Positions 1-64,000 of a DNA stretch of 64,000 nucleotides are shown piece after piece. The position numbers were made by a program, and so were the translations under genes. The stretch is from a virus. The first letter of the stretch is position 1; every line of letters begins with the position of its first letter. The notes beneath the pieces are model-generated. The model was not told the DNA's origin, made no database searches, and was given only the letters and a program-made list of their open reading frames with translations. The stretch covers positions 1 to 64,000 of the IMG/VR virus record IMGVR_UViG_3300024265_000039; one strand, 5' to 3'.

Positions 1-981
1 TTCCGATCTCAGGCAGGCTATACCATAACCCCCACCGGTAGGCTATCCCATAACCCCCCAAGCGGTGACGAAGAGGTAGGTTGTCCCATACCCCCCTCCA
101 TAGGTTATCCCATAACCCCCTCCCCGGCAGACTCTTTAAGTATATTAAAGATACCTATACAAAAAACACAAGATAAAACACATTTCCCTCCCCCCCCCGA
201 TGCGGGGGGTGACGGCACAACCATTAAAATCTCTCCAGCAACCAAAGGGGCAGCAACAAAAAAGCTCAATCAGGCGCGCAAATCCGCCCCCATCGACGAA
301 ACAGATTTACAGGTATGGCAACGGGTATTGGCTGACCAGGAGCGCGTGGTCGATCAATTGGTCTTGCACCACGCCAATGGAACTCCCAACCCCACAAAGC
401 TGGCACAGGAGCAGGCCGTGCTGCAAGTTTTGCAGGAACGCGATCCACGTAAAGCCTCCGGTGCGAAACGTAAGCGCCACCAACCGCCCACACCTGAGCA
501 AGACCCGCTTTACTACGCGCTGGCTCAGGTATACAAAATCCCCCCGGCAGCGACCGGTAAGTTGTGGGACTTACGCCACCTTTTTGCTGGCACGTCAATC
601 AAGGGCGAATGGGGCCGTTGTCGGCTCGATCCGGGGGCAACGGCTGATGAGGTGCGTGGTTGGGTGCGTTGGCGGCAGAGGAAATCATATGGTGAATTCC
701 GGTTACCTCAGATTCCTGCCGACATCCAAAAATCATTTTGCCGCTTTCGGGCAGACAAAGGTGGGTGGCAGGCTGGAATGCGCCGGGTCGGGGCTACGCC
801 ACCAGAACCGGTGAAATCAGTTCCGCCTCCGCCCGCCCATGAGATCATGCCGGGGATTTATACCATGCCCGTACTATCGCGCAAGCTGTGGCTGGACAGC
901 CGGGGATACGAATATGACCCAGAAACAATCATTCCGATAGGTGATCCCAGCCCTGAGCGATACGTAGGGGGGCAGTCGTGA
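1..981 (+). CDS. Phage replication initiator protein (5'-truncated by the window)
   Basis: Frame 1 is open from base 1 into ORF 328..981. It contains an iteron cluster and an AT-rich tract and lies upstream of PolX and the primase-helicase (lambda O-like layout). Confidence 0.65.
   Translation, partial: FRSQAGYTITPTGRLSHNPPSGDEEVGCPIPPSIGYPITPSPADSLSILKIPIQKTQDKTHFPPPPDAGGDGTTIKISPATKGAATKKLNQARKSAPIDETDLQVWQRVLADQERVVDQLVLHHANGTPNPTKLAQEQAVLQVLQERDPRKASGAKRKRHQPPTPEQDPLYYALAQVYKIPPAATGKLWDLRHLFAGTSIKGEWGRCRLDPGATADEVRGWVRWRQRKSYGEFRLPQIPADIQKSFCRFRADKGGWQAGMRRVGATPPEPVKSVPPPPAHEIMPGIYTMPVLSRKLWLDSRGYEYDPETIIPIGDPSPERYVGGQS
15..180. repeat. Putative replication origin: four ~20-bp iterons plus an A/T-rich tract
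   Basis: Consensus TAGGYTATCCCATAACCCCC at 15-33, 39-59, 77-96 and 101-120, followed by A/T-rich 131-180. Confidence 0.75.
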
Positions 982-1865
982 AATTACCCAGAGCGCAAGC
1001 AACTGCCAAACAGTTTATTGAACTCATATCCCCACACTGCGAATGGGTAGCGGTCGGGGGCAGTGTCCGCCGACAGCGCAACGAAGTAAAAGATATTGAG
1101 ATTATCGCTACCCCCACACCCGCACTCCTGCCATTTCTCGATCAGTTGGTGCAGGCAGGGAAATTGAAAAAGGCTGATTACGGTGGCCGGACACGCTGGG
1201 GACAGAAATATCGGGGAATGGTTTTTATGGAAGCGAAATGCGAATTATTTTTATGCGACCGCCTAAATCGTGGTTGGATTTATTATCTGCGAACTGGCCC
1301 GGCTAATTTGAACAAGATGCTGATGCTGAAGCTGGCACGACAAGCGCCGTTCCGGTTTAGCGGAGGGTATGGCTGGTATCAAGATCGGAAACTGGTGATC
1401 GCTACCGAAGAAAGTTTTTTCGACCTGTTGGGAATCGCCTACGTACCACCACACGAACGCACATTGAAGCGCTACAAAGAGCTTTTCGGTGCAGTCGATC
1501 ATGCCTGGGGGAATCCTCAGCAGTACATATCCCGCCAGAAGCAGGCAACCCAGAGCCAATCACAGGGAACGCTGTGGTGTCTGGAACGGATGCAGGAACT
1601 GGAAGAAGCACATGTAAAAAATATCACCAAGTCTAAAAAAACAACAGCCCTGATTCAATGGGGAAGCGAGTGGCTGGCTGACAACGATCTTGTCTACACC
1701 TATGACGGGTATGGACAGTGGGTCGCTCGTGACCAGGATCATCCAGCCACCCGGTACTGGCAACAGCATTATACCGATTATCCCGACGAGTTTAAAAATG
1801 CAACCGGGAGACTCAGAACCCATTTAAAAGCCGAACAAATTAGGGGAACAGATCATGTTACATGA
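978..1865 (+). CDS. X-family DNA polymerase (PolX, minimal catalytic plus thumb)
   Basis: GGSVRRQRNEVKDIEI nucleotidyltransferase motif, YYLRTGP, and EESFFDLLGIAYVPPHER thumb motif. Confidence 0.85.
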   Translation: MKLPRAQATAKQFIELISPHCEWVAVGGSVRRQRNEVKDIEIIATPTPALLPFLDQLVQAGKLKKADYGGRTRWGQKYRGMVFMEAKCELFLCDRLNRGWIYYLRTGPANLNKMLMLKLARQAPFRFSGGYGWYQDRKLVIATEESFFDLLGIAYVPPHERTLKRYKELFGAVDHAWGNPQQYISRQKQATQSQSQGTLWCLERMQELEEAHVKNITKSKKTTALIQWGSEWLADNDLVYTYDGYGQWVARDQDHPATRYWQQHYTDYPDEFKNATGRLRTHLKAEQIRGTDHVT

Positions 1866-3945
1866 AATATTGAAAGAACGCGGTATCGACCGGGCAGCCC
1901 ATGCCGCCCATTGGGAGATAGTTCCCGGCGGTTGGGAATATCCCGTTTACGATTGTCGTGAAGCGGATGAAATTGTGGTCCATCGCTTCAAGGCCCACAA
2001 CCATGGCAAGGGCGCAAAATACCAATGGCGACCGGAAAAGCCTGAATTGGGCTATACGCTGTACTACATGCTCCCAGGAACATTGGAGGCCATCGCCAGC
2101 GCAGGGGGGCTAGCATTTTTGGCTTCCGGCGAGCCGGATGTGCTCGCCTATCGTGCCGCCGGGTATGCCAATGTCCTGTGCTGGTTCGATGGCGAAAAAT
2201 CCGTCCCGGAATCTCTGCCCGACGATTTGCATGATTTCGGGGTGACCCGGTTGATTTATTTCCCTGACAACGATCAAACTGGCCGGGAAGCTACAACCAA
2301 AATTGCCGCGATCCTTGATGAAAGCGGGATTGAATTTGCGCCATACGACATCGGCGGTGATGAGAAGAATGACATCAATGCTGTCTGGATGGAATGCGAG
2401 TTTGACCAGGAGCGGTTCACTGAACAGCTAAAATCCTGCCCCCGCCTAGCTTTCCAAACACCAGCAGAGCCTACCCCGGCGCAGCAACCACTGCGGAAAT
2501 CTCCCCCCAGGAAATCATCTGAACAACCAAATACGTCAGGCATGTCGCCTAAGCAACAGGCCTGGGAAAATTATCTGGAAGAAGTCAAACAACATGTCCC
2601 CCAAGGCGACAGGAAAGGACGGTTCAATTGCCTCAATCCGTCTCACGATGACAGGAACCCAAGTGCTAGAGTTTCCTATGAGAAAAGCAATGAGGGGATT
2701 TATATCTGCCATTGTGGTAACAACTCCAGTTGGGGTTGGCCCGATGTCGGTAGCTGGCTGGGATTGCATTGGGAAAGCTATCGGGATGATTATGTTAAAG
2801 AGGTTGACAGGGAGGGAGTTGAAGATCGTCGTCAACAACAGTTGCGCGACTGGGCCGAGCGTCCATTGGAGACAGCCCCCCATATCGCCGAAGCACTCTC
2901 ATTCTCCGGGTATGGGGTAAAATGGGATGATATTCCTATCGAACGGCTTCTGTTTTCCTCTGACGACGCCGCCGCGCTTTACGCTATGAGGAAACGTGGC
3001 GCATATAAATCTTCAGAGTCCCCCGTTCCATTCCCGTTCTCAGCCTTCCACCATCTGGGGGGGGTGTTCGAGGTCGGATCAGTGGGAGATTCCTACGGGT
3101 TTCTGGGGTTATCGGGGATGGGTAAAACCTCATTCCTGGAAGCTATCATAGATACCGCCCGGCAATACGGATTCAACTGCCTGCTATTGTCACCAGAAAT
3201 CCCCTGGTGGAAATTGGCCGACCGGCAAGTACAACGGTGGGGGGGGGCAACGGTCACCCAGTCATTATTGGACGATCTGGCTTTCCAGGAAGAGCGACAG
3301 CCATTGAATGGGGGGCGACACTTTGGCCGTCACCTAACCGAAGATCAACTTGACCAGGGCCTACGGCAGTTGGACTGGGCCGGGCGATGGCCGGGGAAAC
3401 TGTGGGCATTGGATTACTTTGGGGCTGATGCCATCCAATTCCTGGCGGCAACCTACAAAGCCATCCACTTTCTACGCACTGTGATGCAGCAGCGCATCCA
3501 GTATCTGGTGATTGATTATCTACAATTATTGACACCCCCTCCAAGCTGGCGAGGGAAGATGACGCTCGAAGATATTATGCTCCGCATCCGGGCACTGGCG
3601 CACAACATGGGCTGTATACCCATTGCCACTTCGCAAGTACGGAAAACCGATGCTTCTATAGCGATGACAGGAAAATCCATCGGTCAGGACGCCGGGATGA
3701 ATTTGCGCCCTTTCCAGTTCAAGGGGTTCGGCACCATGCGTCCAGGGTTGGAAGTTATGCCAAATGGAAAAAAAGGCAAGGCAGATTATGTGGTGTTCAA
3801 CATCACCAAAAACAGCGAAGGCCGGACATCTAAATCTATCGAAGTGCAAGTTGACTGGCCCAAGATGCTGTTTGTGGATCATGTGCGCGGGGGACAGCGT
3901 GCCAACATTGAGTCTGTTCCGTCGTTACCGGAAGATGATGATTAG
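1855..3945 (+). CDS. Primase-helicase fusion (TOPRIM, Zn finger, DnaB-like SF4 helicase)
   Basis: SGEPDVLA and FPDNDQTG (TOPRIM); CLNPSHDDRNPS..CHCG (CHC2-like); GLSGMGKTS, LVIDYLQLL and TSQVRK (helicase). Confidence 0.85.
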   Translation: MLHEILKERGIDRAAHAAHWEIVPGGWEYPVYDCREADEIVVHRFKAHNHGKGAKYQWRPEKPELGYTLYYMLPGTLEAIASAGGLAFLASGEPDVLAYRAAGYANVLCWFDGEKSVPESLPDDLHDFGVTRLIYFPDNDQTGREATTKIAAILDESGIEFAPYDIGGDEKNDINAVWMECEFDQERFTEQLKSCPRLAFQTPAEPTPAQQPLRKSPPRKSSEQPNTSGMSPKQQAWENYLEEVKQHVPQGDRKGRFNCLNPSHDDRNPSARVSYEKSNEGIYICHCGNNSSWGWPDVGSWLGLHWESYRDDYVKEVDREGVEDRRQQQLRDWAERPLETAPHIAEALSFSGYGVKWDDIPIERLLFSSDDAAALYAMRKRGAYKSSESPVPFPFSAFHHLGGVFEVGSVGDSYGFLGLSGMGKTSFLEAIIDTARQYGFNCLLLSPEIPWWKLADRQVQRWGGATVTQSLLDDLAFQEERQPLNGGRHFGRHLTEDQLDQGLRQLDWAGRWPGKLWALDYFGADAIQFLAATYKAIHFLRTVMQQRIQYLVIDYLQLLTPPPSWRGKMTLEDIMLRIRALAHNMGCIPIATSQVRKTDASIAMTGKSIGQDAGMNLRPFQFKGFGTMRPGLEVMPNGKKGKADYVVFNITKNSEGRTSKSIEVQVDWPKMLFVDHVRGGQRANIESVPSLPEDDD

Positions 3946-3953
3946 GGGGATAT

Positions 3954-4772
3954 ATGCTGAGTCAACGCTATATTGATCTATGTGAAGAACACGAACTTTA
4001 CGAACGTCGTGATACCCCCTTAGTATTTACAGCATTCAGTGGTGGGGCAGACAGCACCGCTCTGGCGGTAGCATTCCCCAATTCGATTCCGGTTTTCACT
4101 GATACCGGATGGGAATTTCCAGAATTATATGAGCAGATTGAAAAGTTTGAGCGGATTACTGGCAGGCGCATTATCAAAATTACACCAAGCGAGTCTTTGC
4201 CGGATTACATTCACCGGACAAAATATCTTCCTGGATTTGGCAGCCGATTTTGCACACGCATATACAAAATCGAAGCTCTAAACAAACGGTTGGGTCGCTT
4301 TGCAAAATACTACAAAGTTATTCTGTGCGTTGGGTTAAGGGCCGACGAGCCACCAGCCCAAAGGGTGGGCAATTTAACAAATATGCCCAATTTGTCCATA
4401 CGCTATCCTTTGCGTGAGGCTGGGATTGACAAGGCCGGGGTGGATCGCATTTGCGAAAAACATAGATTGATGCCTCAATACCCTGTTTATATGTTGCGAG
4501 GGGGATGTATGGGATGCTACCAAAAACGCAAAAGCGAGGTCAAAGCAATGGCGGTACTATGTCCAGAAATCCTTGACAAACTACAAGCATTAGAAGAAGC
4601 CATACAGGATGAACGCGGCAAATTTGCGGTGATGTTTTCGGGCATAAAATTTGCAGGTAAACAAATGAGTATTCGTGAGATTCGAAGGCAACCAACTTTA
4701 TTCGATCTCAAGCCCTATTACACCGACGCCGCTACAATGAATTCGCCATGCGGGATTTTTTGCAATCGATAG
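3954..4772 (+). CDS. Phosphoadenosine phosphosulfate reductase (PP-loop) family protein
   Basis: FSGGADST, DTGWEFPE, RFCT, GLRADE, YPL and GCMGC motifs. Confidence 0.85.
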   Translation: MLSQRYIDLCEEHELYERRDTPLVFTAFSGGADSTALAVAFPNSIPVFTDTGWEFPELYEQIEKFERITGRRIIKITPSESLPDYIHRTKYLPGFGSRFCTRIYKIEALNKRLGRFAKYYKVILCVGLRADEPPAQRVGNLTNMPNLSIRYPLREAGIDKAGVDRICEKHRLMPQYPVYMLRGGCMGCYQKRKSEVKAMAVLCPEILDKLQALEEAIQDERGKFAVMFSGIKFAGKQMSIREIRRQPTLFDLKPYYTDAATMNSPCGIFCNR

Positions 4773-4796
4773 TTTGGCTTAAAATCAGGAGAGCAT

Positions 4797-5723
4797 ATGC
4801 TACGAGAAAAAGTAGAGAATCTGAAGGTAATAGGGGATGCCCTGGTATCCCTGACCACGCCCTATGCGGTTGATCTGATCGATGTGTACGGTGACGGCGT
4901 GAAATGGTATGTGTTCCGACATAATGGTCACGTCCTCTATCTGTCCGATTCCCCGGAAAATTTATTGGCTTTCGCCGAACGCCGTGACTGGCGACGGGCA
5001 TATAACCATCCACCCGTTCCTGTGTTCGGATATTGGGGGCTGAAGTGGAGTGGGGCGGGGGGGAGTTCGCTCTGGGATACTCCTCTGGGCTACGGTATTC
5101 GTACTGCCAATCCTCATTGGTTCTGGTTAACATCGCCCAATACCGGCGGTTTGCGGACGCAGATCATTGTCCCCCGACAACGTTTGTCACGCCCGATCCA
5201 CAATCAGATGCGAGTCCGTGAGGTTGAACATTTCCGGCAACGCGGGGATTGGGCCGAATGGTACTCCAAATATCAGGTGGGCGGAATCTACCACATTTAC
5301 TCCCATAAGAAGCCACAAGTAGCCCATGCGGTTACCGTGCAGATCACCAAGATTGCTACCTGTCGAGTGCGAGATTTACTGTGTGGTCAATATTGGAGGG
5401 AAGGCTATCTGACCAAACATCAATTCACCAGTGCCTGGTCAGACCCTCGGCTAAAATGGATAAACGGAAGCTGTAAGGATGGGAAGCAAGTATGGGTACT
5501 GACCTGTCACCGAGTTTACACTGGGCGTCCACCTCACCAAAAGGGGAAAACTCGCACTTATTATCAACCTCCCGTAGGGCAACTGGCATTCCCCGGAGAT
5601 GGCTGGGAGCAGTCTCCCCCCGGCTTATACAAGCCCGTACTGGCTCAAAAGGCATATTCTCACCGTTCCTTGGTTAAAAGACCGCAAAACGCTGCCCAGG
5701 TAGCGCAGGCAGCGTTTCTATAG
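4797..5723 (+). CDS. Hypothetical protein with a C-terminal ASCH-like domain
   Basis: YQVGGIYHI..VQITKIATCRVRDL..REGY..F...W..VWVL pattern; GGAG RBS. Confidence 0.55.
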   Translation: MLREKVENLKVIGDALVSLTTPYAVDLIDVYGDGVKWYVFRHNGHVLYLSDSPENLLAFAERRDWRRAYNHPPVPVFGYWGLKWSGAGGSSLWDTPLGYGIRTANPHWFWLTSPNTGGLRTQIIVPRQRLSRPIHNQMRVREVEHFRQRGDWAEWYSKYQVGGIYHIYSHKKPQVAHAVTVQITKIATCRVRDLLCGQYWREGYLTKHQFTSAWSDPRLKWINGSCKDGKQVWVLTCHRVYTGRPPHQKGKTRTYYQPPVGQLAFPGDGWEQSPPGLYKPVLAQKAYSHRSLVKRPQNAAQVAQAAFL

Positions 5724-5749
5724 AAGGATCAGGTGGCATAGCTGGCTAA

Positions 5750-5959
5750 TTAGCTGATATATGCGGCTATTTGCTTTGACCCTAGCCAGACCCCAGTGTC
5801 ATCGATTCGATAGGCAGATAGATGTGGATAGTTGGGGTTCCAATTCCAATGGGAATGCATTTCTTCTAGTTTTTCTTTCAAATTACCTAATGTAGTCTCA
5901 ACTGGCGGCCAAGCACCAATTTGTACGCGAACTTGTGTATCATCGTCCAGCATTGCCAT
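5750..5959 (-). CDS. Hypothetical protein
   Basis: GGAAGG upstream of ATG; part of a leftward operon. Confidence 0.5.
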   Translation of the reverse strand: MAMLDDDTQVRVQIGAWPPVETTLGNLKEKLEEMHSHWNWNPNYPHLSAYRIDDTGVWLGSKQIAAYIS

Positions 5960-6225
5960 ACCCTGCCTTCCTTGTTGTTGTTGGGTGAGGGAAATATGTC
6001 TAGAATCTTAGCAACTGTGACCTCAGAGTTGCATCGTAATCCTGGATAAGTAGCATTTAAAATCAGGAAAGTCTTATCCCTTACCCAGGTTAATTCTACC
6101 CAGGGGCCATCCTTCATGATTTCAACATACTCCTCATATTCCCCGTGTGAGATTTTGCGTATACATATGCGTTCGACGCTATCGCGCAACAAAAAAACCA
6201 GTTCTTCGTTGTTCATCCTATTCAT
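5887..6225 (-). CDS. Hypothetical protein
   Basis: GGGAG upstream; operon context. Confidence 0.5.
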   Translation of the reverse strand: MNRMNNEELVFLLRDSVERICIRKISHGEYEEYVEIMKDGPWVELTWVRDKTFLILNATYPGLRCNSEVTVAKILDIFPSPNNNKEGRVWQCWTMIHKFAYKLVLGRQLRLH

Positions 6226-6283
6226 CTCCCTATTGCTAAACGTTCGATCAGCAAACGATCATCCAGAGGGCGAATATTGATAG

Positions 6284-6565
6284 TCATGCCTGTTCTCCCT
6301 GTTCTGTTTGGTTCTCATCATCCTCGTCGGGGGTTGGCAATAATCCGCAATCAATCAACAATTGATCTAGTCGATTGACGGCCCCGATCATTTGTAGAAT
6401 GGCTCTATCGTAACGCTCCAATGCAATGTCCCAATCCGATTTTTCGGGATGTTCGGCCTCTCTCGTGCGTCTGCTTGGTGTCCAAATTCGCTCATTCATC
6501 CTCACATCCTTTCTTGTCGCATCATCCCCGTCGCTGGGGCTAGCTGGCTTGCTCGTATCGCTCAA
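6284..6565 (-). CDS. Hypothetical protein (likely start MNERIW at ~6499)
   Basis: Acidic helical ORF in the leftward operon. Confidence 0.45.
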   Translation of the reverse strand: MSDTSKPASPSDGDDATRKDVRMNERIWTPSRRTREAEHPEKSDWDIALERYDRAILQMIGAVNRLDQLLIDCGLLPTPDEDDENQTEQGEQA

Positions 6566-6708
6566 CCCACAACTTCAGCAGATATTCATGCAATCCACGA
6601 TGATGCGCGGGGAGGTTGTCTGCTTTCAGAATCTCGGCTAACTTTATGATCCTGGTTAAACATCCTTGTTGGTAAGTCATGCCTGTTCTCCTTTCTATGT
6701 GCCGCCGG

Positions 6709-7035
6709 TTAGCTGTTGGCTTCGTCTAAGCTCCACAAAAGCCACCCCAGGTCATTCGCAAACCGAGCTATCCCCTCGCCGTCATTATGCTCCTCAGCAA
6801 ATGCAAGATTTTCACGAGCCTCTTCAATTTGCTCTTCGAGGGAGACGCTGTTCAATTGGGCGAAATGGGCATCCAACTGGACGCATCGTTGCTTATAGGT
6901 CATGCTGTTGACGCTGTTCAATTGGGCGAAATGGGCATCCAACTGGGCGCATCGTTGCTTATAGGTCATGCTGTTGACGCTGTTCAATTGGGCGAAATGG
7001 GCATCCAACTGGGCGCATCGTTGCTTATAGGTCAT
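6709..7035 (-). CDS. Small protein with three 22-aa N-terminal tandem repeats
   Basis: MTYKQRCAQLDAHFAQLNSVNS x3; GGAG RBS and a sigma70-like promoter upstream. Confidence 0.65.
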   Translation of the reverse strand: MTYKQRCAQLDAHFAQLNSVNSMTYKQRCAQLDAHFAQLNSVNSMTYKQRCVQLDAHFAQLNSVSLEEQIEEARENLAFAEEHNDGEGIARFANDLGWLLWSLDEANS

Positions 7036-7040
7036 GCTGT
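6844..7040. repeat. 66-bp tandem repeat, 3 copies
   Basis: Near-identical units GACGCTGTTCAATTGGGCG...GCTTATAGGTCATGCTGTT. Confidence 0.95.
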
Positions 7041-7073
7041 TTTTGCTCCATAGTATAACCTTCGTCTAATTAC

Positions 7074-7102
7074 AGTATAACACACTTTTTAAAGAGAGAC
7101 AA
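7074..7102 (-). promoter_or_regulatory. Sigma70-type promoter TTGTCT-N17-TATACT with extended -10
   Basis: Exact 17-nt spacer; shares TGTGTTATACTGTAA with the promoter at 43156-43184. Confidence 0.65.
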
Positions 7103-7139
7103 GTGAAATCTCCTAAATAATGCTTAATATTGAAAGCGA

Positions 7140-8171
7140 TCAAATGCTCCATCCCGGTTGTCGCTCCTGCCAGTCCACTTCCATACCCACGTAGGCTTCG
7201 GTCACTTGCAGCGATGAGTGTCCCAGATTTTCCCGCAGGGCCTCCCAGGGCATCCCGGTATCCCTGCACAGCTTGGCGTAGGTGCGCCGTAGATCATGTG
7301 CAGCCAGTTTCACCGGTTGCCCGTCGTGCTGGGCGGCATACGCGCCGATCAATCGTTGTGCGCCCCTGGCCGACAAGGGCGTGTCAACATGAGAATAACG
7401 TTTTGAGCGTGGGTTCCACATCGCTCGGTAGAATACCGCATGATCCGGGGATAGTTGTGGTTCCAGGCCGACCTGGTCAATATATGCCTGAGCGTAGGCC
7501 AGCGCCCAGCTATCCCACTTGTTCAGCACGACCACCCGACTTTTGCCATGCTTCCCCCGGCGGACATAGACTCCGCGCTGTCCCTTATCGTTCCAGGTCT
7601 GAAATAGGTCTCGCGCTGTGAGGGATACCGCCTCGGTCACTCTCAGCCCGGTTGCGGCCATGACTGCGACGAGCGCCCGGTCACGCAACCCCTTGATGTG
7701 ATTGGTCGGTATCCCCTCGATATACTGACGTAATTCTGCCAGGGTCAATCTGAGACCATAATCCCGCTCGATCCGATCTTGCTGGATTATGGCTTTGGCG
7801 TCTTTGGCTTTAGCCCAGTCGCGCAAGACCGTTTTCATCTGGAAGTCGGGCACGTCATCGGCGATGGCATGGAGCAGTTGGCGTACCGACGCCAATTTGA
7901 CGTTTATCGTGCGGAGGGCGTATCTCTTACCAGTTGAAGCCAGTACCCGCCCGGCCAACATGTCGTCGCGCCATGCTTCGATTGTCGTCTTGGTAGGGTA
8001 GGGCGATTCTGTGTCCACCATGTAAGCCATGAAGTCCTGGATGCCCCGACCATAGTTTTTGGCCCGGCTGCTGCGCTGTGACGGCGGCAAAGAATCTTCC
8101 GCTAGAAGCGCGTGATGGTGGGAGATCAGAGCATCAAGCTGATTGGATGGGAAGGGGACGATCTGGGACAT
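7140..8171 (-). CDS. Tyrosine recombinase/integrase (XerC/D-like)
   Basis: RDRALV..TGLRVTE, GKHGKSR, HDLRRTYA and LGHSSLQVTEAY catalytic motifs. Confidence 0.95.
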   Translation of the reverse strand: MSQIVPFPSNQLDALISHHHALLAEDSLPPSQRSSRAKNYGRGIQDFMAYMVDTESPYPTKTTIEAWRDDMLAGRVLASTGKRYALRTINVKLASVRQLLHAIADDVPDFQMKTVLRDWAKAKDAKAIIQQDRIERDYGLRLTLAELRQYIEGIPTNHIKGLRDRALVAVMAATGLRVTEAVSLTARDLFQTWNDKGQRGVYVRRGKHGKSRVVVLNKWDSWALAYAQAYIDQVGLEPQLSPDHAVFYRAMWNPRSKRYSHVDTPLSARGAQRLIGAYAAQHDGQPVKLAAHDLRRTYAKLCRDTGMPWEALRENLGHSSLQVTEAYVGMEVDWQERQPGWSI

Positions 8172-8539
8172 CAGGCGCGTACCGCCGATACGAGCATTAA
8201 CAGGTGGTCAATTGAGCAAACCTCAAATCCATAACGTTGTTCTGCTGAACATATTAAGAGTTGCCAATGGAAATCTCCGCGCCGGATTTCGAACCAGCCC
8301 CAGATTGGAAAGCCCAGGTCGATAATCCCACCATAGGGGGGCTTCGTTTTATTAAACATAAAGTGTGAGCGACGACCAGCTTCATCCATCAAGCTGGTTA
8401 TTTTGTCTGAAGCAGCCCACCAGGGCACAAATACGGTGAGCGATAGGGTTTCAAACGATTTATCCTCGTAGTGTACCCCAAAGGTTTCATACTCTGGCAG
8501 GAAACAAATTCGCATTTCCGGCTTGAATGCATAAATCAT
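8171..8539 (-). CDS. Hypothetical protein
   Basis: Start and stop overlap the neighbouring genes. Confidence 0.55.
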   Translation of the reverse strand: MIYAFKPEMRICFLPEYETFGVHYEDKSFETLSLTVFVPWWAASDKITSLMDEAGRRSHFMFNKTKPPYGGIIDLGFPIWGWFEIRRGDFHWQLLICSAEQRYGFEVCSIDHLLMLVSAVRA

Positions 8540-8805
8540 AACTGAGACAGACTCCTAGATTGCATTGCTTGAAACCGGGCATATGTCTCATCATCGATTT
8601 TCCCCAAACATATCATCAATGCATTGAACCCCATCGCGCCCCCACTAAACTCGTGCCCAGTAGCGATATTAACGTTGCTCAATTTACCATCACTGTCGAT
8701 CCGAAGAGCACGCCCTAGGACTTTGATTGTCTCACCCTGAGCCAGAGCTACCAGGGCAGTACGGGCGCGTTCAACCTCCATTTTTTCATTCATCGTTGTA
8801 CTCAT
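8536..8805 (-). CDS. Hypothetical protein
   Basis: GGAGGAG RBS; coupled to neighbours. Confidence 0.6.
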   Translation of the reverse strand: MSTTMNEKMEVERARTALVALAQGETIKVLGRALRIDSDGKLSNVNIATGHEFSGGAMGFNALMICLGKIDDETYARFQAMQSRSLSQL

Positions 8806-9363
8806 TCAGTAACTCCTCCAGATGTTTAATTTCTGCCTCGCACTCGTCAGTGATCTGTTGCAGCCACTCCAAATGGCAAGCGTTCGCTTGCTTAATCCCG
8901 TTATCCCGTTTTTCCCCCGGATCAGTATCATTCTCGCCAGCATTGTCCTGGGATACCTGTACAACTCCATTGCCATCTCATCTCCATCCCCTAACACAAA
9001 TCGAATTGGGGCAGGGAGCTTCACCCAAAAATTGTGAGCATCGGGGTCAAGTAGCCCTTCGCGTATGTCCAGGTGTCCATCACCTTCACATACCACGCAC
9101 CAATCATCACCGGTGGGGCAGGGCACATCGCTGACCGATCTGAGCCGACCGCCTTCAAACAGCCCCAACTTTTCGAGATTTAAAAAGATGGATTTCATCA
9201 ATGGCCGGTTGTATCTCACGGCCCATGCAGCCGCCCGGCAATCGATCTCAATATCATCACTATCAAATACACGGTCTAGGTCCATGAGCCAGCCTTCGGA
9301 TATTCCCGTGATACTCACGGTTCTTTTGTATGGGTTCATTTTCAATTTCTCCCTGTCCATCAA
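8806..9363 (-). CDS. Hypothetical protein with a CxxCxG motif
   Basis: Coupled ORF; CVVCEGDG. Confidence 0.5.
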   Translation of the reverse strand: MMDREKLKMNPYKRTVSITGISEGWLMDLDRVFDSDDIEIDCRAAAWAVRYNRPLMKSIFLNLEKLGLFEGGRLRSVSDVPCPTGDDWCVVCEGDGHLDIREGLLDPDAHNFWVKLPAPIRFVLGDGDEMAMELYRYPRTMLARMILIRGKNGITGLSKRTLAIWSGCNRSLTSARQKLNIWRSY

Positions 9364-9686
9364 TTATCGGGGTGACGCTTCTTTCGCTTTTTGCTGCAAT
9401 CGAGGCAAATCCTCAGGTCGCGATTAGCCTCAAGACCATGTTCGCCTTTTTGAAGCGTGACTATTTCTACATACTTCCCGGTCAACCTGCAACCGCACAG
9501 TTCGCAATGCCAGTTCATAACGTTCCAATCCCTGGCGATCTGCAATCCCAGGCGTGGTTTCTCATCCTGTGCCTTCTCCTCGTTCTCATCAGCATTGAGA
9601 TAAACAACAGGCTTCCCAAATATTGTTTTTTGTTTTTTAGCCATCCTCTCGGCCATCCTTTTGGTCGTGTTGGTCTTCCTCAGCAA
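9360..9686 (-). CDS. Small zinc-ribbon protein
   Basis: CELCG...CLDC. Confidence 0.55.
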   Translation of the reverse strand: MLRKTNTTKRMAERMAKKQKTIFGKPVVYLNADENEEKAQDEKPRLGLQIARDWNVMNWHCELCGCRLTGKYVEIVTLQKGEHGLEANRDLRICLDCSKKRKKRHPDN

Positions 9687-10578
9687 GATTGATGCGTTGG
9701 CGCTCGTTGAACTCTTCCCACATGGTCGGCGAGTGCGAAGTGACGATTAATTGTCCATTTTTCTCCTCTACGATTTCCCTTATTCGATAAATAAGCTGCC
9801 GTTGTAGAGACACATGCAGATTCATAGCTGGCTCGCTGATGAGGATAATCCCACCAGGCCTCAACCAGAGTGTGACCGTGAATAGTAACAGCAGTGCCAG
9901 CTTTTCCCCGGAACTCAATTCAGCGTAATGGTGTTGTATATCGCCGATGCGAACCATGAGTTTCAGGGGATTGGTGTCCAGGAAAAGCTCTTTGTCCCAA
10001 AGAAACTTGTTCGCAGCTTCGATCATACGGGCGACCTCATCAGGGTTGAGTTCTTTGTGATATGAGATCAGTCCTTCGAGAAATTCTTGCCATTGTGTAG
10101 TTTGGGGGTTGGATTGTATTTCAACCCTATCGTCCACTATCTTGGGCAGACGCATCTTGTCAGTTACATAGGTTATGTTGGGCATTCTTTGTAGGTATGG
10201 TTCGTTCGGTTTGGCGTCTCCAGCAATCCAGTCGCTTAATTGTGGAATAGTTAAAAAGTCCTTTTCTAAATCACCATTACTGGTAGCGTACAACCATAGC
10301 GAGGATTGGATTTCATCATTAAAATTACGCAACTCAATAGCTGATAATCCAATCTCCTCATTATATGGACTCGAACCAGGACTATAATGCGGTGACTGAC
10401 GACTCCTAAAATTCGCCCACAACTTAAAGATAGCCTCCATCACCGTTCTTTTCCCTGATCCATTCGGCCCGGTGAGGAGGACGCTTTTAAGCGGTTTTTC
10501 TGTCCAGTCATTGCGCAAGGTGATGTCTAGGTGTTTGAAGTTGCGGACATCGCGCAGGATAATGCGGTTGATGTACAT
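9637..10578 (-). CDS. ABC/AAA_21-type ATPase with degenerate Walker motifs
   Basis: MYINRIILRDVRNFK, GPNGSGKRT, ELSSGEK, ILISEPAMNLH, IVTSHSP; AGGAG RBS. Confidence 0.85.
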   Translation of the reverse strand: MYINRIILRDVRNFKHLDITLRNDWTEKPLKSVLLTGPNGSGKRTVMEAIFKLWANFRSRQSPHYSPGSSPYNEEIGLSAIELRNFNDEIQSSLWLYATSNGDLEKDFLTIPQLSDWIAGDAKPNEPYLQRMPNITYVTDKMRLPKIVDDRVEIQSNPQTTQWQEFLEGLISYHKELNPDEVARMIEAANKFLWDKELFLDTNPLKLMVRIGDIQHHYAELSSGEKLALLLLFTVTLWLRPGGIILISEPAMNLHVSLQRQLIYRIREIVEEKNGQLIVTSHSPTMWEEFNERQRINLAEEDQHDQKDGREDG

Positions 10579-10801
10579 GGTTGTTTCTCCTGTTTCCCCA
10601 TAGACGGACGGCTCTCGTTCTACTCATGTTGAAAATGCCGGATGTTTTACGGATCATTTGTGGCCGCCTGGGGATACCAGGTACGCACAGATAGTTGATT
10701 TAGCACGTGGTGAAATATCCCCTATTGACCACCCTTCTATCATAGCACAGAAGTACGAAGGTCGTCTATTGTACCTTGTACGTCCTTCGTGAGAGCGGGG
10801 G

Positions 10802-10830
10802 TTTACTTTTTTCGAGGCCTATAGTATACT
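10802..10830 (+). promoter_or_regulatory. Sigma70-type promoter TTTACT-N17-TATACT for the rightward leader RNA/operon
   Basis: Consensus-like hexamers with a 17-nt spacer. Confidence 0.6.
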
Positions 10831-10835
10831 TTAGT

Positions 10836-11120
10836 TGCCGCAAGGATATATGCGGTGCTGGACAAAGATCACATGAAACAACGGGATGCTCTTAAACAGC
10901 GTTGTACCCGGTCTTAAAAGTGGGAAATCATGTGTAGCCGTTAACCCTGACAGTGTGTCCATCGGCAGACAACCCGTAGCCGATGCCCAAAAAGTGCGGG
11001 TTGGCCCATAGTGATGCAGGGAGCGGAGTGGATAGTCTCATGAACTAACTGCAAAGCACAAATGGAGGGTAGTCCGCTAAGATTAGGGCTGCATGGGTGC
11101 GTGATGCTCGTACCATTGCC
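10836..11120 (+). ncRNA. Putative structured leader or ncRNA with a pseudoknot
   Basis: Stems CACATGA/TCATGTG (10870/10928) and CATCGGC/GCCGATG (10960/10979); loop AACCCGT pairs with GCGGGTT (10996); no ORF of 60 aa or more. Confidence 0.5.
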
Positions 11121-11125
11121 CGGTA

Positions 11126-12037
11126 ACCGGCTTTCTCAGTGCAAGGGGAGCGTGGGTTCATGACCCGAAGCCGGTATGGTTTGTACAAACCAATCAAAGA
11201 ACCGGCTTTCTGCGTAACGGCGGCGAGAGATTCGTGATCCGAGGTCGGTGTGATAGCAATATCCTATCTTCGTCCCTGGGCGAAAATATATCAGAGGCAA
11301 CCTATGACCGACGAAACGCAACACGACGACCTCCGCACAATCTATGCGTGGCATTTTTCTGATGGAACATTGAGCTATGGCGATGCTCGCCCCATCATCC
11401 CTGGTTTGGCGCTGACGTGTGAACCGGAAGACATCTCTCTTTGCGGATTTGGCTTCCATGCCAACCTTGATATAATAGATGTGCTTCAATATGCCCCTGG
11501 AGCAGTGTTGTCCTATGTCGAGTGTGGTGGAAAGATTGTCCAGGATGATGATAAGCTGGTCTGCTCCCAGCGTCGCCATCTGGCAGTGGTAGACATCACC
11601 AATACGCTGCACGAATTCGGCTGCTGGTGTGCAGAACAAGCATTGGCATTAATCGATAACCCAGACCCTCGCAGCCTTGCAGCAATCGCGGCAAAGCGCA
11701 AATGGATGCAGGGGGAAATTTCCGATGAAGAGTTGGCTTATGCGGCTTATGCGGCTTATGCGGCGGATGTGCCTGATGCGGCTTATGCGGTGGTTCATGC
11801 GGCGGCTCATATGGCTCGTGTGACTTCTGCGGCTTATGCGGCGAAAGTGGCGTTTTATGCGGCTTCTGCGGCTTCTGCGGCTTATGCGGCTCATTCGGCG
11901 GCTTATGCGGCTCATTCGACGGCTCATGCGGCTCATGCGGCGGCTCATGCGGTGCAATCCAAGCAACTCTTAGAGATGGTATTATCATTGCCGGAATTTG
12001 CCTAATAGGGCACGAGGGTTCGTGACCCGAAGTCGGT
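11126..12037 (+). promoter_or_regulatory. Three copies of a ~50-nt three-way-junction RNA element, each abutting a start codon
   Basis: 11126-11175, 11201-11249 and 11990-12037; consensus RCCGG...CGWG(G/A)GRTTCRTGAYCCGARGYCGGT then ATG/GTG. Confidence 0.7.
11250..12005 (+). CDS. Phage protein with an Ala/Tyr-rich low-complexity repeat
   Basis: LCGFGFHA..., [33 protein letters not shown] repeats from 9-bp GCGGCTYAT units. Confidence 0.75.
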
Positions 12038-12125
12038 ATGAAAATAAAAGTAGATAGGGTGTGTGGCTACAGCCGAAATACTTTGAGAGATTTCGAAAAG
12101 ACGACAGCGCGGGGGAGTAAACAGC

Positions 12126-12602
12126 ATGAACTTGCTTGAACAGATTGCCACATTGACAGAGATAATCGAAGAATTGGATCAGGTTCCGCGTGTGCCTATT
12201 TCGTACATGGCAACCGATTTGAATTTGGACCCAATAACGATGACCGGAAACTATTCAGCTATTTACACGGCTTCAGTCTGGGGATCACATCCAGCCAGAG
12301 GCATGGATACAATTCGGACATACTTCAAACCTGGCGAACGATGGCAAAAGGATATGCGCAAGATGATTCCTTTCAGTGGGTTCCTGTCGTCTTGTGGCTG
12401 GCAACACAATCATGAGTCGAATCGCATCGTTTCTGTTCGCGCTTCAGACGGATATGTCCATAAAATCACGCCGGATACTCTGATCTATGTGTCCATAGAT
12501 GCGGTGGATATGGCGCGGGTCATTGATGATTTTCAGCGAATTTTGGGCATCGTGAAAGACGGGCGGCAAGAATTGAAAAAGCCGCCCGACGCCGGGGAGT
12601 GA
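12126..12602 (+). CDS. Hypothetical protein
   Basis: GGGGGAG RBS. Confidence 0.6.
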   Translation: MNLLEQIATLTEIIEELDQVPRVPISYMATDLNLDPITMTGNYSAIYTASVWGSHPARGMDTIRTYFKPGERWQKDMRKMIPFSGFLSSCGWQHNHESNRIVSVRASDGYVHKITPDTLIYVSIDAVDMARVIDDFQRILGIVKDGRQELKKPPDAGE

Positions 12603-12605
12603 GAG

Positions 12606-12923
12606 ATGAGTGACATGCTGGGTAAAACGATACGATCTATACGAAAAGCCACTGGCGATAGCATGAGCGATGTTGCTGAAACGTGCGGCATCTCAGTGTC
12701 CTATCTATCAGATATTGAGCGCGGGAGGACAGAACCCAGCCTGCATGTCTTACGCCAGTTGGCCGGTGCGCTTGGGGTGCAAATGGTAGAGTTTTTTGAC
12801 GCTGATTCCCACGACTTAACTGAGGACGAATGGAATCTACTCAATCATTATAGGCAGAGAAACTGGCGCTATGTGTTTAATATTATTGCCGACCTGATCG
12901 TTGGGGCGACAGAACAGGAGTAA
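12606..12923 (+). CDS. XRE-family HTH transcriptional regulator
   Basis: IRSIRKA..SMSDVAETCGISVSYLSDIERGRTEPSLHVLRQLA. Confidence 0.9.
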   Translation: MSDMLGKTIRSIRKATGDSMSDVAETCGISVSYLSDIERGRTEPSLHVLRQLAGALGVQMVEFFDADSHDLTEDEWNLLNHYRQRNWRYVFNIIADLIVGATEQE

Positions 12924-12924
12924 A

Positions 12925-13146
12925 ATGAGATTGCGGTGGAAATTATTGCTACGTAGATATAGATGCATCCCCGCGTTTTGTAAAATCTGCGGTCGGGATG
13001 TCCATGATTTTATTGCACCTGATTGGGCATGGCACATGATCCGACCTTTTATCAAATATGGCGATGTGTTGTGTTACGATTGTTTTTGCGATCTATGTGA
13101 AAAAGCCAGGATTTGTTCTGTGTGGCATTTATTAGGGGAGAAATGA
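12925..13146 (+). CDS. Cys-rich zinc-binding protein
   Basis: CKICG...LCYDCFCDLC; AGGAG RBS. Confidence 0.6.
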   Translation: MRLRWKLLLRRYRCIPAFCKICGRDVHDFIAPDWAWHMIRPFIKYGDVLCYDCFCDLCEKARICSVWHLLGEK

Positions 13147-13436
13147 TGTCAGATCAAATGGCAACCAAATTACAGATTGCACATATCGAATGGGGTGACG
13201 CGGATAGCCTGGTCGGTTGGCATAACCGAGATGTTATCGAGGGCTATATTCAATCGCCCCCATCCCAAATGAAATCAGTTGGGTGGCTACTGCATGATGG
13301 AGACGATTGTGTCATTTTGGCTCAGTCAGTAGGAACGCATAAGGCTGCGGATTTGATAAAAATACCTCGCGCCATGGTGAGGAATATCCACGTACTTGCC
13401 GACCCAACCCCCGGCGAGGCGACAAGGAAGGAATGA
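13143..13436 (+). CDS. Conserved phage hypothetical protein
   Basis: IEWGDA..GW...SVGWLL...LAQS...IPRAMV pattern. Confidence 0.65.
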   Translation: MMSDQMATKLQIAHIEWGDADSLVGWHNRDVIEGYIQSPPSQMKSVGWLLHDGDDCVILAQSVGTHKAADLIKIPRAMVRNIHVLADPTPGEATRKE

Positions 13437-13440
13437 GACG

Positions 13441-13710
13441 ATGCAGAAAAAGCCACAACCGGTAAATCGAGGAGACTATGATTTGTCCACCGTTGCTGAC
13501 ATTAAACGGTTTATCCGTTCAAATGCAACGTATTGGCGACAAATGCGAAATTATGCGGAGGATAATGATTTCGCGGACATAGACCTTGTGACATATGATG
13601 CATATGTCACGGCCTATGGATGGATGGGGGCAGCGTTGGCTTGCGTAATACTCCCATCCGATTTGATGAAAGATGAAACCCCCACCGCCGTCGGGGATGA
13701 GGTGCCATAG
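13441..13710 (+). CDS. Hypothetical protein
   Basis: Operon context. Confidence 0.55.
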   Translation: MQKKPQPVNRGDYDLSTVADIKRFIRSNATYWRQMRNYAEDNDFADIDLVTYDAYVTAYGWMGAALACVILPSDLMKDETPTAVGDEVP

Positions 13711-13846
13711 ACATGAAACGACGTTATTTAACCAACAAACAGTATGTGATAATCTTGGCTGTACTTGCCGTCTTGGTGCCGTTCTCGTGGTATATTGCTA
13801 TCGAGGTTGGTCTACCCTGGTGGATGTGGTGAGAGGTGGATACGGC

Positions 13847-14167
13847 ATGTTCAATCGTATTCCGCTCGGATGCTTCCTCTGTGGTACGCCCTTGTCCGGC
13901 GGAATAGACACCTGGGGCGATGTCGGCCAGGAATGTTGCCAATCATGCCATTGGGATTTGATGGGCGAAGATCGCGGAACGGCCTGGTTTGGTCTCGCAC
14001 CACACAAACACGACCTATCCCTCACCGGCAGTATCGTGGGAAGCACGGTATTCGATCTGTTGCCAGAACCGCCAACTTTGAATGGCAGCTACTATATCGA
14101 ATCTCACAAGGCGTGGTTTACCCCCGACAAGGAAAATTCCGAAATGGGCATGTGGCACACAGACTGA
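13847..14167 (+). CDS. Hypothetical Cys-containing protein
   Basis: GAGGTG RBS before MFNRIP; CFLC..CQSC. Confidence 0.5.
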   Translation: MFNRIPLGCFLCGTPLSGGIDTWGDVGQECCQSCHWDLMGEDRGTAWFGLAPHKHDLSLTGSIVGSTVFDLLPEPPTLNGSYYIESHKAWFTPDKENSEMGMWHTD

Positions 14168-14188
14168 CGAAACGATTGGAGAAGAGCG

Positions 14189-14407
14189 ATGGCCGGTCAA
14201 CATACCTATGACCAAATGAAGAATTTAGCGGATGAAGCACGCGATGAATATGAATCCACTTTGGCGGAATTGCGAAAAGCCCAGTCATTGATCCGCACCA
14301 TCGGCCTCGACCCCGACGAGGTATACGTGCTGTCTGACCTGATACCCATTTTTGAGCTTGTCAAGATATTGCGCCCTAAGCCTGCGCCAAGATCGACTGA
14401 GGAGTGA
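14189..14407 (+). CDS. Hypothetical protein
   Basis: GGAG RBS; helical. Confidence 0.6.
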   Translation: MAGQHTYDQMKNLADEARDEYESTLAELRKAQSLIRTIGLDPDEVYVLSDLIPIFELVKILRPKPAPRSTEE

Positions 14408-14410
14408 CCA

Positions 14411-14770
14411 ATGCCCTTTAGTTTTAGCCATCCAGACAATCCACGAGAAGATGACCCACGCTTCGATACTGAGCGAGAAGCAGTCGAGACCGGGTTGGAA
14501 TATCAACGGCAACACCCCTGGGAACAGTTGTTGGCAATCTGGGATGATGATTATGAGACAGTCGAGGCCATACTACACTGGGGGGAAATATACGCTTCCC
14601 CAGATTATGCGCTCCGGCATTGGCTGCCAAAGGGAACTGATGAAATCCAAGCGCGTGTTTCCCTTCCTGGGACGGGTACAAAGGTCACCGTCTCCGGGGA
14701 TGCCAAGCGACGATTGGCCGAACAAGGTTTATCCGAAGACGATTTTTATATCGAGGTGAACGATGAATAA
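14411..14770 (+). CDS. Acidic hypothetical protein
   Basis: GAGGAG RBS. Confidence 0.65.
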   Translation: MPFSFSHPDNPREDDPRFDTEREAVETGLEYQRQHPWEQLLAIWDDDYETVEAILHWGEIYASPDYALRHWLPKGTDEIQARVSLPGTGTKVTVSGDAKRRLAEQGLSEDDFYIEVNDE

Positions 14771-14975
14771 GGACGATAACGGTGTACGATTGGCTATGTT
14801 TGACTCGGAAGCGAACAAGTTTTTTTATCCTGTCCACTATCCATTTCGGCATGGATATGTTTGTTTCCAATGCCGATTCCTATTGCGGACAATGGGGTTA
14901 GGTCGAGCCGATGCATGGAAATGCCCCCAATGTAGTACCTGGAATGATACCAAAGAGAGTAAGTATAAGGAATGA
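14763..14975 (+). CDS. Zinc-ribbon protein
   Basis: CFQC...CPQC; GAGGTG RBS. Confidence 0.6.
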   Translation: MNKDDNGVRLAMFDSEANKFFYPVHYPFRHGYVCFQCRFLLRTMGLGRADAWKCPQCSTWNDTKESKYKE

Positions 14976-14978
14976 GCG

Positions 14979-15101
14979 ATGAGTGATGTATTAGACTACC
15001 TCGATGGTTGTCCATATTGTGGAGAGGCAGAGGAAATCGAATTGCGATGGAATGGAATTTGGTTCTGCTGGGTGTGCCTTGAGGCTTTTAACGATGAGTG
15101 A
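14979..15101 (+). CDS. 40-aa zinc-ribbon microprotein (below the ORF-track cutoff)
   Basis: MSDVLDYLDGCPYCGEAEEIELRWNGIWFCWVCLEAFNDE; overlaps the next start. Confidence 0.55.
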   Translation: MSDVLDYLDGCPYCGEAEEIELRWNGIWFCWVCLEAFNDE

Positions 15102-15342
15102 CAAAATCCAGCATGACATTATGGCCGAACGCCAACGGCAAGACGAATTGTGGGGCCCGCCCCAGCACGAACACTATACATGGTTGGCAATTCTGACCGA
15201 AGAGGTTGGGGAAATTGCATATGAAATCCTCTCAGGCGGAGGGGTCGGGCGAGTGATTGAATTGCGCAAAGAATTGATCCAGGCTGCGGCTGTTCTCGTT
15301 GCGTGGGTCGAACAACTGGATGGGACGGTAAGTGATGATTGA
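15094..15342 (+). CDS. MazG-like all-alpha NTP pyrophosphohydrolase
   Basis: ERQRQDELWG..WLAILTEEVGE..KELIQAAAV. Confidence 0.8.
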   Translation: MSDKIQHDIMAERQRQDELWGPPQHEHYTWLAILTEEVGEIAYEILSGGGVGRVIELRKELIQAAAVLVAWVEQLDGTVSDD

Positions 15343-15544
15343 AACAATTAAGAGTCACGATCTCAAACTAGAGGGAGATGGGTTCATTGAAATCTACATT
15401 TGGGAAGATGAACCAGATGTTATCTGTTTCGATCTTGTCAAGGATTATCATGAAGGGATCGACCTGCAATTAACACGCAAAGATGTTCAACGATTGGCAG
15501 AGATACTGAAAGATTTCTGCGATGGATCACTCAGGGTAACGTAA
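15332..15544 (+). CDS. Hypothetical protein
   Basis: Coupled ORF. Confidence 0.55.
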   Translation: MMIETIKSHDLKLEGDGFIEIYIWEDEPDVICFDLVKDYHEGIDLQLTRKDVQRLAEILKDFCDGSLRVT

Positions 15545-15557
15545 GCCACAGTCCAGA

Positions 15558-15869
15558 ATGACCGAACGATTGGAGAGTACGACGATGGATCACATAATCA
15601 TTATGTTGCAAGGTGTTGGCAAAACATTGGCAATGATTGATACCAGTGAACTTGAGGCACACATAACCGAACATCGTTTGCACCTTGAACATTGGACGGG
15701 CATCGGCCCCCTACTTGACCCAACACAATACCGGGAGGCGATAAAATCAGGCAAGCATCAGGATGCTGTTTTGCAATTAGAAATTTGCGAAGCCCTCCTA
15801 GTGGCTCGCAAAGCTATTGATGTGCGCGAGGGATATATTCGATCTTTATCTAGTGACAAAACTGGGTAA
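15558..15869 (+). CDS. Hypothetical protein
   Basis: Operon context. Confidence 0.55.
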   Translation: MTERLESTTMDHIIIMLQGVGKTLAMIDTSELEAHITEHRLHLEHWTGIGPLLDPTQYREAIKSGKHQDAVLQLEICEALLVARKAIDVREGYIRSLSSDKTG

Positions 15870-15967
15870 TGTAAACCGCAACTGTTGCAGATTTGGCAAC
15901 AATTGCGGCCACCGGAATGTTGGAGGGCGAGCGATGAGTAACGAGCTAGAACAAGGAGCGAAACAAA

Positions 15968-16306
15968 ATGATCTGCCCTAAATGCGGACGTGAGATGAAC
16001 AAAACTCCTGATTGGAATACCGAAATCGATTCATTGGAATGTTTTTGTGGCTATAAAGAAACCCGACCAATGCCACGATGTTCTGAGTCCGGGTGTGATG
16101 ACGTAGCCAGCACATATGAGATAGACGATGAGCAATACATTTTATGTGCCGAACATGCCAGCGACAACGGGTTTTGTGTCTTTTGTGGACATTTCGTCGC
16201 CGGGGGCGATGATCGGCATTTGCATCGGACGGGCCTATGCGATGATTGTTATCGGATGAAACGTGACGATGAACGCGCCGAGATTGATGAGTTACACGAC
16301 TGGTAA
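15968..16306 (+). CDS. Multi-CxxC zinc-finger protein
   Basis: CPKC, CFC, CSESGC, CAEH, CVFC, CDDC; AAGGAG RBS. Confidence 0.65.
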   Translation: MICPKCGREMNKTPDWNTEIDSLECFCGYKETRPMPRCSESGCDDVASTYEIDDEQYILCAEHASDNGFCVFCGHFVAGGDDRHLHRTGLCDDCYRMKRDDERAEIDELHDW

Positions 16307-16324
16307 AACAAGGGAGCGAAGCTG

Positions 16325-16813
16325 ATGCAATTTCAACCGGAGTCGATTGAGAAGATATTGGCCGGAAAGAAAACCCAGACCCGGCGGCCAGCATTGCCGA
16401 GCGATGAGATAGTCCGCACCATGACGCAAGGGAAATACCCGGAGCGTGGCGTATATCAGGTTTTCCGCAATGGTCGCTTGCATTGGCAGTGTGGGAAAAC
16501 CTACGCCGTATGCCCCGGACGCGGCAAGAAACAAGTGGCGCGGATTAAGGTGTGGCGTATTAAATGGGAAGATGTGCGAAATATGTCCTATGAGGATATA
16601 ATCGCAGAGGGGTTTGAACACCCCTTCGGGTTTCTAGAAACATGGTGCGGTTTCTATGATCCGCCTTACATAGAAACCATGAAAGCTGAAGCACATTTAA
16701 GTTCTGCCCCTGGCGCTCGCGCCTCCTTGAGGCTGCGCCCCAACGAACTCTACCAAGCGTGGGCGTTGACATTTGAACATGATGATGAGCAAAGGAGCGA
16801 AGGCGATGAATGA
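16325..16813 (+). CDS. ASCH domain protein
   Basis: ILAGKKTQTRR signature; WQCGKTYAVCPGRGK, AEGF. Confidence 0.85.
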   Translation: MQFQPESIEKILAGKKTQTRRPALPSDEIVRTMTQGKYPERGVYQVFRNGRLHWQCGKTYAVCPGRGKKQVARIKVWRIKWEDVRNMSYEDIIAEGFEHPFGFLETWCGFYDPPYIETMKAEAHLSSAPGARASLRLRPNELYQAWALTFEHDDEQRSEGDE

Positions 16814-17213
16814 AGATATTCAAGGCATCATTGATGGTACCCACGTGCTCTATTCAGACGATGTGGTAGGCGAAGGCATTATGCAGATTATCCATGAAAA
16901 ATTGACAGAAGGCAGCTTGACCTTAGAGAACCTGGATGCGTTGCTGGGAAAAGGTCTCTGGAGCATAGGACGTGTCAAGAATGAAATCGATTATGCAAAC
17001 ATAGCCAGTTGGGGCAGTGAGGGGAATGCAATCGCAGGACCTAACCATCGCGTAGTTGTTGACTTAGGACCGCAATACTCGCCGTTGAACGACGATCATG
17101 TCATCAAGCGAACCATCGTTATTAAGGATGATGGGTCAGGTTTGGGGATTAAAGAAGAGATCGTACCGATTGATGAACCAGACGGGCAGGATATAGAAGG
17201 CTGGAGAGGCTAA
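16806..17213 (+). CDS. Hypothetical protein
   Basis: AAGGAG upstream. Confidence 0.55.
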   Translation: MNEDIQGIIDGTHVLYSDDVVGEGIMQIIHEKLTEGSLTLENLDALLGKGLWSIGRVKNEIDYANIASWGSEGNAIAGPNHRVVVDLGPQYSPLNDDHVIKRTIVIKDDGSGLGIKEEIVPIDEPDGQDIEGWRG

Positions 17214-17345
17214 ACCGATGATCGTGACACGCATACTCATAATTGCAGTGATGTTGCCCCGGTTACTCGTGGCGTGGGCAAAGAACAAGCGCAAGCCAGT
17301 TCAGGTCATTCATTTTCAGCCACGAATGGCTGGTAAACGCAGCCA

Positions 17346-17606
17346 ATGGATGAAGAGTATCCCCCCTGGGTTGTGCCGCGCTCGTTTTATGGTATTGACC
17401 CCGGCTATCCTGGTTTATCGCGGACGGTAGTATTTGTTCAGTGGAAAAGCGAATGGGCCACAAACCGTTACCCGAACAGGCTGCTCTCGCCGTCTGATGA
17501 ATTATTGAGAGCGGCTGAAGCCAGTAAACAGATTGACCGTTTTTCGCAGATGTTTTTCATCGAACGGTTCCCGGAAGAAGAGGACGATCATGATGTTCAC
17601 ATTTGA
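17346..17606 (+). CDS. Hypothetical protein
   Basis: ORF overlapping the competing 17218..17430 ORF; choice uncertain. Confidence 0.35.
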   Translation: MDEEYPPWVVPRSFYGIDPGYPGLSRTVVFVQWKSEWATNRYPNRLLSPSDELLRAAEASKQIDRFSQMFFIERFPEEEDDHDVHI

Positions 17607-17745
17607 GAACGACCACAAACGCGGTAAAATCCGTGTTAAGATGGATCGAGGCGATGCTGTGCATGTCTGGTTTTTGACGCCGGGGGAATGATACTTTTTT
17701 TCTAGTTCAAATCTTTGAACATTCGTTTAACTGTAGGAGGATACA

Positions 17746-18483
17746 ATGCCAAGGCTGAACCAGATCATTGCAATCGAAAAGTATGCGAAAGGCCAGGCGG
17801 CCCGAGACTTCACCGACGCGCATCAGTTGCTACAGAAACCAGCGCTCCTTGCTGGTATCGCCCGCACCTATCGCCCGATTGATGATGATGGCGACCAGTT
17901 GCCACCGGAATCAACCCGTGTGCAAGTCAGGGCGGAGGAAGGCATTCAGGCGATTATCGTCATCATGACAAAGTTGTTTGATGTGACCGCAACCAAAGAC
18001 TGGGCCAACCAATCGGCGGCGGCTGATGTCGTGGTAGATGGGGATGTCATCGTGGAAAATGTTCCGGTCACCTATCTATTGTTCCTCGAAAAGCAACTGG
18101 TCGATTTGCATACGTTCATCAAGAAGTTGCCGGTGTTGGATGCTTCCGAAATCTGGAGCTTGGATTCCGCCCAAAACGTCTGGGCAACCGAACCGGTAGA
18201 AACCACCAAAACCAAGAAGCTGCTACGCAACCACGTTAAGTCTGAGGCGACGCCACAGCACCCGGCACAGGTGGACGTCTACACCGAAGATGTGGTTATC
18301 GGTCGCTGGCACACGGTTAAATATTCCGGTGCGATGCCCACCGCCCGTGTCGCTCTTCTGTTGGAACGGGTACGCAAACTACAGGAAGCGGTCAAGTTCG
18401 CCCGCGAGGAAGCCAACGGCGCTACGGTAGACCATCAAAAAGTCGGTGAACCAATTTTCACCTATCTTTTCGGAAAACAATAG
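17746..18483 (+). CDS. Conserved uncharacterised 245-aa protein adjacent to a tRNA-like RNA
   Basis: LNQIIAIEK, RTYRPIDDDGDQLPPESTRVQ, LFDVTATKDWAN, YLLFLEKQL, HPAQV, AVKFAREEAN: a family I recall from bacteria and phages (possibly DUF7873, unverified). AGGAGG RBS. Confidence 0.85.
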   Translation: MPRLNQIIAIEKYAKGQAARDFTDAHQLLQKPALLAGIARTYRPIDDDGDQLPPESTRVQVRAEEGIQAIIVIMTKLFDVTATKDWANQSAAADVVVDGDVIVENVPVTYLLFLEKQLVDLHTFIKKLPVLDASEIWSLDSAQNVWATEPVETTKTKKLLRNHVKSEATPQHPAQVDVYTEDVVIGRWHTVKYSGAMPTARVALLLERVRKLQEAVKFAREEANGATVDHQKVGEPIFTYLFGKQ

Positions 18484-18895
18484 GCTACAATGGTAGTTGA
18501 GTACAAACTGAGGCTTAGTCTCAGATTGATGAACGGTCTTAAAGTGTAGGTTCGAATCCTGCCCTCGCCAAACGTGGCGGGGTAGCCCAACAGGTAGAGG
18601 CACCAGACCGAACAACCAAGCTCAGATTCTTACTCAAGACTGAGCATCGCCGTTATCGTCAAATCGACTGTTCGGAAACAGACATTGCAAGATGTGAGTT
18701 CAACTCTCACCCGTTGCTCTTGATGTACATAACCTTTCTTATGCGACGGTAGCTTAACGATAGAGCGTGCGCTGATTAGACTGATTTCCCAACTTAAATG
18801 CCGTTGGCGTGCAAAGAGACGGCAAGCGATAGTGATCGCTTAAAACGATCATAGCAAATAACCGTTCAGGGTAGGGTAACTCTGGGCGGTTTGCG
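18484..18895 (+). ncRNA. Large structured RNA with two circularly permuted tRNA-like domains (YrlA-like topology)
   Basis: T-arm, acceptor hairpin, D-arm order at 18546-18602 and 18694-18767; anticodon-like hairpin at 18832-18852. Confidence 0.75.
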
Positions 18896-18908
18896 TTATA
18901 TCAGAGAA

Positions 18909-19028
18909 ATAAAAAAACACCCGCTTGCTGCTCATGTGTGGGCAGTCTGGCGGGGTGTCCGCCTCCCCCGGTATTGGTTCTACCACCTACCGGTCAAGTT
19001 CTGAACAATTAGTTGCCCGTGTGGGCAC
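18909..19028 (-). ncRNA. Possible ~120-nt small RNA (or 16-aa peptide gene) with its own promoter and terminator
   Basis: TGTGCTATAAT at 19045-19035 on the minus strand; ends in a CACCCCGC/GCGGGTG stem plus T7. Confidence 0.35.
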
Positions 19029-19146
19029 ATAGACATTATAGCACAAAACCCCAATACATAGTATCGAGGCTTTGTGTTCTGTGATGAAACTGGCAACTCA
19101 ATTATACCACCAATTGTTTCAAGCCACAACATAGAAAGGATAGAAG

Positions 19147-19482
19147 ATGAGGCTAAAACGCGGCGAAAAATGCGGGCGGTGTGGAACCAGGCTAGAAAGA
19201 ATGGCCGATGCAACCACATTTTGTTTGCGCTGTTGGAGGGCAAATAAAGAAATGCGCATGGCTAAATGGGAGGCAATCTATAAATGCCGTCTTTGTGGGC
19301 GGCGCTGGGTCGAAAATGACACCGATGATTATGATCTGGCTATAGATATAATAAAGAACATTATCGCTGCAACGCCTTCTATGTTATCTATTGTCGCACA
19401 CATATTTTGCCCGGATGGAAGCATAGGGATCGGTGATTTTCAGGGGATGCAGAGGTCGTCAAAAAAAGAACCCGGCGCATAA
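19147..19482 (+). CDS. Zinc-finger protein
   Basis: CGRC..CLRC and CRLC..HIFC; AAGGA RBS. Confidence 0.55.
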   Translation: MRLKRGEKCGRCGTRLERMADATTFCLRCWRANKEMRMAKWEAIYKCRLCGRRWVENDTDDYDLAIDIIKNIIAATPSMLSIVAHIFCPDGSIGIGDFQGMQRSSKKEPGA

Positions 19483-19497
19483 GCCGGGTTCTTTTTG
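19461..19497. terminator. Bidirectional intrinsic terminator between convergent modules
   Basis: AAAAAAGAACCCGGC-GCATAA-GCCGGGTTCTTTTT. Confidence 0.85.
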
Positions 19498-19812
19498 GTG
19501 TGCTATTACGCCAAAGGGTTTATCTGGATACCGTGCCTTATTAGCCGTCGCAACCTCTTGGATATGCTTCCCTAGTATCCCTCCGCATATCCGCACTGAT
19601 TTTATCAGCCGTCACCTGACAGACCGGCCCCACTCTTTTAAGGATGGCTGCTTCTAAGCCCACCTCCCACACACATCCTACCCCGCACGAAGGCGAACCC
19701 AGATGTTCATCTGTTATTATACCACAAAAGACGCAGTTACTACCGCGCCCCCCATGTCTCGCACGTCACATTGATTAGATATGCCTCTACCATCTCTCCC
19801 GGTTGCGGATCG

Positions 19813-20106
19813 TCATCCCAGGTACTTAAACCGAGTCGGTTTCCGCAAACCCAACTGACCGCGATGGTAGGGGCAAACTCTCGCCCGGAACTGTATCCGG
19901 GTTCCTCTTTTCACATCATTCAATTCGGTGCGCTTGCGGTTGTAGTGCATCCAGGCATGATCGCAGAGGAGTTGGCCGTTGCAATCGGTAATGTCCCGCA
20001 CCAGCATCGTGCGATTGCCATCCAAATCCACCCCCCAACGCACGAAACGCCCCCGAACAGTCACCTGTTTCCTCTTGAGCCGCTTCAATCGTTGTCGATA
20101 CGCCAT
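19813..20106 (-). CDS. Basic hypothetical protein (OB-fold-like)
   Basis: DHAW..IQFRARVCPY..GLRKPT pattern. Confidence 0.55.
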   Translation of the reverse strand: MAYRQRLKRLKRKQVTVRGRFVRWGVDLDGNRTMLVRDITDCNGQLLCDHAWMHYNRKRTELNDVKRGTRIQFRARVCPYHRGQLGLRKPTRFKYLG

Positions 20107-20220
20107 AGGCAATGCCCTTAATGGAACAGGGAACGACGTTGGCAAATTGCCGACAGGCCATGCGAGGAGCCTGCAAATCTGGGATAGATCGTTGTCGCCG
20201 TCCCCTGATTGTTCCTTACG

Positions 20221-20454
20221 TTACTGAGATTTCCACCCATCCAATTGGACGAACTCATGGAAATCGCACCCTTCTTTCGGGCACACGACCGACGGAGTCA
20301 CCTTGCCATCCGGCGAAATCGTGTGGTCGGTCAACACCGCCAACTGGCTGCACTCAGGGCAGGTGATCGAAACACTTCTACCACCGTTGCCGGAGAGCTT
20401 CAGCCCTTTCCATGTCCCAGGGAGATAGTCGTTTGACTGGTTAGCGTTGTACAT
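20221..20454 (-). CDS. Small zinc-binding protein
   Basis: CPEC..HTISPDGKVTPSVVC..GCDFH. Confidence 0.65.
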   Translation of the reverse strand: MYNANQSNDYLPGTWKGLKLSGNGGRSVSITCPECSQLAVLTDHTISPDGKVTPSVVCPKEGCDFHEFVQLDGWKSQ

Positions 20455-20456
20455 GT

Positions 20457-21255
20457 CTAAATCTCTTTCGTGAATTCGTTATCGCAGTATCCACCAGGGG
20501 TGATCGCCACGCTGATGCTCTCCAATCGTATCCACGATCCTGCCGGAGCGGTCGCATAACCAATGTCGAGCACCAATCGCACCATAAACGCGCCTGGCTC
20601 GGTCACGCGAACTGTCCAGAAGGGGGTCAATATTAGCCCCGGTCATCTCTGGAAGCAAGACCATGCCCAGTTTAACCTCGGCTCCGTCCTGACGGGTAAT
20701 GGTCGCCTGCATCGCGTAGTTGTTGCGATGCTCGGCATATTCGGCATCCTCAACCCGGTAATCTGCGAACGCCTGGATCGAAAGGCAGGCCTCTTCATGT
20801 ACCGTCACATTGGTTTCGTAACCAACTTCCCCGGCCACAAACCCTACCCCAAACACATAACCATCATCATATTCGATAGGGATAGGATAGGTGTGATGCT
20901 CATCACCGAACAGGCCAAAGGCGTTCTCATGCAGTTGGTAGATGGAATACGTTTCCGGGCGATATTGCTCCGTGATCCCCTCGGTAATGTCCTCTTGATA
21001 CTCCGTCAGTATCGGGTTATCCAGGCAAGGGTTGGCATTGATGATCTCGAACTGACCCGGAGGCAGATTGCAATTCCGGCTATACCGGGTTGGCTCTGGT
21101 GTCCCGGTAGCCGCTTCCTGGGTAGGGGTCACCGACGTGTTGGTCGGCCAGACCGGATCATCAGTCGGCTCCGGCGTGGTCGTAACCACAATCGCCACTG
21201 GGCGGCAGGCGGCCACCAGCAGAAGGATGAGTAGTAGTAGCGCAAGCTGGCGCAT
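20457..21255 (-). CDS. Lipoprotein with an apparent frameshift at a homopolymer run (~20622)
   Basis: Lipobox LLVAAC and a Thr/Pro linker; the +1 frame continues PFWTVRVTEPGAFMVRL... to a TAG just before the next ATG. Confidence 0.6.
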
Positions 21256-21259
21256 CGTC

Positions 21260-21655
21260 CTACCCTCCCGAAGGAACCGGATCGGCTTCTCTTCCAACAA
21301 TCCCTTCCAGTCCAATACGGATTTCCTTGACAGCCTCGTCGTCAATCTTAGTCGTGGATTTGGCGGCCAGTTCTTCCAGTTTGGGCAGCACGGTTTCCAA
21401 GATCATTTGGATACCCGCCTGGCCCCACTTCGGCTGGCTGTGATACAAGGCATACAACGCCCCGCCGAAGAGCATAAACACCGCCGCGACCATACTCATG
21501 GCGATCATAAAGAGGTTATCCATCACACTGCCGTCGATGACATAGGCGTCATCCGGCAGGGCCGTCACTGTTTCCTCGGTGTCCTGTGCCATGACCGGCG
21601 TCACCACCAGCATCAACAGCACCACTACGATCAGCATTTGCATCAGATGTTTCAT
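21260..21655 (-). CDS. Membrane protein with a signal peptide (holin-like position)
   Basis: MKHLMQMLIVVVLLMLVVTPVMAQ plus one TM segment, TTKIDD motif; AAGGAG RBS. Confidence 0.6.
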   Translation of the reverse strand: MKHLMQMLIVVVLLMLVVTPVMAQDTEETVTALPDDAYVIDGSVMDNLFMIAMSMVAAVFMLFGGALYALYHSQPKWGQAGIQMILETVLPKLEELAAKSTTKIDDEAVKEIRIGLEGIVGREADPVPSGG

Positions 21656-21674
21656 GAGATTTCTCCTTTTTTTT

Positions 21675-21881
21675 CTAACGATTTTGTTCGACCTCGGCGT
21701 GAAACCACCGGATCGCCGCTTCCAGTTCGTCATACGTTTCCGCCTCATTGATGCGATGCACCAGATCATCGACCAGCCCGGCAACGGCGCTGTGTCCTTC
21801 ACTGCGCCACTGAGCGGCACGGGAGATGAGTGCCCCGCGTATTTGCCCTTTGCGTTGCTGTAGGTTCTTTATTGGGGGCAT
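21675..21881 (-). CDS. Hypothetical protein
   Basis: Coupled; GGAGG RBS. Confidence 0.55.
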   Translation of the reverse strand: MPPIKNLQQRKGQIRGALISRAAQWRSEGHSAVAGLVDDLVHRINEAETYDELEAAIRWFHAEVEQNR

Positions 21882-22303
21882 TAGGCATCCTCCCTGATCT
21901 CACCAATCCGCATGTAAAGCGGATCATCAGCCTGCAACCGTGCGTCAATGAGGTCGATCATGGCCTGCGTCGTCTGGATGACCACCACCACGCTGCCCGG
22001 AGGACTGCCAGGCGGAGCCGCGCTCTGACAAACGAACCCGCCCACGCGATGGTCTACCGTCTCCAATGCTCTCCGCGTGACATTCCAACCAAGTAACACG
22101 CCCTCTTCGTCATATGTGGCCTTCACATCGACGACACCAGCTTCCAACGCACCCTCTTCGTCCTCTGGGTAGTCGTCCTCAAGGGCGGTCGTATCACGCA
22201 TCACATCCACCTGCCTGACGACAGACTCCAGGGTTTCGCCCTCTTCCAGAGGGATAAATGCCGCGCTGCCGTCCCACCGTGTCAAAAACGTTGCTCTTAG
22301 CAT
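21881..22303 (-). CDS. Hypothetical tail-associated protein
   Basis: Coupled to the fibre gene. Confidence 0.55.
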   Translation of the reverse strand: MLRATFLTRWDGSAAFIPLEEGETLESVVRQVDVMRDTTALEDDYPEDEEGALEAGVVDVKATYDEEGVLLGWNVTRRALETVDHRVGGFVCQSAAPPGSPPGSVVVVIQTTQAMIDLIDARLQADDPLYMRIGEIREDA

Positions 22304-24544
22304 TTATAACATCCTCAATAAATCTGCCCGTAAACTGGGAACGCTCCGGTAATCTTCAGCATAGGGGCCATTTGGGAGGAACAACCCATGCAGCGTATTG
22401 GAAATGATACCGGCGTCATTGATCGTGGCTGCCTTGATGATGGCATTTCCGTCATACTTGACATTCCAGACGGTCAGATCATCTTTGATCGGATACAAAC
22501 ACACAGGCGTTCCAGCGCTATAGGTGAAGGCCGCCGAAGCTACTACGGCTAGCACACCGGCGACATACGTAATGAGGTAAATTTTGGCGTCAACTTGGTT
22601 GCAATAGGCGATGATACCGTTGGCCGGATTTTCCCAGTCATCCCAGCAGGCCGCCACACCTGCTTGTGTGTCATCAGGAATGGTCAACTTGACCGGTTGG
22701 AATGCGAAGGCGCGGTTCTGCTCGGTCAGTTGGAGCAAGTCGGCAAGCACCAATGGTTGCATAACCACATCGTCTTCGTCGCCATCAAATGACGCATCAG
22801 CGCTCAGATCAAAGGCAGCACCATTTGCCACACCAGTCTCAACAAACGTAGCATTCGTTGATCTGGCTACTCCTGGTGTTGTGCCGAATTTTGGCGTAAT
22901 TATTCCGGCAGTGCGATTGGCAACCTTATGAGTCAGTCTGTACCACGTTCCCGCCGCAAGGGGATCAACCGTCTGCCCTAAATCTGATGCAGTCCCTGCC
23001 GTTTTGGTGGCGACCCCGGCTGCAATTGCCCAGCCCGTCCCTTCGTCCCAGCCATCAGAGGAACCCAAATCGCCATCGTCAATTACGTCCGCCCCCGGAA
23101 TAATCGTCGAAAACGCCTTGTTGTCATCGGTGGCGTGGGTGTTGCCAAGCCATGTCAGGCCAGCCCCGGAACCGGCCACATCAATCGGAGCAACCAACCC
23201 ATTGGTGGTATGCAGTTCGTTGTTCTTCCACCATGCCCAGTTGCCAGAGCCGAAGATTGTATCCAGGTCGGCGCTTGTGAGTGTTTCGGCTGCTAAAGCG
23301 GCATCAATGGTTGCGATTTGCGCAGGGGTTGCCGTAATGTTTCCCAAAACAGTATCCGCGATTAGGCCTTTCCAGGGCACAGAAGGAGCAGTTGAATCTG
23401 CACCTACCACCGATTTGGCCGAATCTAACGCCCCTACCCATACGCCTAAACCCGATTGGGTCGCGCCACTCTGGGAGCCATCCAAAAAAGCTCGGAATTC
23501 ATCTACCCCCTTGTCCCACGAAGTTGCAATTCCAAACTCGTTAAGCGTCGATAACCCGCTAATCACAACAGCCTGCTGAACTCCACCCGCTCTGTAAAAC
23601 ACACTAATTCGATTATCAGTAAGGTCTTTAAATCCAAACACGCGATTGTTAGCGTCTGCACGCAATGCCACAAATTGGTGAAATGTTGCATCAACCCATA
23701 TATCTGCGTTGGGAACTTGCAGGCGTTGAATAAGCGTTCCATTCACGGGATTAAAAAACACAATCAACGCAGCGCTATAAATATCTGTATGTCCATCTCC
23801 TCCATATTGACCCGCACTTCCATTCAGGCCAACCAGAACATGCGTCCCATCCAGGCCATTGTCACCACTGTCCACCGCCACCACACTGTCAAACGTGTCG
23901 CTGGCAACCGGCACGGACACCGGCATATCGGCGATGGCGATCTTGGGATTGGCAAGGGCGGTGGGATTATTAGCCAGTAAAACAGGATAGAGAGGGGTAT
24001 TATTTCGAGTGTCGTTGATCGATACCAGAATAGGAATGCTACCAAACTCACCACCAGAAGCATATCCATAATCACCGGTTTCCCGAAGCATTTTGTATAG
24101 TTCGTAGGCAGTATCATTGGCTAATTGCAGAATGTCTGCACCCAGGCTGCCACCATCGTAGGATGCAAGATTGCGGGACGCATCAATATCAAAGGCCGCC
24201 TCGCCAGCATCGCCCGACGTATCATCGTCCCACCCGAACCGCACCAACTGCAATCCCGTCGCCTGCAACTGTGCCGCCAACGTGCGTCCCGCCACCCGCG
24301 CAAATGACTCCTCGTAGCTAAAGCGAGGATCACCCCACGCCGGAGCAGCCTTTCCAGAAGCAATCAGCAATTCACCGCCAGAGATGCTTATTTTGTTCTC
24401 TGTGTCGGTCACGTCACGGGTGTGCCCGGAATTCGAGAGTGTCCCATCGACGCTTCCCGCAGAGAAGTCCTCAGGGAACAGGTCAACCAGTTGATAGACA
24501 ATCCCTTGCCTTAACAGCAATAGTAGTTTTTGAACGCGATTCAT
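22304..24544 (-). CDS. Tail fibre/receptor-binding protein with LamG/concanavalin-like and CBM-like domains
   Basis: ATSWDKGVDEFRAFLDG LamG-like segment; Gly/Thr-rich beta composition; position. Confidence 0.6.
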   Translation of the reverse strand: MNRVQKLLLLLRQGIVYQLVDLFPEDFSAGSVDGTLSNSGHTRDVTDTENKISISGGELLIASGKAAPAWGDPRFSYEESFARVAGRTLAAQLQATGLQLVRFGWDDDTSGDAGEAAFDIDASRNLASYDGGSLGADILQLANDTAYELYKMLRETGDYGYASGGEFGSIPILVSINDTRNNTPLYPVLLANNPTALANPKIAIADMPVSVPVASDTFDSVVAVDSGDNGLDGTHVLVGLNGSAGQYGGDGHTDIYSAALIVFFNPVNGTLIQRLQVPNADIWVDATFHQFVALRADANNRVFGFKDLTDNRISVFYRAGGVQQAVVISGLSTLNEFGIATSWDKGVDEFRAFLDGSQSGATQSGLGVWVGALDSAKSVVGADSTAPSVPWKGLIADTVLGNITATPAQIATIDAALAAETLTSADLDTIFGSGNWAWWKNNELHTTNGLVAPIDVAGSGAGLTWLGNTHATDDNKAFSTIIPGADVIDDGDLGSSDGWDEGTGWAIAAGVATKTAGTASDLGQTVDPLAAGTWYRLTHKVANRTAGIITPKFGTTPGVARSTNATFVETGVANGAAFDLSADASFDGDEDDVVMQPLVLADLLQLTEQNRAFAFQPVKLTIPDDTQAGVAACWDDWENPANGIIAYCNQVDAKIYLITYVAGVLAVVASAAFTYSAGTPVCLYPIKDDLTVWNVKYDGNAIIKAATINDAGIISNTLHGLFLPNGPYAEDYRSVPSLRADLLRML

Positions 24545-24556
24545 TGCAATAGCCCC

Positions 24557-24928
24557 TTAGACCATCTGAATAGAAACGTTCACGGCATCGATCAATGCAT
24601 CGCATCCGGTGACAGAGACGGTGATAACCGAGCCGGTCACTAGTTGAAATGTCTTGGTTCCACTGGCGACCCCGGCAGCATCAGTTTCGTCAATACGGTT
24701 CAGCACATCAATGTCGGTGGCATTGTTAGGGACGTTTGCCAATTCCTCTTCAAGCCCATTCGCCAGTGTATGCGTCACAACTACATCTGTGGTCGCCCCC
24801 GGAGCTGACGCATGGTAATTGATCGATATGCGGTAAATGAGACCGTCCACTCGCCGCAGGGATTCCTTCTCGCCGGTAGCGCTACCGGCGCTTCCGGTTG
24901 TGGTGACTTTGATCTGAAGTTCTTTCAT
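24557..24928 (-). CDS. Putative virion structural protein
   Basis: Beta-rich; GGAGG RBS. Confidence 0.55.
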   Translation of the reverse strand: MKELQIKVTTTGSAGSATGEKESLRRVDGLIYRISINYHASAPGATTDVVVTHTLANGLEEELANVPNNATDIDVLNRIDETDAAGVASGTKTFQLVTGSVITVSVTGCDALIDAVNVSIQMV

Positions 24929-24940
24929 GCGATTGCCCTC

Positions 24941-25621
24941 CTATGAAGGCTGAATAATCGGGTTATCTGCGGTAGGGGTGCCCCCTGATTGTCCGTAAAT
25001 TGCCGCATCTGTTTCCAGCACGCTGGGAGCAATCCCGTTTGAGATTGATACCAGCCTTAATTGTTCCAGGCTTTGGCTCAATGTAGTAAGAATCTCCTGG
25101 ATGACAGTTTGAAGGATGCCGGTCTGCTGGTTATGCTGCGCCTGAATAACCTCTGGGAACCCAGATACAACGCCTTCCAGTTGAGTTACTGCTCCGCGCA
25201 AGGATTCTGTGGTCGTTCCATGCTGCACGATGCTGGCGGAATTGCGCTCCAGCGATACGGTCTGATTGGCAATCGCCTCGTTATTAGCGGTGATTGCAGC
25301 AATGAAGGAGTCGGTGCGCCTTCTATCATTTTCCAGCATCTGGTTGAGCAAGCCGAACAATTCTTTATCGTTTTGGCGGTCAATTTCCAGGCGCTGCAAC
25401 TTCTCTTCCACGTGGCTGTTTTTGGCTTTGGCATCGGCGCTGATTCTATCCGCCCACGCTGCCATCCAGCGTCGAATACCCCACGCCAGGGAAAGCGACA
25501 TGATGATCCCAATCCCCGCATACCAGGGCGCACCTTCCGGCAACGTGATCTCAATCGGTGTAACCTCGGCCAGAATAGGATGGATGATTGTGGTTATGAT
25601 TACGCTGTATAATCTCGTCAT
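24941..25621 (-). CDS. Membrane coiled-coil protein (possible lysis accessory)
   Basis: One TM segment plus a coiled coil; GAAGGA RBS. Confidence 0.55.
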   Translation of the reverse strand: MTRLYSVIITTIIHPILAEVTPIEITLPEGAPWYAGIGIIMSLSLAWGIRRWMAAWADRISADAKAKNSHVEEKLQRLEIDRQNDKELFGLLNQMLENDRRRTDSFIAAITANNEAIANQTVSLERNSASIVQHGTTTESLRGAVTQLEGVVSGFPEVIQAQHNQQTGILQTVIQEILTTLSQSLEQLRLVSISNGIAPSVLETDAAIYGQSGGTPTADNPIIQPS

Positions 25622-25677
25622 AGTTCGTTCCTTCGTTACGGTGACCTAGAACGTCACCCCTATCATGGTGCCCTCTT

Positions 25678-26385
25678 TTAGGCAAATGTGATGGCGTCAG
25701 ATACTACCAACTTCCCGGTAGGAAGTTTGATAACAAGGTAAAAGGTAGGAGTATTGTTTTCGGTTATATCAATATCAATATCCCCATCTGCTTCACTGAT
25801 TAGAAGCCCAGATATTTCTGCCACGTATGGGAGGATACCGCCATCTGTGCCAATTGATATGTCATCTGGTGCGCCCGTAGTGGGGGTAATCCCATTAGCG
25901 TCATCTGCTAAATAGAAAATCACAGCAGCACTGATAGCTAAATCGTTGCCGTTGTGATCGAGCAACTGAATAGCGACATTGATTACATCGCCAGCTTCGG
26001 CACCAACGACAATGGTAGCCCCGGCGGGCGCTCCGTCCGAAATACTACTAACCTGAGTATCGCGCCACCAGGTGCCATCCCACCAGAGTTCAAACAACTT
26101 GCCCGAATCAAGTAGGAAATCGTTCTCGCTTGCCAGGGAGATGTTGCCTGTTTCATGCTTGATTGTGATGGTATCCCCGGCATCAGCGCGAATGACGATG
26201 AATGGCCGGACGGTTGTTCCGGCCACAGCAAGGTCAGTGAAACCTACCGTGATCGTTTTTAACTCATCCTCAACCCCGGATTCGGCGGCAATGGTATGAA
26301 GTGTTTGAGTGGCCGTTACCACGTCAGAAACCATGGTCAGCGTACTGAAGTCATATAAGGCCAGGAAATTATGTCTTGCACCCAT
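25678..26385 (-). CDS. Putative virion structural protein
   Basis: Acidic, beta-rich; GGAGG RBS. Confidence 0.6.
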   Translation of the reverse strand: MGARHNFLALYDFSTLTMVSDVVTATQTLHTIAAESGVEDELKTITVGFTDLAVAGTTVRPFIVIRADAGDTITIKHETGNISLASENDFLLDSGKLFELWWDGTWWRDTQVSSISDGAPAGATIVVGAEAGDVINVAIQLLDHNGNDLAISAAVIFYLADDANGITPTTGAPDDISIGTDGGILPYVAEISGLLISEADGDIDIDITENNTPTFYLVIKLPTGKLVVSDAITFA

Positions 26386-26618
26386 TATTGTTCCTCCTGC
26401 TTTGGTCCTTCGCTGTCGTCCATCTCTTTAACCGGTTGCCAGCCGGGGGTTTCAACCAAAATAATTCCGGCGGTCAACATGGCCTTACTAGGGTTCAACT
26501 TTTCAATTGCATAGGTAGCCTGCAAGTTCAAACCGTACTTGGTTTGCAGGTCTTGTAGTTCGGCATTGAACCGCCGTTCCCGTTCTACTTTGGTCATCAT
26601 ATGCTTTTCCCTAGTCAT
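26385..26618 (-). CDS. Hypothetical protein (possible fibre chaperone)
   Basis: Coupled ORF. Confidence 0.5.
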   Translation of the reverse strand: MTREKHMMTKVERERRFNAELQDLQTKYGLNLQATYAIEKLNPSKAMLTAGIILVETPGWQPVKEMDDSEGPKQEEQ

Positions 26619-27495
26619 TGCATCTTTCTAATTTGGCGACCCTTGCTCTGATGTCGGTTATCTTTATATCTTGTTGCAGGATCGCATCTCTTAGTAATCT
26701 GTCTCGATTAAGCATGTCCCCTCTCGCAAACGGCAATTTTTCCCCGTTTCTCCATTTTCCCAACAAAACAATGTCATCATAGCTATCAAAAACATGGTCG
26801 GTTGCTCCAGTTTGGTCACCGTCCACAGTTAATGTACCACTGATTATGACGTTATGACCAAGTGTAATCCCCGCTCCTATCGTACTCTCCTTTAGGCTGT
26901 CAATAAATATATCGCCTTCAACCTCCAAGTCATTTTGTACCCCTAGATCAGCACCGTTCCCGGCTGTGTCGCAGAGGAGGTTGTCGAATATGTTATTCGC
27001 GGTTTGCCAATATCCAACCGTAACCATATCTGTGTCGGCTGGTGCTGGGCCAGCAATCAGCATGGAGCGTGGATTATAAGTGGCGTTCCCGATCCCGGAT
27101 TTGGGTAGAGCAAAGCGGGTTGTACCACCAGTTGATTCAGTAAAAATGAACTCTATTTTACCCGTCACAGGGCCGGCGATGTTCCTGAACAGTATCGCGC
27201 CATCGAGATCGATATTGCCAACGTTGAACGAAGTCCTCCCAATGGCGGCATTGCCTATTTGAATCATGCCGTAAGTAGGCGTTTCGGTATCGCCTACTTT
27301 GAGATCGTAATTAGTCAACTCCCCATCACCTATCCCCCTAATCGTAACTACGCCCGGTATTGCCACACTCCCATCGCCGAAGTTTTCTATTGCCGAATCA
27401 TCGCAAACCAATTTTTGTGCGTCGTCGGAGATGCGCAAAAGACAATTGGCGTGTCCTGCTAAATCAATCCCCATAGTTATGTATTGAGTAGCCAT
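26611..27495 (-). CDS. Tail fibre-like protein with a C-terminal coiled coil
   Basis: Beta-helix-like Gly-rich body; DHVFD motif and terminal coiled coil. Confidence 0.55.
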   Translation of the reverse strand: MATQYITMGIDLAGHANCLLRISDDAQKLVCDDSAIENFGDGSVAIPGVVTIRGIGDGELTNYDLKVGDTETPTYGMIQIGNAAIGRTSFNVGNIDLDGAILFRNIAGPVTGKIEFIFTESTGGTTRFALPKSGIGNATYNPRSMLIAGPAPADTDMVTVGYWQTANNIFDNLLCDTAGNGADLGVQNDLEVEGDIFIDSLKESTIGAGITLGHNVIISGTLTVDGDQTGATDHVFDSYDDIVLLGKWRNGEKLPFARGDMLNRDRLLRDAILQQDIKITDIRARVAKLERCND

Positions 27496-28973
27496 TAGGT
27501 TGGGTTCCCCAATCTATCCGCCAAATATGCAAATTCTATAATAACTAACGAGGCAGCGCTACCGTAAGTATCGTCACCATCGGTAGGATCACGGAACATC
27601 CTTATCCCAATGGTGTCCTCCTCCGCCAGGCTTACCCCGGCGATAGTCATGCTACCGGTTTCCAGTAATTCATCCTGTAGACCTTGAGCGGCATCTATAA
27701 CCGAGGTGTTGGTTCCCGCACCACTGATAACCTCATTCGCATTCGATGCTACCGCACTCCAATCCATCTGCCATTTTACATTTCCGGCGTTGCCATTCAC
27801 CGGGGCCCAGTGGATATGCACTGTCAGATCAGTTCCCACTGCCCAGTCGTTGGGCATATGAAACGAAGTGTAAACGGTATCGGTGGTTCCGGCTCCGGCA
27901 AATTGCAAAACTGAGAAATTGCCTATAACTGCTTGCGTAGGGGCAGTCGCTCCAAGTTTGAGGCCTTCAGCTTTAACTTGAATTTCTTTCCGGACTCTGG
28001 CCGTACCTTCCATCCGTAAAAAACCGTCATTCTCAAAGACACTGTAATTTCCAGCGATATGATCTCCGAAGGTTCCGCCAGGTGCGGTAATCCGGCCATC
28101 GCCTTCTAGATCGTAAACCTCGCCAAAGTTCGTGATCTCGCCAGTTGATGAGTTAAACCCATGAACGACCACCGTCCGTCCAGATCGGATAACCAAATCT
28201 TTTGTAACCGGATCGGGGAACCCGTAATGAGGCTTATCGTTTGTCCAGTTACGAATGTCAATGAAATCGACCAGGAGATCATATGCGGTCGCCCCATACG
28301 CCAGGCGGATGCCCATCAATGGAATCCCAGGGAATTGGATGTCTGCGGCCTCAGAAGCAGTCAGAGCGCTGCCGGTTGATTTCGGCGTTCCATAGACCGC
28401 CGCCATTACCGGAGTCGGAAGCGTAGTATTCAGGCCGACGACGACCCAGTAATGCGTGTCCACTCCCGTTGGCGTGGTGGGGGTGATATTGGCGGGGGGT
28501 GAATACTTCCGTTCCCCACCAGCCAGATAGTAAAAAGCGGTCACATTGCAAAGCAACCCGGTAGCGGCATCCGGTAAAACCAGCCCCGGTTCCATCCGCA
28601 GCCCTTCCACCAAATCGACATTACCCCAACCCCAGCGATGGCTATGGGGGGCGCTACCCAGGGATAGTTGCCCTCCCATGTATTCAGCCGCTTCGTGCGC
28701 TTCCGGGCGCGACGCAATAGGTTCGCGCCCTTCCTGGAAGGTGACGACTATCGGGTATCCGCCAAACAGGGGCACGCCAGTGTTAATCGCTTCAATCGCA
28801 TTCCCGGATACGGTCACGTAAATGCGCGGGCCGCCAGACGGGACAGGGATCACCCAATTGGCGCTGCTGTCCAGATAACCAACAACTCCTGGTTTTGTAA
28901 TAGGTACAGCAGCGTTCACCAAATCGGCAAGCCCTTGTACAATTTCGCCATAGAGTTCTTGCAAATCAAGCAC
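27495..28973 (-). CDS. Minor tail/fibre protein
   Basis: Position; C-terminal FHMPNDW..VHIHWAP..VKWQ beta-sandwich. Confidence 0.6.
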   Translation of the reverse strand: MLDLQELYGEIVQGLADLVNAAVPITKPGVVGYLDSSANWVIPVPSGGPRIYVTVSGNAIEAINTGVPLFGGYPIVVTFQEGREPIASRPEAHEAAEYMGGQLSLGSAPHSHRWGWGNVDLVEGLRMEPGLVLPDAATGLLCNVTAFYYLAGGERKYSPPANITPTTPTGVDTHYWVVVGLNTTLPTPVMAAVYGTPKSTGSALTASEAADIQFPGIPLMGIRLAYGATAYDLLVDFIDIRNWTNDKPHYGFPDPVTKDLVIRSGRTVVVHGFNSSTGEITNFGEVYDLEGDGRITAPGGTFGDHIAGNYSVFENDGFLRMEGTARVRKEIQVKAEGLKLGATAPTQAVIGNFSVLQFAGAGTTDTVYTSFHMPNDWAVGTDLTVHIHWAPVNGNAGNVKWQMDWSAVASNANEVISGAGTNTSVIDAAQGLQDELLETGSMTIAGVSLAEEDTIGIRMFRDPTDGDDTYGSAASLVIIEFAYLADRLGNPT

Positions 28974-29087
28974 AGGTCCCTACCCTAAAACTAAAAACCG
29001 GCAATCGAAACTAACTTGCCGGGATGGATTTCATGCAGGCTGTATATATCGTATACAAAACCACCCGTAGAATGTAAGTCGCAATGA

Positions 29088-32000
29088 CTATCCATCGAAC
29101 GGGCACGTACCTTCGCCCGAAATAATAATTTTCTGGATCATGGCTATGCCGGGACTGGATTCCACCCCCGCTTCATTGGTAACGTGATAGGCGGAAGCGA
29201 GTGCCGCAAAAATATTGGTCGTATTGGTGGTCGATCCTGACCACGCCCACACTCCAAAATTGTCCGGGCCAGTGTTATCGACCGTCGCAAACGATTTGTC
29301 GATGCGCTCCGCTTCCCCGCCATCAGCCGTAGACCTGACTACCATCGACTGCTTGTCAAATTTCCCGGCTTGTATTAGACCAAAGACTAGCTTGAAATAC
29401 ACTGAGATTTTTGTAAGTGTAGTGGCGGCAAAATCCAAATCGATTGTAACTCGGTTCTTATAAGCATCGAAATGAAAAAGCACCTCGCCATCGTAACCAG
29501 AGTCATTGGGTGTACCGGCCACTAAGGTGTAGGAACCGTGGATTATAGACCAGGTAGGTGAATTGTCTTCATAGGTATAATGTCCAGTATCCGTCCCCTC
29601 TGTGTTGAATAGGAAATAATGTTTCCATGTTCCGCATCCAGCCCCAGTACAATCCTCGGTGGAGTTCTCTTGGATTTGCGCGGCGGCATTCAGACCGCCC
29701 TGCCCCAGTAAGGTGAACAGGTCTTCGGTGACACTCCAAGCTATCCCGCTTTTAGTAGTGAGTAAATCCATCAGTTCAGCGTACTCAGAAGCGGACAACT
29801 GCCCGTCGGAATCCAGAAGTCAGTAGATTTCATCGCGCAGTTGATCTCTAAATGTGTCATCGAAAGCGGTACTAATATCCGAGGCGGTTGTCCCATAATA
29901 GTCTTCAGTCAAATCGGTCAGGTAATCGTTATAGGCCAAACTGGGAGACATGACGACGACCAGGGCTGCGCCCATCGTTTGGCGGAATTGAACTTTTGAA
30001 GTGGAAGAATCAATAGCACTGGCAAGCTCTTCGGCAAAGTAATCGACATAATCCGCGATATTGGCTGCTGATAGGCAAGGCCAGTCTTCCCCACCGGGGC
30101 GATCACCTGGGTCTACCGGGTCAGGGGTTTCTACCGTATCGCAATCGACGCAATCTCCCTGCTCCCCAGTATCGCCGGTCACATCACCCAAATCATTCCA
30201 GTCGCTCCCATTCGACGGTTTCCATTCCAAGTTTCCGAATTCATCTACCTGGAAATCTAGGACGTAGGAGTCGAACACGTCATACCCCCAAAGAACGCCG
30301 TCTTGCCCTGCCCCACTCCATGAATTCAGGGCAATCGTTGTTCCCGGCAGCCCGGCTGTTTCTGGGCGCACGGTAACATTCAGATGTTTGGTCAGGCTGC
30401 CCTTTAACTGTCGCCATTCTCGATCTACAGCCAGGGCCAATGCATTCCCAGCGAAGCCCACCCCTCTCGGATCATAGGCAGCATCTATATTTAAGGCGAA
30501 CCACGTATTCCAGTCGCGTGCAGGATCAAACACATCCAGATTCCGACTTAACGGAAGCGGCAAATCCGGGGTAGGAGAATTGTCAAGCGCCATCAAATGA
30601 CCGGCCTTGTCATTCAATTCATCCTGATCGATTACCAATAAACCGGGCCCCTGTGGTTTGTCCGTCCCCTGCCCTTGCGCCCCATCCCCGGCAATAGATT
30701 TCAAGGCGGCGACATCTGAGCCGTCCATATGAAATCCGTAGGCTGTATATTCACCTACACGAGGCCGATATGTCTGGGGGTAGGCGATTCGTTCCTTGAT
30801 ATGATCTTCTGTTAAGGTTAGCCGAGTATCCAGAGCCTCTCTAAAGACTGCGCTTTCCACGCCGGGATTGCGGAGGAAGTAAATCGAGCCATCAGAAGCG
30901 CTGCCCACATTACCGGAAACCGAAGTGGCTACCTCCGCCACCTGCGCTCCCAAATTTGCAGATAGGGTGTTCCATTTTGTTTTCCGTACCGGTGTGGCGT
31001 CCGGCAGCTTGTGATAGTCGAACAAGGAAAGCGCATTATAGCAATGATAATGGATCAGATACCAAACCACGAAACTGGGGGTGGCTAAATTGGTGACCAC
31101 TTCCGTCCAGTTGGCCGGGGTAGCGGATTCACGTATCGCTTGCGGAGGGCAGGCTATGATTTCCATCAGTTTGTATAGGGAGGTGGTTTCCACCGATAGT
31201 TTGTTGGTGGAAAATGTTCCAGATCGGGTCAGGCTGGTAATGAACCCGGCATAGGCATTTACATACCCAGAACCGGATGAAAGCGGCTCACCATTGTACA
31301 GGCCATAATCACTGAGCAGTACCGCACCACCATCCATAAATACGCTTTCCAACTGGTTCCCGTACACATCTAGATTCAGTTGCCGTCCCTGCAAATCCTG
31401 GCGGTCGCTGGTCAACACAAGATCATTCAGGGTCGAAAATGGAGCATTACTCCCGGCGGTTTCATTGATCCAAACCGGGCGCACCCCTCTCCGCGTAGTC
31501 GTTCCGTTTGATACAGTACAGGCCATCAGATAGAAGCCGGGGTCAAATTCAACGCCAATGGAGGAGGACGACAGTGTGCCGGATGTAAGCGTTGCCCCGG
31601 AAGCAGGTAACTCCCATAGATAGGTGAGGCTTTCGGCTACCCAGTCATAGCTGGCGCTGGCGTCAAAGGTCAAGGTGGCCTTGTCATCAGTTCCAACGAA
31701 TGCCTGTCTCCACGCACCCATATTGCAAACCGGTTGCGGGTAATCGCCTTGGTTATCAAAGTCCCAATCAAATTCTTTGTAAAATACCCCCGCCGCAATG
31801 CGAGAAAACATTGTCCAGGGAGGCATATAATCATAGATCGTAATAACATGGTCGTCGCCCAAGGCCAGCGCCTGCAACTGAGCGCGTCCAGGATCACCTT
31901 GCGCTTTAGCATCGATATAGAGCGTGGTTGATGCTGGCGCTTTACGAACAATCCCGGTGGTAACATGCGTCCCGACACTGTTCACCACCCGTACCATCTG

Positions 32001-32189
32001 CCCCTTTTTCACAATCGTAAGCCAGTCAGCGCTGGTGTTATCGACTGTCAGCGACGCTACCGGATACGTAATCGATACCTGATTGATGTCAGCAGTGGCG
32101 ACCGGATTCAACGGCCACCGATTCAGATAAGCGTCCACGGTATGCCGGGGGGATAAAAGTCGAGCCAGGTCAGTTGCAGATAGGGCCAT
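29088..32189 (-). CDS. Tail tip/hub protein split by one in-frame TGA at 29820-29822
   Basis: ORFs 29820..32189 and 29088..29798 are in the same frame (LRDEIY*LLDSDGQLSASEY); PKD-like FDASASYD..LTYLW segment. Confidence 0.7.
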
Positions 32190-32232
32190 GATACTTCCTC
32201 AAATACGACAAAGCGGCATAAATGCCGGGCGG

Positions 32233-33729
32233 TTATCCCGAAGGGACACGAGCATAGGCGGAACTCTGAATAGGATATGCTGTCAACTGGGTCGGGGTCA
32301 CATTGGTGGCCGACACCGAAACGGAAGTTTCTGCTTCCAGGTAGGACACGTCAATTTCCGCGCCCCGTTGGGTGACCGTGCCGGAGGTGGCAGTATAGGC
32401 ATAGTGCTTGCTGCCTTCGCACCGGATGATAATCGTATCGGTTGATCCGACTGCCGTTGCGTTAATCCGGTTGGTGGGCGTGCCACTGACAACACTATCC
32501 AGCTTGAAATCCCATTGTGAGCCGGTGTAAGTCACATAGGCCAACCAATGGTTATTGGCATCCTGTTTGCGGAAATACAGTTCGACCTTATCTCCGCTAA
32601 TGGGGCCACCGGGAAGCGTGTAAGTCAGGTAAAAGAGCGCATCGCCCGGTGATAGATCACGCACATCGGAGGCAACATAATCAGCATCAGTGATATGGGC
32701 GGTGAGATTCAGGGACGCTATATCGTACTCCGCCGTCATTGGCCAAGGCAATACCCGCACCTCTGCTTCGGTCATCTTGTACGTTTCATCGTAGGTTTGG
32801 ACAACACCGTAGGCGACTTGCTCCCCCCAGTTGGAAACAAACAAAAGGTTCCCGTCCAGGAATATGAATTCTCCCGCCTCCCGCAGCACAACTGTAAGTT
32901 TGGCATCTGTAGCTGCCGTTAGCGTGGCGATCCCGGTAGAAAGTGTGGACGTATTGATAATTGGTTTTACCGCCAGGGAGGATATGAGGATACCCGATTC
33001 GAGAACACCAGTCTGATTTTGATCGATCCCGATTTTCATGTCCCCTGACCCGGAGGTTATCTGGAAGGTATAGCAAAACATCGTCCCGGCTTCGCGGGGC
33101 ATCTGGCTTGTCCACAACGCCGGATCGCTGTAATCGTTGTTGGTCCCGGCGCAAATCAGAGAACCGGAACTGACGGACAGGTCGTTTCCAGTATCGACAA
33201 TAGTCCATGTCCCCTGCCCTGCTGTTCTGGGGGAGGTGATCGGCGCAGCCTCGTCAACGCTGAATTGATCGTAGAGCAATTGTACATAGATTTGGGTGCC
33301 CAGCACACAATCAATAGTGAGCGTGTACCCACCACCAACCGGCGAAGTAGATTCCTTGATCGTGCCGCGTTGGGCCGTGGCCTGATAATATTCCCATTGA
33401 CCGCTCTTACGGCTGAAAGTACGAGCGGTCACCAACCCGCTATAAGAAAGCGCAGCAAAAAAAGTGTCCAGAATGAATTGCACCTGTAAGGGGGTAAGCC
33501 CGGTAAACACCCAAGTGAAGTTCGGGCGACCATACCCTCCACGCAAACCGGACAGGGATGTGACCGTTTCCTCGGAGTCCATCACCACATCTGCTTCGTT
33601 GCCGGGACGCACCCAGTCCCGGCCCGGCGCTTGATCGTTCTGGCGCGGCCAGTTTTCAATCGCATAGGTGGCGGTTAATTTGTCTGCATCAATGTGCCCT
33701 GCTGAAAGGCGGTATCCTGATATGGTCAT
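32233..33729 (-). CDS. Distal tail-like protein with extra beta domains
   Basis: Immediately downstream of the tape measure gene. Confidence 0.6.
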   Translation of the reverse strand: MTISGYRLSAGHIDADKLTATYAIENWPRQNDQAPGRDWVRPGNEADVVMDSEETVTSLSGLRGGYGRPNFTWVFTGLTPLQVQFILDTFFAALSYSGLVTARTFSRKSGQWEYYQATAQRGTIKESTSPVGGGYTLTIDCVLGTQIYVQLLYDQFSVDEAAPITSPRTAGQGTWTIVDTGNDLSVSSGSLICAGTNNDYSDPALWTSQMPREAGTMFCYTFQITSGSGDMKIGIDQNQTGVLESGILISSLAVKPIINTSTLSTGIATLTAATDAKLTVVLREAGEFIFLDGNLLFVSNWGEQVAYGVVQTYDETYKMTEAEVRVLPWPMTAEYDIASLNLTAHITDADYVASDVRDLSPGDALFYLTYTLPGGPISGDKVELYFRKQDANNHWLAYVTYTGSQWDFKLDSVVSGTPTNRINATAVGSTDTIIIRCEGSKHYAYTATSGTVTQRGAEIDVSYLEAETSVSVSATNVTPTQLTAYPIQSSAYARVPSG

Positions 33730-33738
33730 TTTATCACC

Positions 33739-36189
33739 TTAGAAAATTTGCCCACGAACACCCTTGGGGGCGTCTTTCGTCGCCTGAATTATGGTGAGCG
33801 CAAATCCGCGCATCCCCTCACTGAATTCAGTATGGGAGATTCCCCCCAGATTAACATCCCCAAAATTAAACTCATAAGCCGGGCCGCCACCAAGCCCACT
33901 GGGGATACCCTGGCTCGGCTCGAATGGGATGACCAGTTCCGGCCCAGCTTCACCGGCTACCAGCAGCGTCGGCTCATCGATGAGCGCTCCACGAGCCGCC
34001 GCTACTCGACGGCGGCCACGACCACCGCCACCCTTACCACTGGAACTCGCCTTAGAGAACATATCCTGCAAGATTTGCACCATCGACTGTGCGCCAGCAC
34101 CCATAATGTCTACCAGGGCTTGCTGCGTATCCTGAGTGATTTCCAGTTGCGCTTGGCCGCCAGACTGGATGATGTCAAGGGCGGAACGCTCCCGATCTTC
34201 GAGCAAATCCATTTCCTTCTGGTGCCCCTCTTCCATCTTTTCCAGTTGGCGCTCCCGATCCAGTGCTTTCTCTTCATCTTCGACTTTGCGCCGTTCGGCT
34301 TCTAGCTTTTGTTCTTCCTCGTAGCGTTCCTTCTCTTCATCCAGCCGCTCCTGCGCCTGCTCAAATTCTTGCTCTTGTTGCTCCTTATAGGCTTTCTTCG
34401 CCTGCTCCCGATCCTTCTGGTACTGGGTAATCAATTCCTGCCTGCGAGTATCCGACTGCGTGCGCAGTTCGGCCAGCTCCTTCTCGAAGGCGACGCGGCG
34501 CTCCTCGCGGCTCTTGCCGAATTCGCGTTCAGCTTCCGATACCTGTTCCGCATTGTCTTCCTCAGCCCGGCCCATCTCTTTCTCATGGGCGCGTTGTGCT
34601 TCCAGGAAGGCGACCACGTTGTTATTGGCTTCAGCATCGTTCAATGCGTCTAGGTGATCTTCCAGCATCCGCTTCCGTTGCTTCTGCCACTCGGTCTCCG
34701 CCTTAGTCATCGATTCTAAATGGATGGATAGTTCCTCGGTGCGAGAGGCCATGTACTGGGCCGATAGTTCCGCGCCCTGGCTTGCCAGTTCCGGCCCGAT
34801 GGCGGCCATCTCCTCCCGGAACTGAGTCTCAAGCTGGAGCATATTCTTGCCATGTTCTTCGGCCATCTCTTCCGTGCGGTCGTAGTAGTCATCGTGGATG
34901 TCAGAAAGCGCGTTCGTATGGCTTTCGGCGGCAGCTTCGTCTGCCCGTTGTCGTTCCCGGCCAGTCCGGGCATCTTCCCATTTAAAGTCGTCGGCAGTAT
35001 CGGCCAATTCCTCGGCGAAGTCGGCAATGCTGCTTTCAGCATCTGCACGGGTAGCAGCTAGATCGCGTTCCGCATCATCGACCCGCCTGGCCGCCGCTTC
35101 CGCTTCCTCACGCGCTTTCACATCATCCATGATCTCCTGACGCAGCGCAATTGCAGCATTATTATCAGCAATTTCTTTGTTCCAGCCGCGTATTTGCTCG
35201 GCTGCATCACCGTAGACGTGGCTTCCGCCAGCCCAATCAGTGACAACAGAGCGTATCTGATCCCATGACCCAGTGTTTTCTGCGATGTCATCTGTAGCCC
35301 CTCGTATAGACTCTCTAACATCCTCATTGGCCGCTTCGTATCCCCGAATATCATCTGTAAGGGATTCTGTAGTACCGGACTCCAGAAGATCGTTTCGCTC
35401 CAATTCCAGGTCTAGCGCATCCTGCTGGGCTTCTAGATTTTTACGAATCGCGGCTGTGGACTTCCCCATCATCGCGTCAAATGCCGTCATACCCAAGTTG
35501 ATACCGGCGATGGCTGCCGTAGCTGGCCCTGCCGCTTTGCTCAGGCCCCCCAATCCCTTACTGGCAAATTTGCCCAGTACGTTGTTGGATTGCCCGGCCA
35601 TTTGTGACATGTTGCTGAAGGTTGACGAAAGCTGATCGCCGGTTGACATAAGATTGGACATTTCGTTCATGGCATTGCCCAGGCCGGAGTCGTAGCCAGC
35701 GAACTGGGAGAGAGATTGGAGCATTCCAGAAATCTCACTGCCAGGGCCCATACCAAACCCGCCGCCCATACCGAAATCGTCCATGCCGCCAATATCGCGT
35801 TTTTTTGATATACGCCCTGTTTCGGCAAGCTCTTTGTTGTATTCTTGTTGGACTAAAATCAGATCGCCCAGTTCTGATTTTAGCTCTTTCTCGCGATCAA
35901 TCAGGACTTGAACCATGTGGTCTGGGGCATTTGCCATTTCCGTATGGAGTAATGCTAGGTTGGTCCCTACGTCCTCAATGCGGAAATCGAGTTCACTGAT
36001 TGCATCAAGGCTATCTTTAGCTGATAGCGAATCCCCACCGAAACCACCAATTGCCCCCCAAATTCCACCAGACTTCTGAAGGGCCTCAAGCAGGTTCCCT
36101 ACCCCGCCGAGGGCGTCCTGGAATATCCCTAATTTCTGAACAGCATCATCAGCGTCGGGGATTTCTAAACTGAAAATAGATTCGGACAT
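33739..36189 (-). CDS. Tape measure protein
   Basis: Long helical coiled coil; C-terminal AARGALIDEPTLLVAGEAGPELVIP motif. Confidence 0.85.
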   Translation of the reverse strand: MSESIFSLEIPDADDAVQKLGIFQDALGGVGNLLEALQKSGGIWGAIGGFGGDSLSAKDSLDAISELDFRIEDVGTNLALLHTEMANAPDHMVQVLIDREKELKSELGDLILVQQEYNKELAETGRISKKRDIGGMDDFGMGGGFGMGPGSEISGMLQSLSQFAGYDSGLGNAMNEMSNLMSTGDQLSSTFSNMSQMAGQSNNVLGKFASKGLGGLSKAAGPATAAIAGINLGMTAFDAMMGKSTAAIRKNLEAQQDALDLELERNDLLESGTTESLTDDIRGYEAANEDVRESIRGATDDIAENTGSWDQIRSVVTDWAGGSHVYGDAAEQIRGWNKEIADNNAAIALRQEIMDDVKAREEAEAAARRVDDAERDLAATRADAESSIADFAEELADTADDFKWEDARTGRERQRADEAAAESHTNALSDIHDDYYDRTEEMAEEHGKNMLQLETQFREEMAAIGPELASQGAELSAQYMASRTEELSIHLESMTKAETEWQKQRKRMLEDHLDALNDAEANNNVVAFLEAQRAHEKEMGRAEEDNAEQVSEAEREFGKSREERRVAFEKELAELRTQSDTRRQELITQYQKDREQAKKAYKEQQEQEFEQAQERLDEEKERYEEEQKLEAERRKVEDEEKALDRERQLEKMEEGHQKEMDLLEDRERSALDIIQSGGQAQLEITQDTQQALVDIMGAGAQSMVQILQDMFSKASSSGKGGGGRGRRRVAAARGALIDEPTLLVAGEAGPELVIPFEPSQGIPSGLGGGPAYEFNFGDVNLGGISHTEFSEGMRGFALTIIQATKDAPKGVRGQIF

Positions 36190-36366
36190 CTACCATGTCC
36201 TCCGTAAACAAGAAAGGCCCGCATCGAATGCACGACACGGGCGGGGCGGAAACGCGCAGCCCAAAAGTCCTACCTTAATTCTATACCTAGGAGGGGGGTG
36301 TTGTCACCACGCAGTGGATTGCGCTTGCCCCAGAGAATAGTATAAGATAGAAATAAAGGAGATCAT

Positions 36367-36936
36367 ATGGCAATCAAAACGATTAACCCGGCAGTAAAGA
36401 AAATGAAGCAGGCACGAGAACTCATCCAGGCGAAGGAATATGTAGCTGCTCGGAAAATTCTCCTGACTATGGATCACCCGCAGGCCCAGAAATGGCTGGC
36501 GAAATTAGATGACCTCTCCCCGATGGAGACTGACGCCCTACCCCAACCAGTTCCCTGGTGGCTGAATCCCTGGTTGCGGTTCGGCCTGGGGGTCGTAGCT
36601 GCTTTGTTCCTCGGCTTCGTTCTGGGAATGTCTTTTGGCGAACAGAATGCTCCCGGATACTTCTGCCAGGTCGATGAAGATTGGCTCGATATTCAGGGGC
36701 AGATCAGAAGTGATTACATCAACAGCATGAACACTTCTCTGGGCTACGCCTACGTGGTAGAGTATATTGAATATACCCCTGCCCCGGATGCCTGCGAATT
36801 GGAATGGAGCATCTGGGAATACGTTAGTGAGGGGATGATTGAGGTTGAATCTGGCAATCGGGAAATGGGGTACTTGTATATAGGAGAAGGGCTTGGTATG
36901 GCATATGCTTACCTTTTGACTACGGAGGAGAATTAA
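36367..36936 (+). CDS. Moron membrane protein
   Basis: Opposite strand, AAGGAG RBS, one TM segment; N-terminal ARELIQAKEYVAARKILLTMDHPQAQKWLAKLD motif that I recall from Chloroflexota proteins (unverified). Confidence 0.7.
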   Translation: MAIKTINPAVKKMKQARELIQAKEYVAARKILLTMDHPQAQKWLAKLDDLSPMETDALPQPVPWWLNPWLRFGLGVVAALFLGFVLGMSFGEQNAPGYFCQVDEDWLDIQGQIRSDYINSMNTSLGYAYVVEYIEYTPAPDACELEWSIWEYVSEGMIEVESGNREMGYLYIGEGLGMAYAYLLTTEEN

Positions 36937-37718
36937 TCGCCCTGCCCCACAATCTTTTCCCAGTCGGCCAGCAACTCAGTTCCATCCAGGGCGGCATAGC
37001 GCGTGCCTTCGCGCCGTTCGGTGCGATCCCCAAGGGACAATGCCTTTAATCCTCGAAAGAATTCGTCTTCGTCTTTGAAAGATACATAGATCATAAAATC
37101 TGCCCCACCCCCATCAAAGTCGTCGGAGGTGTCGTCAACGGTCTTTTTGTCTTCGAACGCGCCAGTGTAGTCTCCGTCACGCTTCATTTGCTCAATAGCA
37201 TCATTGAGCAAATCATCATCAAATCCGGTCGCTTCGTAGATCGTCAAATCGCATCCACGTAAGGCTTCCAGCAATGGGATAAGGGCATTGGGGTTATCTC
37301 GCCCCCGGCGGCCTGTTTGATTCTCGGCCAATGCATATCCAATCGCTTCTTCTCGCGTGTCCAGGTGGGAAATATCGCAGACAGATACCTGCCATATGCC
37401 CTCATCGACTCGCAACCGTTTACTTTTCTTGATCGCAGTATCGATGCGTTCCCGGTCTTCCCCTCTATTATGCATTGCTCGTATAACCAGTAACGCCTTT
37501 TTACGATGGTTCCCGGCCATTATTTCACCGGCCCAGACATTCAGTTCGTCCTGGAACCCAAACCTCAAAATTGAGGTGATGATTCCTCCGATATCTCCTT
37601 CGTTTGGATTGTCCTCCCACACTTCCAGGTCGTCGATGTTACGCCAGTCTAGTTCAGTCGGTTCAGCAGCCATGCTATGCCTCTTTCTCGTTTTGTCGTT
37701 CCCAGGCATCAATGTCAT
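36933..37718 (-). CDS. ParB/Srx-like N-terminal domain protein
   Basis: IDDLEVWEDNPN..SILRFGF..IMAGNHRKKAL..YALAEN..TGFDDD. Confidence 0.8.
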   Translation of the reverse strand: MTLMPGNDKTRKRHSMAAEPTELDWRNIDDLEVWEDNPNEGDIGGIITSILRFGFQDELNVWAGEIMAGNHRKKALLVIRAMHNRGEDRERIDTAIKKSKRLRVDEGIWQVSVCDISHLDTREEAIGYALAENQTGRRGRDNPNALIPLLEALRGCDLTIYEATGFDDDLLNDAIEQMKRDGDYTGAFEDKKTVDDTSDDFDGGGADFMIYVSFKDEDEFFRGLKALSLGDRTERREGTRYAALDGTELLADWEKIVGQGD

Positions 37719-37884
37719 TGCGGAGGTTCATCCCGGCTTCAATGTCCTCCCGACCCTGGCCGATTGCATCCAGGAGATAATGGATCGCCATATCGTAGGT
37801 TATCCCTGCTCCACGACAGAATTCCCGAATCCGGTGCTGCGTATCTGGGCAAACGGACAATCTTCTGGTAGTTTTCTTCGACAT
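37675..37884 (-). CDS. Small DNA-binding protein (RHH-like)
   Basis: RRLSVCPDTQHRIREF..TYDMAIHYLLD; GGAGG RBS. Confidence 0.6.
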   Translation of the reverse strand: MSKKTTRRLSVCPDTQHRIREFCRGAGITYDMAIHYLLDAIGQGREDIEAGMNLRNDIDAWERQNEKEA

Positions 37885-38148
37885 ACTTGCCTCCCAAAAA
37901 TAGAGGGATTGGGACTATACATATTCTAAGAAGTATAATATGATATAGCTATAGGAAAGGCAAGAGTCATTGTCTTTCAAAATAATCAAAAAAGGCACTG
38001 CGAACAACAGTACCTTTTGCGAATATCGGTGATAGGATCGCGTCGGGCAATCCAAGATTGTATGCAGTATGACATGCTCCATCGTTCCTGTCAATGGTTT
38101 TTCATTGCGGCTTGATTGCTGCACCTCAAATGGAGGATAGTGAAAGGG

Positions 38149-38358
38149 ATGATGAACCCAATGAAATATCCAGGCAACCCCCGCATTCGGCTCCAAGTAG
38201 CCGCACGGGAAATGAGACAACACCCGAAAAGCAGCCCGGAATACCGAGAGGCCGAACGGCAATATTTGGCGGCCCAAATGGTGGTTCGGCGGCGATATTC
38301 CATCCCCCCATCCGGTAGCATCAAACAGATTTTACAGGGAGACCCGTCATGGTCATAA
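38149..38358 (+). CDS. Hypothetical basic protein
   Basis: Precedes the ERF-like gene. Confidence 0.4.
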   Translation: MMNPMKYPGNPRIRLQVAAREMRQHPKSSPEYREAERQYLAAQMVVRRRYSIPPSGSIKQILQGDPSWS

Positions 38359-39854
38359 GAGAATTACCGGCGGCAACAACCGCAATAAGTAGCGCCAAGG
38401 TCGCCGTGAAACTGGCGGCGATAATGGGCGATCTGGGGATAGTAGGCAAGGACAAACAACACGGTATGGGTTTCGCTTATGCCAGTGTCGATGCAGTCTA
38501 CGAAGAAGTCCAGCCATTAATGTCAAAGCATGGTCTGGCTTTTACTCCTGAAATCACCAAAATCGATGAAAATGACACCAGATTCTTGGTATTCTACGAA
38601 TATGCAATCATCGATTGCGAAACCGGCGAAACGATCCGGTGCCCCTGGGTCGGCGAAGGGATACATACGACCACCAAGAAAGGCAGCAAGCAGGGCGGGG
38701 AATATTCTGTCCGTGATGAGAAAACATTGGCGAAAATACATTCCCTGGCGACCAAGTATTTCCTCTGCCACCTGTTAATGATCCCTCGCGGCGATCTGCC
38801 CGACCTGGATGAAAATGGGGAGCGGATTGTCCAGCGAAACGGTCAGAAGCCGAGCGGAAACCGAAGCGGCGGGAATCAGAAGAGTCGTAAACAAAACGGG
38901 AAACCCGCCGGGAAAGACCCGGAAGCGTGGCCGTCCCCAACTACCGTCGATCAGATGATGGTTGATTTTCGCAAATTCCTCGGCAACCCCGACTACCCGG
39001 CGGAAGGTATCGCCCGGTTAGCTTTCGGCAACAAGTTGGGCGACCGGCAACCTACTGACCTGGAACTGTGGGGTCAATTTGCTGATGTTGTTGCCGCCAA
39101 GAAAGCTCTGGCGAATTTACCCTGGCCGTGTTTGGCGGCACTAGATCGACTGTGCCTGGAATTCCGGGAGAAAATCGAAGACCCGGACTGCCCCGCCAAG
39201 CGCGTGCAGGAACTAGTCGGGATGGAATCGCGTTCTGATATGGATGCGCTGAAAAAGTTCTCGTCACGGGCCGATGCCCTGGAAGCTATCTGGCAAGCGT
39301 TCACCCGCCCTGCCGGGTCACCCCCTACCCCGCCGGAAGAGATTCCCCCGACCGGGGAAGAGACTGCCCCGACCGAAGAAACTGAGGCATGGACTGATTT
39401 CGATGAACACGCGCTGAATGAGGAAGCGCAGTGCTACGGTTTTGATGCCGGGGATATTGAGGAAGCCGGTCAGGAAGCATTGGAAATCCTGGGCAAACCC
39501 TCATGGCGCGATTTCCCCAACCGTAATGAAGCCAGCGTTGCTCTCCGCGCTCTGGCTATCGAGCGGAAGCTGGCCCTGACCGCCACCCATTACACCTACC
39601 GGGGACAGTACACGGAACTGCATTGCAATCATACCTCCCCATCTGGCGGGGTTACCGTCCGGGTATTACACCGAACTGCTTTCCATTCCGTTGGCGGGAA
39701 ATGGAAGGAAATCGTTAAAAGCTGGCCGAAACATAAAGGCGAACAGCGCGAACTCCCCTACGGGCTGAATATTCGCAGCGAAACCTGGGAAGAAAAGGGC
39801 GACAATTTTGTGGTCGCAAAGGGAGGGTTGTCGCCTGAAGACATCCCTTTTTAG
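38349..39854 (+). CDS. ERF-like ssDNA annealing recombinase with an SSB-like EDIPF tail
   Basis: GIVGKDK..FAYASVDAVYEEVQPLMSKHGL..GEG..DEKTLAK..ATKYFL..IPRGD. Confidence 0.8.
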   Translation: MVIRELPAATTAISSAKVAVKLAAIMGDLGIVGKDKQHGMGFAYASVDAVYEEVQPLMSKHGLAFTPEITKIDENDTRFLVFYEYAIIDCETGETIRCPWVGEGIHTTTKKGSKQGGEYSVRDEKTLAKIHSLATKYFLCHLLMIPRGDLPDLDENGERIVQRNGQKPSGNRSGGNQKSRKQNGKPAGKDPEAWPSPTTVDQMMVDFRKFLGNPDYPAEGIARLAFGNKLGDRQPTDLELWGQFADVVAAKKALANLPWPCLAALDRLCLEFREKIEDPDCPAKRVQELVGMESRSDMDALKKFSSRADALEAIWQAFTRPAGSPPTPPEEIPPTGEETAPTEETEAWTDFDEHALNEEAQCYGFDAGDIEEAGQEALEILGKPSWRDFPNRNEASVALRALAIERKLALTATHYTYRGQYTELHCNHTSPSGGVTVRVLHRTAFHSVGGKWKEIVKSWPKHKGEQRELPYGLNIRSETWEEKGDNFVVAKGGLSPEDIPF

Positions 39855-40210
39855 AAAACCTCCCAACACTGCCGCGTGAAGCTCGACCGGTAGACATCAT
39901 CCGCATCGAGTCCTCCCCCATTTTCAAACGGGGGAGGCGCGGTCCTCGCAAAAAAGATCGTGCATTTGCTGATGTAGTGTTGGGAGATAACGAGACAGTA
40001 CGCATTTCGTTATGGAGTGAGCATATCCAGTCCATCGAGGATTGCGGGTATACGCTGGACGAAGTTTCCGCCGAGTTCCCAGTGACAGTCAAGTTGGTCG
40101 AATTGGGAGTGGGGCTGAGGGTAAGCGAGATCACCCATGCGGAAACACTGAGATTTGTATCTGTGCAAGATTGTGTTGACAAGCGACGACGCGAGACCTA
40201 TGGCGTCTAA
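39845..40210 (+). CDS. -1 frame extension of the ERF gene (possible OB-fold domain)
   Basis: C CCT TTT heptamer right before the stop; the -1 frame is open to 40210. Confidence 0.55.
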   Translation, partial: PFLENLPTLPREARPVDIIRIESSPIFKRGRRGPRKKDRAFADVVLGDNETVRISLWSEHIQSIEDCGYTLDEVSAEFPVTVKLVELGVGLRVSEITHAETLRFVSVQDCVDKRRRETYGV

Positions 40211-40223
40211 CAGGAGAGATGAC

Positions 40224-41312
40224 ATGACCGAACAAACCGTATTGAAGGACTTGCGTGCCTTAGCGCCGCAACTGCACGAAGCCCACAAAGCCGAAAAGGA
40301 AACTAAGGAGGCTTTCAAGGCTCTGGAAGATGCATTTAAAGCCCAGCCGGAAATAGCCGAAGCCTTGGTGTCCAAGAAATCCGCCGCCAATGAAAAGAAA
40401 AGTCTGGAGCGTAAGGCTCGCGCCTTGCTCCAGCAGGCTGGGGAGGAGCAAATTGCTCTGGATACCCGGTATTATCGCATTACCCCCACATCGTCCCTGG
40501 TTCTAGCCGACGAAACGGCCACCGCACTCAAGCTAGCAAAGTTAGCGTTGGCCGCGCCAACCGTATTCTCCCAATTTCTGAAGGTGGATATGGATGCACT
40601 GCTGGCGGCACGGGATACCAACCCCATCATCATGGAACTGTGTCCCGATACCGAGTTTGATATTACCCAATCCCACAAGACATACATCAACTGGTCGCAA
40701 TTGGCGCAGCCGGAACTCAACCACAGCGAAGCCCTGGTGCAGTTGAAGGCTGAATTGGCAGCGATTGGCGATGACTTTGTGGCTATTTCGTCGGAAACGA
40801 CCGGCATAAACATCAAGAAAGACGAACCGGTGAAATTGACTATCATCGACCAGGCAGGGGTTACCCTAATGGATACGATGCTTTTCCCCGAAGCTCAAAT
40901 CCACCCGGAAGCTGAAGCTGTGCATGGAATCAGCGAGGCCGACCTGCTCCATGCCCCGCGCTTCGCCGACATCGCCGATAAGGTGAAGGCGTTGCTAGAA
41001 GGGAAATCTGTGTTGGCCTACAACGCACCGTTCGCCAAATCCATGATCGCCAATGCGGTGAGAGGGGAATTGGCAATTCATGAGTGGACGGTTCCCGGCG
41101 ACTGGCACTGCCTGATGAAGATGGGTGCGACATGGGGCGGGGAGCGTAGTTCCTTGCTGATCCACCAATTCCGGTCATTGAAATTCAATGAACTGGCTTC
41201 CCGCCTCGGTGTTGCCGTCAACGGGTCCAAAGCGGCCCAGGTGTTAGCCGTAACAAAAGCGCTACAATTGCGTTTATCAACCCCCAGCCAGGAAGGTGTT
41301 CTCGATGGATAA
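40224..41312 (+). CDS. DEDDh 3'-5' exonuclease-like protein lacking catalytic residues
   Basis: AISSETTG, IHPEAEAVHGIS, APRFADI, AYNAPFAK, WHCLM; AGGAG RBS. Confidence 0.8.
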   Translation: MTEQTVLKDLRALAPQLHEAHKAEKETKEAFKALEDAFKAQPEIAEALVSKKSAANEKKSLERKARALLQQAGEEQIALDTRYYRITPTSSLVLADETATALKLAKLALAAPTVFSQFLKVDMDALLAARDTNPIIMELCPDTEFDITQSHKTYINWSQLAQPELNHSEALVQLKAELAAIGDDFVAISSETTGINIKKDEPVKLTIIDQAGVTLMDTMLFPEAQIHPEAEAVHGISEADLLHAPRFADIADKVKALLEGKSVLAYNAPFAKSMIANAVRGELAIHEWTVPGDWHCLMKMGATWGGERSSLLIHQFRSLKFNELASRLGVAVNGSKAAQVLAVTKALQLRLSTPSQEGVLDG

Positions 41313-41613
41313 GCGAGGGGAGTTGACTCCGGCTGAAGCGGATGCACTGGTGGCTATCATTCAACAACGCGACGAACACCTGATCCCATACTATTCTGTC
41401 GATGAGCCGGGATCAGTTCTCAAGCGCCTGGAACGTAACAAGTTGATAGAAACCGGCTATTTCCGCGCCCGGCGCTGGCAAGACTCGTGCAGGGTAACTG
41501 AAAAGGGACTGGCGGCGCTGGACGCTTATCACCAGCATCAAGCCGAACAGGAAGAATGCGAATATAAGCTCAAATATAAGTTCGATTTTTTCCGGGGGAT
41601 AGTATTCCGGTAG
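41305..41613 (+). CDS. Winged-helix-like protein
   Basis: LKRLERNKLIE...RVTEKGLAAL. Confidence 0.55.
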   Translation: MDKRGELTPAEADALVAIIQQRDEHLIPYYSVDEPGSVLKRLERNKLIETGYFRARRWQDSCRVTEKGLAALDAYHQHQAEQEECEYKLKYKFDFFRGIVFR

Positions 41614-41641
41614 TAGCCCCTGAAAGCCCAAAGCGGCCTTA

Positions 41642-41681
41642 AAACATAAAGCCCGGTAAAAATATACTGGGCTTTATGTTT
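41642..41681. terminator. Bidirectional terminator-like hairpin
   Basis: AAACATAAAGCCCGGT...ACTGGGCTTTATGTTT between convergent genes. Confidence 0.7.
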
Positions 41682-41841
41682 ATGGGGGTTGTTATGGTAC
41701 AATTTTCTTAGGATGCAATCCTGCCCATTTCAGCCAGATCGCGCCACGCTACCACGTGGCGTTTGGCTTACACCCAGAATCGTTTGCGATCTCCTATAAC
41801 CTCGCCGGGTGTGGCTTCGTAGCATAGTTCTGCCGGTCGGT

Positions 41842-42324
41842 TCATATGTCTAAATCCCGTGTTAGCCAAGCTGTTAGAGCCATATCGTACTGCTCTGGAT
41901 GCAGCGAATCAATGGTGCCTGGCAGGTTTTCGGTGATGGGGTTTTCCATGAAGTCGGGGCAATTGAACAGCAAATCTTCCAATTCATGTCGCCCGTTTAC
42001 CACAACAACGACTCCATCAGTTGTGATAATGGCGATATTTCCCATTGGAGAGCTATCGCTTTCGCGGACAAAGACAATGATCCCACGCCAGTCTTGCGGT
42101 TGAAAACCACACCTCTCCAGGAAAAAAGCCCCGTCTCTAGCACCAGGATGTATACCCCTAACGCCGCCGATATATTCAACCACCTTTGGCTTGGCACGTG
42201 GGTCGTTACGTTCCTTCTCACATTGTGAGCAATAGCAATACCTCTCGTAGTCATGAATGATGCCGATAGGTGTATCTTTGCCGCATCCATTACACTGCTT
42301 CGTCTTGTTCATCTTCGTTCTCAT
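41842..42324 (-). CDS. Hypothetical protein with an N-terminal zinc finger
   Basis: CNGC..CYCSQC; AGGAG RBS. Confidence 0.6.
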   Translation of the reverse strand: MRTKMNKTKQCNGCGKDTPIGIIHDYERYCYCSQCEKERNDPRAKPKVVEYIGGVRGIHPGARDGAFFLERCGFQPQDWRGIIVFVRESDSSPMGNIAIITTDGVVVVVNGRHELEDLLFNCPDFMENPITENLPGTIDSLHPEQYDMALTAWLTRDLDI

Positions 42325-42362
42325 CTCCTGTTTCTAAACGTTCGGTACGATTTTCATGATAG

Positions 42363-42656
42363 CTACTCGAAATGCATAACGCTGACAACAACATTGGGGG
42401 TAGCTGACCAGGGCGATGTTAACTGCCCCAGTTGAATCTGCAACCCGTCGGGTAACCCGTCTGGGAATTCTCCAACCAGGAGCGCATCATCAGCCAGGGG
42501 GTAATCCACCCACTGTTCCCATTCCCAGCCATCTTCGATATAAACGTCAATATCCTCACTGGCCGAATCCAACGCAATTTTGAGGGTATCGAATTCCCCT
42601 GGTTCACTTTCCGGGGGTGTTCCTGGCGCATTCACACAAACTATAAATTTCGCCAT
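42363..42656 (-). CDS. Acidic hypothetical protein
   Basis: AAGGAG RBS. Confidence 0.65.
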   Translation of the reverse strand: MAKFIVCVNAPGTPPESEPGEFDTLKIALDSASEDIDVYIEDGWEWEQWVDYPLADDALLVGEFPDGLPDGLQIQLGQLTSPWSATPNVVVSVMHFE

Positions 42657-42868
42657 TTCTGTTCTCCTTTCGGTGCTATCGTTTTATTGCCAGATACTCG
42701 GCATATTGATCTAAATGGTCGTGTAAATCTCGGAGCGTTTCCCCAATCCACACCACACTCTATCATTTTTGTACCTATAGATTTGGACATAATAGTTCCT
42801 TTCGTCGTCCGTTTAAACCCGGCGGTGTTGCTCGATGCCGGGCGTGGGGCGGTGGGGGATAGATTCTT

Positions 42869-43129
42869 TTATTCGGTCTCTCGCTCGCTATGCATTCTAC
42901 AGACGATTGCCTGGGTGATCGTATCGGCGAGTTGCTTATACATGCTCTCAAATTCGAGTGCAGTTAGCAACTCGTTATCGACGCAAAATTGCGCGGTCTC
43001 TCCCATGTCCGCATTGATTGCAGCAACGCCCTTTTTGGTGAATTCTTTTGTCTCCTCGCTATAGTTGGAGCAATCAATCAATGATTCGATTAATGCAATC
43101 GCTATCGTATTTACTGGCATCGCTCTCAC
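42869..43129 (-). CDS. Hypothetical early protein
   Basis: GGGAG RBS after a promoter. Confidence 0.6.
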   Translation of the reverse strand: MRAMPVNTIAIALIESLIDCSNYSEETKEFTKKGVAAINADMGETAQFCVDNELLTALEFESMYKQLADTITQAIVCRMHSERETE

Positions 43130-43155
43130 TCCCTATATAATCTAGCCTTGCTTAC

Positions 43156-43184
43156 AGTATAACACAGTTCTAAAAAAAAGTCCA
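43156..43184 (-). promoter_or_regulatory. Sigma70-type promoter TGGACT-N17-TATACT
   Basis: 17-nt spacer; 15-bp identity with the promoter at 7070-7084. Confidence 0.6.
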
Positions 43185-43211
43185 TACCTTTAACCCCCTA
43201 AAATCAGGGGG

Positions 43212-43984
43212 TCATCTGCTATTGTCCCGGTGTGTCCACTCATACAGTTCCTGCATCAGCATTAGATCGGATACCCACTTGGGATCATGTGCTACAGCTT
43301 CGTCGTAGGTAGGGATACGAGAATACTTGCTGGCACGATATAGCTGCCAGCCTCGTTGCACTACGCTTACGGGGTGATCGAATCTCCAATCATCCCCAAC
43401 CCCATACGTCTCTCTCGCGGTTCCCGCATCTTGAAGCCAGCCGACCAAGTTTACTCGGACTTGCTTGCGGCGTTCCCTGAGAAAGGGTCTGCCGCCTCTT
43501 CCGGGGTTAGCTCGGCCTCCAATTTCCATTCTGGGGGAGGCGTCCATACCACCAGGGCTTCATACAGAGCTTGTCGCCACCCTGCTACCCCATCGGGAAG
43601 GCTGCGGCTGGCTGTACGCCCGTAAAGGATGTGGTTGCCGATGCGTTCTTTGAAGAATGCAAAACATTCTTCCGGGGTGCGCATTCCAATGACCATATTC
43701 CACAGTTGCTCCAGCCCCTGAATATCATCCGGGGTATCTTCGTGCCAGTCGAATATGAGCGATTGCGTGAGGGTAATGCAGTCTGCATATAATTCGATGT
43801 AGACTCGTCTGCCTTGGTCATCCGTAGAAATAGAATCCACGCCTTCATATTCGCAGAGTCGGCGTGCCAGCGCCTGGGATTGCAGATCGGTGTCATAGGT
43901 ACGGTAAGCGGCAAATTCGCCGGTAACCATCCCGTGCAGGAAGGCGACGCTGTTAGTTCGGCTTGGCTTTCGTTGTAGTGGCAT
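43212..43984 (-). CDS. Tail assembly chaperones G/GT with a programmed -1 frameshift
   Basis: G = 43451..43984; slippery C CCT TTC at 43487-43481 leads into frame PFLRERRKQ.. ending at 43212. Confidence 0.8.
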
Positions 43985-44032
43985 ATGTTTCTCCTCTTTT
44001 CTTATGCCCCAGCGAAAGCCGGGGCATGGTCT

Positions 44033-44332
44033 TTACGCATCGTGCTTTTTGCCAGCCGCAGGTTTACGAACGCTAACCGCTTTCTCCTGGCCTTCTGCCC
44101 AGGCAACAATCGTGTCCCGTTCTTCTGGCGGGAGAGCGCCAACCCCGATAGGCAATAGATAAAAAAGGCTGGTCCCTATTCGGCAAGTAGTGAGCGGTTG
44201 CCCTTTTTGCCGGGTGAACAATGCGCCGGTTGCATATCGTTTCGGCCATGTTACCGCATTCCCGGCTTCATTGCACGTCCCGGTTATGTCCTCGAACCCA
44301 ATTTCCTTGGCTTCCATTTCCTCAGATTTCAT
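44033..44332 (-). CDS. Hypothetical tail-module protein
   Basis: Follows the major tail gene; terminator-like hairpin at 44004-44027. Confidence 0.6.
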   Translation of the reverse strand: MKSEEMEAKEIGFEDITGTCNEAGNAVTWPKRYATGALFTRQKGQPLTTCRIGTSLFYLLPIGVGALPPEERDTIVAWAEGQEKAVSVRKPAAGKKHDA

Positions 44333-44344
44333 AATTGATCCTTC

Positions 44345-45244
44345 CTATACGGCAACGTAGGCCGTCTCGTAGAGCGCGGTAAGGACGTTAGTCGCAGCAA
44401 CGGTCAGCGCTGTTCCAACGGCAATCGTAGCGGTGGCTGTCGTGATCGTGTCAGCCACACCTTGGGTTGCGGTATCCGTCGCCACCACATATTTTACCAG
44501 ATGGCATTTGGTACTACCAGCCGACCCCACAACTGAGGATATTGGTTCATAGGCTCCGATAATGCTGGCGTCAGTGCCAGTCACCCGATGGGTCGCCATG
44601 TAAAGCGGATTGGCGGATATTAAATGGTAGTGGCTCAGGGTATTGTTGGTCGCGCCCAGATTGGTGGAGAACGGTTCTCCGTTCAGCCTTCGCCCAGCGC
44701 TACTGGGTGTCACCTGGAACGCATAGTCTCCCGCCGACTGGAATGCCGGCGCGTTTTGCAAGCCCTTCGGTGCACACCAACAACGTGGGACAACTGTCTG
44801 GATATAATAGGTTTGCCCGAAAGTTGCCACCTCGAACGATTGCATCCGGTAGATGAACATCAGGGATACCTGTGGGCGATCTTCGGCCATCGGGTCCTCA
44901 GTTAATTCCGTCCACTCGTCGTTAGTCACTTGGTTGACATTAGTCCCAGTGACCAACGCTATCAAATCTGCGTCCAAATCCTGCATCGTGAATTCAAACG
45001 ATCCCAGCGAAGTCATCCCATATTGAAACGATGTGATCCAAGTATCGCCCCCCGTGAAATCGATGGTGGTGCGATCTGGCAATGGGATGTTGCTTTGTTT
45101 GGGGTAATCCAATACGAGGGGGAGTGTGGTCACCCCGTCAGCGATACCTGACCCGGCAATCCCATACGAAATGCCGTCACTGCCGGTCAGTTGCACCAGC
45201 ACTTTCCAGAGGCCGTGTGCTCCACCCTTTTTAATCATTGCCAT
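44345..45244 (-). CDS. Major tail (tube) protein
   Basis: Position between the terminator and chaperone genes; DFTGGD motif; AAGGAG RBS. Confidence 0.7.
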   Translation of the reverse strand: MAMIKKGGAHGLWKVLVQLTGSDGISYGIAGSGIADGVTTLPLVLDYPKQSNIPLPDRTTIDFTGGDTWITSFQYGMTSLGSFEFTMQDLDADLIALVTGTNVNQVTNDEWTELTEDPMAEDRPQVSLMFIYRMQSFEVATFGQTYYIQTVVPRCWCAPKGLQNAPAFQSAGDYAFQVTPSSAGRRLNGEPFSTNLGATNNTLSHYHLISANPLYMATHRVTGTDASIIGAYEPISSVVGSAGSTKCHLVKYVVATDTATQGVADTITTATATIAVGTALTVAATNVLTALYETAYVAV

Positions 45245-45270
45245 TGTGATTTATCTCCTTACTATGTCGA

Positions 45271-45765
45271 TCAAACTAAGACTTCCAACGCCTGCTCGAT
45301 CGTTACGATTGTCACAGTGATTACACATCCCCAGAACGGAGATTCGTTTCCTTTTTCCAGAGGGACTAGAACATCTCGGCGTAAACGAAACGACTCTACC
45401 CCCGCCAGCGCAGGCAAGTCCGCAGCTTCCAGGGTACGAGTATTGCTGAATTGTAACTGCGACCGCTTGATGAAATAGGTAATCACCGACGCGGTCAGTG
45501 ATCGGTTTTCCGTCTCCGCTTCCGCATCAGTTACAGCGCCTTGCCCGAACTTCTTCCCATGGATTTCAATAGTGTAGATTTCGGTTGGCTTCTCCACCTG
45601 GGACGCGACGGGGGGGTAATCCCCGCTTCCCACTAAAATCAATGCCGCCGGACGCTGCGAATCGTCTAATGTCGCGACAAATTTGTCAGTAGCGAACACG
45701 AAACGGGTATCCGAATCCTTTGCCATGATAGCCAGTCGCTGGGGTGCAGTCAGGATCAGCGTCAT
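45271..45765 (-). CDS. Tail terminator/completion protein
   Basis: Position; RPAALILVG motif; start MTLILTAPQ. Confidence 0.6.
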   Translation of the reverse strand: MTLILTAPQRLAIMAKDSDTRFVFATDKFVATLDDSQRPAALILVGSGDYPPVASQVEKPTEIYTIEIHGKKFGQGAVTDAEAETENRSLTASVITYFIKRSQLQFSNTRTLEAADLPALAGVESFRLRRDVLVPLEKGNESPFWGCVITVTIVTIEQALEVLV

Positions 45766-45769
45766 GGGG

Positions 45770-46165
45770 TTATCTTTTACGCCCAGAAATTTGCTGTGTT
45801 CGGCGATAAAGGAGATGCAAGGACCGCAACCCTTTCGCATATTCGGGTTTGGCCCGACTTTCTCCCGGTATCGCCCTTAAGCTGCGCTGGAAGTGATTTC
45901 TAGCCTCTTTTGAATAGCGGACAAGCTCGGTGCTTGAACTTGGAAAAAGCCCTGACCCCAAGAGCAACTGTTCAACTACCGGTAGCACTTGGATTAGTAT
46001 CCGATGGATTTCCTCATCCGATCTTGCGTTGGGCCCTCTAGCCAAAGCATATAAGATGTTTAGCTTTCGCAGGGCCATTTTCATTTTCTTTTCGCCATAC
46101 TTAATGGCACGCATCTCCGCTTTTACCATTACTCTGATTTCTGCTCTTAATTGCGGGTTCATCAT
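45770..46165 (-). CDS. Small basic protein, paralog A
   Basis: N-terminus MMNPQLRAEIRVMVKAEMRAIK; AAGGAG RBS. Confidence 0.7.
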   Translation of the reverse strand: MMNPQLRAEIRVMVKAEMRAIKYGEKKMKMALRKLNILYALARGPNARSDEEIHRILIQVLPVVEQLLLGSGLFPSSSTELVRYSKEARNHFQRSLRAIPGESRAKPEYAKGLRSLHLLYRRTQQISGRKR

Positions 46166-46811
46166 TTACTCCTTACATTATTGATCGGGTATGGATACGC
46201 AAGATCGTGGCGATATCCTTTGGAATAGACAACTCAACTCCGGTAGACATATCTGAAACGCCCTGGCGACCGCCGACGCTACTGTCAGGATGAGCGTCAT
46301 GGGGTCATAGCCCAGGTCTCATTACCCGCATGGCCCGTACCAATTTGGTCAATTTTCGGGCCGCAAAAACAGCTTCGCGTTGTCCCATCTTAGTCTCCGG
46401 CCCCCAACGCAATACCTCCTCATAGGCACGCTGTACCTGCCTTGAGTGTTGGACGAGGATTGCTGTGGCGTTTGGGTCTATTTCTTGAAGCGTTCGGTCA
46501 TCCTCCTTCAACCCTCTCAGTATGAACCGGATATGTTGTTTGGAACCACGCCGACCGCCATTAACTAGATTTGAATAACGCTTCCACCTCGTAAAGACTT
46601 TCTTCATCCTTGGCCCCCCGAACTTAGCGGCCCTTATTTCCGCTTTTATCACTACTCTGATTTCTGATCTCAACTTCGGGTTCATCACTTACTCCTTACA
46701 TTATTGATCGGGTATGGAGTTCTAAGATCGTGGCGATGTCCTTTGGAATAGACAACTCAACTCCGGTAGACATATCTGAAACGCCCTGGCGACCGCCGAC
46801 GCTACTGTCAG
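46115..46811. repeat. ~170-bp direct repeat (offset 523 bp)
   Basis: 46115-46288 matches 46638-46811; also 46285-46305 matches 45750-45770. Confidence 0.9.
46305..46688 (-). CDS. Small basic protein, paralog B
   Basis: N-terminus MMNPKLRSEIRVVIKAEIRAAK; AAGGAG RBS. Confidence 0.7.
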   Translation of the reverse strand: MMNPKLRSEIRVVIKAEIRAAKFGGPRMKKVFTRWKRYSNLVNGGRRGSKQHIRFILRGLKEDDRTLQEIDPNATAILVQHSRQVQRAYEEVLRWGPETKMGQREAVFAARKLTKLVRAMRVMRPGL

Positions 46812-47841
46812 CATCAAGCCATGTTTTAGCGATAGCCAAGCACGATTCCAGAATAGTCAATGGGACTTCATATCGGTATACAGGTGTGGTTGCGGAATGC
46901 GCCGTTGCCAGAGTGCCGTGCCTTCCCCGACGAACTATGATTTTGTTAGTATCGGTGTCAGTGCTGACCACCCACAACAATTCATCCTCAATGCGCAGCA
47001 GATCGTTTGTTTCAAAACGGGTGATTCCTACATCATCTGTACCGTCCACGTCGTCGAAGGTTAGTTCCGTATCGCCGGCGACTATTCCTCCGGCTTCAAC
47101 TGTTTCCAGGGTATCCACCCAGGCATCTTCATATTGTTCGTTGTACCCCCACCATCCACTGATATAGATAGATGGAGAGTACCTTGTCAGGCCGGTCAGG
47201 ATTCCGCCTGACCATAAATTCGGCCAGACTAATCGAATCCCCCATTTTGGCTGTACATTGTATTCAATCAGGTGGTAATCCACCCCCCCCACCAACGTAT
47301 TCAGGTTCCGTTTGTTGATAGTGGTCGTAGCCGCATGGGTCGCGGCTTGGGTATCAAAGACCGCCCGTTTCACTGTGACGACATTGGTGCTGGTGTCGAT
47401 CTCCCGAACCAGCAGGGCTTCATTGGCAATCTCCAGCACATCCCCGACAGAAATACGCTGGTTTCCATTAGCGTCATTCCCGTCCACGTCAGTTACCGTG
47501 ATCGTCACGTCAGATATTGCCATCCCTCCGCCAGGAACCTCTTCCAGGGTATCGACAACCGTACCCATCGTCACCTGCACCCGGTCTGCCTGTAACAAAT
47601 CGTACCGGACATCCAGGTCTTCATCTGACATAGTGTGCAAACGAAGATCAAGAAACTCCATCGGCACATGGAATCTCCGCACCTCATAATGCGGGGAGAA
47701 CCTTCGCCGGGTTACCCGGTCAATGTACTGGGTTGCCCGGCGAAGATAATCTGAGATTTTGCGTACCTCAGCCGCATTGGGAGTAGTCTCGTCGATTACT
47801 TTCATCCGCAAGTAATCGTTATACCTTGCGTAAGACAACAT
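46696..47841 (-). CDS. Head-tail connector/adaptor with two inserted repeat domains
   Basis: LRRATQYIDRVTRRRF, ISGWWGY, VPLTILESCLAIA; two DTLE.V..GG...DVDG.D..G..R...E.L.V...DT.TN repeats. Confidence 0.75.
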   Translation of the reverse strand: MLSYARYNDYLRMKVIDETTPNAAEVRKISDYLRRATQYIDRVTRRRFSPHYEVRRFHVPMEFLDLRLHTMSDEDLDVRYDLLQADRVQVTMGTVVDTLEEVPGGGMAISDVTITVTDVDGNDANGNQRISVGDVLEIANEALLVREIDTSTNVVTVKRAVFDTQAATHAATTTINKRNLNTLVGGVDYHLIEYNVQPKWGIRLVWPNLWSGGILTGLTRYSPSIYISGWWGYNEQYEDAWVDTLETVEAGGIVAGDTELTFDDVDGTDDVGITRFETNDLLRIEDELLWVVSTDTDTNKIIVRRGRHGTLATAHSATTPVYRYEVPLTILESCLAIAKTWLDADSSVGGRQGVSDMSTGVELSIPKDIATILELHTRSIM

Positions 47842-47859
47842 CGCCGTTGTTCCTTGAAC

Positions 47860-48630
47860 TTACCGGGTCGAGCCAATAACGACGTAATCAACATCCATTG
47901 CCCTGGCTGAGGTTGCGGTCAGATTGGTGATACTGATCCAGGGGGTCAACAGCGCCGTAGTCGCCACTGCCAAAGCATGTGTCGCTACCAGCGTCGGAGT
48001 CTGACCGGTGTAGAAATAGGCATTCCCGGCTGCATCAATCACAATGGAAAAATCACTATAGGCCGTAGAGGGAGCAGCCGTCAGGTCATCGCCTTGTTCT
48101 GTCCCTCCCCCGTTGACCGATACCGCCGAAAAGATGACCGACGTATCGTCATGATTGAACCCGAACAACGCTGCGTCATCGGCTACCGCCGTCGGCGTGG
48201 TATGTGAGGTGAACGCCTGACCATTGGTTTCGGACAGGGCATCGGACAACCCGATCTCAACACCACGCAAGGTAATCGCAGTGATCTGCTTAACACGAGC
48301 GCGGAAGATGATCGGGCCGGAACTGACCAGCCAATGTAACCCCAAACAAAGCGTCGCATTGGCATTGTCATCGGTATGGGTAGTGAGCCGGATTGCCCCG
48401 GCAGCTTGCTGGTTCAGCGTAGCCGTCGAGGAAGTGGACAAATCGGTTGCCCATTCCGCCTTCATGGTATCGCCCAGGAAATCGTCGAAATAGCCGACGT
48501 GGTTGTGCGACCCGGCGTTTGACAGTAATGAAGCAAGCGCCTCATAATGAAACTCCAACGGGACGGGGGTATTATCCCGTAATCCCATTTCGTCGCCCAT
48601 TTGCCGTCCTGCAATATTTACATTACTCAT
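47860..48630 (-). CDS. Capsid decoration/head fibre-like protein
   Basis: YFDDFLG...MDVDYV lectin-like beta-sandwich pattern; position. Confidence 0.55.
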   Translation of the reverse strand: MSNVNIAGRQMGDEMGLRDNTPVPLEFHYEALASLLSNAGSHNHVGYFDDFLGDTMKAEWATDLSTSSTATLNQQAAGAIRLTTHTDDNANATLCLGLHWLVSSGPIIFRARVKQITAITLRGVEIGLSDALSETNGQAFTSHTTPTAVADDAALFGFNHDDTSVIFSAVSVNGGGTEQGDDLTAAPSTAYSDFSIVIDAAGNAYFYTGQTPTLVATHALAVATTALLTPWISITNLTATSARAMDVDYVVIGSTR

Positions 48631-48641
48631 GGGTCACGCTC

Positions 48642-49055
48642 CTATCCAAGCTGGGATGTCTGAGTATCCCAAGTGCTATCTTGGGTGATGTTCCCCTGGT
48701 TGCGGAGACCACGTTTGATTTCGACCAGCGAGTATGTCCCGCCGCTCAGGGTCACCTTGAGGCTGACATACCTTTTCGCGGCAGTGATTTGGGCCGCATC
48801 TATCTCGAACGTATAGATACGCCCGGCGGTATCGGCGGTTACGGCGGCGGTCAAAATATCTTCCGCGCTCGTACCGGAACTGTCTGTTGCAATAGATATA
48901 TCTACCTCAACATCGCAAGATGCGTGCGAAATTAGCATGTAGACAATCCGTTCGGCGTCAGCAAAAACCTTTGACCATGATTGGGTATAGCTTCCGCTCA
49001 GGGCTTGCCCCAGCAACCTGATTTGTGTCTCGTCATGCAGTGTTCTGTAAGCCAT
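48642..49055 (-). CDS. Putative head decoration protein
   Basis: Directly after the capsid gene; ATDSSGTSAEDI..KRYVSLK motif. Confidence 0.6.
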   Translation of the reverse strand: MAYRTLHDETQIRLLGQALSGSYTQSWSKVFADAERIVYMLISHASCDVEVDISIATDSSGTSAEDILTAAVTADTAGRIYTFEIDAAQITAAKRYVSLKVTLSGGTYSLVEIKRGLRNQGNITQDSTWDTQTSQLG

Positions 49056-49068
49056 TGTGTTTGTACTC

Positions 49069-51288
49069 CTAGCTAGTGGCGATCTTGAGGACTTTGATCG
49101 CAGCCGGTTGGGTTACCTGCCCACCCAATCGTGCGCGTCCTAAAAAGAGCGCCTGATCCTGTACTGCATAGGCGCTATCGTCAAACCGTCGAATGCTGAA
49201 TTCTATCCGCTTGCCGATGGTGTAGCCACGGCTCAAATCGCCCAGAATGAGCGGGAAAGCGTTGGCGGCGATGTCGTCAGCGAATTCGTTGTAGACAATC
49301 GGGCGGTTCAAAAGCGATGCGGGGATGCCCTGGTTCAAGCCTTGGTCATCGCCCCACAGATAACGACCGTTAGCATCTTTGATCTGAGCAATGATGTCGG
49401 CAGTATTGGAGTTCATGAACCATTTGGCACGCTTGCGGTATCCGGGCGGTAGCTGAAGCAGCATACTTCGAATAACATCTGGGTCATCCATGGTCGCGGC
49501 TTTCCCACTGGCAAGGTAACCGGAGACACTGGAAACGGCGGTGCTGGCCGATCCGGTGACGCGGGTATCATTGACAATCCCCGACATTTTACCCTGGCCG
49601 TCACCACCCCAAATCAACTCCTCATATTCCTTGGCAATGGCCTCTGCGAATGATTCGGAGATCATCTCTTGCAGATCGAAGGCGGCGTCTTCCAGCGCGG
49701 ATAGAGTTGATGTGGTACTGACAAGCGATACATGGATAGGCAATTGGATTTGCCCCAAGGTGATTTCCGAGATGGCTGAAGCTGCTTGGTTGGCAGGAGA
49801 TTCCCCAGGCCAACTAACGCTACCTGAATAGGCACGACGGCCATCAGACGTAATCAGATCAGGGATCAGAACCCGATCACTTGACGTTTGGCGAACTTTA
49901 CATTCCGCCGCAGTAACTGCATCGACCATGATGTTACGATTCAGTTCGCGCACAAAATCGTCAGGGACAGCAAACCCGATACTGCCTGATGTGCTGGTGT
50001 TGAGCGCCTTGATCGCCTGACCATCAGAATTGCGATGGCTATCAGCGCTCCCCATATCCCTTTCGCCACTCCGCAGGATATAACGCTGGGTTTCGTTCAT
50101 ATTGGGCAGACCGAAACGGATATATTGTACGAATGCTGACTTGTACGCCTTTGGCTGGTCGGCAGCATCCTGGACAACCCGGACGCGCCCCTGCCCTACC
50201 TGGTCTTCACCGGGAGCGGTCATCTGCTCCAATTGGGCAACACGGTCTTCAAGTTTCTCGGTGTAGGATTTGCGGCCCCGTGTCTTTGTACGCGCCTTTG
50301 ATCGACGACGACGGGCCAACTTTTTCATCATGGCACGGAAACTTTTTTCTCCCGCTTCATCATCGTCGAGTTCGGCCATCATAGCTTCGACCGCTTCATC
50401 ATCGTCGAGTTCGGCCATCACAGCGTCGTCGTCTTCATCAAGACCGTCCATCATCACGGCGTCTTCATCATCATCAAGACCGTCCATCATCACGGCGTCG
50501 TCGTCTTCGTCGAGACCGTCCATCGACACGGCGTCGTCATCATCGTCGAGACCGTCCATCGACACGGCGTCGTCGTCTTCGTCGAGACCGTCCATCATCA
50601 CGGTATCATCTTCATCAAGATCGGCGGCAATAGCCTCCACATCTTCTTCAGTAGCTCGATACCCATAAGTTTTCAGGGTATTGCGAACAAATTGCAACGT
50701 GCTTTTTCGTGGCATTGGTGGTTCTCCTTCAATTTGTGTTGACTTCGTAGATATGCCTTCCATCTGTGCGAGGTAAACATGCACAGGGTCAGATTCCGGC
50801 AAGACTGCCTTCATTGCCCGTACCGTAGTTTTATGCGGTTGCGCCGGTGTGGGCGTAATGCTTCCCTCGAATAGAGGCCATACTAAAATCTCTCCGTCAG
50901 GTGCAATTTTCACCAGATGGTCAATGCTTCCCGATGACCAACCGAACTGATGCTGCTTGATCGTCCCGTAGACTTCACGGGCATATTTGTTGGCGAGATC
51001 AATTTGCGCCTGCACCCATAACCCAACATCATCACGCTTCAATGTCTTGACCCTCCCGATTGGATCAAGACCCAACTTGCCGTCGAAACCATGATGAAAT
51101 AGCAGAGGGTAATCAGGAAAATAGTCCAGACGTAACTCAGTTCGGGGGGTGAAAAACTGACCTTCTAAATCCGCATCCGTTGATTTTCCCCAGGCAATCA
51201 GGTAACCCTCGACAAGGCCATTGCCTAACGGTCGTGCCTTGACTCGTAATCCAGGGTGATGAACCATTGTACCGGGGGGTGCAACCAT
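49069..51288 (-). CDS. Prohead protease-scaffold-major capsid protein fusion (HK97 fold)
   Basis: Protease: GYLIAWG, DLEGQFF, LLFHHG, GLWVQAQ, WSSGS, SITPTPA. Capsid: GFAVPDDF, WPGE, GDGQGK, WFMN, KDANGRYLW, LLNRPIV, GDLSRGY. GGAGG RBS at the ATG at 51288. Confidence 0.93.
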   Translation of the reverse strand: MVAPPGTMVHHPGLRVKARPLGNGLVEGYLIAWGKSTDADLEGQFFTPRTELRLDYFPDYPLLFHHGFDGKLGLDPIGRVKTLKRDDVGLWVQAQIDLANKYAREVYGTIKQHQFGWSSGSIDHLVKIAPDGEILVWPLFEGSITPTPAQPHKTTVRAMKAVLPESDPVHVYLAQMEGISTKSTQIEGEPPMPRKSTLQFVRNTLKTYGYRATEEDVEAIAADLDEDDTVMMDGLDEDDDAVSMDGLDDDDDAVSMDGLDEDDDAVMMDGLDDDEDAVMMDGLDEDDDAVMAELDDDEAVEAMMAELDDDEAGEKSFRAMMKKLARRRRSKARTKTRGRKSYTEKLEDRVAQLEQMTAPGEDQVGQGRVRVVQDAADQPKAYKSAFVQYIRFGLPNMNETQRYILRSGERDMGSADSHRNSDGQAIKALNTSTSGSIGFAVPDDFVRELNRNIMVDAVTAAECKVRQTSSDRVLIPDLITSDGRRAYSGSVSWPGESPANQAASAISEITLGQIQLPIHVSLVSTTSTLSALEDAAFDLQEMISESFAEAIAKEYEELIWGGDGQGKMSGIVNDTRVTGSASTAVSSVSGYLASGKAATMDDPDVIRSMLLQLPPGYRKRAKWFMNSNTADIIAQIKDANGRYLWGDDQGLNQGIPASLLNRPIVYNEFADDIAANAFPLILGDLSRGYTIGKRIEFSIRRFDDSAYAVQDQALFLGRARLGGQVTQPAAIKVLKIATS
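50356..50620 (-). repeat. Acidic 36-bp tandem repeat (~7x DDAVMMDGLDED) in the scaffold region
   Basis: Visible in both protein and DNA. Confidence 0.9.
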
Positions 51289-51421
51289 AGGGGAGCCTCC
51301 TGAAAAAACAAAAGCCCCAACCTGTATGAGTAATACAGGTCGGGGCACATTTGTACGCAGACCAAAAACAAACTCGATTTCAGCCTACCACAAACAAAGG
51401 GGATTGCGCAACCCCCCAATT

Positions 51422-51661
51422 TTATTTGGTTTTCTTGGCCGGTTTCAACTTGTACGCTCTCTCTATTGCCCGGACAGCCTGCCACCGCCCCCGGCGAACT
51501 GACTCAAAATATGCCTTCAAAGCGGCGGGAAGACGATCGAAATCCAATTTGTCAATCTCGCGTAATTCTTGAAGATAAGCCCGTCGAATAGCCTCCATCT
51601 GCAACCGCAGTTGGGTTTTGGAAATTTTGTCGTTAATGCTGGAACTGCGGTTGTTACTCAT
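51422..51661 (-). CDS. Small basic protein
   Basis: ATGA overlap with the upstream gene. Confidence 0.6.
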   Translation of the reverse strand: MSNNRSSSINDKISKTQLRLQMEAIRRAYLQELREIDKLDFDRLPAALKAYFESVRRGRWQAVRAIERAYKLKPAKKTK

Positions 51662-52281
51662 GGCGCGACCGCCTCAAGTTCCGTAGCCAGCACTTCCCCG
51701 GATAATGCATGGGCCTCTCCTACGTAGTGTTGAATGGTAGGGAAAGCCGGTTTCCAACCTCGATCTTTGTGGAACGGTTGGATCGGTTGCCGGTATCGCC
51801 GGGATGACCGGGCGGATTTCCCAAACCCGAAACCTCCTACCACAAAAATATAGTAGCGCGTCTCCCCCTTCCCCCAGGTTGATATGGCGGTATTGCCCAA
51901 CCGCAACTTCAACTTTGTGCGCCCGGCTGTCAGGGTATAATTCCATCCCCTGCCGAGCGCACCTTTACGACGATAACTGATGTCATCAGGGGTACCGCGC
52001 CGAATCGCGTCCCGGCGTAACATCATCAAGACATACCGCCTTTGCTTGGGACTTTTCCAGCGCATCTTCATGCCTTTTTGACGGGGAGGGTAGCGGCGCA
52101 ATTCCCGCAACATCGGCCCCATCACACGTATTCGTATCTGGGAGGCAGTACGCTGCATGACTTTGTTTGGGAGCCGCCTCAATCGTTCTCGTGACTTGGC
52201 TATCCGTGCCTGAGCCGCCCGTAAGGTCGTCGGCTGATTGGCGTTCAGGACAATGGTTTTCAGTTGCTTTCTTCGCGGCAT
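51658..52281 (-). CDS. Basic head-completion/neck protein (HK97 gp10-like)
   Basis: YPP, KQRR, YRRKGALGRGW, GN, QPFHKDRGW motifs. Confidence 0.65.
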   Translation of the reverse strand: MPRRKQLKTIVLNANQPTTLRAAQARIAKSRERLRRLPNKVMQRTASQIRIRVMGPMLRELRRYPPRQKGMKMRWKSPKQRRYVLMMLRRDAIRRGTPDDISYRRKGALGRGWNYTLTAGRTKLKLRLGNTAISTWGKGETRYYIFVVGGFGFGKSARSSRRYRQPIQPFHKDRGWKPAFPTIQHYVGEAHALSGEVLATELEAVAP

Positions 52282-52348
52282 TATTTCTCCATGTAAAGCC
52301 CGTAATGCGTGGAGTTTGTTCCTTGGTCATGCCTTAGTGTACAACGAA

Positions 52349-52398
52349 TTGTCATACCGTTGCAATTGTGGCATAATAGAGAAGCAGTAAACGCAAGG
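52349..52398 (+). promoter_or_regulatory. Promoter TTGTCA-N17-CATAAT; its 32-bp -10/+1 region is repeated at 53379-53410
   Basis: TGTGGCATAATAGAGAAGCAGTAAACGCAAGG is an exact repeat. Confidence 0.7.
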
Positions 52399-52423
52399 TG
52401 AACGAATATTATAAAGGTAGGGC

Positions 52424-52603
52424 ATGATGATGTACCAAAAAGCCGAAATTGATGATTTGAGAGAACGGGTGGAGTTCTTAGAGCGGCGAGCCAACGACAC
52501 CCAAAAACATATAGAAGGGCTGATGTCGTTGATTGATAAACTTAAACACAATCAGCAACAGGTGGTAAGCGGTATTCAAAAGGAGTTGGAAAGAAGAGGA
52601 TGA
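52424..52603 (+). CDS. 59-aa coiled-coil protein (below the ORF-track cutoff)
   Basis: MMMYQKAEIDDLRERVEFLERR...; AAGG RBS. Confidence 0.55.
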   Translation: MMMYQKAEIDDLRERVEFLERRANDTQKHIEGLMSLIDKLKHNQQQVVSGIQKELERRG

Positions 52604-52607
52604 TGGG

Positions 52608-52853
52608 ATGAGCAGAATAATGAAAGATGTAATTCATTTGACTATCGAATATATTCACCCTGGGCGCTTTGATGAAGATACTATCCCCAGTGCTATGGAT
52701 GTCATACGCTCTCGATTTCCAAGTTCTCTGCGGATTGATTTTGACAAAACCGAGCGACGTGGACATTCAATGGTCGTAATTGCAATTGTGTGGATTGATG
52801 ACCCAGATAATTGCGACTCAGAGATAGCGGAATCAAAAGGCGTAAGACGATGA
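52608..52853 (+). CDS. Hypothetical protein
   Basis: ATGA overlap with the next gene. Confidence 0.55.
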   Translation: MSRIMKDVIHLTIEYIHPGRFDEDTIPSAMDVIRSRFPSSLRIDFDKTERRGHSMVVIAIVWIDDPDNCDSEIAESKGVRR

Positions 52854-53464
52854 GAAGACATTGGCAATACTTCAAATACATCATGCGCCATAAGTGGTTT
52901 GTGTTGCTGGAATGTTGGCTGGACGGGTTATATTGGCGCGGTATCGTTCACGATTTGAGCAAGTTCTCCCCCTCTGAGTGGAGAGAATATGTATGGAGAT
53001 TTGCCTACAAAAATGTAGACCCCCGCCATATCCATGATAAAGAATATTTGATGGCCTTCAATCATCATTTGAATAAGAACGATCACCATTGGCAACATTG
53101 GTGCTATGTCCGGGATAGTGGTGAAATCAAATACTTGCCAATGCCTGATAAAGCGCGACGTGAAATGCTGGCCGATTGGCGTGGCATGGGGCGGGCGTTG
53201 GGCAAACCGGATACACGCGGTTGGTATCTTGCGAATAGCGAAAATATCCACTTGCATCCTGATACCCGGAAATGGGTCGATTTTCAATTGAAGGTTTGTA
53301 TCTGTGGAGATATGACCTTCAAAGGCTATCATCTTTGCCATGCCTGCTTATTGGGCGAAAGCGCAAGCCGAAAGATAATGTGGCATAATAGAGAAGCAGT
53401 AAACGCAAGGAAGCGCACCCCCCAAGAGGAATGCGCTTCAGATTTCAGTCAGAAAGACCTATGA
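52850..53464 (+). CDS. HD-like phosphohydrolase (DUF5662-like)
   Basis: RHKWFV, HDLSKFSPSEW, HHLNKNDHHWQHW, EMLADW. Confidence 0.8.
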   Translation: MRRHWQYFKYIMRHKWFVLLECWLDGLYWRGIVHDLSKFSPSEWREYVWRFAYKNVDPRHIHDKEYLMAFNHHLNKNDHHWQHWCYVRDSGEIKYLPMPDKARREMLADWRGMGRALGKPDTRGWYLANSENIHLHPDTRKWVDFQLKVCICGDMTFKGYHLCHACLLGESASRKIMWHNREAVNARKRTPQEECASDFSQKDL

Positions 53465-53476
53465 GGAGATTATACC

Positions 53477-54391
53477 ATGCAAATGCAAAATGCGACACTG
53501 TACCGCCTATCAGAAAGTGACAGATTGGAAGCCCGTGCCCAGACGCGGGATAACCTGCTGAAAGGGATGGGGGGGGAACCGCAATGGCAACAATACAAAC
53601 GTGCCGTTGTCCAGGAGTTCCCCGGTTGGCTTCAACTGATCGTGGCCGGACTAGCAACACTGGCTCTGGCAGCCGCCTTCTACATCTCCGCGATGAACTT
53701 GAATACGATTGGGATAGATACGGTCAGCAAAACCCACGACAAAGGTGTTGCTACAGCCGGGATCGCCGTAGTGCTGCTGGCGGAATCGGCCCAGGTGATC
53801 TTCAGCCTTGCGCTGGCAGTCATCGCTAAAAGCCGTTCCAGTCGCGGCATTCTCTTTTCCGGGATGGCCGCCGCTACCGCTATCGCCCTGACCGGCAATA
53901 TTCAGCTAGCATCGCCAGATACCGCCTTCGACTGGCTCCTGGCTATTCTCCCGCCGATGATCGTTCTGGGAGTAGCCTACATCCTCAAAGAACAAATTCT
54001 CAATACGGTGCGCACGCGCCACGCGAACCGGCTGGCATTTCAGGATGCCCAAGACAAATGGGATCAAACGCACCAACACCCGGAAGAGCATCCTGGCTGG
54101 AGGGTGGCTTACGCTACCGCGCTCAAAGAACAACTGATGAAAGTGAATGGCCGGGGGCGAGGAAGAGCCGAGCGGGAACAGGCCATGTCCCAGATGGGAC
54201 GGAGCGAATGGAGCACCCTTGTCCACCAGGAACTTACCAACGATCAGTGGTACATCGACCCGGCATTCCCAGCACCTTCAGCGGGGATGGTTGACGTAGC
54301 GGCCAGTCTCAAAAAGTCAGAAGCGCTTGTCGTCGAAAGCGGTGAGCCTTTTTTAGCCCACAACCCCAACGGGAACAGCCAGAACCGGTAG
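53477..54391 (+). CDS. Four-TM membrane protein; -1 frameshift extension to 54552 adds a zinc finger
   Basis: Four hydrophobic segments, GAGGAG RBS, T TTT TTA at 54349-54355. Confidence 0.75.
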   Translation: MQMQNATLYRLSESDRLEARAQTRDNLLKGMGGEPQWQQYKRAVVQEFPGWLQLIVAGLATLALAAAFYISAMNLNTIGIDTVSKTHDKGVATAGIAVVLLAESAQVIFSLALAVIAKSRSSRGILFSGMAAATAIALTGNIQLASPDTAFDWLLAILPPMIVLGVAYILKEQILNTVRTRHANRLAFQDAQDKWDQTHQHPEEHPGWRVAYATALKEQLMKVNGRGRGRAEREQAMSQMGRSEWSTLVHQELTNDQWYIDPAFPAPSAGMVDVAASLKKSEALVVESGEPFLAHNPNGNSQNR

Positions 54392-54666
54392 AGGACGAAG
54401 GTCGTCCGACAGGTAAGGGGAACCCGGTAAAACGGCGGCGCTGCCTCGCTTGCGACCGCCCCTTCCGCACGCGGAACAGCAGGAGATTGTACTGCTCCAC
54501 AGCCTGCAAGCAGAAATACTATCGTGAGGGCGATTCGTTACGGACAGTGTGAACGTTTGGGTTAGGTTTGCGAGTGTGTGCGGTGTGTACTGCTTGAGGT
54601 ATCTGAACCCAGGCAGAACTTGGAAGTAGGATGCCTCCGAGAGTGCTGTAATGGCGCTCTCTTTGA

Positions 54667-54942
54667 TTACAGTGGTCGCATGATTGCTTCACGGCATTGA
54701 GTATCCGGCGGGGGCACGTCCAACCCGTCATCCAGCAACGCCTGTATGAACTCTGGGAGCAGGGTTGCCAGCAAGTTTTGTGCTTCCGACAGGGTAGTTC
54801 CCTGGGCATGACAGCCCGGCAACTCCGGGTGCAATGCGATCCAGCAAACTTCTCCGCCAGCCGTATCTTGCAGGATGTGGACTTGGTACGGGCGGAGAGA
54901 CAGCCGGTACGCTTCCAATGATACTTGGTTCGTGTCAGTCAT
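54667..54942 (-). CDS. HicB-family antitoxin-like protein (solo)
   Basis: WIALHPELPGCHAQGTTLSEAQ..LLDDGLDVPPP. Confidence 0.85.
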   Translation of the reverse strand: MTDTNQVSLEAYRLSLRPYQVHILQDTAGGEVCWIALHPELPGCHAQGTTLSEAQNLLATLLPEFIQALLDDGLDVPPPDTQCREAIMRPL

Positions 54943-54948
54943 AGGTGG

Positions 54949-55311
54949 TCATCCCAGCAGTGGACGAAGGATCATGCGTGCATCTGTGATAGCTATCATA
55001 ATCTCTTCTAAGTTCTTCTTTAGATCAGAAACCGCCCTCCGATACCTACTGTTATCCTTTGCAAAACCACGAGCCATCAGTTGGACAACTTCGCGCACAC
55101 CCCCGTGCAGCATAGTACAGGCGACCTCGATCAAAGCCGACATCTGCTCGGAAATGTTACGAGGGATGGTTTTCAAAAGGGGTTCCGCCCCCTTCAGATC
55201 GATCAAGACTTCTTCGAGATTGCTTTTCCGAGAACTGTCGATAGAGCTATACGCCCTTCTAACTTTTCTTAAAGCCTTGCCTAGCCTGTCTTCCATCTTT
55301 GCTGCATTCAT
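54949..55311 (-). CDS. Small basic helical protein
   Basis: TGATG-type overlap with the upstream gene; GAGGAG RBS. Confidence 0.65.
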   Translation of the reverse strand: MNAAKMEDRLGKALRKVRRAYSSIDSSRKSNLEEVLIDLKGAEPLLKTIPRNISEQMSALIEVACTMLHGGVREVVQLMARGFAKDNSRYRRAVSDLKKNLEEIMIAITDARMILRPLLG

Positions 55312-56072
55312 CAGTCTCTCCTCACAAGCCCCTCCATCGGGGGCATATTGATGATCTTGAAATCACGGATTTTGAGCGGGTTACATGCCTTCGCCCGGTT
55401 GATGCAAATCCGGCAATGTTCTGCCGGTTGCATTTGCCAGTCCACATCAGCATTGCCCTTCACCGCATCGACGTACCGCCAGACCCACCCGCATTTACAG
55501 TTGTTCCGGCAATCCGTCCTATCTTTCGGGTAAAAGGGCAGGTCGGGGAAGTTTCGGTGGACATTCTTATCCATCGTCTCATAGGCTATCTGTGTCCCCG
55601 CGCCGCCATACATCCGAGCGCGATTAGCAATCCGAGATTCCTTTCGGGCTTCCACCGGCTCACGTTCCAACTGGGCGATCCAGTTATCCAGGTAAACGGC
55701 CTGGGCGCGGGTATGTTCATCCACGCGCTGAATATCTTCCGGGGTCAGGTAACCGATCCCACCAGCACCGGCAGCCGCGCCGGTATAGAGGCTGTAACGG
55801 ATTTCATTGAGCATTAACGCCCGGAACTGGCGCAGGGGAAGCTCCCCTGAGGTCACCCGTTTCGCCAAGACATCCACCCGTTCATTGAACTGGGTTTGAT
55901 AACGCTCAACCATCTCCACAGTACGCTGCTGGCGGGTCTGGGCTTCCGCCTGCGGCTCTTCTGGCTTCCGCCCGGCTAATCTCCCCGCGCCTTCCAATAC
56001 GCGGCGGAAAACGGCTCTAAGGCGATCAGCACCGGGAATAGCCTTAGCAGTTACTTCGGTCATCAGGTCCAT
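55311..56072 (-). CDS. MuF-like minor head morphogenesis protein (may start further upstream)
   Basis: RARMYG, LPFYPKD..CRNNCKCGW, AEHCRIC. Confidence 0.7.
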   Translation of the reverse strand: MDLMTEVTAKAIPGADRLRAVFRRVLEGAGRLAGRKPEEPQAEAQTRQQRTVEMVERYQTQFNERVDVLAKRVTSGELPLRQFRALMLNEIRYSLYTGAAAGAGGIGYLTPEDIQRVDEHTRAQAVYLDNWIAQLEREPVEARKESRIANRARMYGGAGTQIAYETMDKNVHRNFPDLPFYPKDRTDCRNNCKCGWVWRYVDAVKGNADVDWQMQPAEHCRICINRAKACNPLKIRDFKIINMPPMEGLVRRD

Positions 56073-56493
56073 CCCAATAGTGGCGGCATAGTAGCGGCGA
56101 TCTTTTCAAGGCACGTACCTCCAAAAGATCGGAAATTTTCTGGCGGTGGCGGACTTCTGTACGGGCAATTGCAATCCAGTTAATGGCCTTCGCTACTTTG
56201 CGCTTCGCTTCTCGCGCAAAAGCATTGGAGGTATCCCCAGGCCAGGGCTGCCTTAGATCATGGTAAATGTCTGCGGCGACTTGATAAGCCATATCAACTG
56301 ATCTGGGATATTTTTCGCCGGGGTAGGTAACTATATCATGCAATTCCTCAGTGGCAACACGCGCTTTCCGCGAAGCTACATGGATGTTTGGATTCGCGGA
56401 ATTGAGGGCGACATACGCTTTCTTTAAGCTGATCGTCGCCCGGCGTAATGTGGTTCCAAGCCAGCGTTTTTTCATTTGGTCTCCCATCGTCAT
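56044..56493 (-). CDS. Basic helical protein (possibly a frameshifted N-terminus of the MuF-like gene)
   Basis: AAGGGG RBS; overlaps the MuF-like gene. Confidence 0.55.
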   Translation of the reverse strand: MTMGDQMKKRWLGTTLRRATISLKKAYVALNSANPNIHVASRKARVATEELHDIVTYPGEKYPRSVDMAYQVAADIYHDLRQPWPGDTSNAFAREAKRKVAKAINWIAIARTEVRHRQKISDLLEVRALKRSPLLCRHYWDGPDDRSNC

Positions 56494-56555
56494 TCCCCTT
56501 CTATATAACTTACGCTTACCTAGATTATATCATACTTCTTCTGGAAAGGGAAACC

Positions 56556-59500
56556 TCAGTTTCCGCTCTCTTCTGGTTCATCGTCGAGCAGTGCCAGCAG
56601 GTCTTCGTCACCGGATTCTTTCAGGCGTTCTGCCCAGGCGACCAGCCCGTCTTCAGCCGTTTCCGGGACGGCAGTCGTTTCGGCCAGGTCTTGCCCGGCT
56701 TCATCAAATACGACATGTATGTCGCGTTTGTTCTCGACGGCTTTCAACCGTTCGCGTACCTGCAATTCAATAGCCAGGGGTAGCCGGGATACTTTGAAGG
56801 TGGCACCATCACGGGGGGCAATATCACCGGAGGGAATATCTGATTTGGCCGTCCCCCGCTTCATAGCAAATGCTCTCCATGATCTCAGTTCTTCTTTCGC
56901 GTTCGGTTGTACCGCTTCCTGTTTCCCTTGCTTCTTTTCGTGTTTGCGTTTCAAGTTTCGCAGTACCGGGTTCTCGATGAAGACCGTATGATCGTCAAAG
57001 TATCCGTCATTGATTGCCTCCATTGTGGCTTCCAGGATGTCGCCTGGGATGCCGGAGTCCATGGCTTCCTGCACTTCTTCTACCAGCACCTTCGGCAAAT
57101 TGCCGGGAATGTCTGAGGTGGCGTTCCAGTGGCGCATCTGCGCTCGTAGGAGGCGGCGGCGTGTTTCAGTTATCCGGGCGTAGGTTTCACGGGATTCCAG
57201 GGCATTGGCTGTATCGGGGTGGCCGTCTTTATCTGCGTCAGCCACTTCGATCACTCGTACCATCTGGTAATTGTCACGCCCGACTGTAATTGCATTGGGG
57301 GCAACAATCGCCTGAGTTTCCAAGTCGGGGATGGGTACTCCCCCGGAAACATAGGCCAACGTGATATGCGGCTTGTACTGCTCCGCCTGGCTGAAATATG
57401 AGGGTTTCACCTGTTCGACGCTTAAAGCCGTCCTCACGCGGCTCTGCAATGCCATCAGGGGAATATCAGGTTCTATTCGGAGCGTAATTGCCTGCAACCC
57501 TTCCGACGTTTGGAATGTCTGAACGCTATCAATCCGCAGACTTATACCTCTCCAATTCCCCGGCAGCAGATCAGCCACCCGCCCCAACGCATCATCGGAG
57601 CAATCTGGGGTATGTGCCAATGTACAGTGCCACAATTCCGGGGCGACCCAATGTACCCGCGACAACTGCTTCTCATCCACCGTACCGGCCAGCTTTGCTT
57701 TCAACTGGGCCGCGACCGTCTGGATCAACGAATCCTCGCCGATCCGTAGGGATATGTAGGCCGGTTGGGATTCCGACTCTGGGGGGCTGAATTTTTCCGG
57801 TTGCTTCTCTTCCACCTCCGTACTCTGCTCCCCTTCCTGAATGGCAGCCTGCGGTGACGATTCCAGCGCTGTCTTTTCCGGTTTTGCGGGGGGAGTAGGG
57901 GGAGGTGAACCATTAGGTGAGGGGTTTGGATTAGTAGCAGCCGTCACCGCGTCGGTACCATTCATTTTAGGAGCTTCCCCCAGCGCTTCAGTTTCGGTAC
58001 CCTCTGCCGATGTTTCCACCTTTGGCGGAGGGAGCGCAAGCGGGGAGGCTTGAGGTTGCCCACCTTGCGGCGGGGGGGCAGACGGGTCAGGGACCAATTC
58101 GTATTTGTATCCGTCCGGCTCATCACTTGGCAACTCCCCCAACAACCTACGGTATTCGTTTCGCTTGATAGCGCCTTCAGCCCAGGCTGTTCCCAGATGC
58201 TGCAACAGGTCGGGGCTGATGATCTTGTCATCACGCAAAATCCGCTCGACCGATTGGAAACGACCGTTAACCATCACGAAGTTAGCCAGAGGCTTGGTCT
58301 GCTCGATACCCAACCGCTCCTGCGTAGTTCCAAGGTCCTGAGCGCCACCCTGGAAGATTGACAATTCAGTTTCCGACCGGGATTGCCGCTCGACATCGAA
58401 TGCCCGGATATTCTTTTCGTCGATGACCAACCGTAACCCAGCTTCGTCGCCCAACCCCAGGCTGTCGTTAACAGCACTCAAGAAATGCCCCCCGACCGGC
58501 ACTACCGCATCAACATAGGCTTGCAGGATCAGATGCTTATGCCGGGCATTGTCGCTACCACTTTCAGGAGGAACGATCAAATCAGGGGCGATCTGGATGA
58601 CACTGGCTATTGCGTTCAGAGCTTCCCGGTTCAGTTCTGGAGCAGTCACCTTATCCGCCGTGACCCCCACATCCTGGACATTGAATTTACGGTCAAAGAA
58701 AGCAGCACGCGCAGTAAACTTGCCAAAGACGCCGCGCCAAAGTTGCTCGAAACGATTTTTGTGGCGTATCAAATCGACTTCAGTATAATGGGCCGGGTCT
58801 TCCTCTGATGGAGTGACCATCAACATGGGTAACGCCCCGCTCATGAAATAATGAGCGGCCCATCGCGCAATAGCTGCGTTGGTGACCGCGTTGTTAATTG
58901 CCAGGGATGCCATCGAAGTCGCCCGATTGCGATACCGGGGGTCATAATCATGCCAGTACACTACCTGTTGGGGGGAGAACATGTGGACCCCGCCACCAAT
59001 TTCTGCGTTGGGAACATAAAGATCAAATCCATGCACAACGTTGGTATAGGGGTCTTCACGCAATTCCCAATCGGAACGCAAAAGCAAGTTGAACCCAGAC
59101 ACCGCCCCATCAGTAAATTTCGAGATCGGGCGTCCGGTCGTACTGGCGAGTTTGGCCTTTAGGGTTTGGCGCTTGTATATCAGCACTTCACCGTGCAGTG
59201 CATAGGTGATATACAGTTCATATAGCATTCGGGGGGTGAATGCTCCCGCTAATCTGTTCAGCAAATGCGAATCCGGCAACTCGATCCATTGCCCTTGCTT
59301 CCGCACTTCTCCGATAATGGGAAGAGATGAGAACAGATTGGCTACACGCCGAATAGCTGAGAACAGATAGACGCTGGCGCGATACGCCCCTTCAATCTGG
59401 TCATCGCTATAATTGCCCTCCGTCGATCCCCCAGAGGTGATGAAGTCCTGGATATACTGGCTGTAAGGCGTGGATTTGTACGCCTGCTGCAAATCAGCTT

Positions 59501-59630
59501 TAACCGCAACATCATGCCTTGCGGCGGTTTGCCACGTCCTGGGGTTGGGGGCATAGCGCTGCGGGGTGAATTCAGCATGGGTCGGCGATCTGAACGGTTG
59601 CGACAAACTTTTAAATCCTGGCAGTTGCAT
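56556..59630 (-). CDS. Portal protein fused to a 2H phosphoesterase domain
   Basis: Portal: VYLFSAIRRVA, HLLNRL, LHGEVLI. Pro-rich linker, then 2H motifs LWHCTLAH and YKPHITLAY. Confidence 0.85.
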   Translation of the reverse strand: MQLPGFKSLSQPFRSPTHAEFTPQRYAPNPRTWQTAARHDVAVKADLQQAYKSTPYSQYIQDFITSGGSTEGNYSDDQIEGAYRASVYLFSAIRRVANLFSSLPIIGEVRKQGQWIELPDSHLLNRLAGAFTPRMLYELYITYALHGEVLIYKRQTLKAKLASTTGRPISKFTDGAVSGFNLLLRSDWELREDPYTNVVHGFDLYVPNAEIGGGVHMFSPQQVVYWHDYDPRYRNRATSMASLAINNAVTNAAIARWAAHYFMSGALPMLMVTPSEEDPAHYTEVDLIRHKNRFEQLWRGVFGKFTARAAFFDRKFNVQDVGVTADKVTAPELNREALNAIASVIQIAPDLIVPPESGSDNARHKHLILQAYVDAVVPVGGHFLSAVNDSLGLGDEAGLRLVIDEKNIRAFDVERQSRSETELSIFQGGAQDLGTTQERLGIEQTKPLANFVMVNGRFQSVERILRDDKIISPDLLQHLGTAWAEGAIKRNEYRRLLGELPSDEPDGYKYELVPDPSAPPPQGGQPQASPLALPPPKVETSAEGTETEALGEAPKMNGTDAVTAATNPNPSPNGSPPPTPPAKPEKTALESSPQAAIQEGEQSTEVEEKQPEKFSPPESESQPAYISLRIGEDSLIQTVAAQLKAKLAGTVDEKQLSRVHWVAPELWHCTLAHTPDCSDDALGRVADLLPGNWRGISLRIDSVQTFQTSEGLQAITLRIEPDIPLMALQSRVRTALSVEQVKPSYFSQAEQYKPHITLAYVSGGVPIPDLETQAIVAPNAITVGRDNYQMVRVIEVADADKDGHPDTANALESRETYARITETRRRLLRAQMRHWNATSDIPGNLPKVLVEEVQEAMDSGIPGDILEATMEAINDGYFDDHTVFIENPVLRNLKRKHEKKQGKQEAVQPNAKEELRSWRAFAMKRGTAKSDIPSGDIAPRDGATFKVSRLPLAIELQVRERLKAVENKRDIHVVFDEAGQDLAETTAVPETAEDGLVAWAERLKESGDEDLLALLDDEPEESGN

Positions 59631-59641
59631 ATATCACCGTC

Positions 59642-61099
59642 CTAAGTCTGACCCTCCGGGGCGACGATAGGGGCGTCCGCAGTTTTCGTTCCAGGGATCG
59701 CTGCTAAAATACCACGCATCCAAGCTGCTGCACTCTCATCATCCACTTCGTCATAGGTAGCGGCGGCCAAAGCCTTGAACGATTCGTCCGGCAGAGCCTC
59801 GCTACGACCGACCGCTTCCACCAAATCGTAAGTGGTCACCATCGCCTCTTCCAATACTGCTACCGTAGGCACGGTATCTTCACACTGGTCAGCGAATGCT
59901 TGACCGTATTGGACCAGAGCTTTGATCGGTGGGGTAGGGGTGGGAACAGGGTCAACCGCTTTACCGGCCAGGGTCGCCTGGCGTGATTCCAACATCTTGA
60001 CCACCCGCTCTTGCCGTGATCGCATACTCCATGTATAAGGGAATTTTTGCAGCGAATGAACCAGCCTAATTGCATCGCGCAAAGCATAAGCTGCATCTTG
60101 CAGTTTTCGCTTGTTGACATGACCGGCAGCCTGCCCAACCAGCTTTTTGGCTTTCCACCACGCTGGCATTTGAGGCCACTTGAGTTCTTTACGCCTGGAC
60201 ATGCCCTCCATATCACGAAGCAACCGCTTCAGAATTACCGGGCGGAACGGTTGACGACCACGTTTGATTTGATCGAACACAAAACGGAGCCGGGTTTCCA
60301 TCGCCCGTAGTTGAAGGATTTCATCGCGCTTTTTCATGGCCGTTCCGCGATGCGCCATATCCCCAGCAGTACAGGTCACCATACCGCCATTATCCAACGT
60401 GACGTGATAGATAACTCCACCGTTACGTCTACGAACAACGCCAGACACATACCCGGTCGCATTGATTGTCTTCACGTTTACCGGGGAGTCCAAGAGAAAC
60501 TTGGCCGGGGCATTATGCAAGGCCGATTTAGGATCGGCTCGATCATCATCCGAGACACCAAACCCGACACTACCGGCGTCGGAAGTGTTGATCGTTTTCA
60601 CCACCGTCCCGCCGCGCTCCATCTGGTCAGCCACAGCCTTCGCCCACACAGCACCGGGGACACCCCCGTAACACATGAACGTCGCCCACTTCTCTGACGG
60701 CGCATCAGAGTTGTTCCAACCGGGATCATCATCTGGGGCCGCCTTAGCGAAGAACTTGACCATCTTAGCAATAGCGCGAGGAGTCACCGTCCGGCGTTCA
60801 GCAATATCGCCAGCCAACGTTTTGACATGATGGCTCACCGATAGCCCTTCATTGCCCTTCAGCGCCGACAAGCCGCGCTTGGCCGCATGTGCCATTGACT
60901 GGATCGGGCGGAAATCGATGTGCCCGTACTTGGCAGAGATCGCCTGCGATTGCTTCATCGCATTATCCAATACTGACTTCTGGGCATCAGCCTCATCCTG
61001 AGAGCTACACGTATGGACTGCCTTTCCCTCCGGCCTGCCATCAGCGCCACGCTTGTGGACTGCAAACTTTTTGCTTCGCTTTACGACCATGTATGTCAT
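59642..61099 (-). CDS. Mosaic head-associated protein
   Basis: IDFRP..AAKRGL..KMVKFFA..GW..YGG..GAVWA module common in phage head proteins; capsid N-arm-like motif; basic insert. Confidence 0.65.
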   Translation of the reverse strand: MTYMVVKRSKKFAVHKRGADGRPEGKAVHTCSSQDEADAQKSVLDNAMKQSQAISAKYGHIDFRPIQSMAHAAKRGLSALKGNEGLSVSHHVKTLAGDIAERRTVTPRAIAKMVKFFAKAAPDDDPGWNNSDAPSEKWATFMCYGGVPGAVWAKAVADQMERGGTVVKTINTSDAGSVGFGVSDDDRADPKSALHNAPAKFLLDSPVNVKTINATGYVSGVVRRRNGGVIYHVTLDNGGMVTCTAGDMAHRGTAMKKRDEILQLRAMETRLRFVFDQIKRGRQPFRPVILKRLLRDMEGMSRRKELKWPQMPAWWKAKKLVGQAAGHVNKRKLQDAAYALRDAIRLVHSLQKFPYTWSMRSRQERVVKMLESRQATLAGKAVDPVPTPTPPIKALVQYGQAFADQCEDTVPTVAVLEEAMVTTYDLVEAVGRSEALPDESFKALAAATYDEVDDESAAAWMRGILAAIPGTKTADAPIVAPEGQT

Positions 61100-61119
61100 T
61101 TGGCTAGCTCCTCATTACC

Positions 61120-61914
61120 CTACTTTTTGCCCCGTAAGACCTGCTTCGCTTCAAAATCAAGTCCGGCTCCAGCAGTACGAATCCACCATAAGGCACTTTC
61201 AAATTGCTTAACCTGATCTTTTTGAGTACGCGCCGAATAAACCTTCCGTATTTCCCTGGCGCCCTCATTTAACCGATCTCTAGCATTCTCGATTGCCTGA
61301 GTCCGATAAGTGACCCAAAGAGAATTAAGCCCATTAGCCAGCTTCTTTGCCCTGGCTTCCACTTTCTTGACAATTGCTTTGTCCGGTGCTTGTCGGGGGG
61401 ATGAAATAGCCGCTAACTTGTAACATTCCCGCGCCAACAAACGTAGCTTTTTCGCCATTCGGCGCTGCTCCGGCGACACAACCTTCACACGTCGTTCATA
61501 CGCTCGGATCACGCTTCGCCGCGATAGGCGAGGGTTGCGCTGTTTGCGCTTAAAATTCAGAGCATATCGATGCGCAAGCCTTGCCTGCTGTACCGCCATA
61601 ATCATGTGGCGGCGATAATCCCTATCATTGACAGGGGTTCTTCGCGCCAAAACCCTCCGTAAGGAAACCTTCGCCTTCTTAATGCTGTCTCCCCCTCGCT
61701 CAATAGCAATCCTTAGCGATTCAGAGTCGGGGGATTTGGGGATACCTGGAAGCATACTCACCATCTCGCTCCGAAGAAAACCGAGATGGTCAAGAGCCAA
61801 CGGCGCGGCTTTATGGTTCAAGTCCGGCTGGCGCTTGAATATCTCCCTGTCCAGCGAAGCCATAGCGTCGCGTACAAGTTTTAGTTGATGATCGGTAATC
61901 TGATTTGTTGGCAT
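61120..61914 (-). CDS. Highly basic two-domain helical protein
   Basis: AAGGGGG RBS; extended -10 TGTGGTAAGAT at ~62077-62067. Confidence 0.65.
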   Translation of the reverse strand: MPTNQITDHQLKLVRDAMASLDREIFKRQPDLNHKAAPLALDHLGFLRSEMVSMLPGIPKSPDSESLRIAIERGGDSIKKAKVSLRRVLARRTPVNDRDYRRHMIMAVQQARLAHRYALNFKRKQRNPRLSRRSVIRAYERRVKVVSPEQRRMAKKLRLLARECYKLAAISSPRQAPDKAIVKKVEARAKKLANGLNSLWVTYRTQAIENARDRLNEGAREIRKVYSARTQKDQVKQFESALWWIRTAGAGLDFEAKQVLRGKK

Positions 61915-62099
61915 TTCATAGCCCCTTTTTCTGAAGAACTGGCCGGGCAATCAGTCTGTTGTTCTCTTTAACCAGATGATGGTCAATTGACCAAGTCTAC
62001 GCGAAATTGCGCTTCTGAGAGTATCGTCCAATACCAGCTTACCCTGCCCGACCAACCTTATTTATAATCTTACCACAAAACGATTATAAAAGAAAGCAT

Positions 62100-62525
62100 C
62101 AGATTGGATATTTAACGCAAGTTCTCCACCGGGCAATGCCTCCTCTAAAACAAAAACACACCGCAAGAGCCATGCCGTCCACCAGGGGAACGCCGGGAAA
62201 TGGCATTGGTTCGCGTGGTGCGTGTTTTGTCTTTTGAGTATATGCCCGGTGTGAGACCGCGTTTCTTGCCGTCTGGGGTATAGGACTTGGCCCTATCGCG
62301 CAGACGGCCATCGCCAGTAGGGGGTACGACGGTTACCATGCACAGACAAGTGAACGGCAGGTGTCGTACACCCCAACGCACCAAAATGCGCTTTCTTAGC
62401 GACGGTGCGCGGAGTATTCACACGGCGCAATGAGTTTCGTCGGGAAAGACTACACTCATTTACAAGTATGAATAATCTCCGCGCAGCATTCAAGTCGCAG
62501 TGAAGCACTACGACAGAATGATCGG
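62100..62525 (+). ncRNA. Putative large structured RNA antisense to the packaging operon
   Basis: Five consecutive long helices with G-U pairs consistent with the + strand; TATAAT at 62063-62068. Confidence 0.55.
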
Positions 62526-62539
62526 AGGTTGTGAGGGGG

Positions 62540-62991
62540 TTAGCCTTCCGATTGAGCTTCGCCGGTTGCCCAATTTTCACCCTTAATCACTTCAGTATTT
62601 CGGGGTTCGGCAGGGCATGGGGTCAAGGTGATCCCAGTGGGAACCCAGCGTGTAATTTGCCCATCCACGCTATCAACGACAAAACTCATTGATGCATAAT
62701 GTAACTGCCCTTGTTCTATCAAGCCCTGGACTCCTTTTCTGACCAGGGCATCCTCGTCAAGTTGAGTTTCTACCCACAGCCCAACTGCATCGCGTTTAAC
62801 GACGCGGGCTATACCAACGAGAACAGTTCTTGAGGACTCTGGATCGAGTCCATCCACAAAAACAGGCATTGCTTCATCTAGGATAACGATGTTCGTTTCC
62901 GGGGTGAAATATTCGCCTTGCAGATCAGTCTGGTCGGGGCCCCCCAAACAATGAAATACCCCCTAATGCATGGGCCATCCGAGTTATCCAT
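62540..62991 (-). pseudogene. Second, degenerate prohead-protease paralog with a frameshift in a G6 run
   Basis: IRGYFIVWG (from ATG 62991) continues in the -1 frame as GPDQTDLQGEYFTPET..GLWVETQL..TLTPCPAEPRN; the His motif is lost. Confidence 0.7.
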
Positions 62992-63319
62992 AGCCTTCAC
63001 CGTCAGTTTCCGGCTCGACCCCATCTGATGCTTCGGTTTCAACCGAGCCAGTTTCCTGGAATCCGGTCGCCGGGTCGGGTGTTGCTGGCCGGGTTTGTCG
63101 CTTCTTTCGGGGCGGGGGCAGGGCGTCCAGACCCAGTATTTCCGCTACAGGGGTCAGGGCGGTAACGACTGCGGACTGGGTAAGCCCGTCCAATGCGATA
63201 CCAACCACCGTCTGACCATTGGTGACGGACACGCTGGGAGGATCGTAACTGTACAACCATGCCTGATCGCCGGTCACTTTCCGAATAGCTTCATCAACTT
63301 GCTCACGACTTGCATCCAT
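62984..63319 (-). CDS. Hypothetical protein
   Basis: GAGGAG RBS; follows the terminase. Confidence 0.6.
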   Translation of the reverse strand: MDASREQVDEAIRKVTGDQAWLYSYDPPSVSVTNGQTVVGIALDGLTQSAVVTALTPVAEILGLDALPPPRKKRQTRPATPDPATGFQETGSVETEASDGVEPETDGEGYG

Positions 63320-63339
63320 GATATATCTCCTCTTATACG

Positions 63340-64000
63340 TTATACGAAAACCACTTTCCGCGCTGCTCTGGCCGCGTACAGTGTCAGCCCCAGGGCGTCA
63401 GCCTTATCCGGGCTTCGTCCCAGACTTTCCCTCAGCCCGTCTTTCCCTTCTACCTGTATCTTACCATCACTTCGGTACTCCCACGAAGGCGCACACAGAT
63501 CGCCGGAAAGTTTGTCGTCGGGGGGCAGGGCAATTGGATCATCACTGTCCGGGTCTAATGCCTCTCGCATCATCCACCAGATTGCACTTCGCAGGTTCAT
63601 AAACTCTTCCCGGTTCCGCCCTCGCATCTTGCTCCGCCTGGATACATTTACCCCCATAACGGCATACTCAAGTTCGGCCAGCCGGGAATAGACCCCGGCC
63701 CCCACGCCAATAGCATCAACAGCGATAGGGGTGTCCTTATCGACAAGCGCAGCGACGCGCCCGGCAGTTTCCATGATCTCCTGCTTGTCATACGATTTGA
63801 TCCAATAGACGACCCGCCCAACCATCTTGCAAATCGCCGTCTTGTCGGCACCCTTATAGGCCGGGTCAACACCATAGGCCGTGCGCGGAGGTTCTGGCTC
63901 TTCGCCTTCCTCCAATTCCGGGGGGATATATTTACCCTCACATTCACGCCACCGGTCATTTGCCTTTTCAACCCAGTGCAACGGGATCACCTTATCCTCG
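63340..64000 (-). CDS. terL: Terminase large subunit, C-terminal nuclease domain (5'-truncated)
   Basis: YGVDPAYKGADKT, VDAIGVGAGV, NLRSAIWW, LGRSPDKADAL. Confidence 0.92.
   Translation of the reverse strand, partial: EDKVIPLHWVEKANDRWRECEGKYIPPELEEGEEPEPPRTAYGVDPAYKGADKTAICKMVGRVVYWIKSYDKQEIMETAGRVAALVDKDTPIAVDAIGVGAGVYSRLAELEYAVMGVNVSRRSKMRGRNREEFMNLRSAIWWMMREALDPDSDDPIALPPDDKLSGDLCAPSWEYRSDGKIQVEGKDGLRESLGRSPDKADALGLTLYAARAARKVVFV

Follow-up and report, generated by a model that had tools for sequence, protein, structure and literature searches.

A programmed −1 ribosomal frameshift at the slippery heptamer T_TTT_TTA (54349–54355, + strand) is the likely means by which the phage studied here adds a zinc-ribbon tail to a membrane protein. 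All positions refer to the window, i.e. the whole stretch of 64,000 nucleotides analysed. As judged from sequence comparison, programmed −1 frameshifting is well supported for the family of this protein (P0002) and probable for the phage of the window itself.

In the proposed mechanism, most ribosomes would translate 53477..54391 up to the TAG stop and yield a 304-residue membrane protein with the usual family tail. A fraction would slip back by one base on T_TTT_TTA, with tRNA-Phe re-pairing from UUU to UUU and tRNA-Leu from UUA to UUU, and would then read the −1 frame to 54552. The resulting trans-frame product, predicted to comprise 293 + 65 = 358 residues, would share the membrane and helical body and continue into a linker rich in charged residues, a zinc ribbon with four cysteines and a basic tail. 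The recoding signal that the family retains at a conserved Pro-Leu would here take the form of T_TTT_TTA. We infer from the sequence that slippage takes place in this phage at some rate and that it serves to keep anchor-only and anchor-plus-ribbon subunits at a fixed ratio. A mixture of this kind could tie DNA or RNA of the element to the membrane.

Slippery site and reading frames

The zero-frame gene (53477..54391, + strand) was assigned from the open reading frame list, its homologs and hydropathy; it encodes the 304-aa membrane protein P0002 of an unnamed family, with a tail of the form xFL ... NGN. A simple hydropathy scan revealed strong hydrophobic segments at residues 48–74, 90–118 and 149–172 and a weaker fourth one, so that three of the four transmembrane segments claimed in the first-pass annotation stand out clearly and the four-segment topology is plausible rather than proven. 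Close to its 3' end the gene reads CCT (54347–54349), TTT (54350–54352) and TTA (54353–54355). The heptamer is thus in phase with the zero frame, with UUU in the P site and UUA in the A site, and this phase allows the tRNAs in both sites to re-pair in the −1 frame. The T run at 54349–54354 is a T6, and 11 sense codons separate the heptamer from the TAG stop (54389–54391), where the overlapping −1 codon is GTA.

In the −1 frame, a TGA (54343–54345) two codons 5' of the heptamer shuts the frame, so the ribbon tail is unreachable from farther upstream. The same TGA-before-heptamer layout is seen in the relatives L036, L040, L045, L060, L062, L063, L070 and L072. From 54346 the frame is open to a TGA at 54550–54552, i.e. 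for 68 codons, 65 of them after the heptamer. The extension itself (54355..54552, + strand; 65 codons and the TGA) encodes a Pro/Glu/Arg-rich linker, the zinc ribbon and a basic tail and has no start of its own: neither in the open reading frame list nor by direct reading was an ATG, GTG or TTG found 5' of the first Cys codon (54442), and the sole TTG of this frame lies inside the ribbon. The first-pass annotation had described the heptamer 11 codons ahead of the stop, the stop at 54343, the start-less −1 frame open for about 66 codons and its absence from the open reading frame track; direct reading bears out all of these points, and the translated peptide string is identical.

Zinc ribbon and protein family

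The core of the ribbon (54442..54507, + strand), assigned by translation, a profile of relatives and BLASTP, consists of CxxC, 13 residues and YCSxxC, followed by KQK. In P0001 the ligands are C33-x2-C36 ... Y49-C50-S-T-A-C54-K-Q-K, in agreement with the motif CxxC ... CxxxC with [FY]CS. With the four cysteines and the YCS in place, the zinc finger proposed earlier was recovered by two comparisons: a profile built from the ribbons of 47 relatives ranks the window ribbon best of 2072 six-frame phage fragments (E 0.0014), and BLASTP against the in-frame ribbon of the homolog P0026 gives E 4e-5. Matches to named families are weak. zf-FCS (PF06467) remained below threshold (E 0.64; 10.3 bits vs a gathering value of 22.4), as did the best Pfam match, Ecl1 (23.8 bits vs 28.3). 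An HNH-endonuclease ribbon piece was matched among PHROGs with E 3.2e-5, and a PDB sequence search returned NrdR alone (E 0.3). Over the Pfam, PHROG and PDB sequence searches the ribbon thus weakly resembles those of NinG, HNH and NrdR proteins. It is basic (13 K+R in 41 residues), and both this composition and the weak resemblances suggest that it is probably nucleic-acid-binding.

P0002 has 422 homologs at E<=1e-3, and no Pfam or PHROG model matches it. Its zero-frame tail aligns with the NGNGH tail of relatives and is thus genuine coding sequence, which argues that the gene is not a broken in-frame fusion; NG[x] occurs within the last 25 residues in 79 of 149 homologs. Other subfamilies carry in-frame C-terminal tails of the CxxC...H...H/C or helix-turn-helix-like type, as detected by our own regular expressions, and in P0026 a ribbon of the same kind as that of the window is fused in frame. 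For ten long in-frame homologs Pfam returned helix-turn-helix or zinc-finger matches at sub-threshold level only, so that their DNA-binding nature rests on the regular-expression motifs. The earlier notion of a membrane anchor made with and without a nucleic-acid-binding tail, where binding is presumed from sequence features, therefore fits the wider family, with its in-frame tails and the P0026 fusion.

When used as query in a word-index protein search, P0002 retrieved nothing but itself (1 match among 8000 scored candidates), and blastn of 53400–54700 against GenBank phages gave no match. Scans of IMG/VR yielded 0 confirmed relatives from 13 (P0002), 56 (alignment A2) and 4 (P0005) pattern matches. 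Among 401 genomes sampled from the phylum of the genome G001, the only match to P0002 was G001 itself.

Conservation of the two-frame layout in relatives

Comparison at the DNA level was made with relatives of one subfamily that are 36–41% identical and originate from metagenomes and Chloroflexota genomes; relatives from Anaerolineae and Aggregatilineales inhabit activated sludge and microbial mats. The ribbon was called by a regular expression needing all four cysteines, so that the decayed ribbons of L069, L153, L158 and L172 are counted as "no ribbon", and heptamers were counted only inside the open −1 overlap. Of 80 metagenome loci, 67 include the full 3' end of the gene together with no less than 150 nt of downstream sequence; among these, the ribbon lies in the −1 frame of 59 (47 distinct). 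An in-frame X_XXY_YYZ heptamer lies in the open overlap in 45 of the 47 distinct loci, and 22 have no ATG, GTG or TTG before the first Cys. The 76 Chloroflexota genome loci include 65 distinct ones with a ribbon, which is in the −1 frame in 64; all 64 have a heptamer, and the start is absent in 38. The two sets share lineages, and 2 of 110 loci are identical over 240 nt. Taken together, 106 of 108 distinct loci with a −1 ribbon possess a slippery heptamer in the open overlap; a start codon ahead of the first Cys is absent from 59 of the 108. The homologs for which DNA was compared are thus not in-frame fusions devoid of a slippery site. They conserve both frames and a heptamer at or near the homologous position, with letters that differ from those of the window; the check on homologs suggested in the first-pass annotation thus came out in its favour. 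L100 is a separate case, with a zero-frame knuckle of the form CxxxC.

The heptamer of the relatives is mostly C_CCT_TTA/G. A sister clade of 18 loci without the Pro-Leu site has C_CCA_AAA at another place. When the window was aligned with 35 relatives, CCTTT(TTT)AGCC was placed against CCCTTTAGCC; by this alignment, the site of the window is homologous to the C_CCT_TTA Pro-Leu site of the relatives, plus one TTT codon. Its letters are unlike those of all 106 relatives. At the site the Pro codon is CCT in 36/36 sequences, compared to 14% of Pro codons in gene bodies, and the Leu codon is TTA in 32/36 and TTG in 4/36, compared to a background of 6% and 19%, respectively. The heptamer is thus built from rare codons. 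Codons that are not slippery are found in three further Pro-Leu pairs of the vicinity, and the base before the heptamer is C while the codon it belongs to encodes 11 different residues. These data show nucleotide-level (synonymous-site) selection on the slippery site in the relatives.

Alternative explanations

An ATG or GTG overlaps the TGA stop in 49 of the 108 relatives, and in these loci the ribbon may additionally, or alternatively, be produced as a small protein of its own. In relatives with a TGA stop, GTG or ATG stands where the window has GTA; the stop used and the presence of a start are linked. As a rival reading, the ribbon could by origin have been a separate small gene coupled via an xTGA start/stop overlap, of which the phage copy is a silent but intact remnant (stop changed to TAG, start to GTA), with the heptamer being merely Pro-Phe-Leu codons. 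The GTA at the very start/stop position fits such a history, and so does a GAGG about 7 nt upstream of the start in L021-type rows of the alignment, noted by eye and uncounted. With 10 copies of TTTTTTA in the window and 7.7 +/- 3.0 expected, the heptamer alone is not unusual; judged by the relatives, the excess over chance is in its context. The −1 tail scores −0.04 per codon, the best of the three frames, yet below 192/192 in-frame control windows; only 1.6% of off-frame windows reach this value.

In the window, the search revealed no stimulator. From the heptamer onwards, 122 nt showed no more stable folding than shuffled sequences (z 0.26), RNAalifold found no conserved pair on 36 aligned sites, and Rfam returned no family apart from a lone chance match (E 0.86). 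Upstream, a Shine–Dalgarno-like stretch (duplex <= −8 kcal/mol, 3–22 nt before the heptamer) is present in 55% of 44 loci compared to 3.6% of 3724 control positions; the match in the window amounts to −6.2 kcal/mol, which is the 19th percentile within the gene, and is both weak and located too near to the heptamer. Regarding the intrinsic tendency to shift in E. coli, C_CC.U_UU.A, C_CC.U_UU.G and C_CC.A_AA.A belong to 18 under-represented patterns that shift by >0.10% without stimulators, and U_UU.U_UU.A is missing from these 18 patterns of Sharma (PMC4066793). Likewise, U_UUU_UUA is described in PMC5009743 as much less shift-prone than A_AAA_AAG in E. coli.

Several features of the relatives are difficult to reconcile with a silent remnant. 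The 59 start-less loci retain the four cysteines, with the first Cys codon kept as TGC and as TGT, i.e. with synonymous change, and decayed ribbons are limited to the four loci named above. All 49 start-bearing loci keep the heptamer, which indicates that these loci cannot dispense with it. A tree of 101 relatives (7 of the 108 loci with an open frame under 230 aa were omitted) requires at least 14 gains or losses of the start codon, whereas the heptamer persisted and its type changed 4 times. Between the heptamer and the zero-frame stop of the window, the −1 frame contains no stop codon, an outcome reached by 17% of synonymous shuffles. We therefore consider a silent remnant unlikely and frameshifting the better explanation of the window.

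Transcriptional slippage, in which the polymerase adds one U in the T6 and so joins the body and ribbon frames, would lead to nearly the same protein and could exploit the homopolymer of the window. The relatives, in contrast, have only T3 or A4 runs within classical X_XXY_YYZ heptamers, which fits tRNA re-pairing and not polymerase slippage, and bacterial polymerase slippage usually needs runs of about 8–9. This route is very improbable.

Equally improbable is independent translation of the ribbon, whether initiated at an unusual codon or through re-initiation downstream of the TAG. A GTA at 54427, which lies five codons ahead of the first Cys, is preceded at a distance of 6 nt by an AAGGGG, and several start-less relatives have a G-rich stretch before a GTG in a CxVC knuckle. 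GTA differs from AUG at two positions, however, and is not a known initiator; the knuckle of the window is C-L-A-C with no GTG, and initiation within the knuckle would lose the first, conserved Cys.

The T6 was checked at contig level. A Logan contig of run X1, the only run found with the stretch, spans 53477–54700 with 0 differences and 0 indels at a word depth of about 50; it reads T6, with no variant listed there, in agreement with the T6 on which the first-pass annotation relied. Since X1 may be the source sample, this contig represents a second assembly and not a second sample. No RNA run containing the stretch was listed. Records of 3 contigs include a protein identical to the 304-aa one. 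Although homopolymers are error-prone, P0026 is an in-frame fusion and the relative L168 looks like a one-base loss in an A run, a sequencing or assembly error or very recent mutation of a true T7 gene (a plain in-frame fusion) is extremely unlikely in view of the T6 in the second assembly, the three contigs, the conserved NGN tail that T7 would lose and the two-frame layout common to relatives from many samples.

Gene neighbourhood

P0002 is the last gene of a small + strand cassette (52424..52603, 52608..52853, 52811..53464 and 53477..54391) located between − strand virion genes. At the head of the cassette lies a promoter-like site (52349..52377, + strand; 10/12 matches, with TG), and 87 nt after the −1-frame stop a terminator-like hairpin (54639..54661, + strand) with a 10-pair stem and a T-rich tail; both are consensus matches only. 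With the hairpin 3' of the −1-frame stop, the predicted transcript would cover the whole ribbon frame. For a 253-aa neighbour, 0 of 2 matches were confirmed in the IMG/VR scan. The DUF5662 neighbour was found at 16 loci, none of which has a relative of P0002 or P0001 at E<=1e-3; hence, there is no synteny through the DUF5662 gene. The idea that a 226-aa gene downstream in relatives is a relaxase was dropped, as Pfam and PHROGs gave no match. Elsewhere in the phage, C_CCT_TTC at 43487–43481 is a candidate tail-chaperone frameshift site, for which no tie to a chaperone family was found.

Significance

Few well-supported programmed −1 frameshifts of bacteria and phages are known, and they belong to a small number of gene classes (dnaX, IS transposases, tail chaperones and few others). 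The present case extends this list by a large, unnamed family of membrane proteins from mobile elements, in which the signal is kept in >100 diverged loci, three different heptamers serve the same end, and the downstream start comes and goes while the signal stays. Protein databases lack the long form, since gene calling either overlooks the tail or reports it as a small, truncated gene. The relatives also offer a natural series for how heptamer identity and the upstream Shine–Dalgarno-like element set shift efficiency in non-model bacteria (Chloroflexota). In addition, the sequences point towards a membrane-anchored, probably nucleic-acid-binding protein that may act in replication or spread of the element.

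As a tentative extension, which we consider possible but doubtful, the frameshift could be a defining ancient feature of the whole family, whose members are found in elements integrated into filamentous Chloroflexota and also in at least one phage. It would provide a fixed mix of anchor-only and anchor-plus-ribbon forms, plus free ribbon where a start exists, and the mixed complex would tether or move element DNA at the membrane. The slippery site would then have been re-invented at least three times, as C_CCU_UUA, C_CCA_AAA and U_UUU_UUA. Models for such tethering or moving of DNA at the membrane are the Spd spread proteins of Streptomyces plasmids and the membrane DNA anchors of phage phi29.

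Comparison with known systems

Literature searches on frameshifting, zinc ribbons, bacteriophages and membrane proteins did not reveal the family among the matches listed (title or abstract start); the supplements of PMC3711429 and PMC4066793 list conserved frameshift clusters and could include it. A term search of PMC3711429 returned neither "zinc" nor CCCTTT. Literature on CCCUUUA frameshifting concerned Giardia virus and human mRNAs only, that on slippery frameshifting in Chloroflexota only prfB, and none was found that links DUF2637/SpdB2 with a frameshift.

Similar to the DUF2637/SpdB proteins of actinomycete mobile elements, P0002 is predicted to have several N-terminal membrane helices followed by a long cytoplasmic part. 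Language-model and structure comparison in the ESM Atlas points in this direction (scores 0.80–0.82, TM 0.43) as a lead only, with no Pfam match to DUF2637 (PF10935) or SpdB_N for P0002 (E<=1) or for 46 family members (E<=0.01). The heptamer U_UUU_UUA is identical to that of HIV-1 gag-pol, as given in PMC5009743. The HIV-1 site, however, works on eukaryotic ribosomes with a downstream stem-loop.

The transposase pairs OrfA/OrfAB of the IS3/IS911 type also resemble the present arrangement: a 0/−1 frame pair of a mobile element is joined by a heptamer, the fusion is the functional long form, and the downstream frame is start-less in many members, according to PMC4066793. In contrast, the DNA-binding part of the IS proteins lies upstream, whereas the ribbon lies downstream; the proteins are unrelated, and the IS elements mainly use A_AAA_AAG or A_AAA_AAA, frequently in combination with a pseudoknot. 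For E. coli dnaX (tau/gamma), frameshifting has an upstream Shine–Dalgarno-like stimulator. The enrichment of such stretches 3–22 nt upstream in the relatives is reminiscent of this system, the heptamer of which is A_AAA_AAG (PMC5009743). Unlike the proposed shift in P0002, which lengthens the protein and has no downstream structure detected by our folding searches, the dnaX shift shortens its product and a downstream hairpin also acts; moreover, the window itself lacks a convincing Shine–Dalgarno-like element.

In phage lambda, the −1 shift near the 3' end of g (tail assembly chaperone gpG/gpGT) is not known to need a strong RNA structure. P0002 differs from gpG in being a membrane protein of another family without PHROG match, in the zinc ribbon as added domain, and in its location in a small + strand cassette instead of between tail genes. 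An assignment as tail assembly chaperone G/GT, for which a chaperone family match and a place between the major tail and tape-measure genes would be expected, was rejected on this account, given the missing PHROG and Pfam matches and the − strand genes flanking the cassette. The architecture is nevertheless alike: as described for lambda in PMC5009743, a minority of ribosomes shift by −1 at an X_XXY_YYZ heptamer located few codons ahead of the stop, which adds a C-terminal domain and gives two proteins in a fixed ratio with a common N-terminal part, the added domain providing a different binding partner.

Results and Discussion

The window covers the first 64 kb of an IMG/VR virus record that comprises 86,108 bases and is rated complete by CheckV; the sole sequencing run containing the stretch is labelled as a subsurface metagenome. 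On the plus strand an ORF was called at 53477..54391, the zero-frame gene of a 304-residue membrane protein (P0002) whose codons CCT TTT TTA occupy 54347-54355. They include a correctly phased X_XXY_YYZ slippery heptamer, T_TTT_TTA (54349-54355, +), followed in the zero frame by 11 sense codons and TAG. The -1 frame is closed by a TGA at 54343-54345 and open thereafter until the TGA at 54550-54552; according to the sequence read and the ORF list it holds no ATG, GTG or TTG 5' of the first Cys codon (54442). Its peptide shows the motif CxxC, 13 residues and YCSxxC-KQK. The first-pass annotation had described a zinc finger reachable only by -1 frameshifting, and its account of the heptamer, the 11 codons to the stop, the closed and then open -1 frame, the missing start and the Cys motif is accurate.

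That annotation had named a seventh T, and with it a simple fused ORF, as the alternative. A Logan contig of run X1, an independent assembly with a word depth of about 50, covers 53477-54700 with 0 differences and 0 indels, and the identical 304-residue protein is recorded from three contigs. T6 therefore stands in a second assembly at contig level. Since run X1 may be the source sample, an assembler slip is excluded and a second sample is not supplied.

With Pfam, all zinc-ribbon matches of the -1 peptide were sub-threshold (Ecl1, PLATZ, NinG, NrdR ribbon, zf-FCS); PHROGs returned the ribbon piece of an HNH endonuclease family (E 3.2e-5). Against a profile of 47 relatives' ribbons the peptide ranks first among 2072 six-frame phage fragments (E 0.0014), which identifies the tail as the same element in the same place as the ribbon of the relatives. 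Its codon score is the highest of the three frames there, a level reached by only 1.6% of off-frame windows; it nevertheless lies below all 192 in-frame control windows, which counts against the frameshift reading.

A word-index protein search with P0002 returned only P0002 itself. A full HMMER scan, which covered 1.84 billion representatives, gave 422 homologs with E<=1e-3, of which 303 reach <=1e-10; Pfam matched no family to P0002 or to 46 aligned members, and PHROG gave no match for P0002. The conserved part of about 260 residues consists of hydrophobic segments and a helical region closing with an ELxADxWY motif, and the C-termini beyond it differ. 'xFL ... NGNG(H)' is a frequent ending of the short forms, and NG[x] occurs within the final 25 residues in 79 of 149 homologs. 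In 33 of the 149 best homologs our regular expression recognized an in-frame CxxC...H...H/C finger that separates the conserved body from the NGH tail, and seven have a 'W...G.W.A.S' module; these are alternative C-terminal modules on one anchor, seen in P0011, P0022, P0025, P0035 and other homologs. Other homologs have helix-turn-helix-like tails with Pfam scores below threshold only, and P0026, encoded in a Porticoccus MAG, has a ribbon like that of the -1 peptide as an in-frame fusion. The nearest homologs (P0003-P0007, 39-48% identity) show 'xF[LTP]' at the site on the protein level. Because the zero-frame tail of P0002 aligns with the NGNG tail of the family, the unshifted product is a full-length, typical family member rather than what is left of a broken fusion.

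DNA of relatives came from two scans. The metagenome scan gave 80 loci with 36-41% identity to P0002, and 67 of these, with a complete gene end and >=150 nt downstream, could be used for the ribbon count. The ribbon, with the consensus CxVCGxxLP...GGRxRxYCSNRCKQ, is present in the -1 frame at 59 of the 67 loci (47 distinct), where it either overlaps the gene stop or follows it closely. The ribbon is in the +1 frame with its own GTG in L027 and L030 and broken in L069, and the family gene itself is broken in L083, L084, L085, L093 and L094. All 76 loci of the genome scan come from Chloroflexota MAGs (Anaerolineae, Aggregatilineales, Phototrophicaceae), with one to three copies per genome; three with too little downstream sequence and one without a gene end were left out. 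Among 65 distinct genome loci with a ribbon, 64 have it in the -1 frame and one (L168) in +1. Six loci lack it by our pattern: one Cys is lost in L153 and L172, the ribbon is broken in L158 and absent in L161 and L170, and in L100 (~3390-3420) it follows the TGA stop directly in the zero frame with a CxxxC knuckle. L168 (~960-990) has one A too few in C_CCA_AAA, with the result that the gene stops at once. Each of the junctions in L168 and L100 is due to mutation or to misassembly. A point against the frameshift reading is that all relatives with DNA belong to a single subfamily (nine clusters at 80% identity, one group at 60%) from which the phage gene is distant (end branch 1.83 on the tree).

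Pooling of both sets resulted in 108 distinct loci. Conservation in homologs of the heptamer and of both frames, the check put forward with the first-pass annotation, was borne out in 106 of these, which keep the two-frame ribbon layout with an in-phase heptamer inside the open -1 stretch: C_CCT_TTA (78), C_CCA_AAA (18), C_CCT_TTG (8), C_CCT_TTC (1) and C_CCT_TTT (1). In the exceptions, a -1 stop separates site and ribbon (L031), or Pro is changed to Ser and only a downstream C_CCA_AAC is left (L065). Conservation of the slippery site extends to the nucleotides. The main site encodes a conserved Pro-Leu, with CCT in 36/36 loci vs 14% of the Pro codons in the same genes, and TTA in 32/36 and TTG in 4/36 vs 6% and 19% of the Leu codons. 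The preceding codon ends in C across 11 different encoded residues, and three further Pro-Leu pairs of these tails read CCG CTC, CCA CTG and CCC CTC. A sister clade lacks this Pro-Leu and carries C_CCA_AAA at a different point of the tail, over Pro-Lys codons. When the window is aligned with 35 relatives, CCCTTTAGC forms the best conserved block; the window has CCTTTTTTAGCC there, the same site lengthened by a TTT codon. In several relatives, and likewise in the window, the -1 frame opens just two codons 5' of the heptamer. Under synonymous shuffling of the zero frame it stays open from heptamer to stop with a mean probability of 0.43 in the relatives and 0.17 in the window.

Between heptamer and stop (e.g. 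L036 3807-3864) zero-frame S-A-N-G-N-G and -1 Q-R-Q-R-E-R share bases. In relatives, AAC-to-AAT changes that are synonymous in the zero frame replace Arg by Trp in the -1 linker. This suggests a linker tolerant of change, with the NGNG tail as the constrained frame.

The ribbon could alternatively be translated from its own start. Forty-nine of the 108 loci have an ATG or GTG that shares bases with a TGA stop, two to four codons 5' of the first Cys; in L021-type rows GAGG stands ~7 nt upstream (seen by eye in the alignment, uncounted). At these 49 loci a free ribbon of ~50 residues may well be made by coupled initiation. The other 59 loci have no ATG, GTG or TTG between the upstream -1 stop and the first Cys; their zero-frame stop is mostly TAG, giving GTA as in the window. 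They retain the first Cys codon, as TGC or TGT, which argues that it is translated. On a FastTree phylogeny of 101 relatives and the window (final 45 residues omitted, seven of the 108 loci dropped for short frames), the start is gained or lost at least 14 times, and well-supported branches require six of these changes; the heptamer type changes four times. As the heptamer is retained in all 49 start-bearing loci, the start appears dispensable, unlike the slippery site, in our view the strongest argument for use of the site.

The search for stimulators gave no downstream structure: the 122 nt in the window fold no better than shuffles (z 0.26), RNAalifold found no conserved pair in 36 aligned sites, and Rfam returned no family. 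Upstream, Shine-Dalgarno (SD)-like stretches were scored by the motif pairing with the 16S 3' end (<= -8 kcal/mol, 3-22 nt before the heptamer). They occur at 55% of 44 metagenome loci and in both heptamer clades, compared with a rate of 3.6% at 3724 control positions within these genes; the window value of -6.2 kcal/mol is unremarkable.

C_CC.U_UU.A, C_CC.U_UU.G and C_CC.A_AA.A belong to 18 heptamers that are listed as under-represented in E. coli genes and that shift >0.10% without stimulators (Sharma et al. 2014, PMC4066793). U_UU.U_UU.A is absent from this list; it is named as the HIV site, with much less shifting in E. coli than A_AAA_AAG shows (Atkins et al. 2016, PMC5009743). On these grounds shift efficiency in the phage may be low.

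In the ORF map the frameshift gene is the last of a four-ORF plus-strand cassette (52349-54661) amid minus-strand virion genes, together with ORFs of 59 aa, which is coiled-coil-like, and 81 aa and a DUF5662 protein (52811-53464, +, Pfam E 1.5e-37). A promoter-like site (52349-52377, +) stands at its head and a terminator-like hairpin (54639-54661, +) past the ribbon stop at its end, a moron-like layout. The DUF5662 protein has 16 relatives in IMG/VR contigs, and neither membrane protein nor ribbon was found in any of these loci, which marks this neighbour as an independent mobile module. In Chloroflexota (G001-G003; L046 1-6855, L053 1-6855) the gene pair is part of a conserved module and adjoins a helicase-like gene, ribbon-helix-helix repressors, a primase-polymerase and a conserved 226-aa ORF of no known family. 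This neighbourhood appears to be the replication or maintenance module of an integrated mobile element, multi-copy as judged from the one to three copies per genome, for which no published name was found.

The ESM Atlas cluster of P0002 is mainly Chloroflexota. The Atlas offered DUF2637/SpdB-like membrane proteins as a lead, and viral clusters with zf-C2H2 or HTH domains as structural neighbours; Pfam on P0002 and 46 members supported none of these. On our reading the protein would be anchored in the membrane and would bind nucleic acid through its variable C-terminal module; in this branch of the family frameshifting would add the module to a fraction of chains only.

Elsewhere in the window, a C_CCT_TTC heptamer (43481-43487, -), of the same CCT-TTY slippery type as in the membrane-protein family, lies in phase within a 177-aa ORF (43984..43451, -), 10 codons from its stop, and a 111-aa ORF (43547..43212, -) follows in the -1 frame. 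The layout resembles a tail-chaperone G/GT pair, and neither ORF has a PHROG match. A 91-aa ORF convergent with the cassette (54667-54942, -) is HicB/UPF0150 antitoxin-like below threshold (Pfam E 8e-5, PHROG E 2.6e-4), and a 261-aa ORF (36933-37718, -) matches ParB-like partition protein and DNA methyltransferase PHROGs (E 4e-15).

Conclusion

We consider it highly probable that -1 frameshifting operates in the family and, with somewhat less assurance, likely that it does so at the site of this phage. The mechanism would be classical tandem slippage. The article texts searched hold no earlier case of this gene family or of the ribbon domain with -1 frameshifting; as far as these searches show, both are new to tandem-slippage frameshifting. 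Among known systems, lambda gpG/gpGT is closest in logic, dnaX in the upstream SD-like element, which is enriched in the relatives, and the IS3 family in gene layout.

Follow-up and report, generated by a model that had tools for sequence, protein, structure and literature searches.

A ~400-nt array of strongly folding hairpins in a non-coding gap between the terminase and portal genes of a phage genome

The late-gene cluster of this phage contains a non-coding array of about 400 nt made up of five structural domains, one of them a three-way junction, with a predicted fold far stronger than that of shuffled sequence. Most of the array folds preferentially on the minus strand, which is also the sense strand for the late genes. 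We tentatively read it, with a probability of about 0.38, as the structured 3′ end or an intercistronic spacer of the terminase transcript, where it may act as a nuclease barrier and/or a processing site. The window, the whole stretch of DNA that was analysed, is 64,000 nt long and comprises bases 1–64000 of a virus record of 86,108 bp whose ends overlap. The overlapping ends carry iteron-like repeats with an 18-nt C-rich unit (window 1–100, genome 86009–86108), which may represent an origin or an assembly wrap-around.

All genes around the element are encoded on the minus strand (Table 1). A sequence-only reading of this DNA had placed the element between the terminase and portal genes, which is right for the interval but not for adjacency, as orf111 and orf135 lie on the terminase side and orf264 and orf485 on the portal side. 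The orf135 product contains a prohead-protease-like domain and is a 33%-identical paralogue of the N-terminal protease domain of a protease-capsid fusion (49069–51348), with VDG where the fusion reads HHG. The frames of orf111 and orf135 are one and the same, split by a TAA and, seven codons on, by a TAG (62948–62986, minus strand). Jointly the two are similar to related proteins over the N-terminal region and the protease domain, and the split could be a broken paralogue or a case of read-through. The product of orf264 is highly basic (Arg/Lys-rich) and helical; a search of a large protein collection found no homologue besides itself, and comparison with a protein atlas gave only helical-bundle look-alikes (TM <0.5). 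The fusion of the portal to a 2H phosphoesterase is also present in 21 other proteins (~920–1065 aa, on contigs of up to 91 kb) and thus marks a phage group.

Table 1. Structural domains, sequence signals and genes in and around the array (energies in kcal/mol).
Feature	Position	Strand	Remarks
Portal fused to 2H (LigT-like) phosphoesterase, 1024 aa	56556–59630	−	
orf485, 485 aa	59642–61099	−	
orf264, 264 aa	61120–61914	−	Downstream of element; ATG at 61914; GGGG 7–10 nt upstream of ATG
Non-coding gap, 625 nt	Between orf135 and orf264		
Perfect 14-bp palindrome	61980–61993		66–79 nt upstream of orf264 ATG
A/T-rich inverted repeat, 9-nt arms 12 nt apart	62061–62090		TATAAT on both strands
H1, 139-nt imperfect rod	62120–62258	No preference	Minus −64.3, z −5.89; plus −64.5, z −5.53
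H2, 41-nt stem-loop	62268–62308	−	Minus z −3.85; plus z −4.01
Three-way junction	62309–62405	−	Minus −49.4, z −5.98; plus −39.0, z −3.60
H3	62320–62374		Junction part
H3b	62375–62392		Junction part
Closing stem			Junction part
H4, 80-nt stem-loop	62406–62485	−	Minus −39.7, z −7.43; plus −36.6, z −6.94
H5	62487–62520	−	Minus −17.0, z −4.81; plus −12.3, z −2.63
orf135, 135 aa	62540–62947	−	Upstream of element; stop codon 62540–62542
orf111, 111 aa	62984–63319	−	
Large terminase (P0001)	63340–64812	−	PHROG 2, E 8.7e-12

The fold of the 463 nt at 62063–62525 has a predicted energy of −186.3 kcal/mol on the plus strand (z −10.12) and −204.5 kcal/mol on the minus strand (z −9.82), and on either strand 0 of 100 shuffles folded as well. 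With z about −10 on both strands, the large and highly paired non-coding stretch recognized in the sequence-only reading folds far beyond chance, and the helices named there are all present in the sequence at their positions. Each of the five domains is significant when folded alone. The helices are interrupted every 9 bp or less, and H1, H3 and H4 contain more than 20 pairs each. In the three-way junction, H3b and the closing stem depend on the minus strand to form well, and the junction recurs when the 257-nt block 62262–62518 is folded. H4 is closed by a 9-bp helix and has the apical loop UUUCCC on the minus strand. H5 is the first significant stem-loop past the stop codon of orf135, and the hairpins start 20 nt after that stop. 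When the complete 86-kb genome was scanned in sliding windows of 150 nt, 5 of the 25 most over-folded minus-strand windows lay at 62101–62550, as did 4 of the 25 on the plus strand; the array is the longest over-folded run on both strands. The element is single-copy in the genome. Folding as single-stranded DNA is strong as well (z −7.53). Three copies of a 12-nt motif fall within 300 nt in the element (62127–62138, 62191–62202 and 62421–62432), its overall count being at chance (8 found, 8.1 expected); the triplet may be an internal duplication or a binding motif.

The G-U wobbles had been taken to favour the plus strand. We pooled the folds of the two strands and counted mismatches with a Watson-Crick pair on either side, and over all helices the bias is the opposite (12 minus-type, 6 plus-type and 5 other); a plus-strand bias survives, weakly, only for H1 (4 plus-type against 3 minus-type). 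Inside 62262–62518 there are nine minus-type wobbles and no plus-type wobble; a plus-type wobble involving 62501 has its partner outside this block. Of the nine, six fall in helices common to the predictions for the two strands, and the other three come from minus-only helices, which makes them partly circular. Two of the minus-type wobbles are in H4 (62421/62468 and 62428/62462). Against composition-matched shuffles, the same block has a z of −9.65 on the minus strand vs. −6.12 on the plus strand. Composition is not the cause of this difference, since G and T make up 264 of 516 bases of the minus strand. Thus, from the wobble bias and the differences in z, H2–H5 carry an RNA-level signature on the late-gene sense strand. 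H1 could belong to either strand, or to the DNA level.

The ORFs of the gap do look spurious, as the sequence-only reading held. Six of them (32–95 aa) have no Pfam match at E-values up to 1, the 95-aa ORF has neither a Pfam nor a PHROG match, and a TBLASTX of the gap against 168 loci and the remaining genome gave a best E-value of 0.059. One minus frame has 3 stops vs. 7–10 in each of the other five; it translates to an Arg-, His-, Cys- and Trp-rich sequence that is not protein-like. With no evidence of coding, we consider the element to be non-coding. It also matches none of the known RNA families. Rfam at gathering thresholds gave no match in the whole window, and at E-values up to 10 the region 61800–62700, both strands included, gave just two matches that we read as chance, to a plant microRNA (E 3.5) and to a hammerhead fragment of 32 nt (E 9.1). 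At that same threshold there was no Rfam match to 6S, pRNA, group I/II introns or self-cleaving ribozymes, nor, at the element, to GOLLD, ROOL, OLE, HEARO, raiA or YrlA. ARAGORN found no tRNA in the window or in 60000–70000.

Another gene-free gap, of 663 nt at 18484–19146 on the plus strand, has a fold z of −4.07 and a T-loop-like motif. Sub-threshold Rfam matches to YrlA (Y RNA-like) are found there at 18522–18626 (27 bits, E 0.0021) and 18672–18794 (22.6 bits), together with one to tRNA at 18492–18564 (20.8 bits), a site at which ARAGORN calls no tRNA. The genome that bears these YrlA-like matches has no TROVE or RtcB gene; TROVE, RtcB and reverse transcriptase have no match anywhere in it.

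A BLASTN against 50,697 phage records found no homologue of the element. BLASTN and nhmmer against 80, then 160 terminase loci gave nothing below an E-value of 0.3. Eight portal-related records, representing seven distinct contigs, gave a best BLASTN E-value of 0.014 over 29 nt and no nhmmer match, and four MAG genomes gave 0.157 or worse. Four of 401 Chloroflexota genomes have matches of 20–41 nt at per-genome E-values of 0.0016–0.0077, which are expected by chance over 401 genomes. An exact 22-mer search of a metagenome collection gave no match. The single-sequence covariance model of the junction, searched against 146 sources (46 + 100, with loci L139–L171 and L174 left out), recovered only itself and its own reverse strand. 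One sequencing run alone contains this stretch; it is probably that of the source DNA sample, and between 61000 and 63500 its contigs are identical, with no variant. Searches of viral contigs with orf276, orf485, the terminase and the portal as single queries found none, and P0137 as a single query likewise gave no match. Related phages had been named as the place to look for homologues with covariation; the relatives searched had no sequence homologue. With only one genome to go by, the orphan element offers no covariation, and selection for structure cannot be shown from a single sequence.

Terminase homologues at ~50% identity are numerous, and the best genomic ones are in Chloroflexota and Anaerolineae MAGs. 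Matches in the 160 loci are limited to terL, the upstream 224-aa ORF, the orf135 domain and 44–51 residues of orf485; as judged by sequence similarity, the downstream module is not common to these terminase relatives. The true relatives are the phages with the same portal-2H fusion (21 proteins, 36–52% identity, several on contigs of 73–91 kb). The nearest matches are P0003 and P0005 for the terminase (56% and 54% identity) and P0126 and P0128 for the portal (52% and 51%), all of them present only in Logan or ENA assemblies. Seven distinct portal-2H contigs were compared as eight records, L172 and L174 being one contig. Sequence upstream of the portal is available for L172, L173, L176, L178 and L180 (2 kb), ~580 nt of it for L177 and almost none for L175 and L179. 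The terminase-portal intervals of L172, L173, L176 and L178 have no comparable over-folded run. In the corresponding place, L176 carries a T-tailed hairpin of 10 bp (7703–7728) just before an orf485-like gene. L178 has there a gap of 304 nt, with an overall z of about −4, in which two GC-rich hairpins are followed by U-tails. The gap of L172 contains a promoter-like site (10/12 match). L178 also encodes a 1014-aa ORF without a Pfam match (1618–4662), which is followed by a small ORF, the terminator gap and the portal.

The TATAAT noted upstream of the element is present at 62063–62068. It forms one arm of the A/T-rich inverted repeat, in which both strands read TATAAT. This repeat is a possible promoter region. 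A consensus promoter scan of both strands over 61700–62800 accepted no site, which fits read-in from upstream. The terminator scan found no minus-strand hairpin with a U-tract and two weak plus-strand sites at the level of shuffles. By this measure the minus strand lacks an intrinsic terminator, which needs a GC-rich hairpin followed by a U-tract. The genome does use canonical terminators: at 51314–51346, on the minus strand, a 14-bp GC hairpin followed by a T-tail forms a textbook example. It overlaps the first codons of the protease-capsid ORF as listed (49069–51348), the true start of which is probably further in. The 14-bp palindrome, with up to two mismatches, has 3 sites in the window vs. 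0.27 expected, a number reached by 1 of 100 shuffles. The other two sites (8205–8218 and 8676–8689) are near copies in the early region. The palindrome is a candidate operator and may serve a phage regulator.

We infer that the array is co-transcribed with the terminase genes and has a stabilising or processing role at a transcription-unit boundary, which in relatives would be marked by plain terminators. A transcript carrying the terminase genes would run past the stop codon of orf135 into H5, H4, the junction, H2 and H1, and beyond them would come the A/T-rich inverted repeat, the operator-like palindrome and the orf264-orf485-portal block. The array would block 3′-to-5′ exonucleases and/or offer sites for double-strand-specific (RNase III-type) processing, and would keep the terminase and head-gene messages apart, with a regulated promoter of the head block lying just downstream. 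Consistent with this 3′-end reading are the same-strand flanks, the minus bias of 62262–62518, a junction that closes on the minus strand alone, the start of the hairpins so soon after the orf135 stop, boundary signals in three of the four relatives scanned and the palindrome between the element and orf264. Against it, there is no minus-strand U-tract, though canonical terminators occur elsewhere in the genome; H1 is unbiased as to strand, folding as single-stranded DNA is strong and related phages lack the element. Five hairpins and a junction are also far more than a nuclease barrier needs.

Other explanations keep an RNA role for the element, or for part of it. The array could be a free-standing, trans-acting ncRNA of ~400 nt, transcribed from the minus strand or cut from the late transcript, that serves as a protein scaffold or decoy and does not act in cis. 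Its size, the three-way junction and the frequent breaks in its helices resemble those of stable structured RNAs. The clustering of the 12-nt motif, which genome-wide is at chance, and the very Arg/Lys-rich, helical product of the next gene, orf264, are in line with such an RNA. However, the minus strand has no accepted promoter or terminator, Rfam has no match, and no homologue is found in the 7 distinct portal-related loci, the 160 terminase-related loci or the 401 Chloroflexota genomes; we consider this explanation rather unlikely. It is highly unlikely that the element is a new large phage RNA that works with Arg/Lys-rich head proteins as an assembly scaffold, capsid cargo or packaging cofactor, which would make it a functional analogue, unrelated in sequence, of the phi29 pRNA in a Chloroflexota-type phage with a portal-2H fusion. 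The context for this proposal is that orf264 lies directly downstream of the element and that other head genes with Arg/Lys-rich helical modules are close by. H1 by itself might be a plus-strand small RNA of ~195 nt that starts past the TATAAT and ends at a U-rich stretch. The TATAAT does have a TTACCC 18 nt upstream, H1 folds equally well on the plus strand, where it has its 4 plus-type wobbles, and GUUUCUU follows it there. But the −35 matches at only 3 of 6 positions, the site was rejected by the promoter scan, neither 6S nor any other family matches, and the remainder of the array prefers the minus strand. Such a transcript, which would run antisense to no coding sequence and converge with the terminase transcript, strikes us as quite improbable.

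The remaining explanations do without a function as free or spacer RNA. The hairpins could be a cluster of imperfect palindromes acting as DNA, as sites of protein binding, recombination or single-strand initiation. The single-stranded DNA fold, the z near −10 on both strands and the strand-neutral H1 are all compatible with this, but the 9-to-0 wobble bias and the gap of 3.5 z units over 62262–62518 are unexpected for DNA palindromes. The element also lacks a repeated binding-site architecture, and the iteron-like repeats are instead at the ends of the record; we find a DNA-level role very improbable. Somewhat easier to envisage, though still improbable, is a lineage-specific insert or remnant of little function, such as a mobile hairpin element or a decayed gene, that would have come in alongside orf264, itself an orphan, and the broken paralogue of the protease. 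Both the element and orf264 are found in this phage alone, orf111 and orf135 are one frame interrupted by two stops, and one minus frame of the gap has unusually few stops. Yet neutral decay yields neither a z of −10 nor a one-sided wobble bias, the element has a single copy in this genome and none in the 401 Chloroflexota genomes, TBLASTX is blank and the open frame has the biased R/H/C/W composition described above. A self-splicing intron linking orf135 to orf264 is hardly credible. The 625-nt gap with its many hairpins would suit an intron without an ORF, and the protease-capsid fusion likewise places a basic helical segment after a protease domain. No group I or II model matches at E-values up to 10, though, orf264 has its own ATG and a G-rich ribosome site, and no homologue bridging orf135 and orf264 is found among the loci. 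Nor is the sixth hairpin, which lies over the orf135 stop codon (62519–62553), significant, and it has no U-G pair.

The element comes from barely studied phages of subsurface Chloroflexota-like hosts and has no Rfam family. If transcribed and stable, it would be among the largest structured RNA elements in a tailed-phage morphogenesis cluster. The array would then be a test case for how such phages separate terminase and head-gene expression, and for RNA binding by Arg-rich head proteins. As a single-genome orphan, it is of limited general importance. A limited literature search turned up no named element of this kind, which is not proof of its absence from print.

Several known systems share some features with the array. 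The sequence-only reading had called the first rod loosely 6S-like. Like 6S RNA (RF00013 and related), H1 is rod-shaped, at ~140 nt, but the central bubble of 6S RNA is large and imitates an open promoter, whereas the internal loops of H1 reach 4–5 nt at most; H1 makes up only a third of the array, and the rod has no Rfam match at E-values up to 10. The likeness did not hold. The phi29 pRNA is also a structured, phage-encoded RNA with a three-way junction, here found near packaging and portal genes; the shared junction, formed here on the minus strand only, is generic and not diagnostic. The phi29 pRNA is ~170 nt long and located at a genome end, whereas the element is ~400 nt long and lies inside the late cluster, has no Rfam match and is absent from relatives of the same portal family. 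The packaging role that the sequence-only reading drew from the location found no support. GOLLD and ROOL are described as large ornate RNAs from phages and prophages (PMC12286853). The likeness is that of a phage-borne structured RNA of several hundred nt, and the difference is that the element consists largely of hairpins in a row, joined by a single junction, with no Rfam match and no family members found. A dispersed palindromic repeat (REP/ERIC/MITE-like) is contradicted by the single genome copy and the chance-level matches in 4 of 401 Chloroflexota genomes.

The plain terminators of L176 and L178 have the same position relative to the terminase and portal-side genes as the element; they consist of one or two short GC hairpins with U-tails, whereas the element has no minus-strand U-tail. 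Phage T7 has intercistronic RNase III hairpins, and bacterial polycistronic messages carry REP-type stabiliser hairpins. The element shares with these the irregular hairpins of at least 20 bp, in a non-coding gap of a same-strand cluster and just past a stop codon. Judged on predicted structure, it contains the irregular hairpin of about two turns that characterizes RNase III-type sites in polycistronic messages. The T7 and REP hairpins are single hairpins of 50–60 nt, whereas the element has five domains with a junction over ~400 nt, in a single copy. The element is real and unlike any curated RNA family, but so far comes from one genome.
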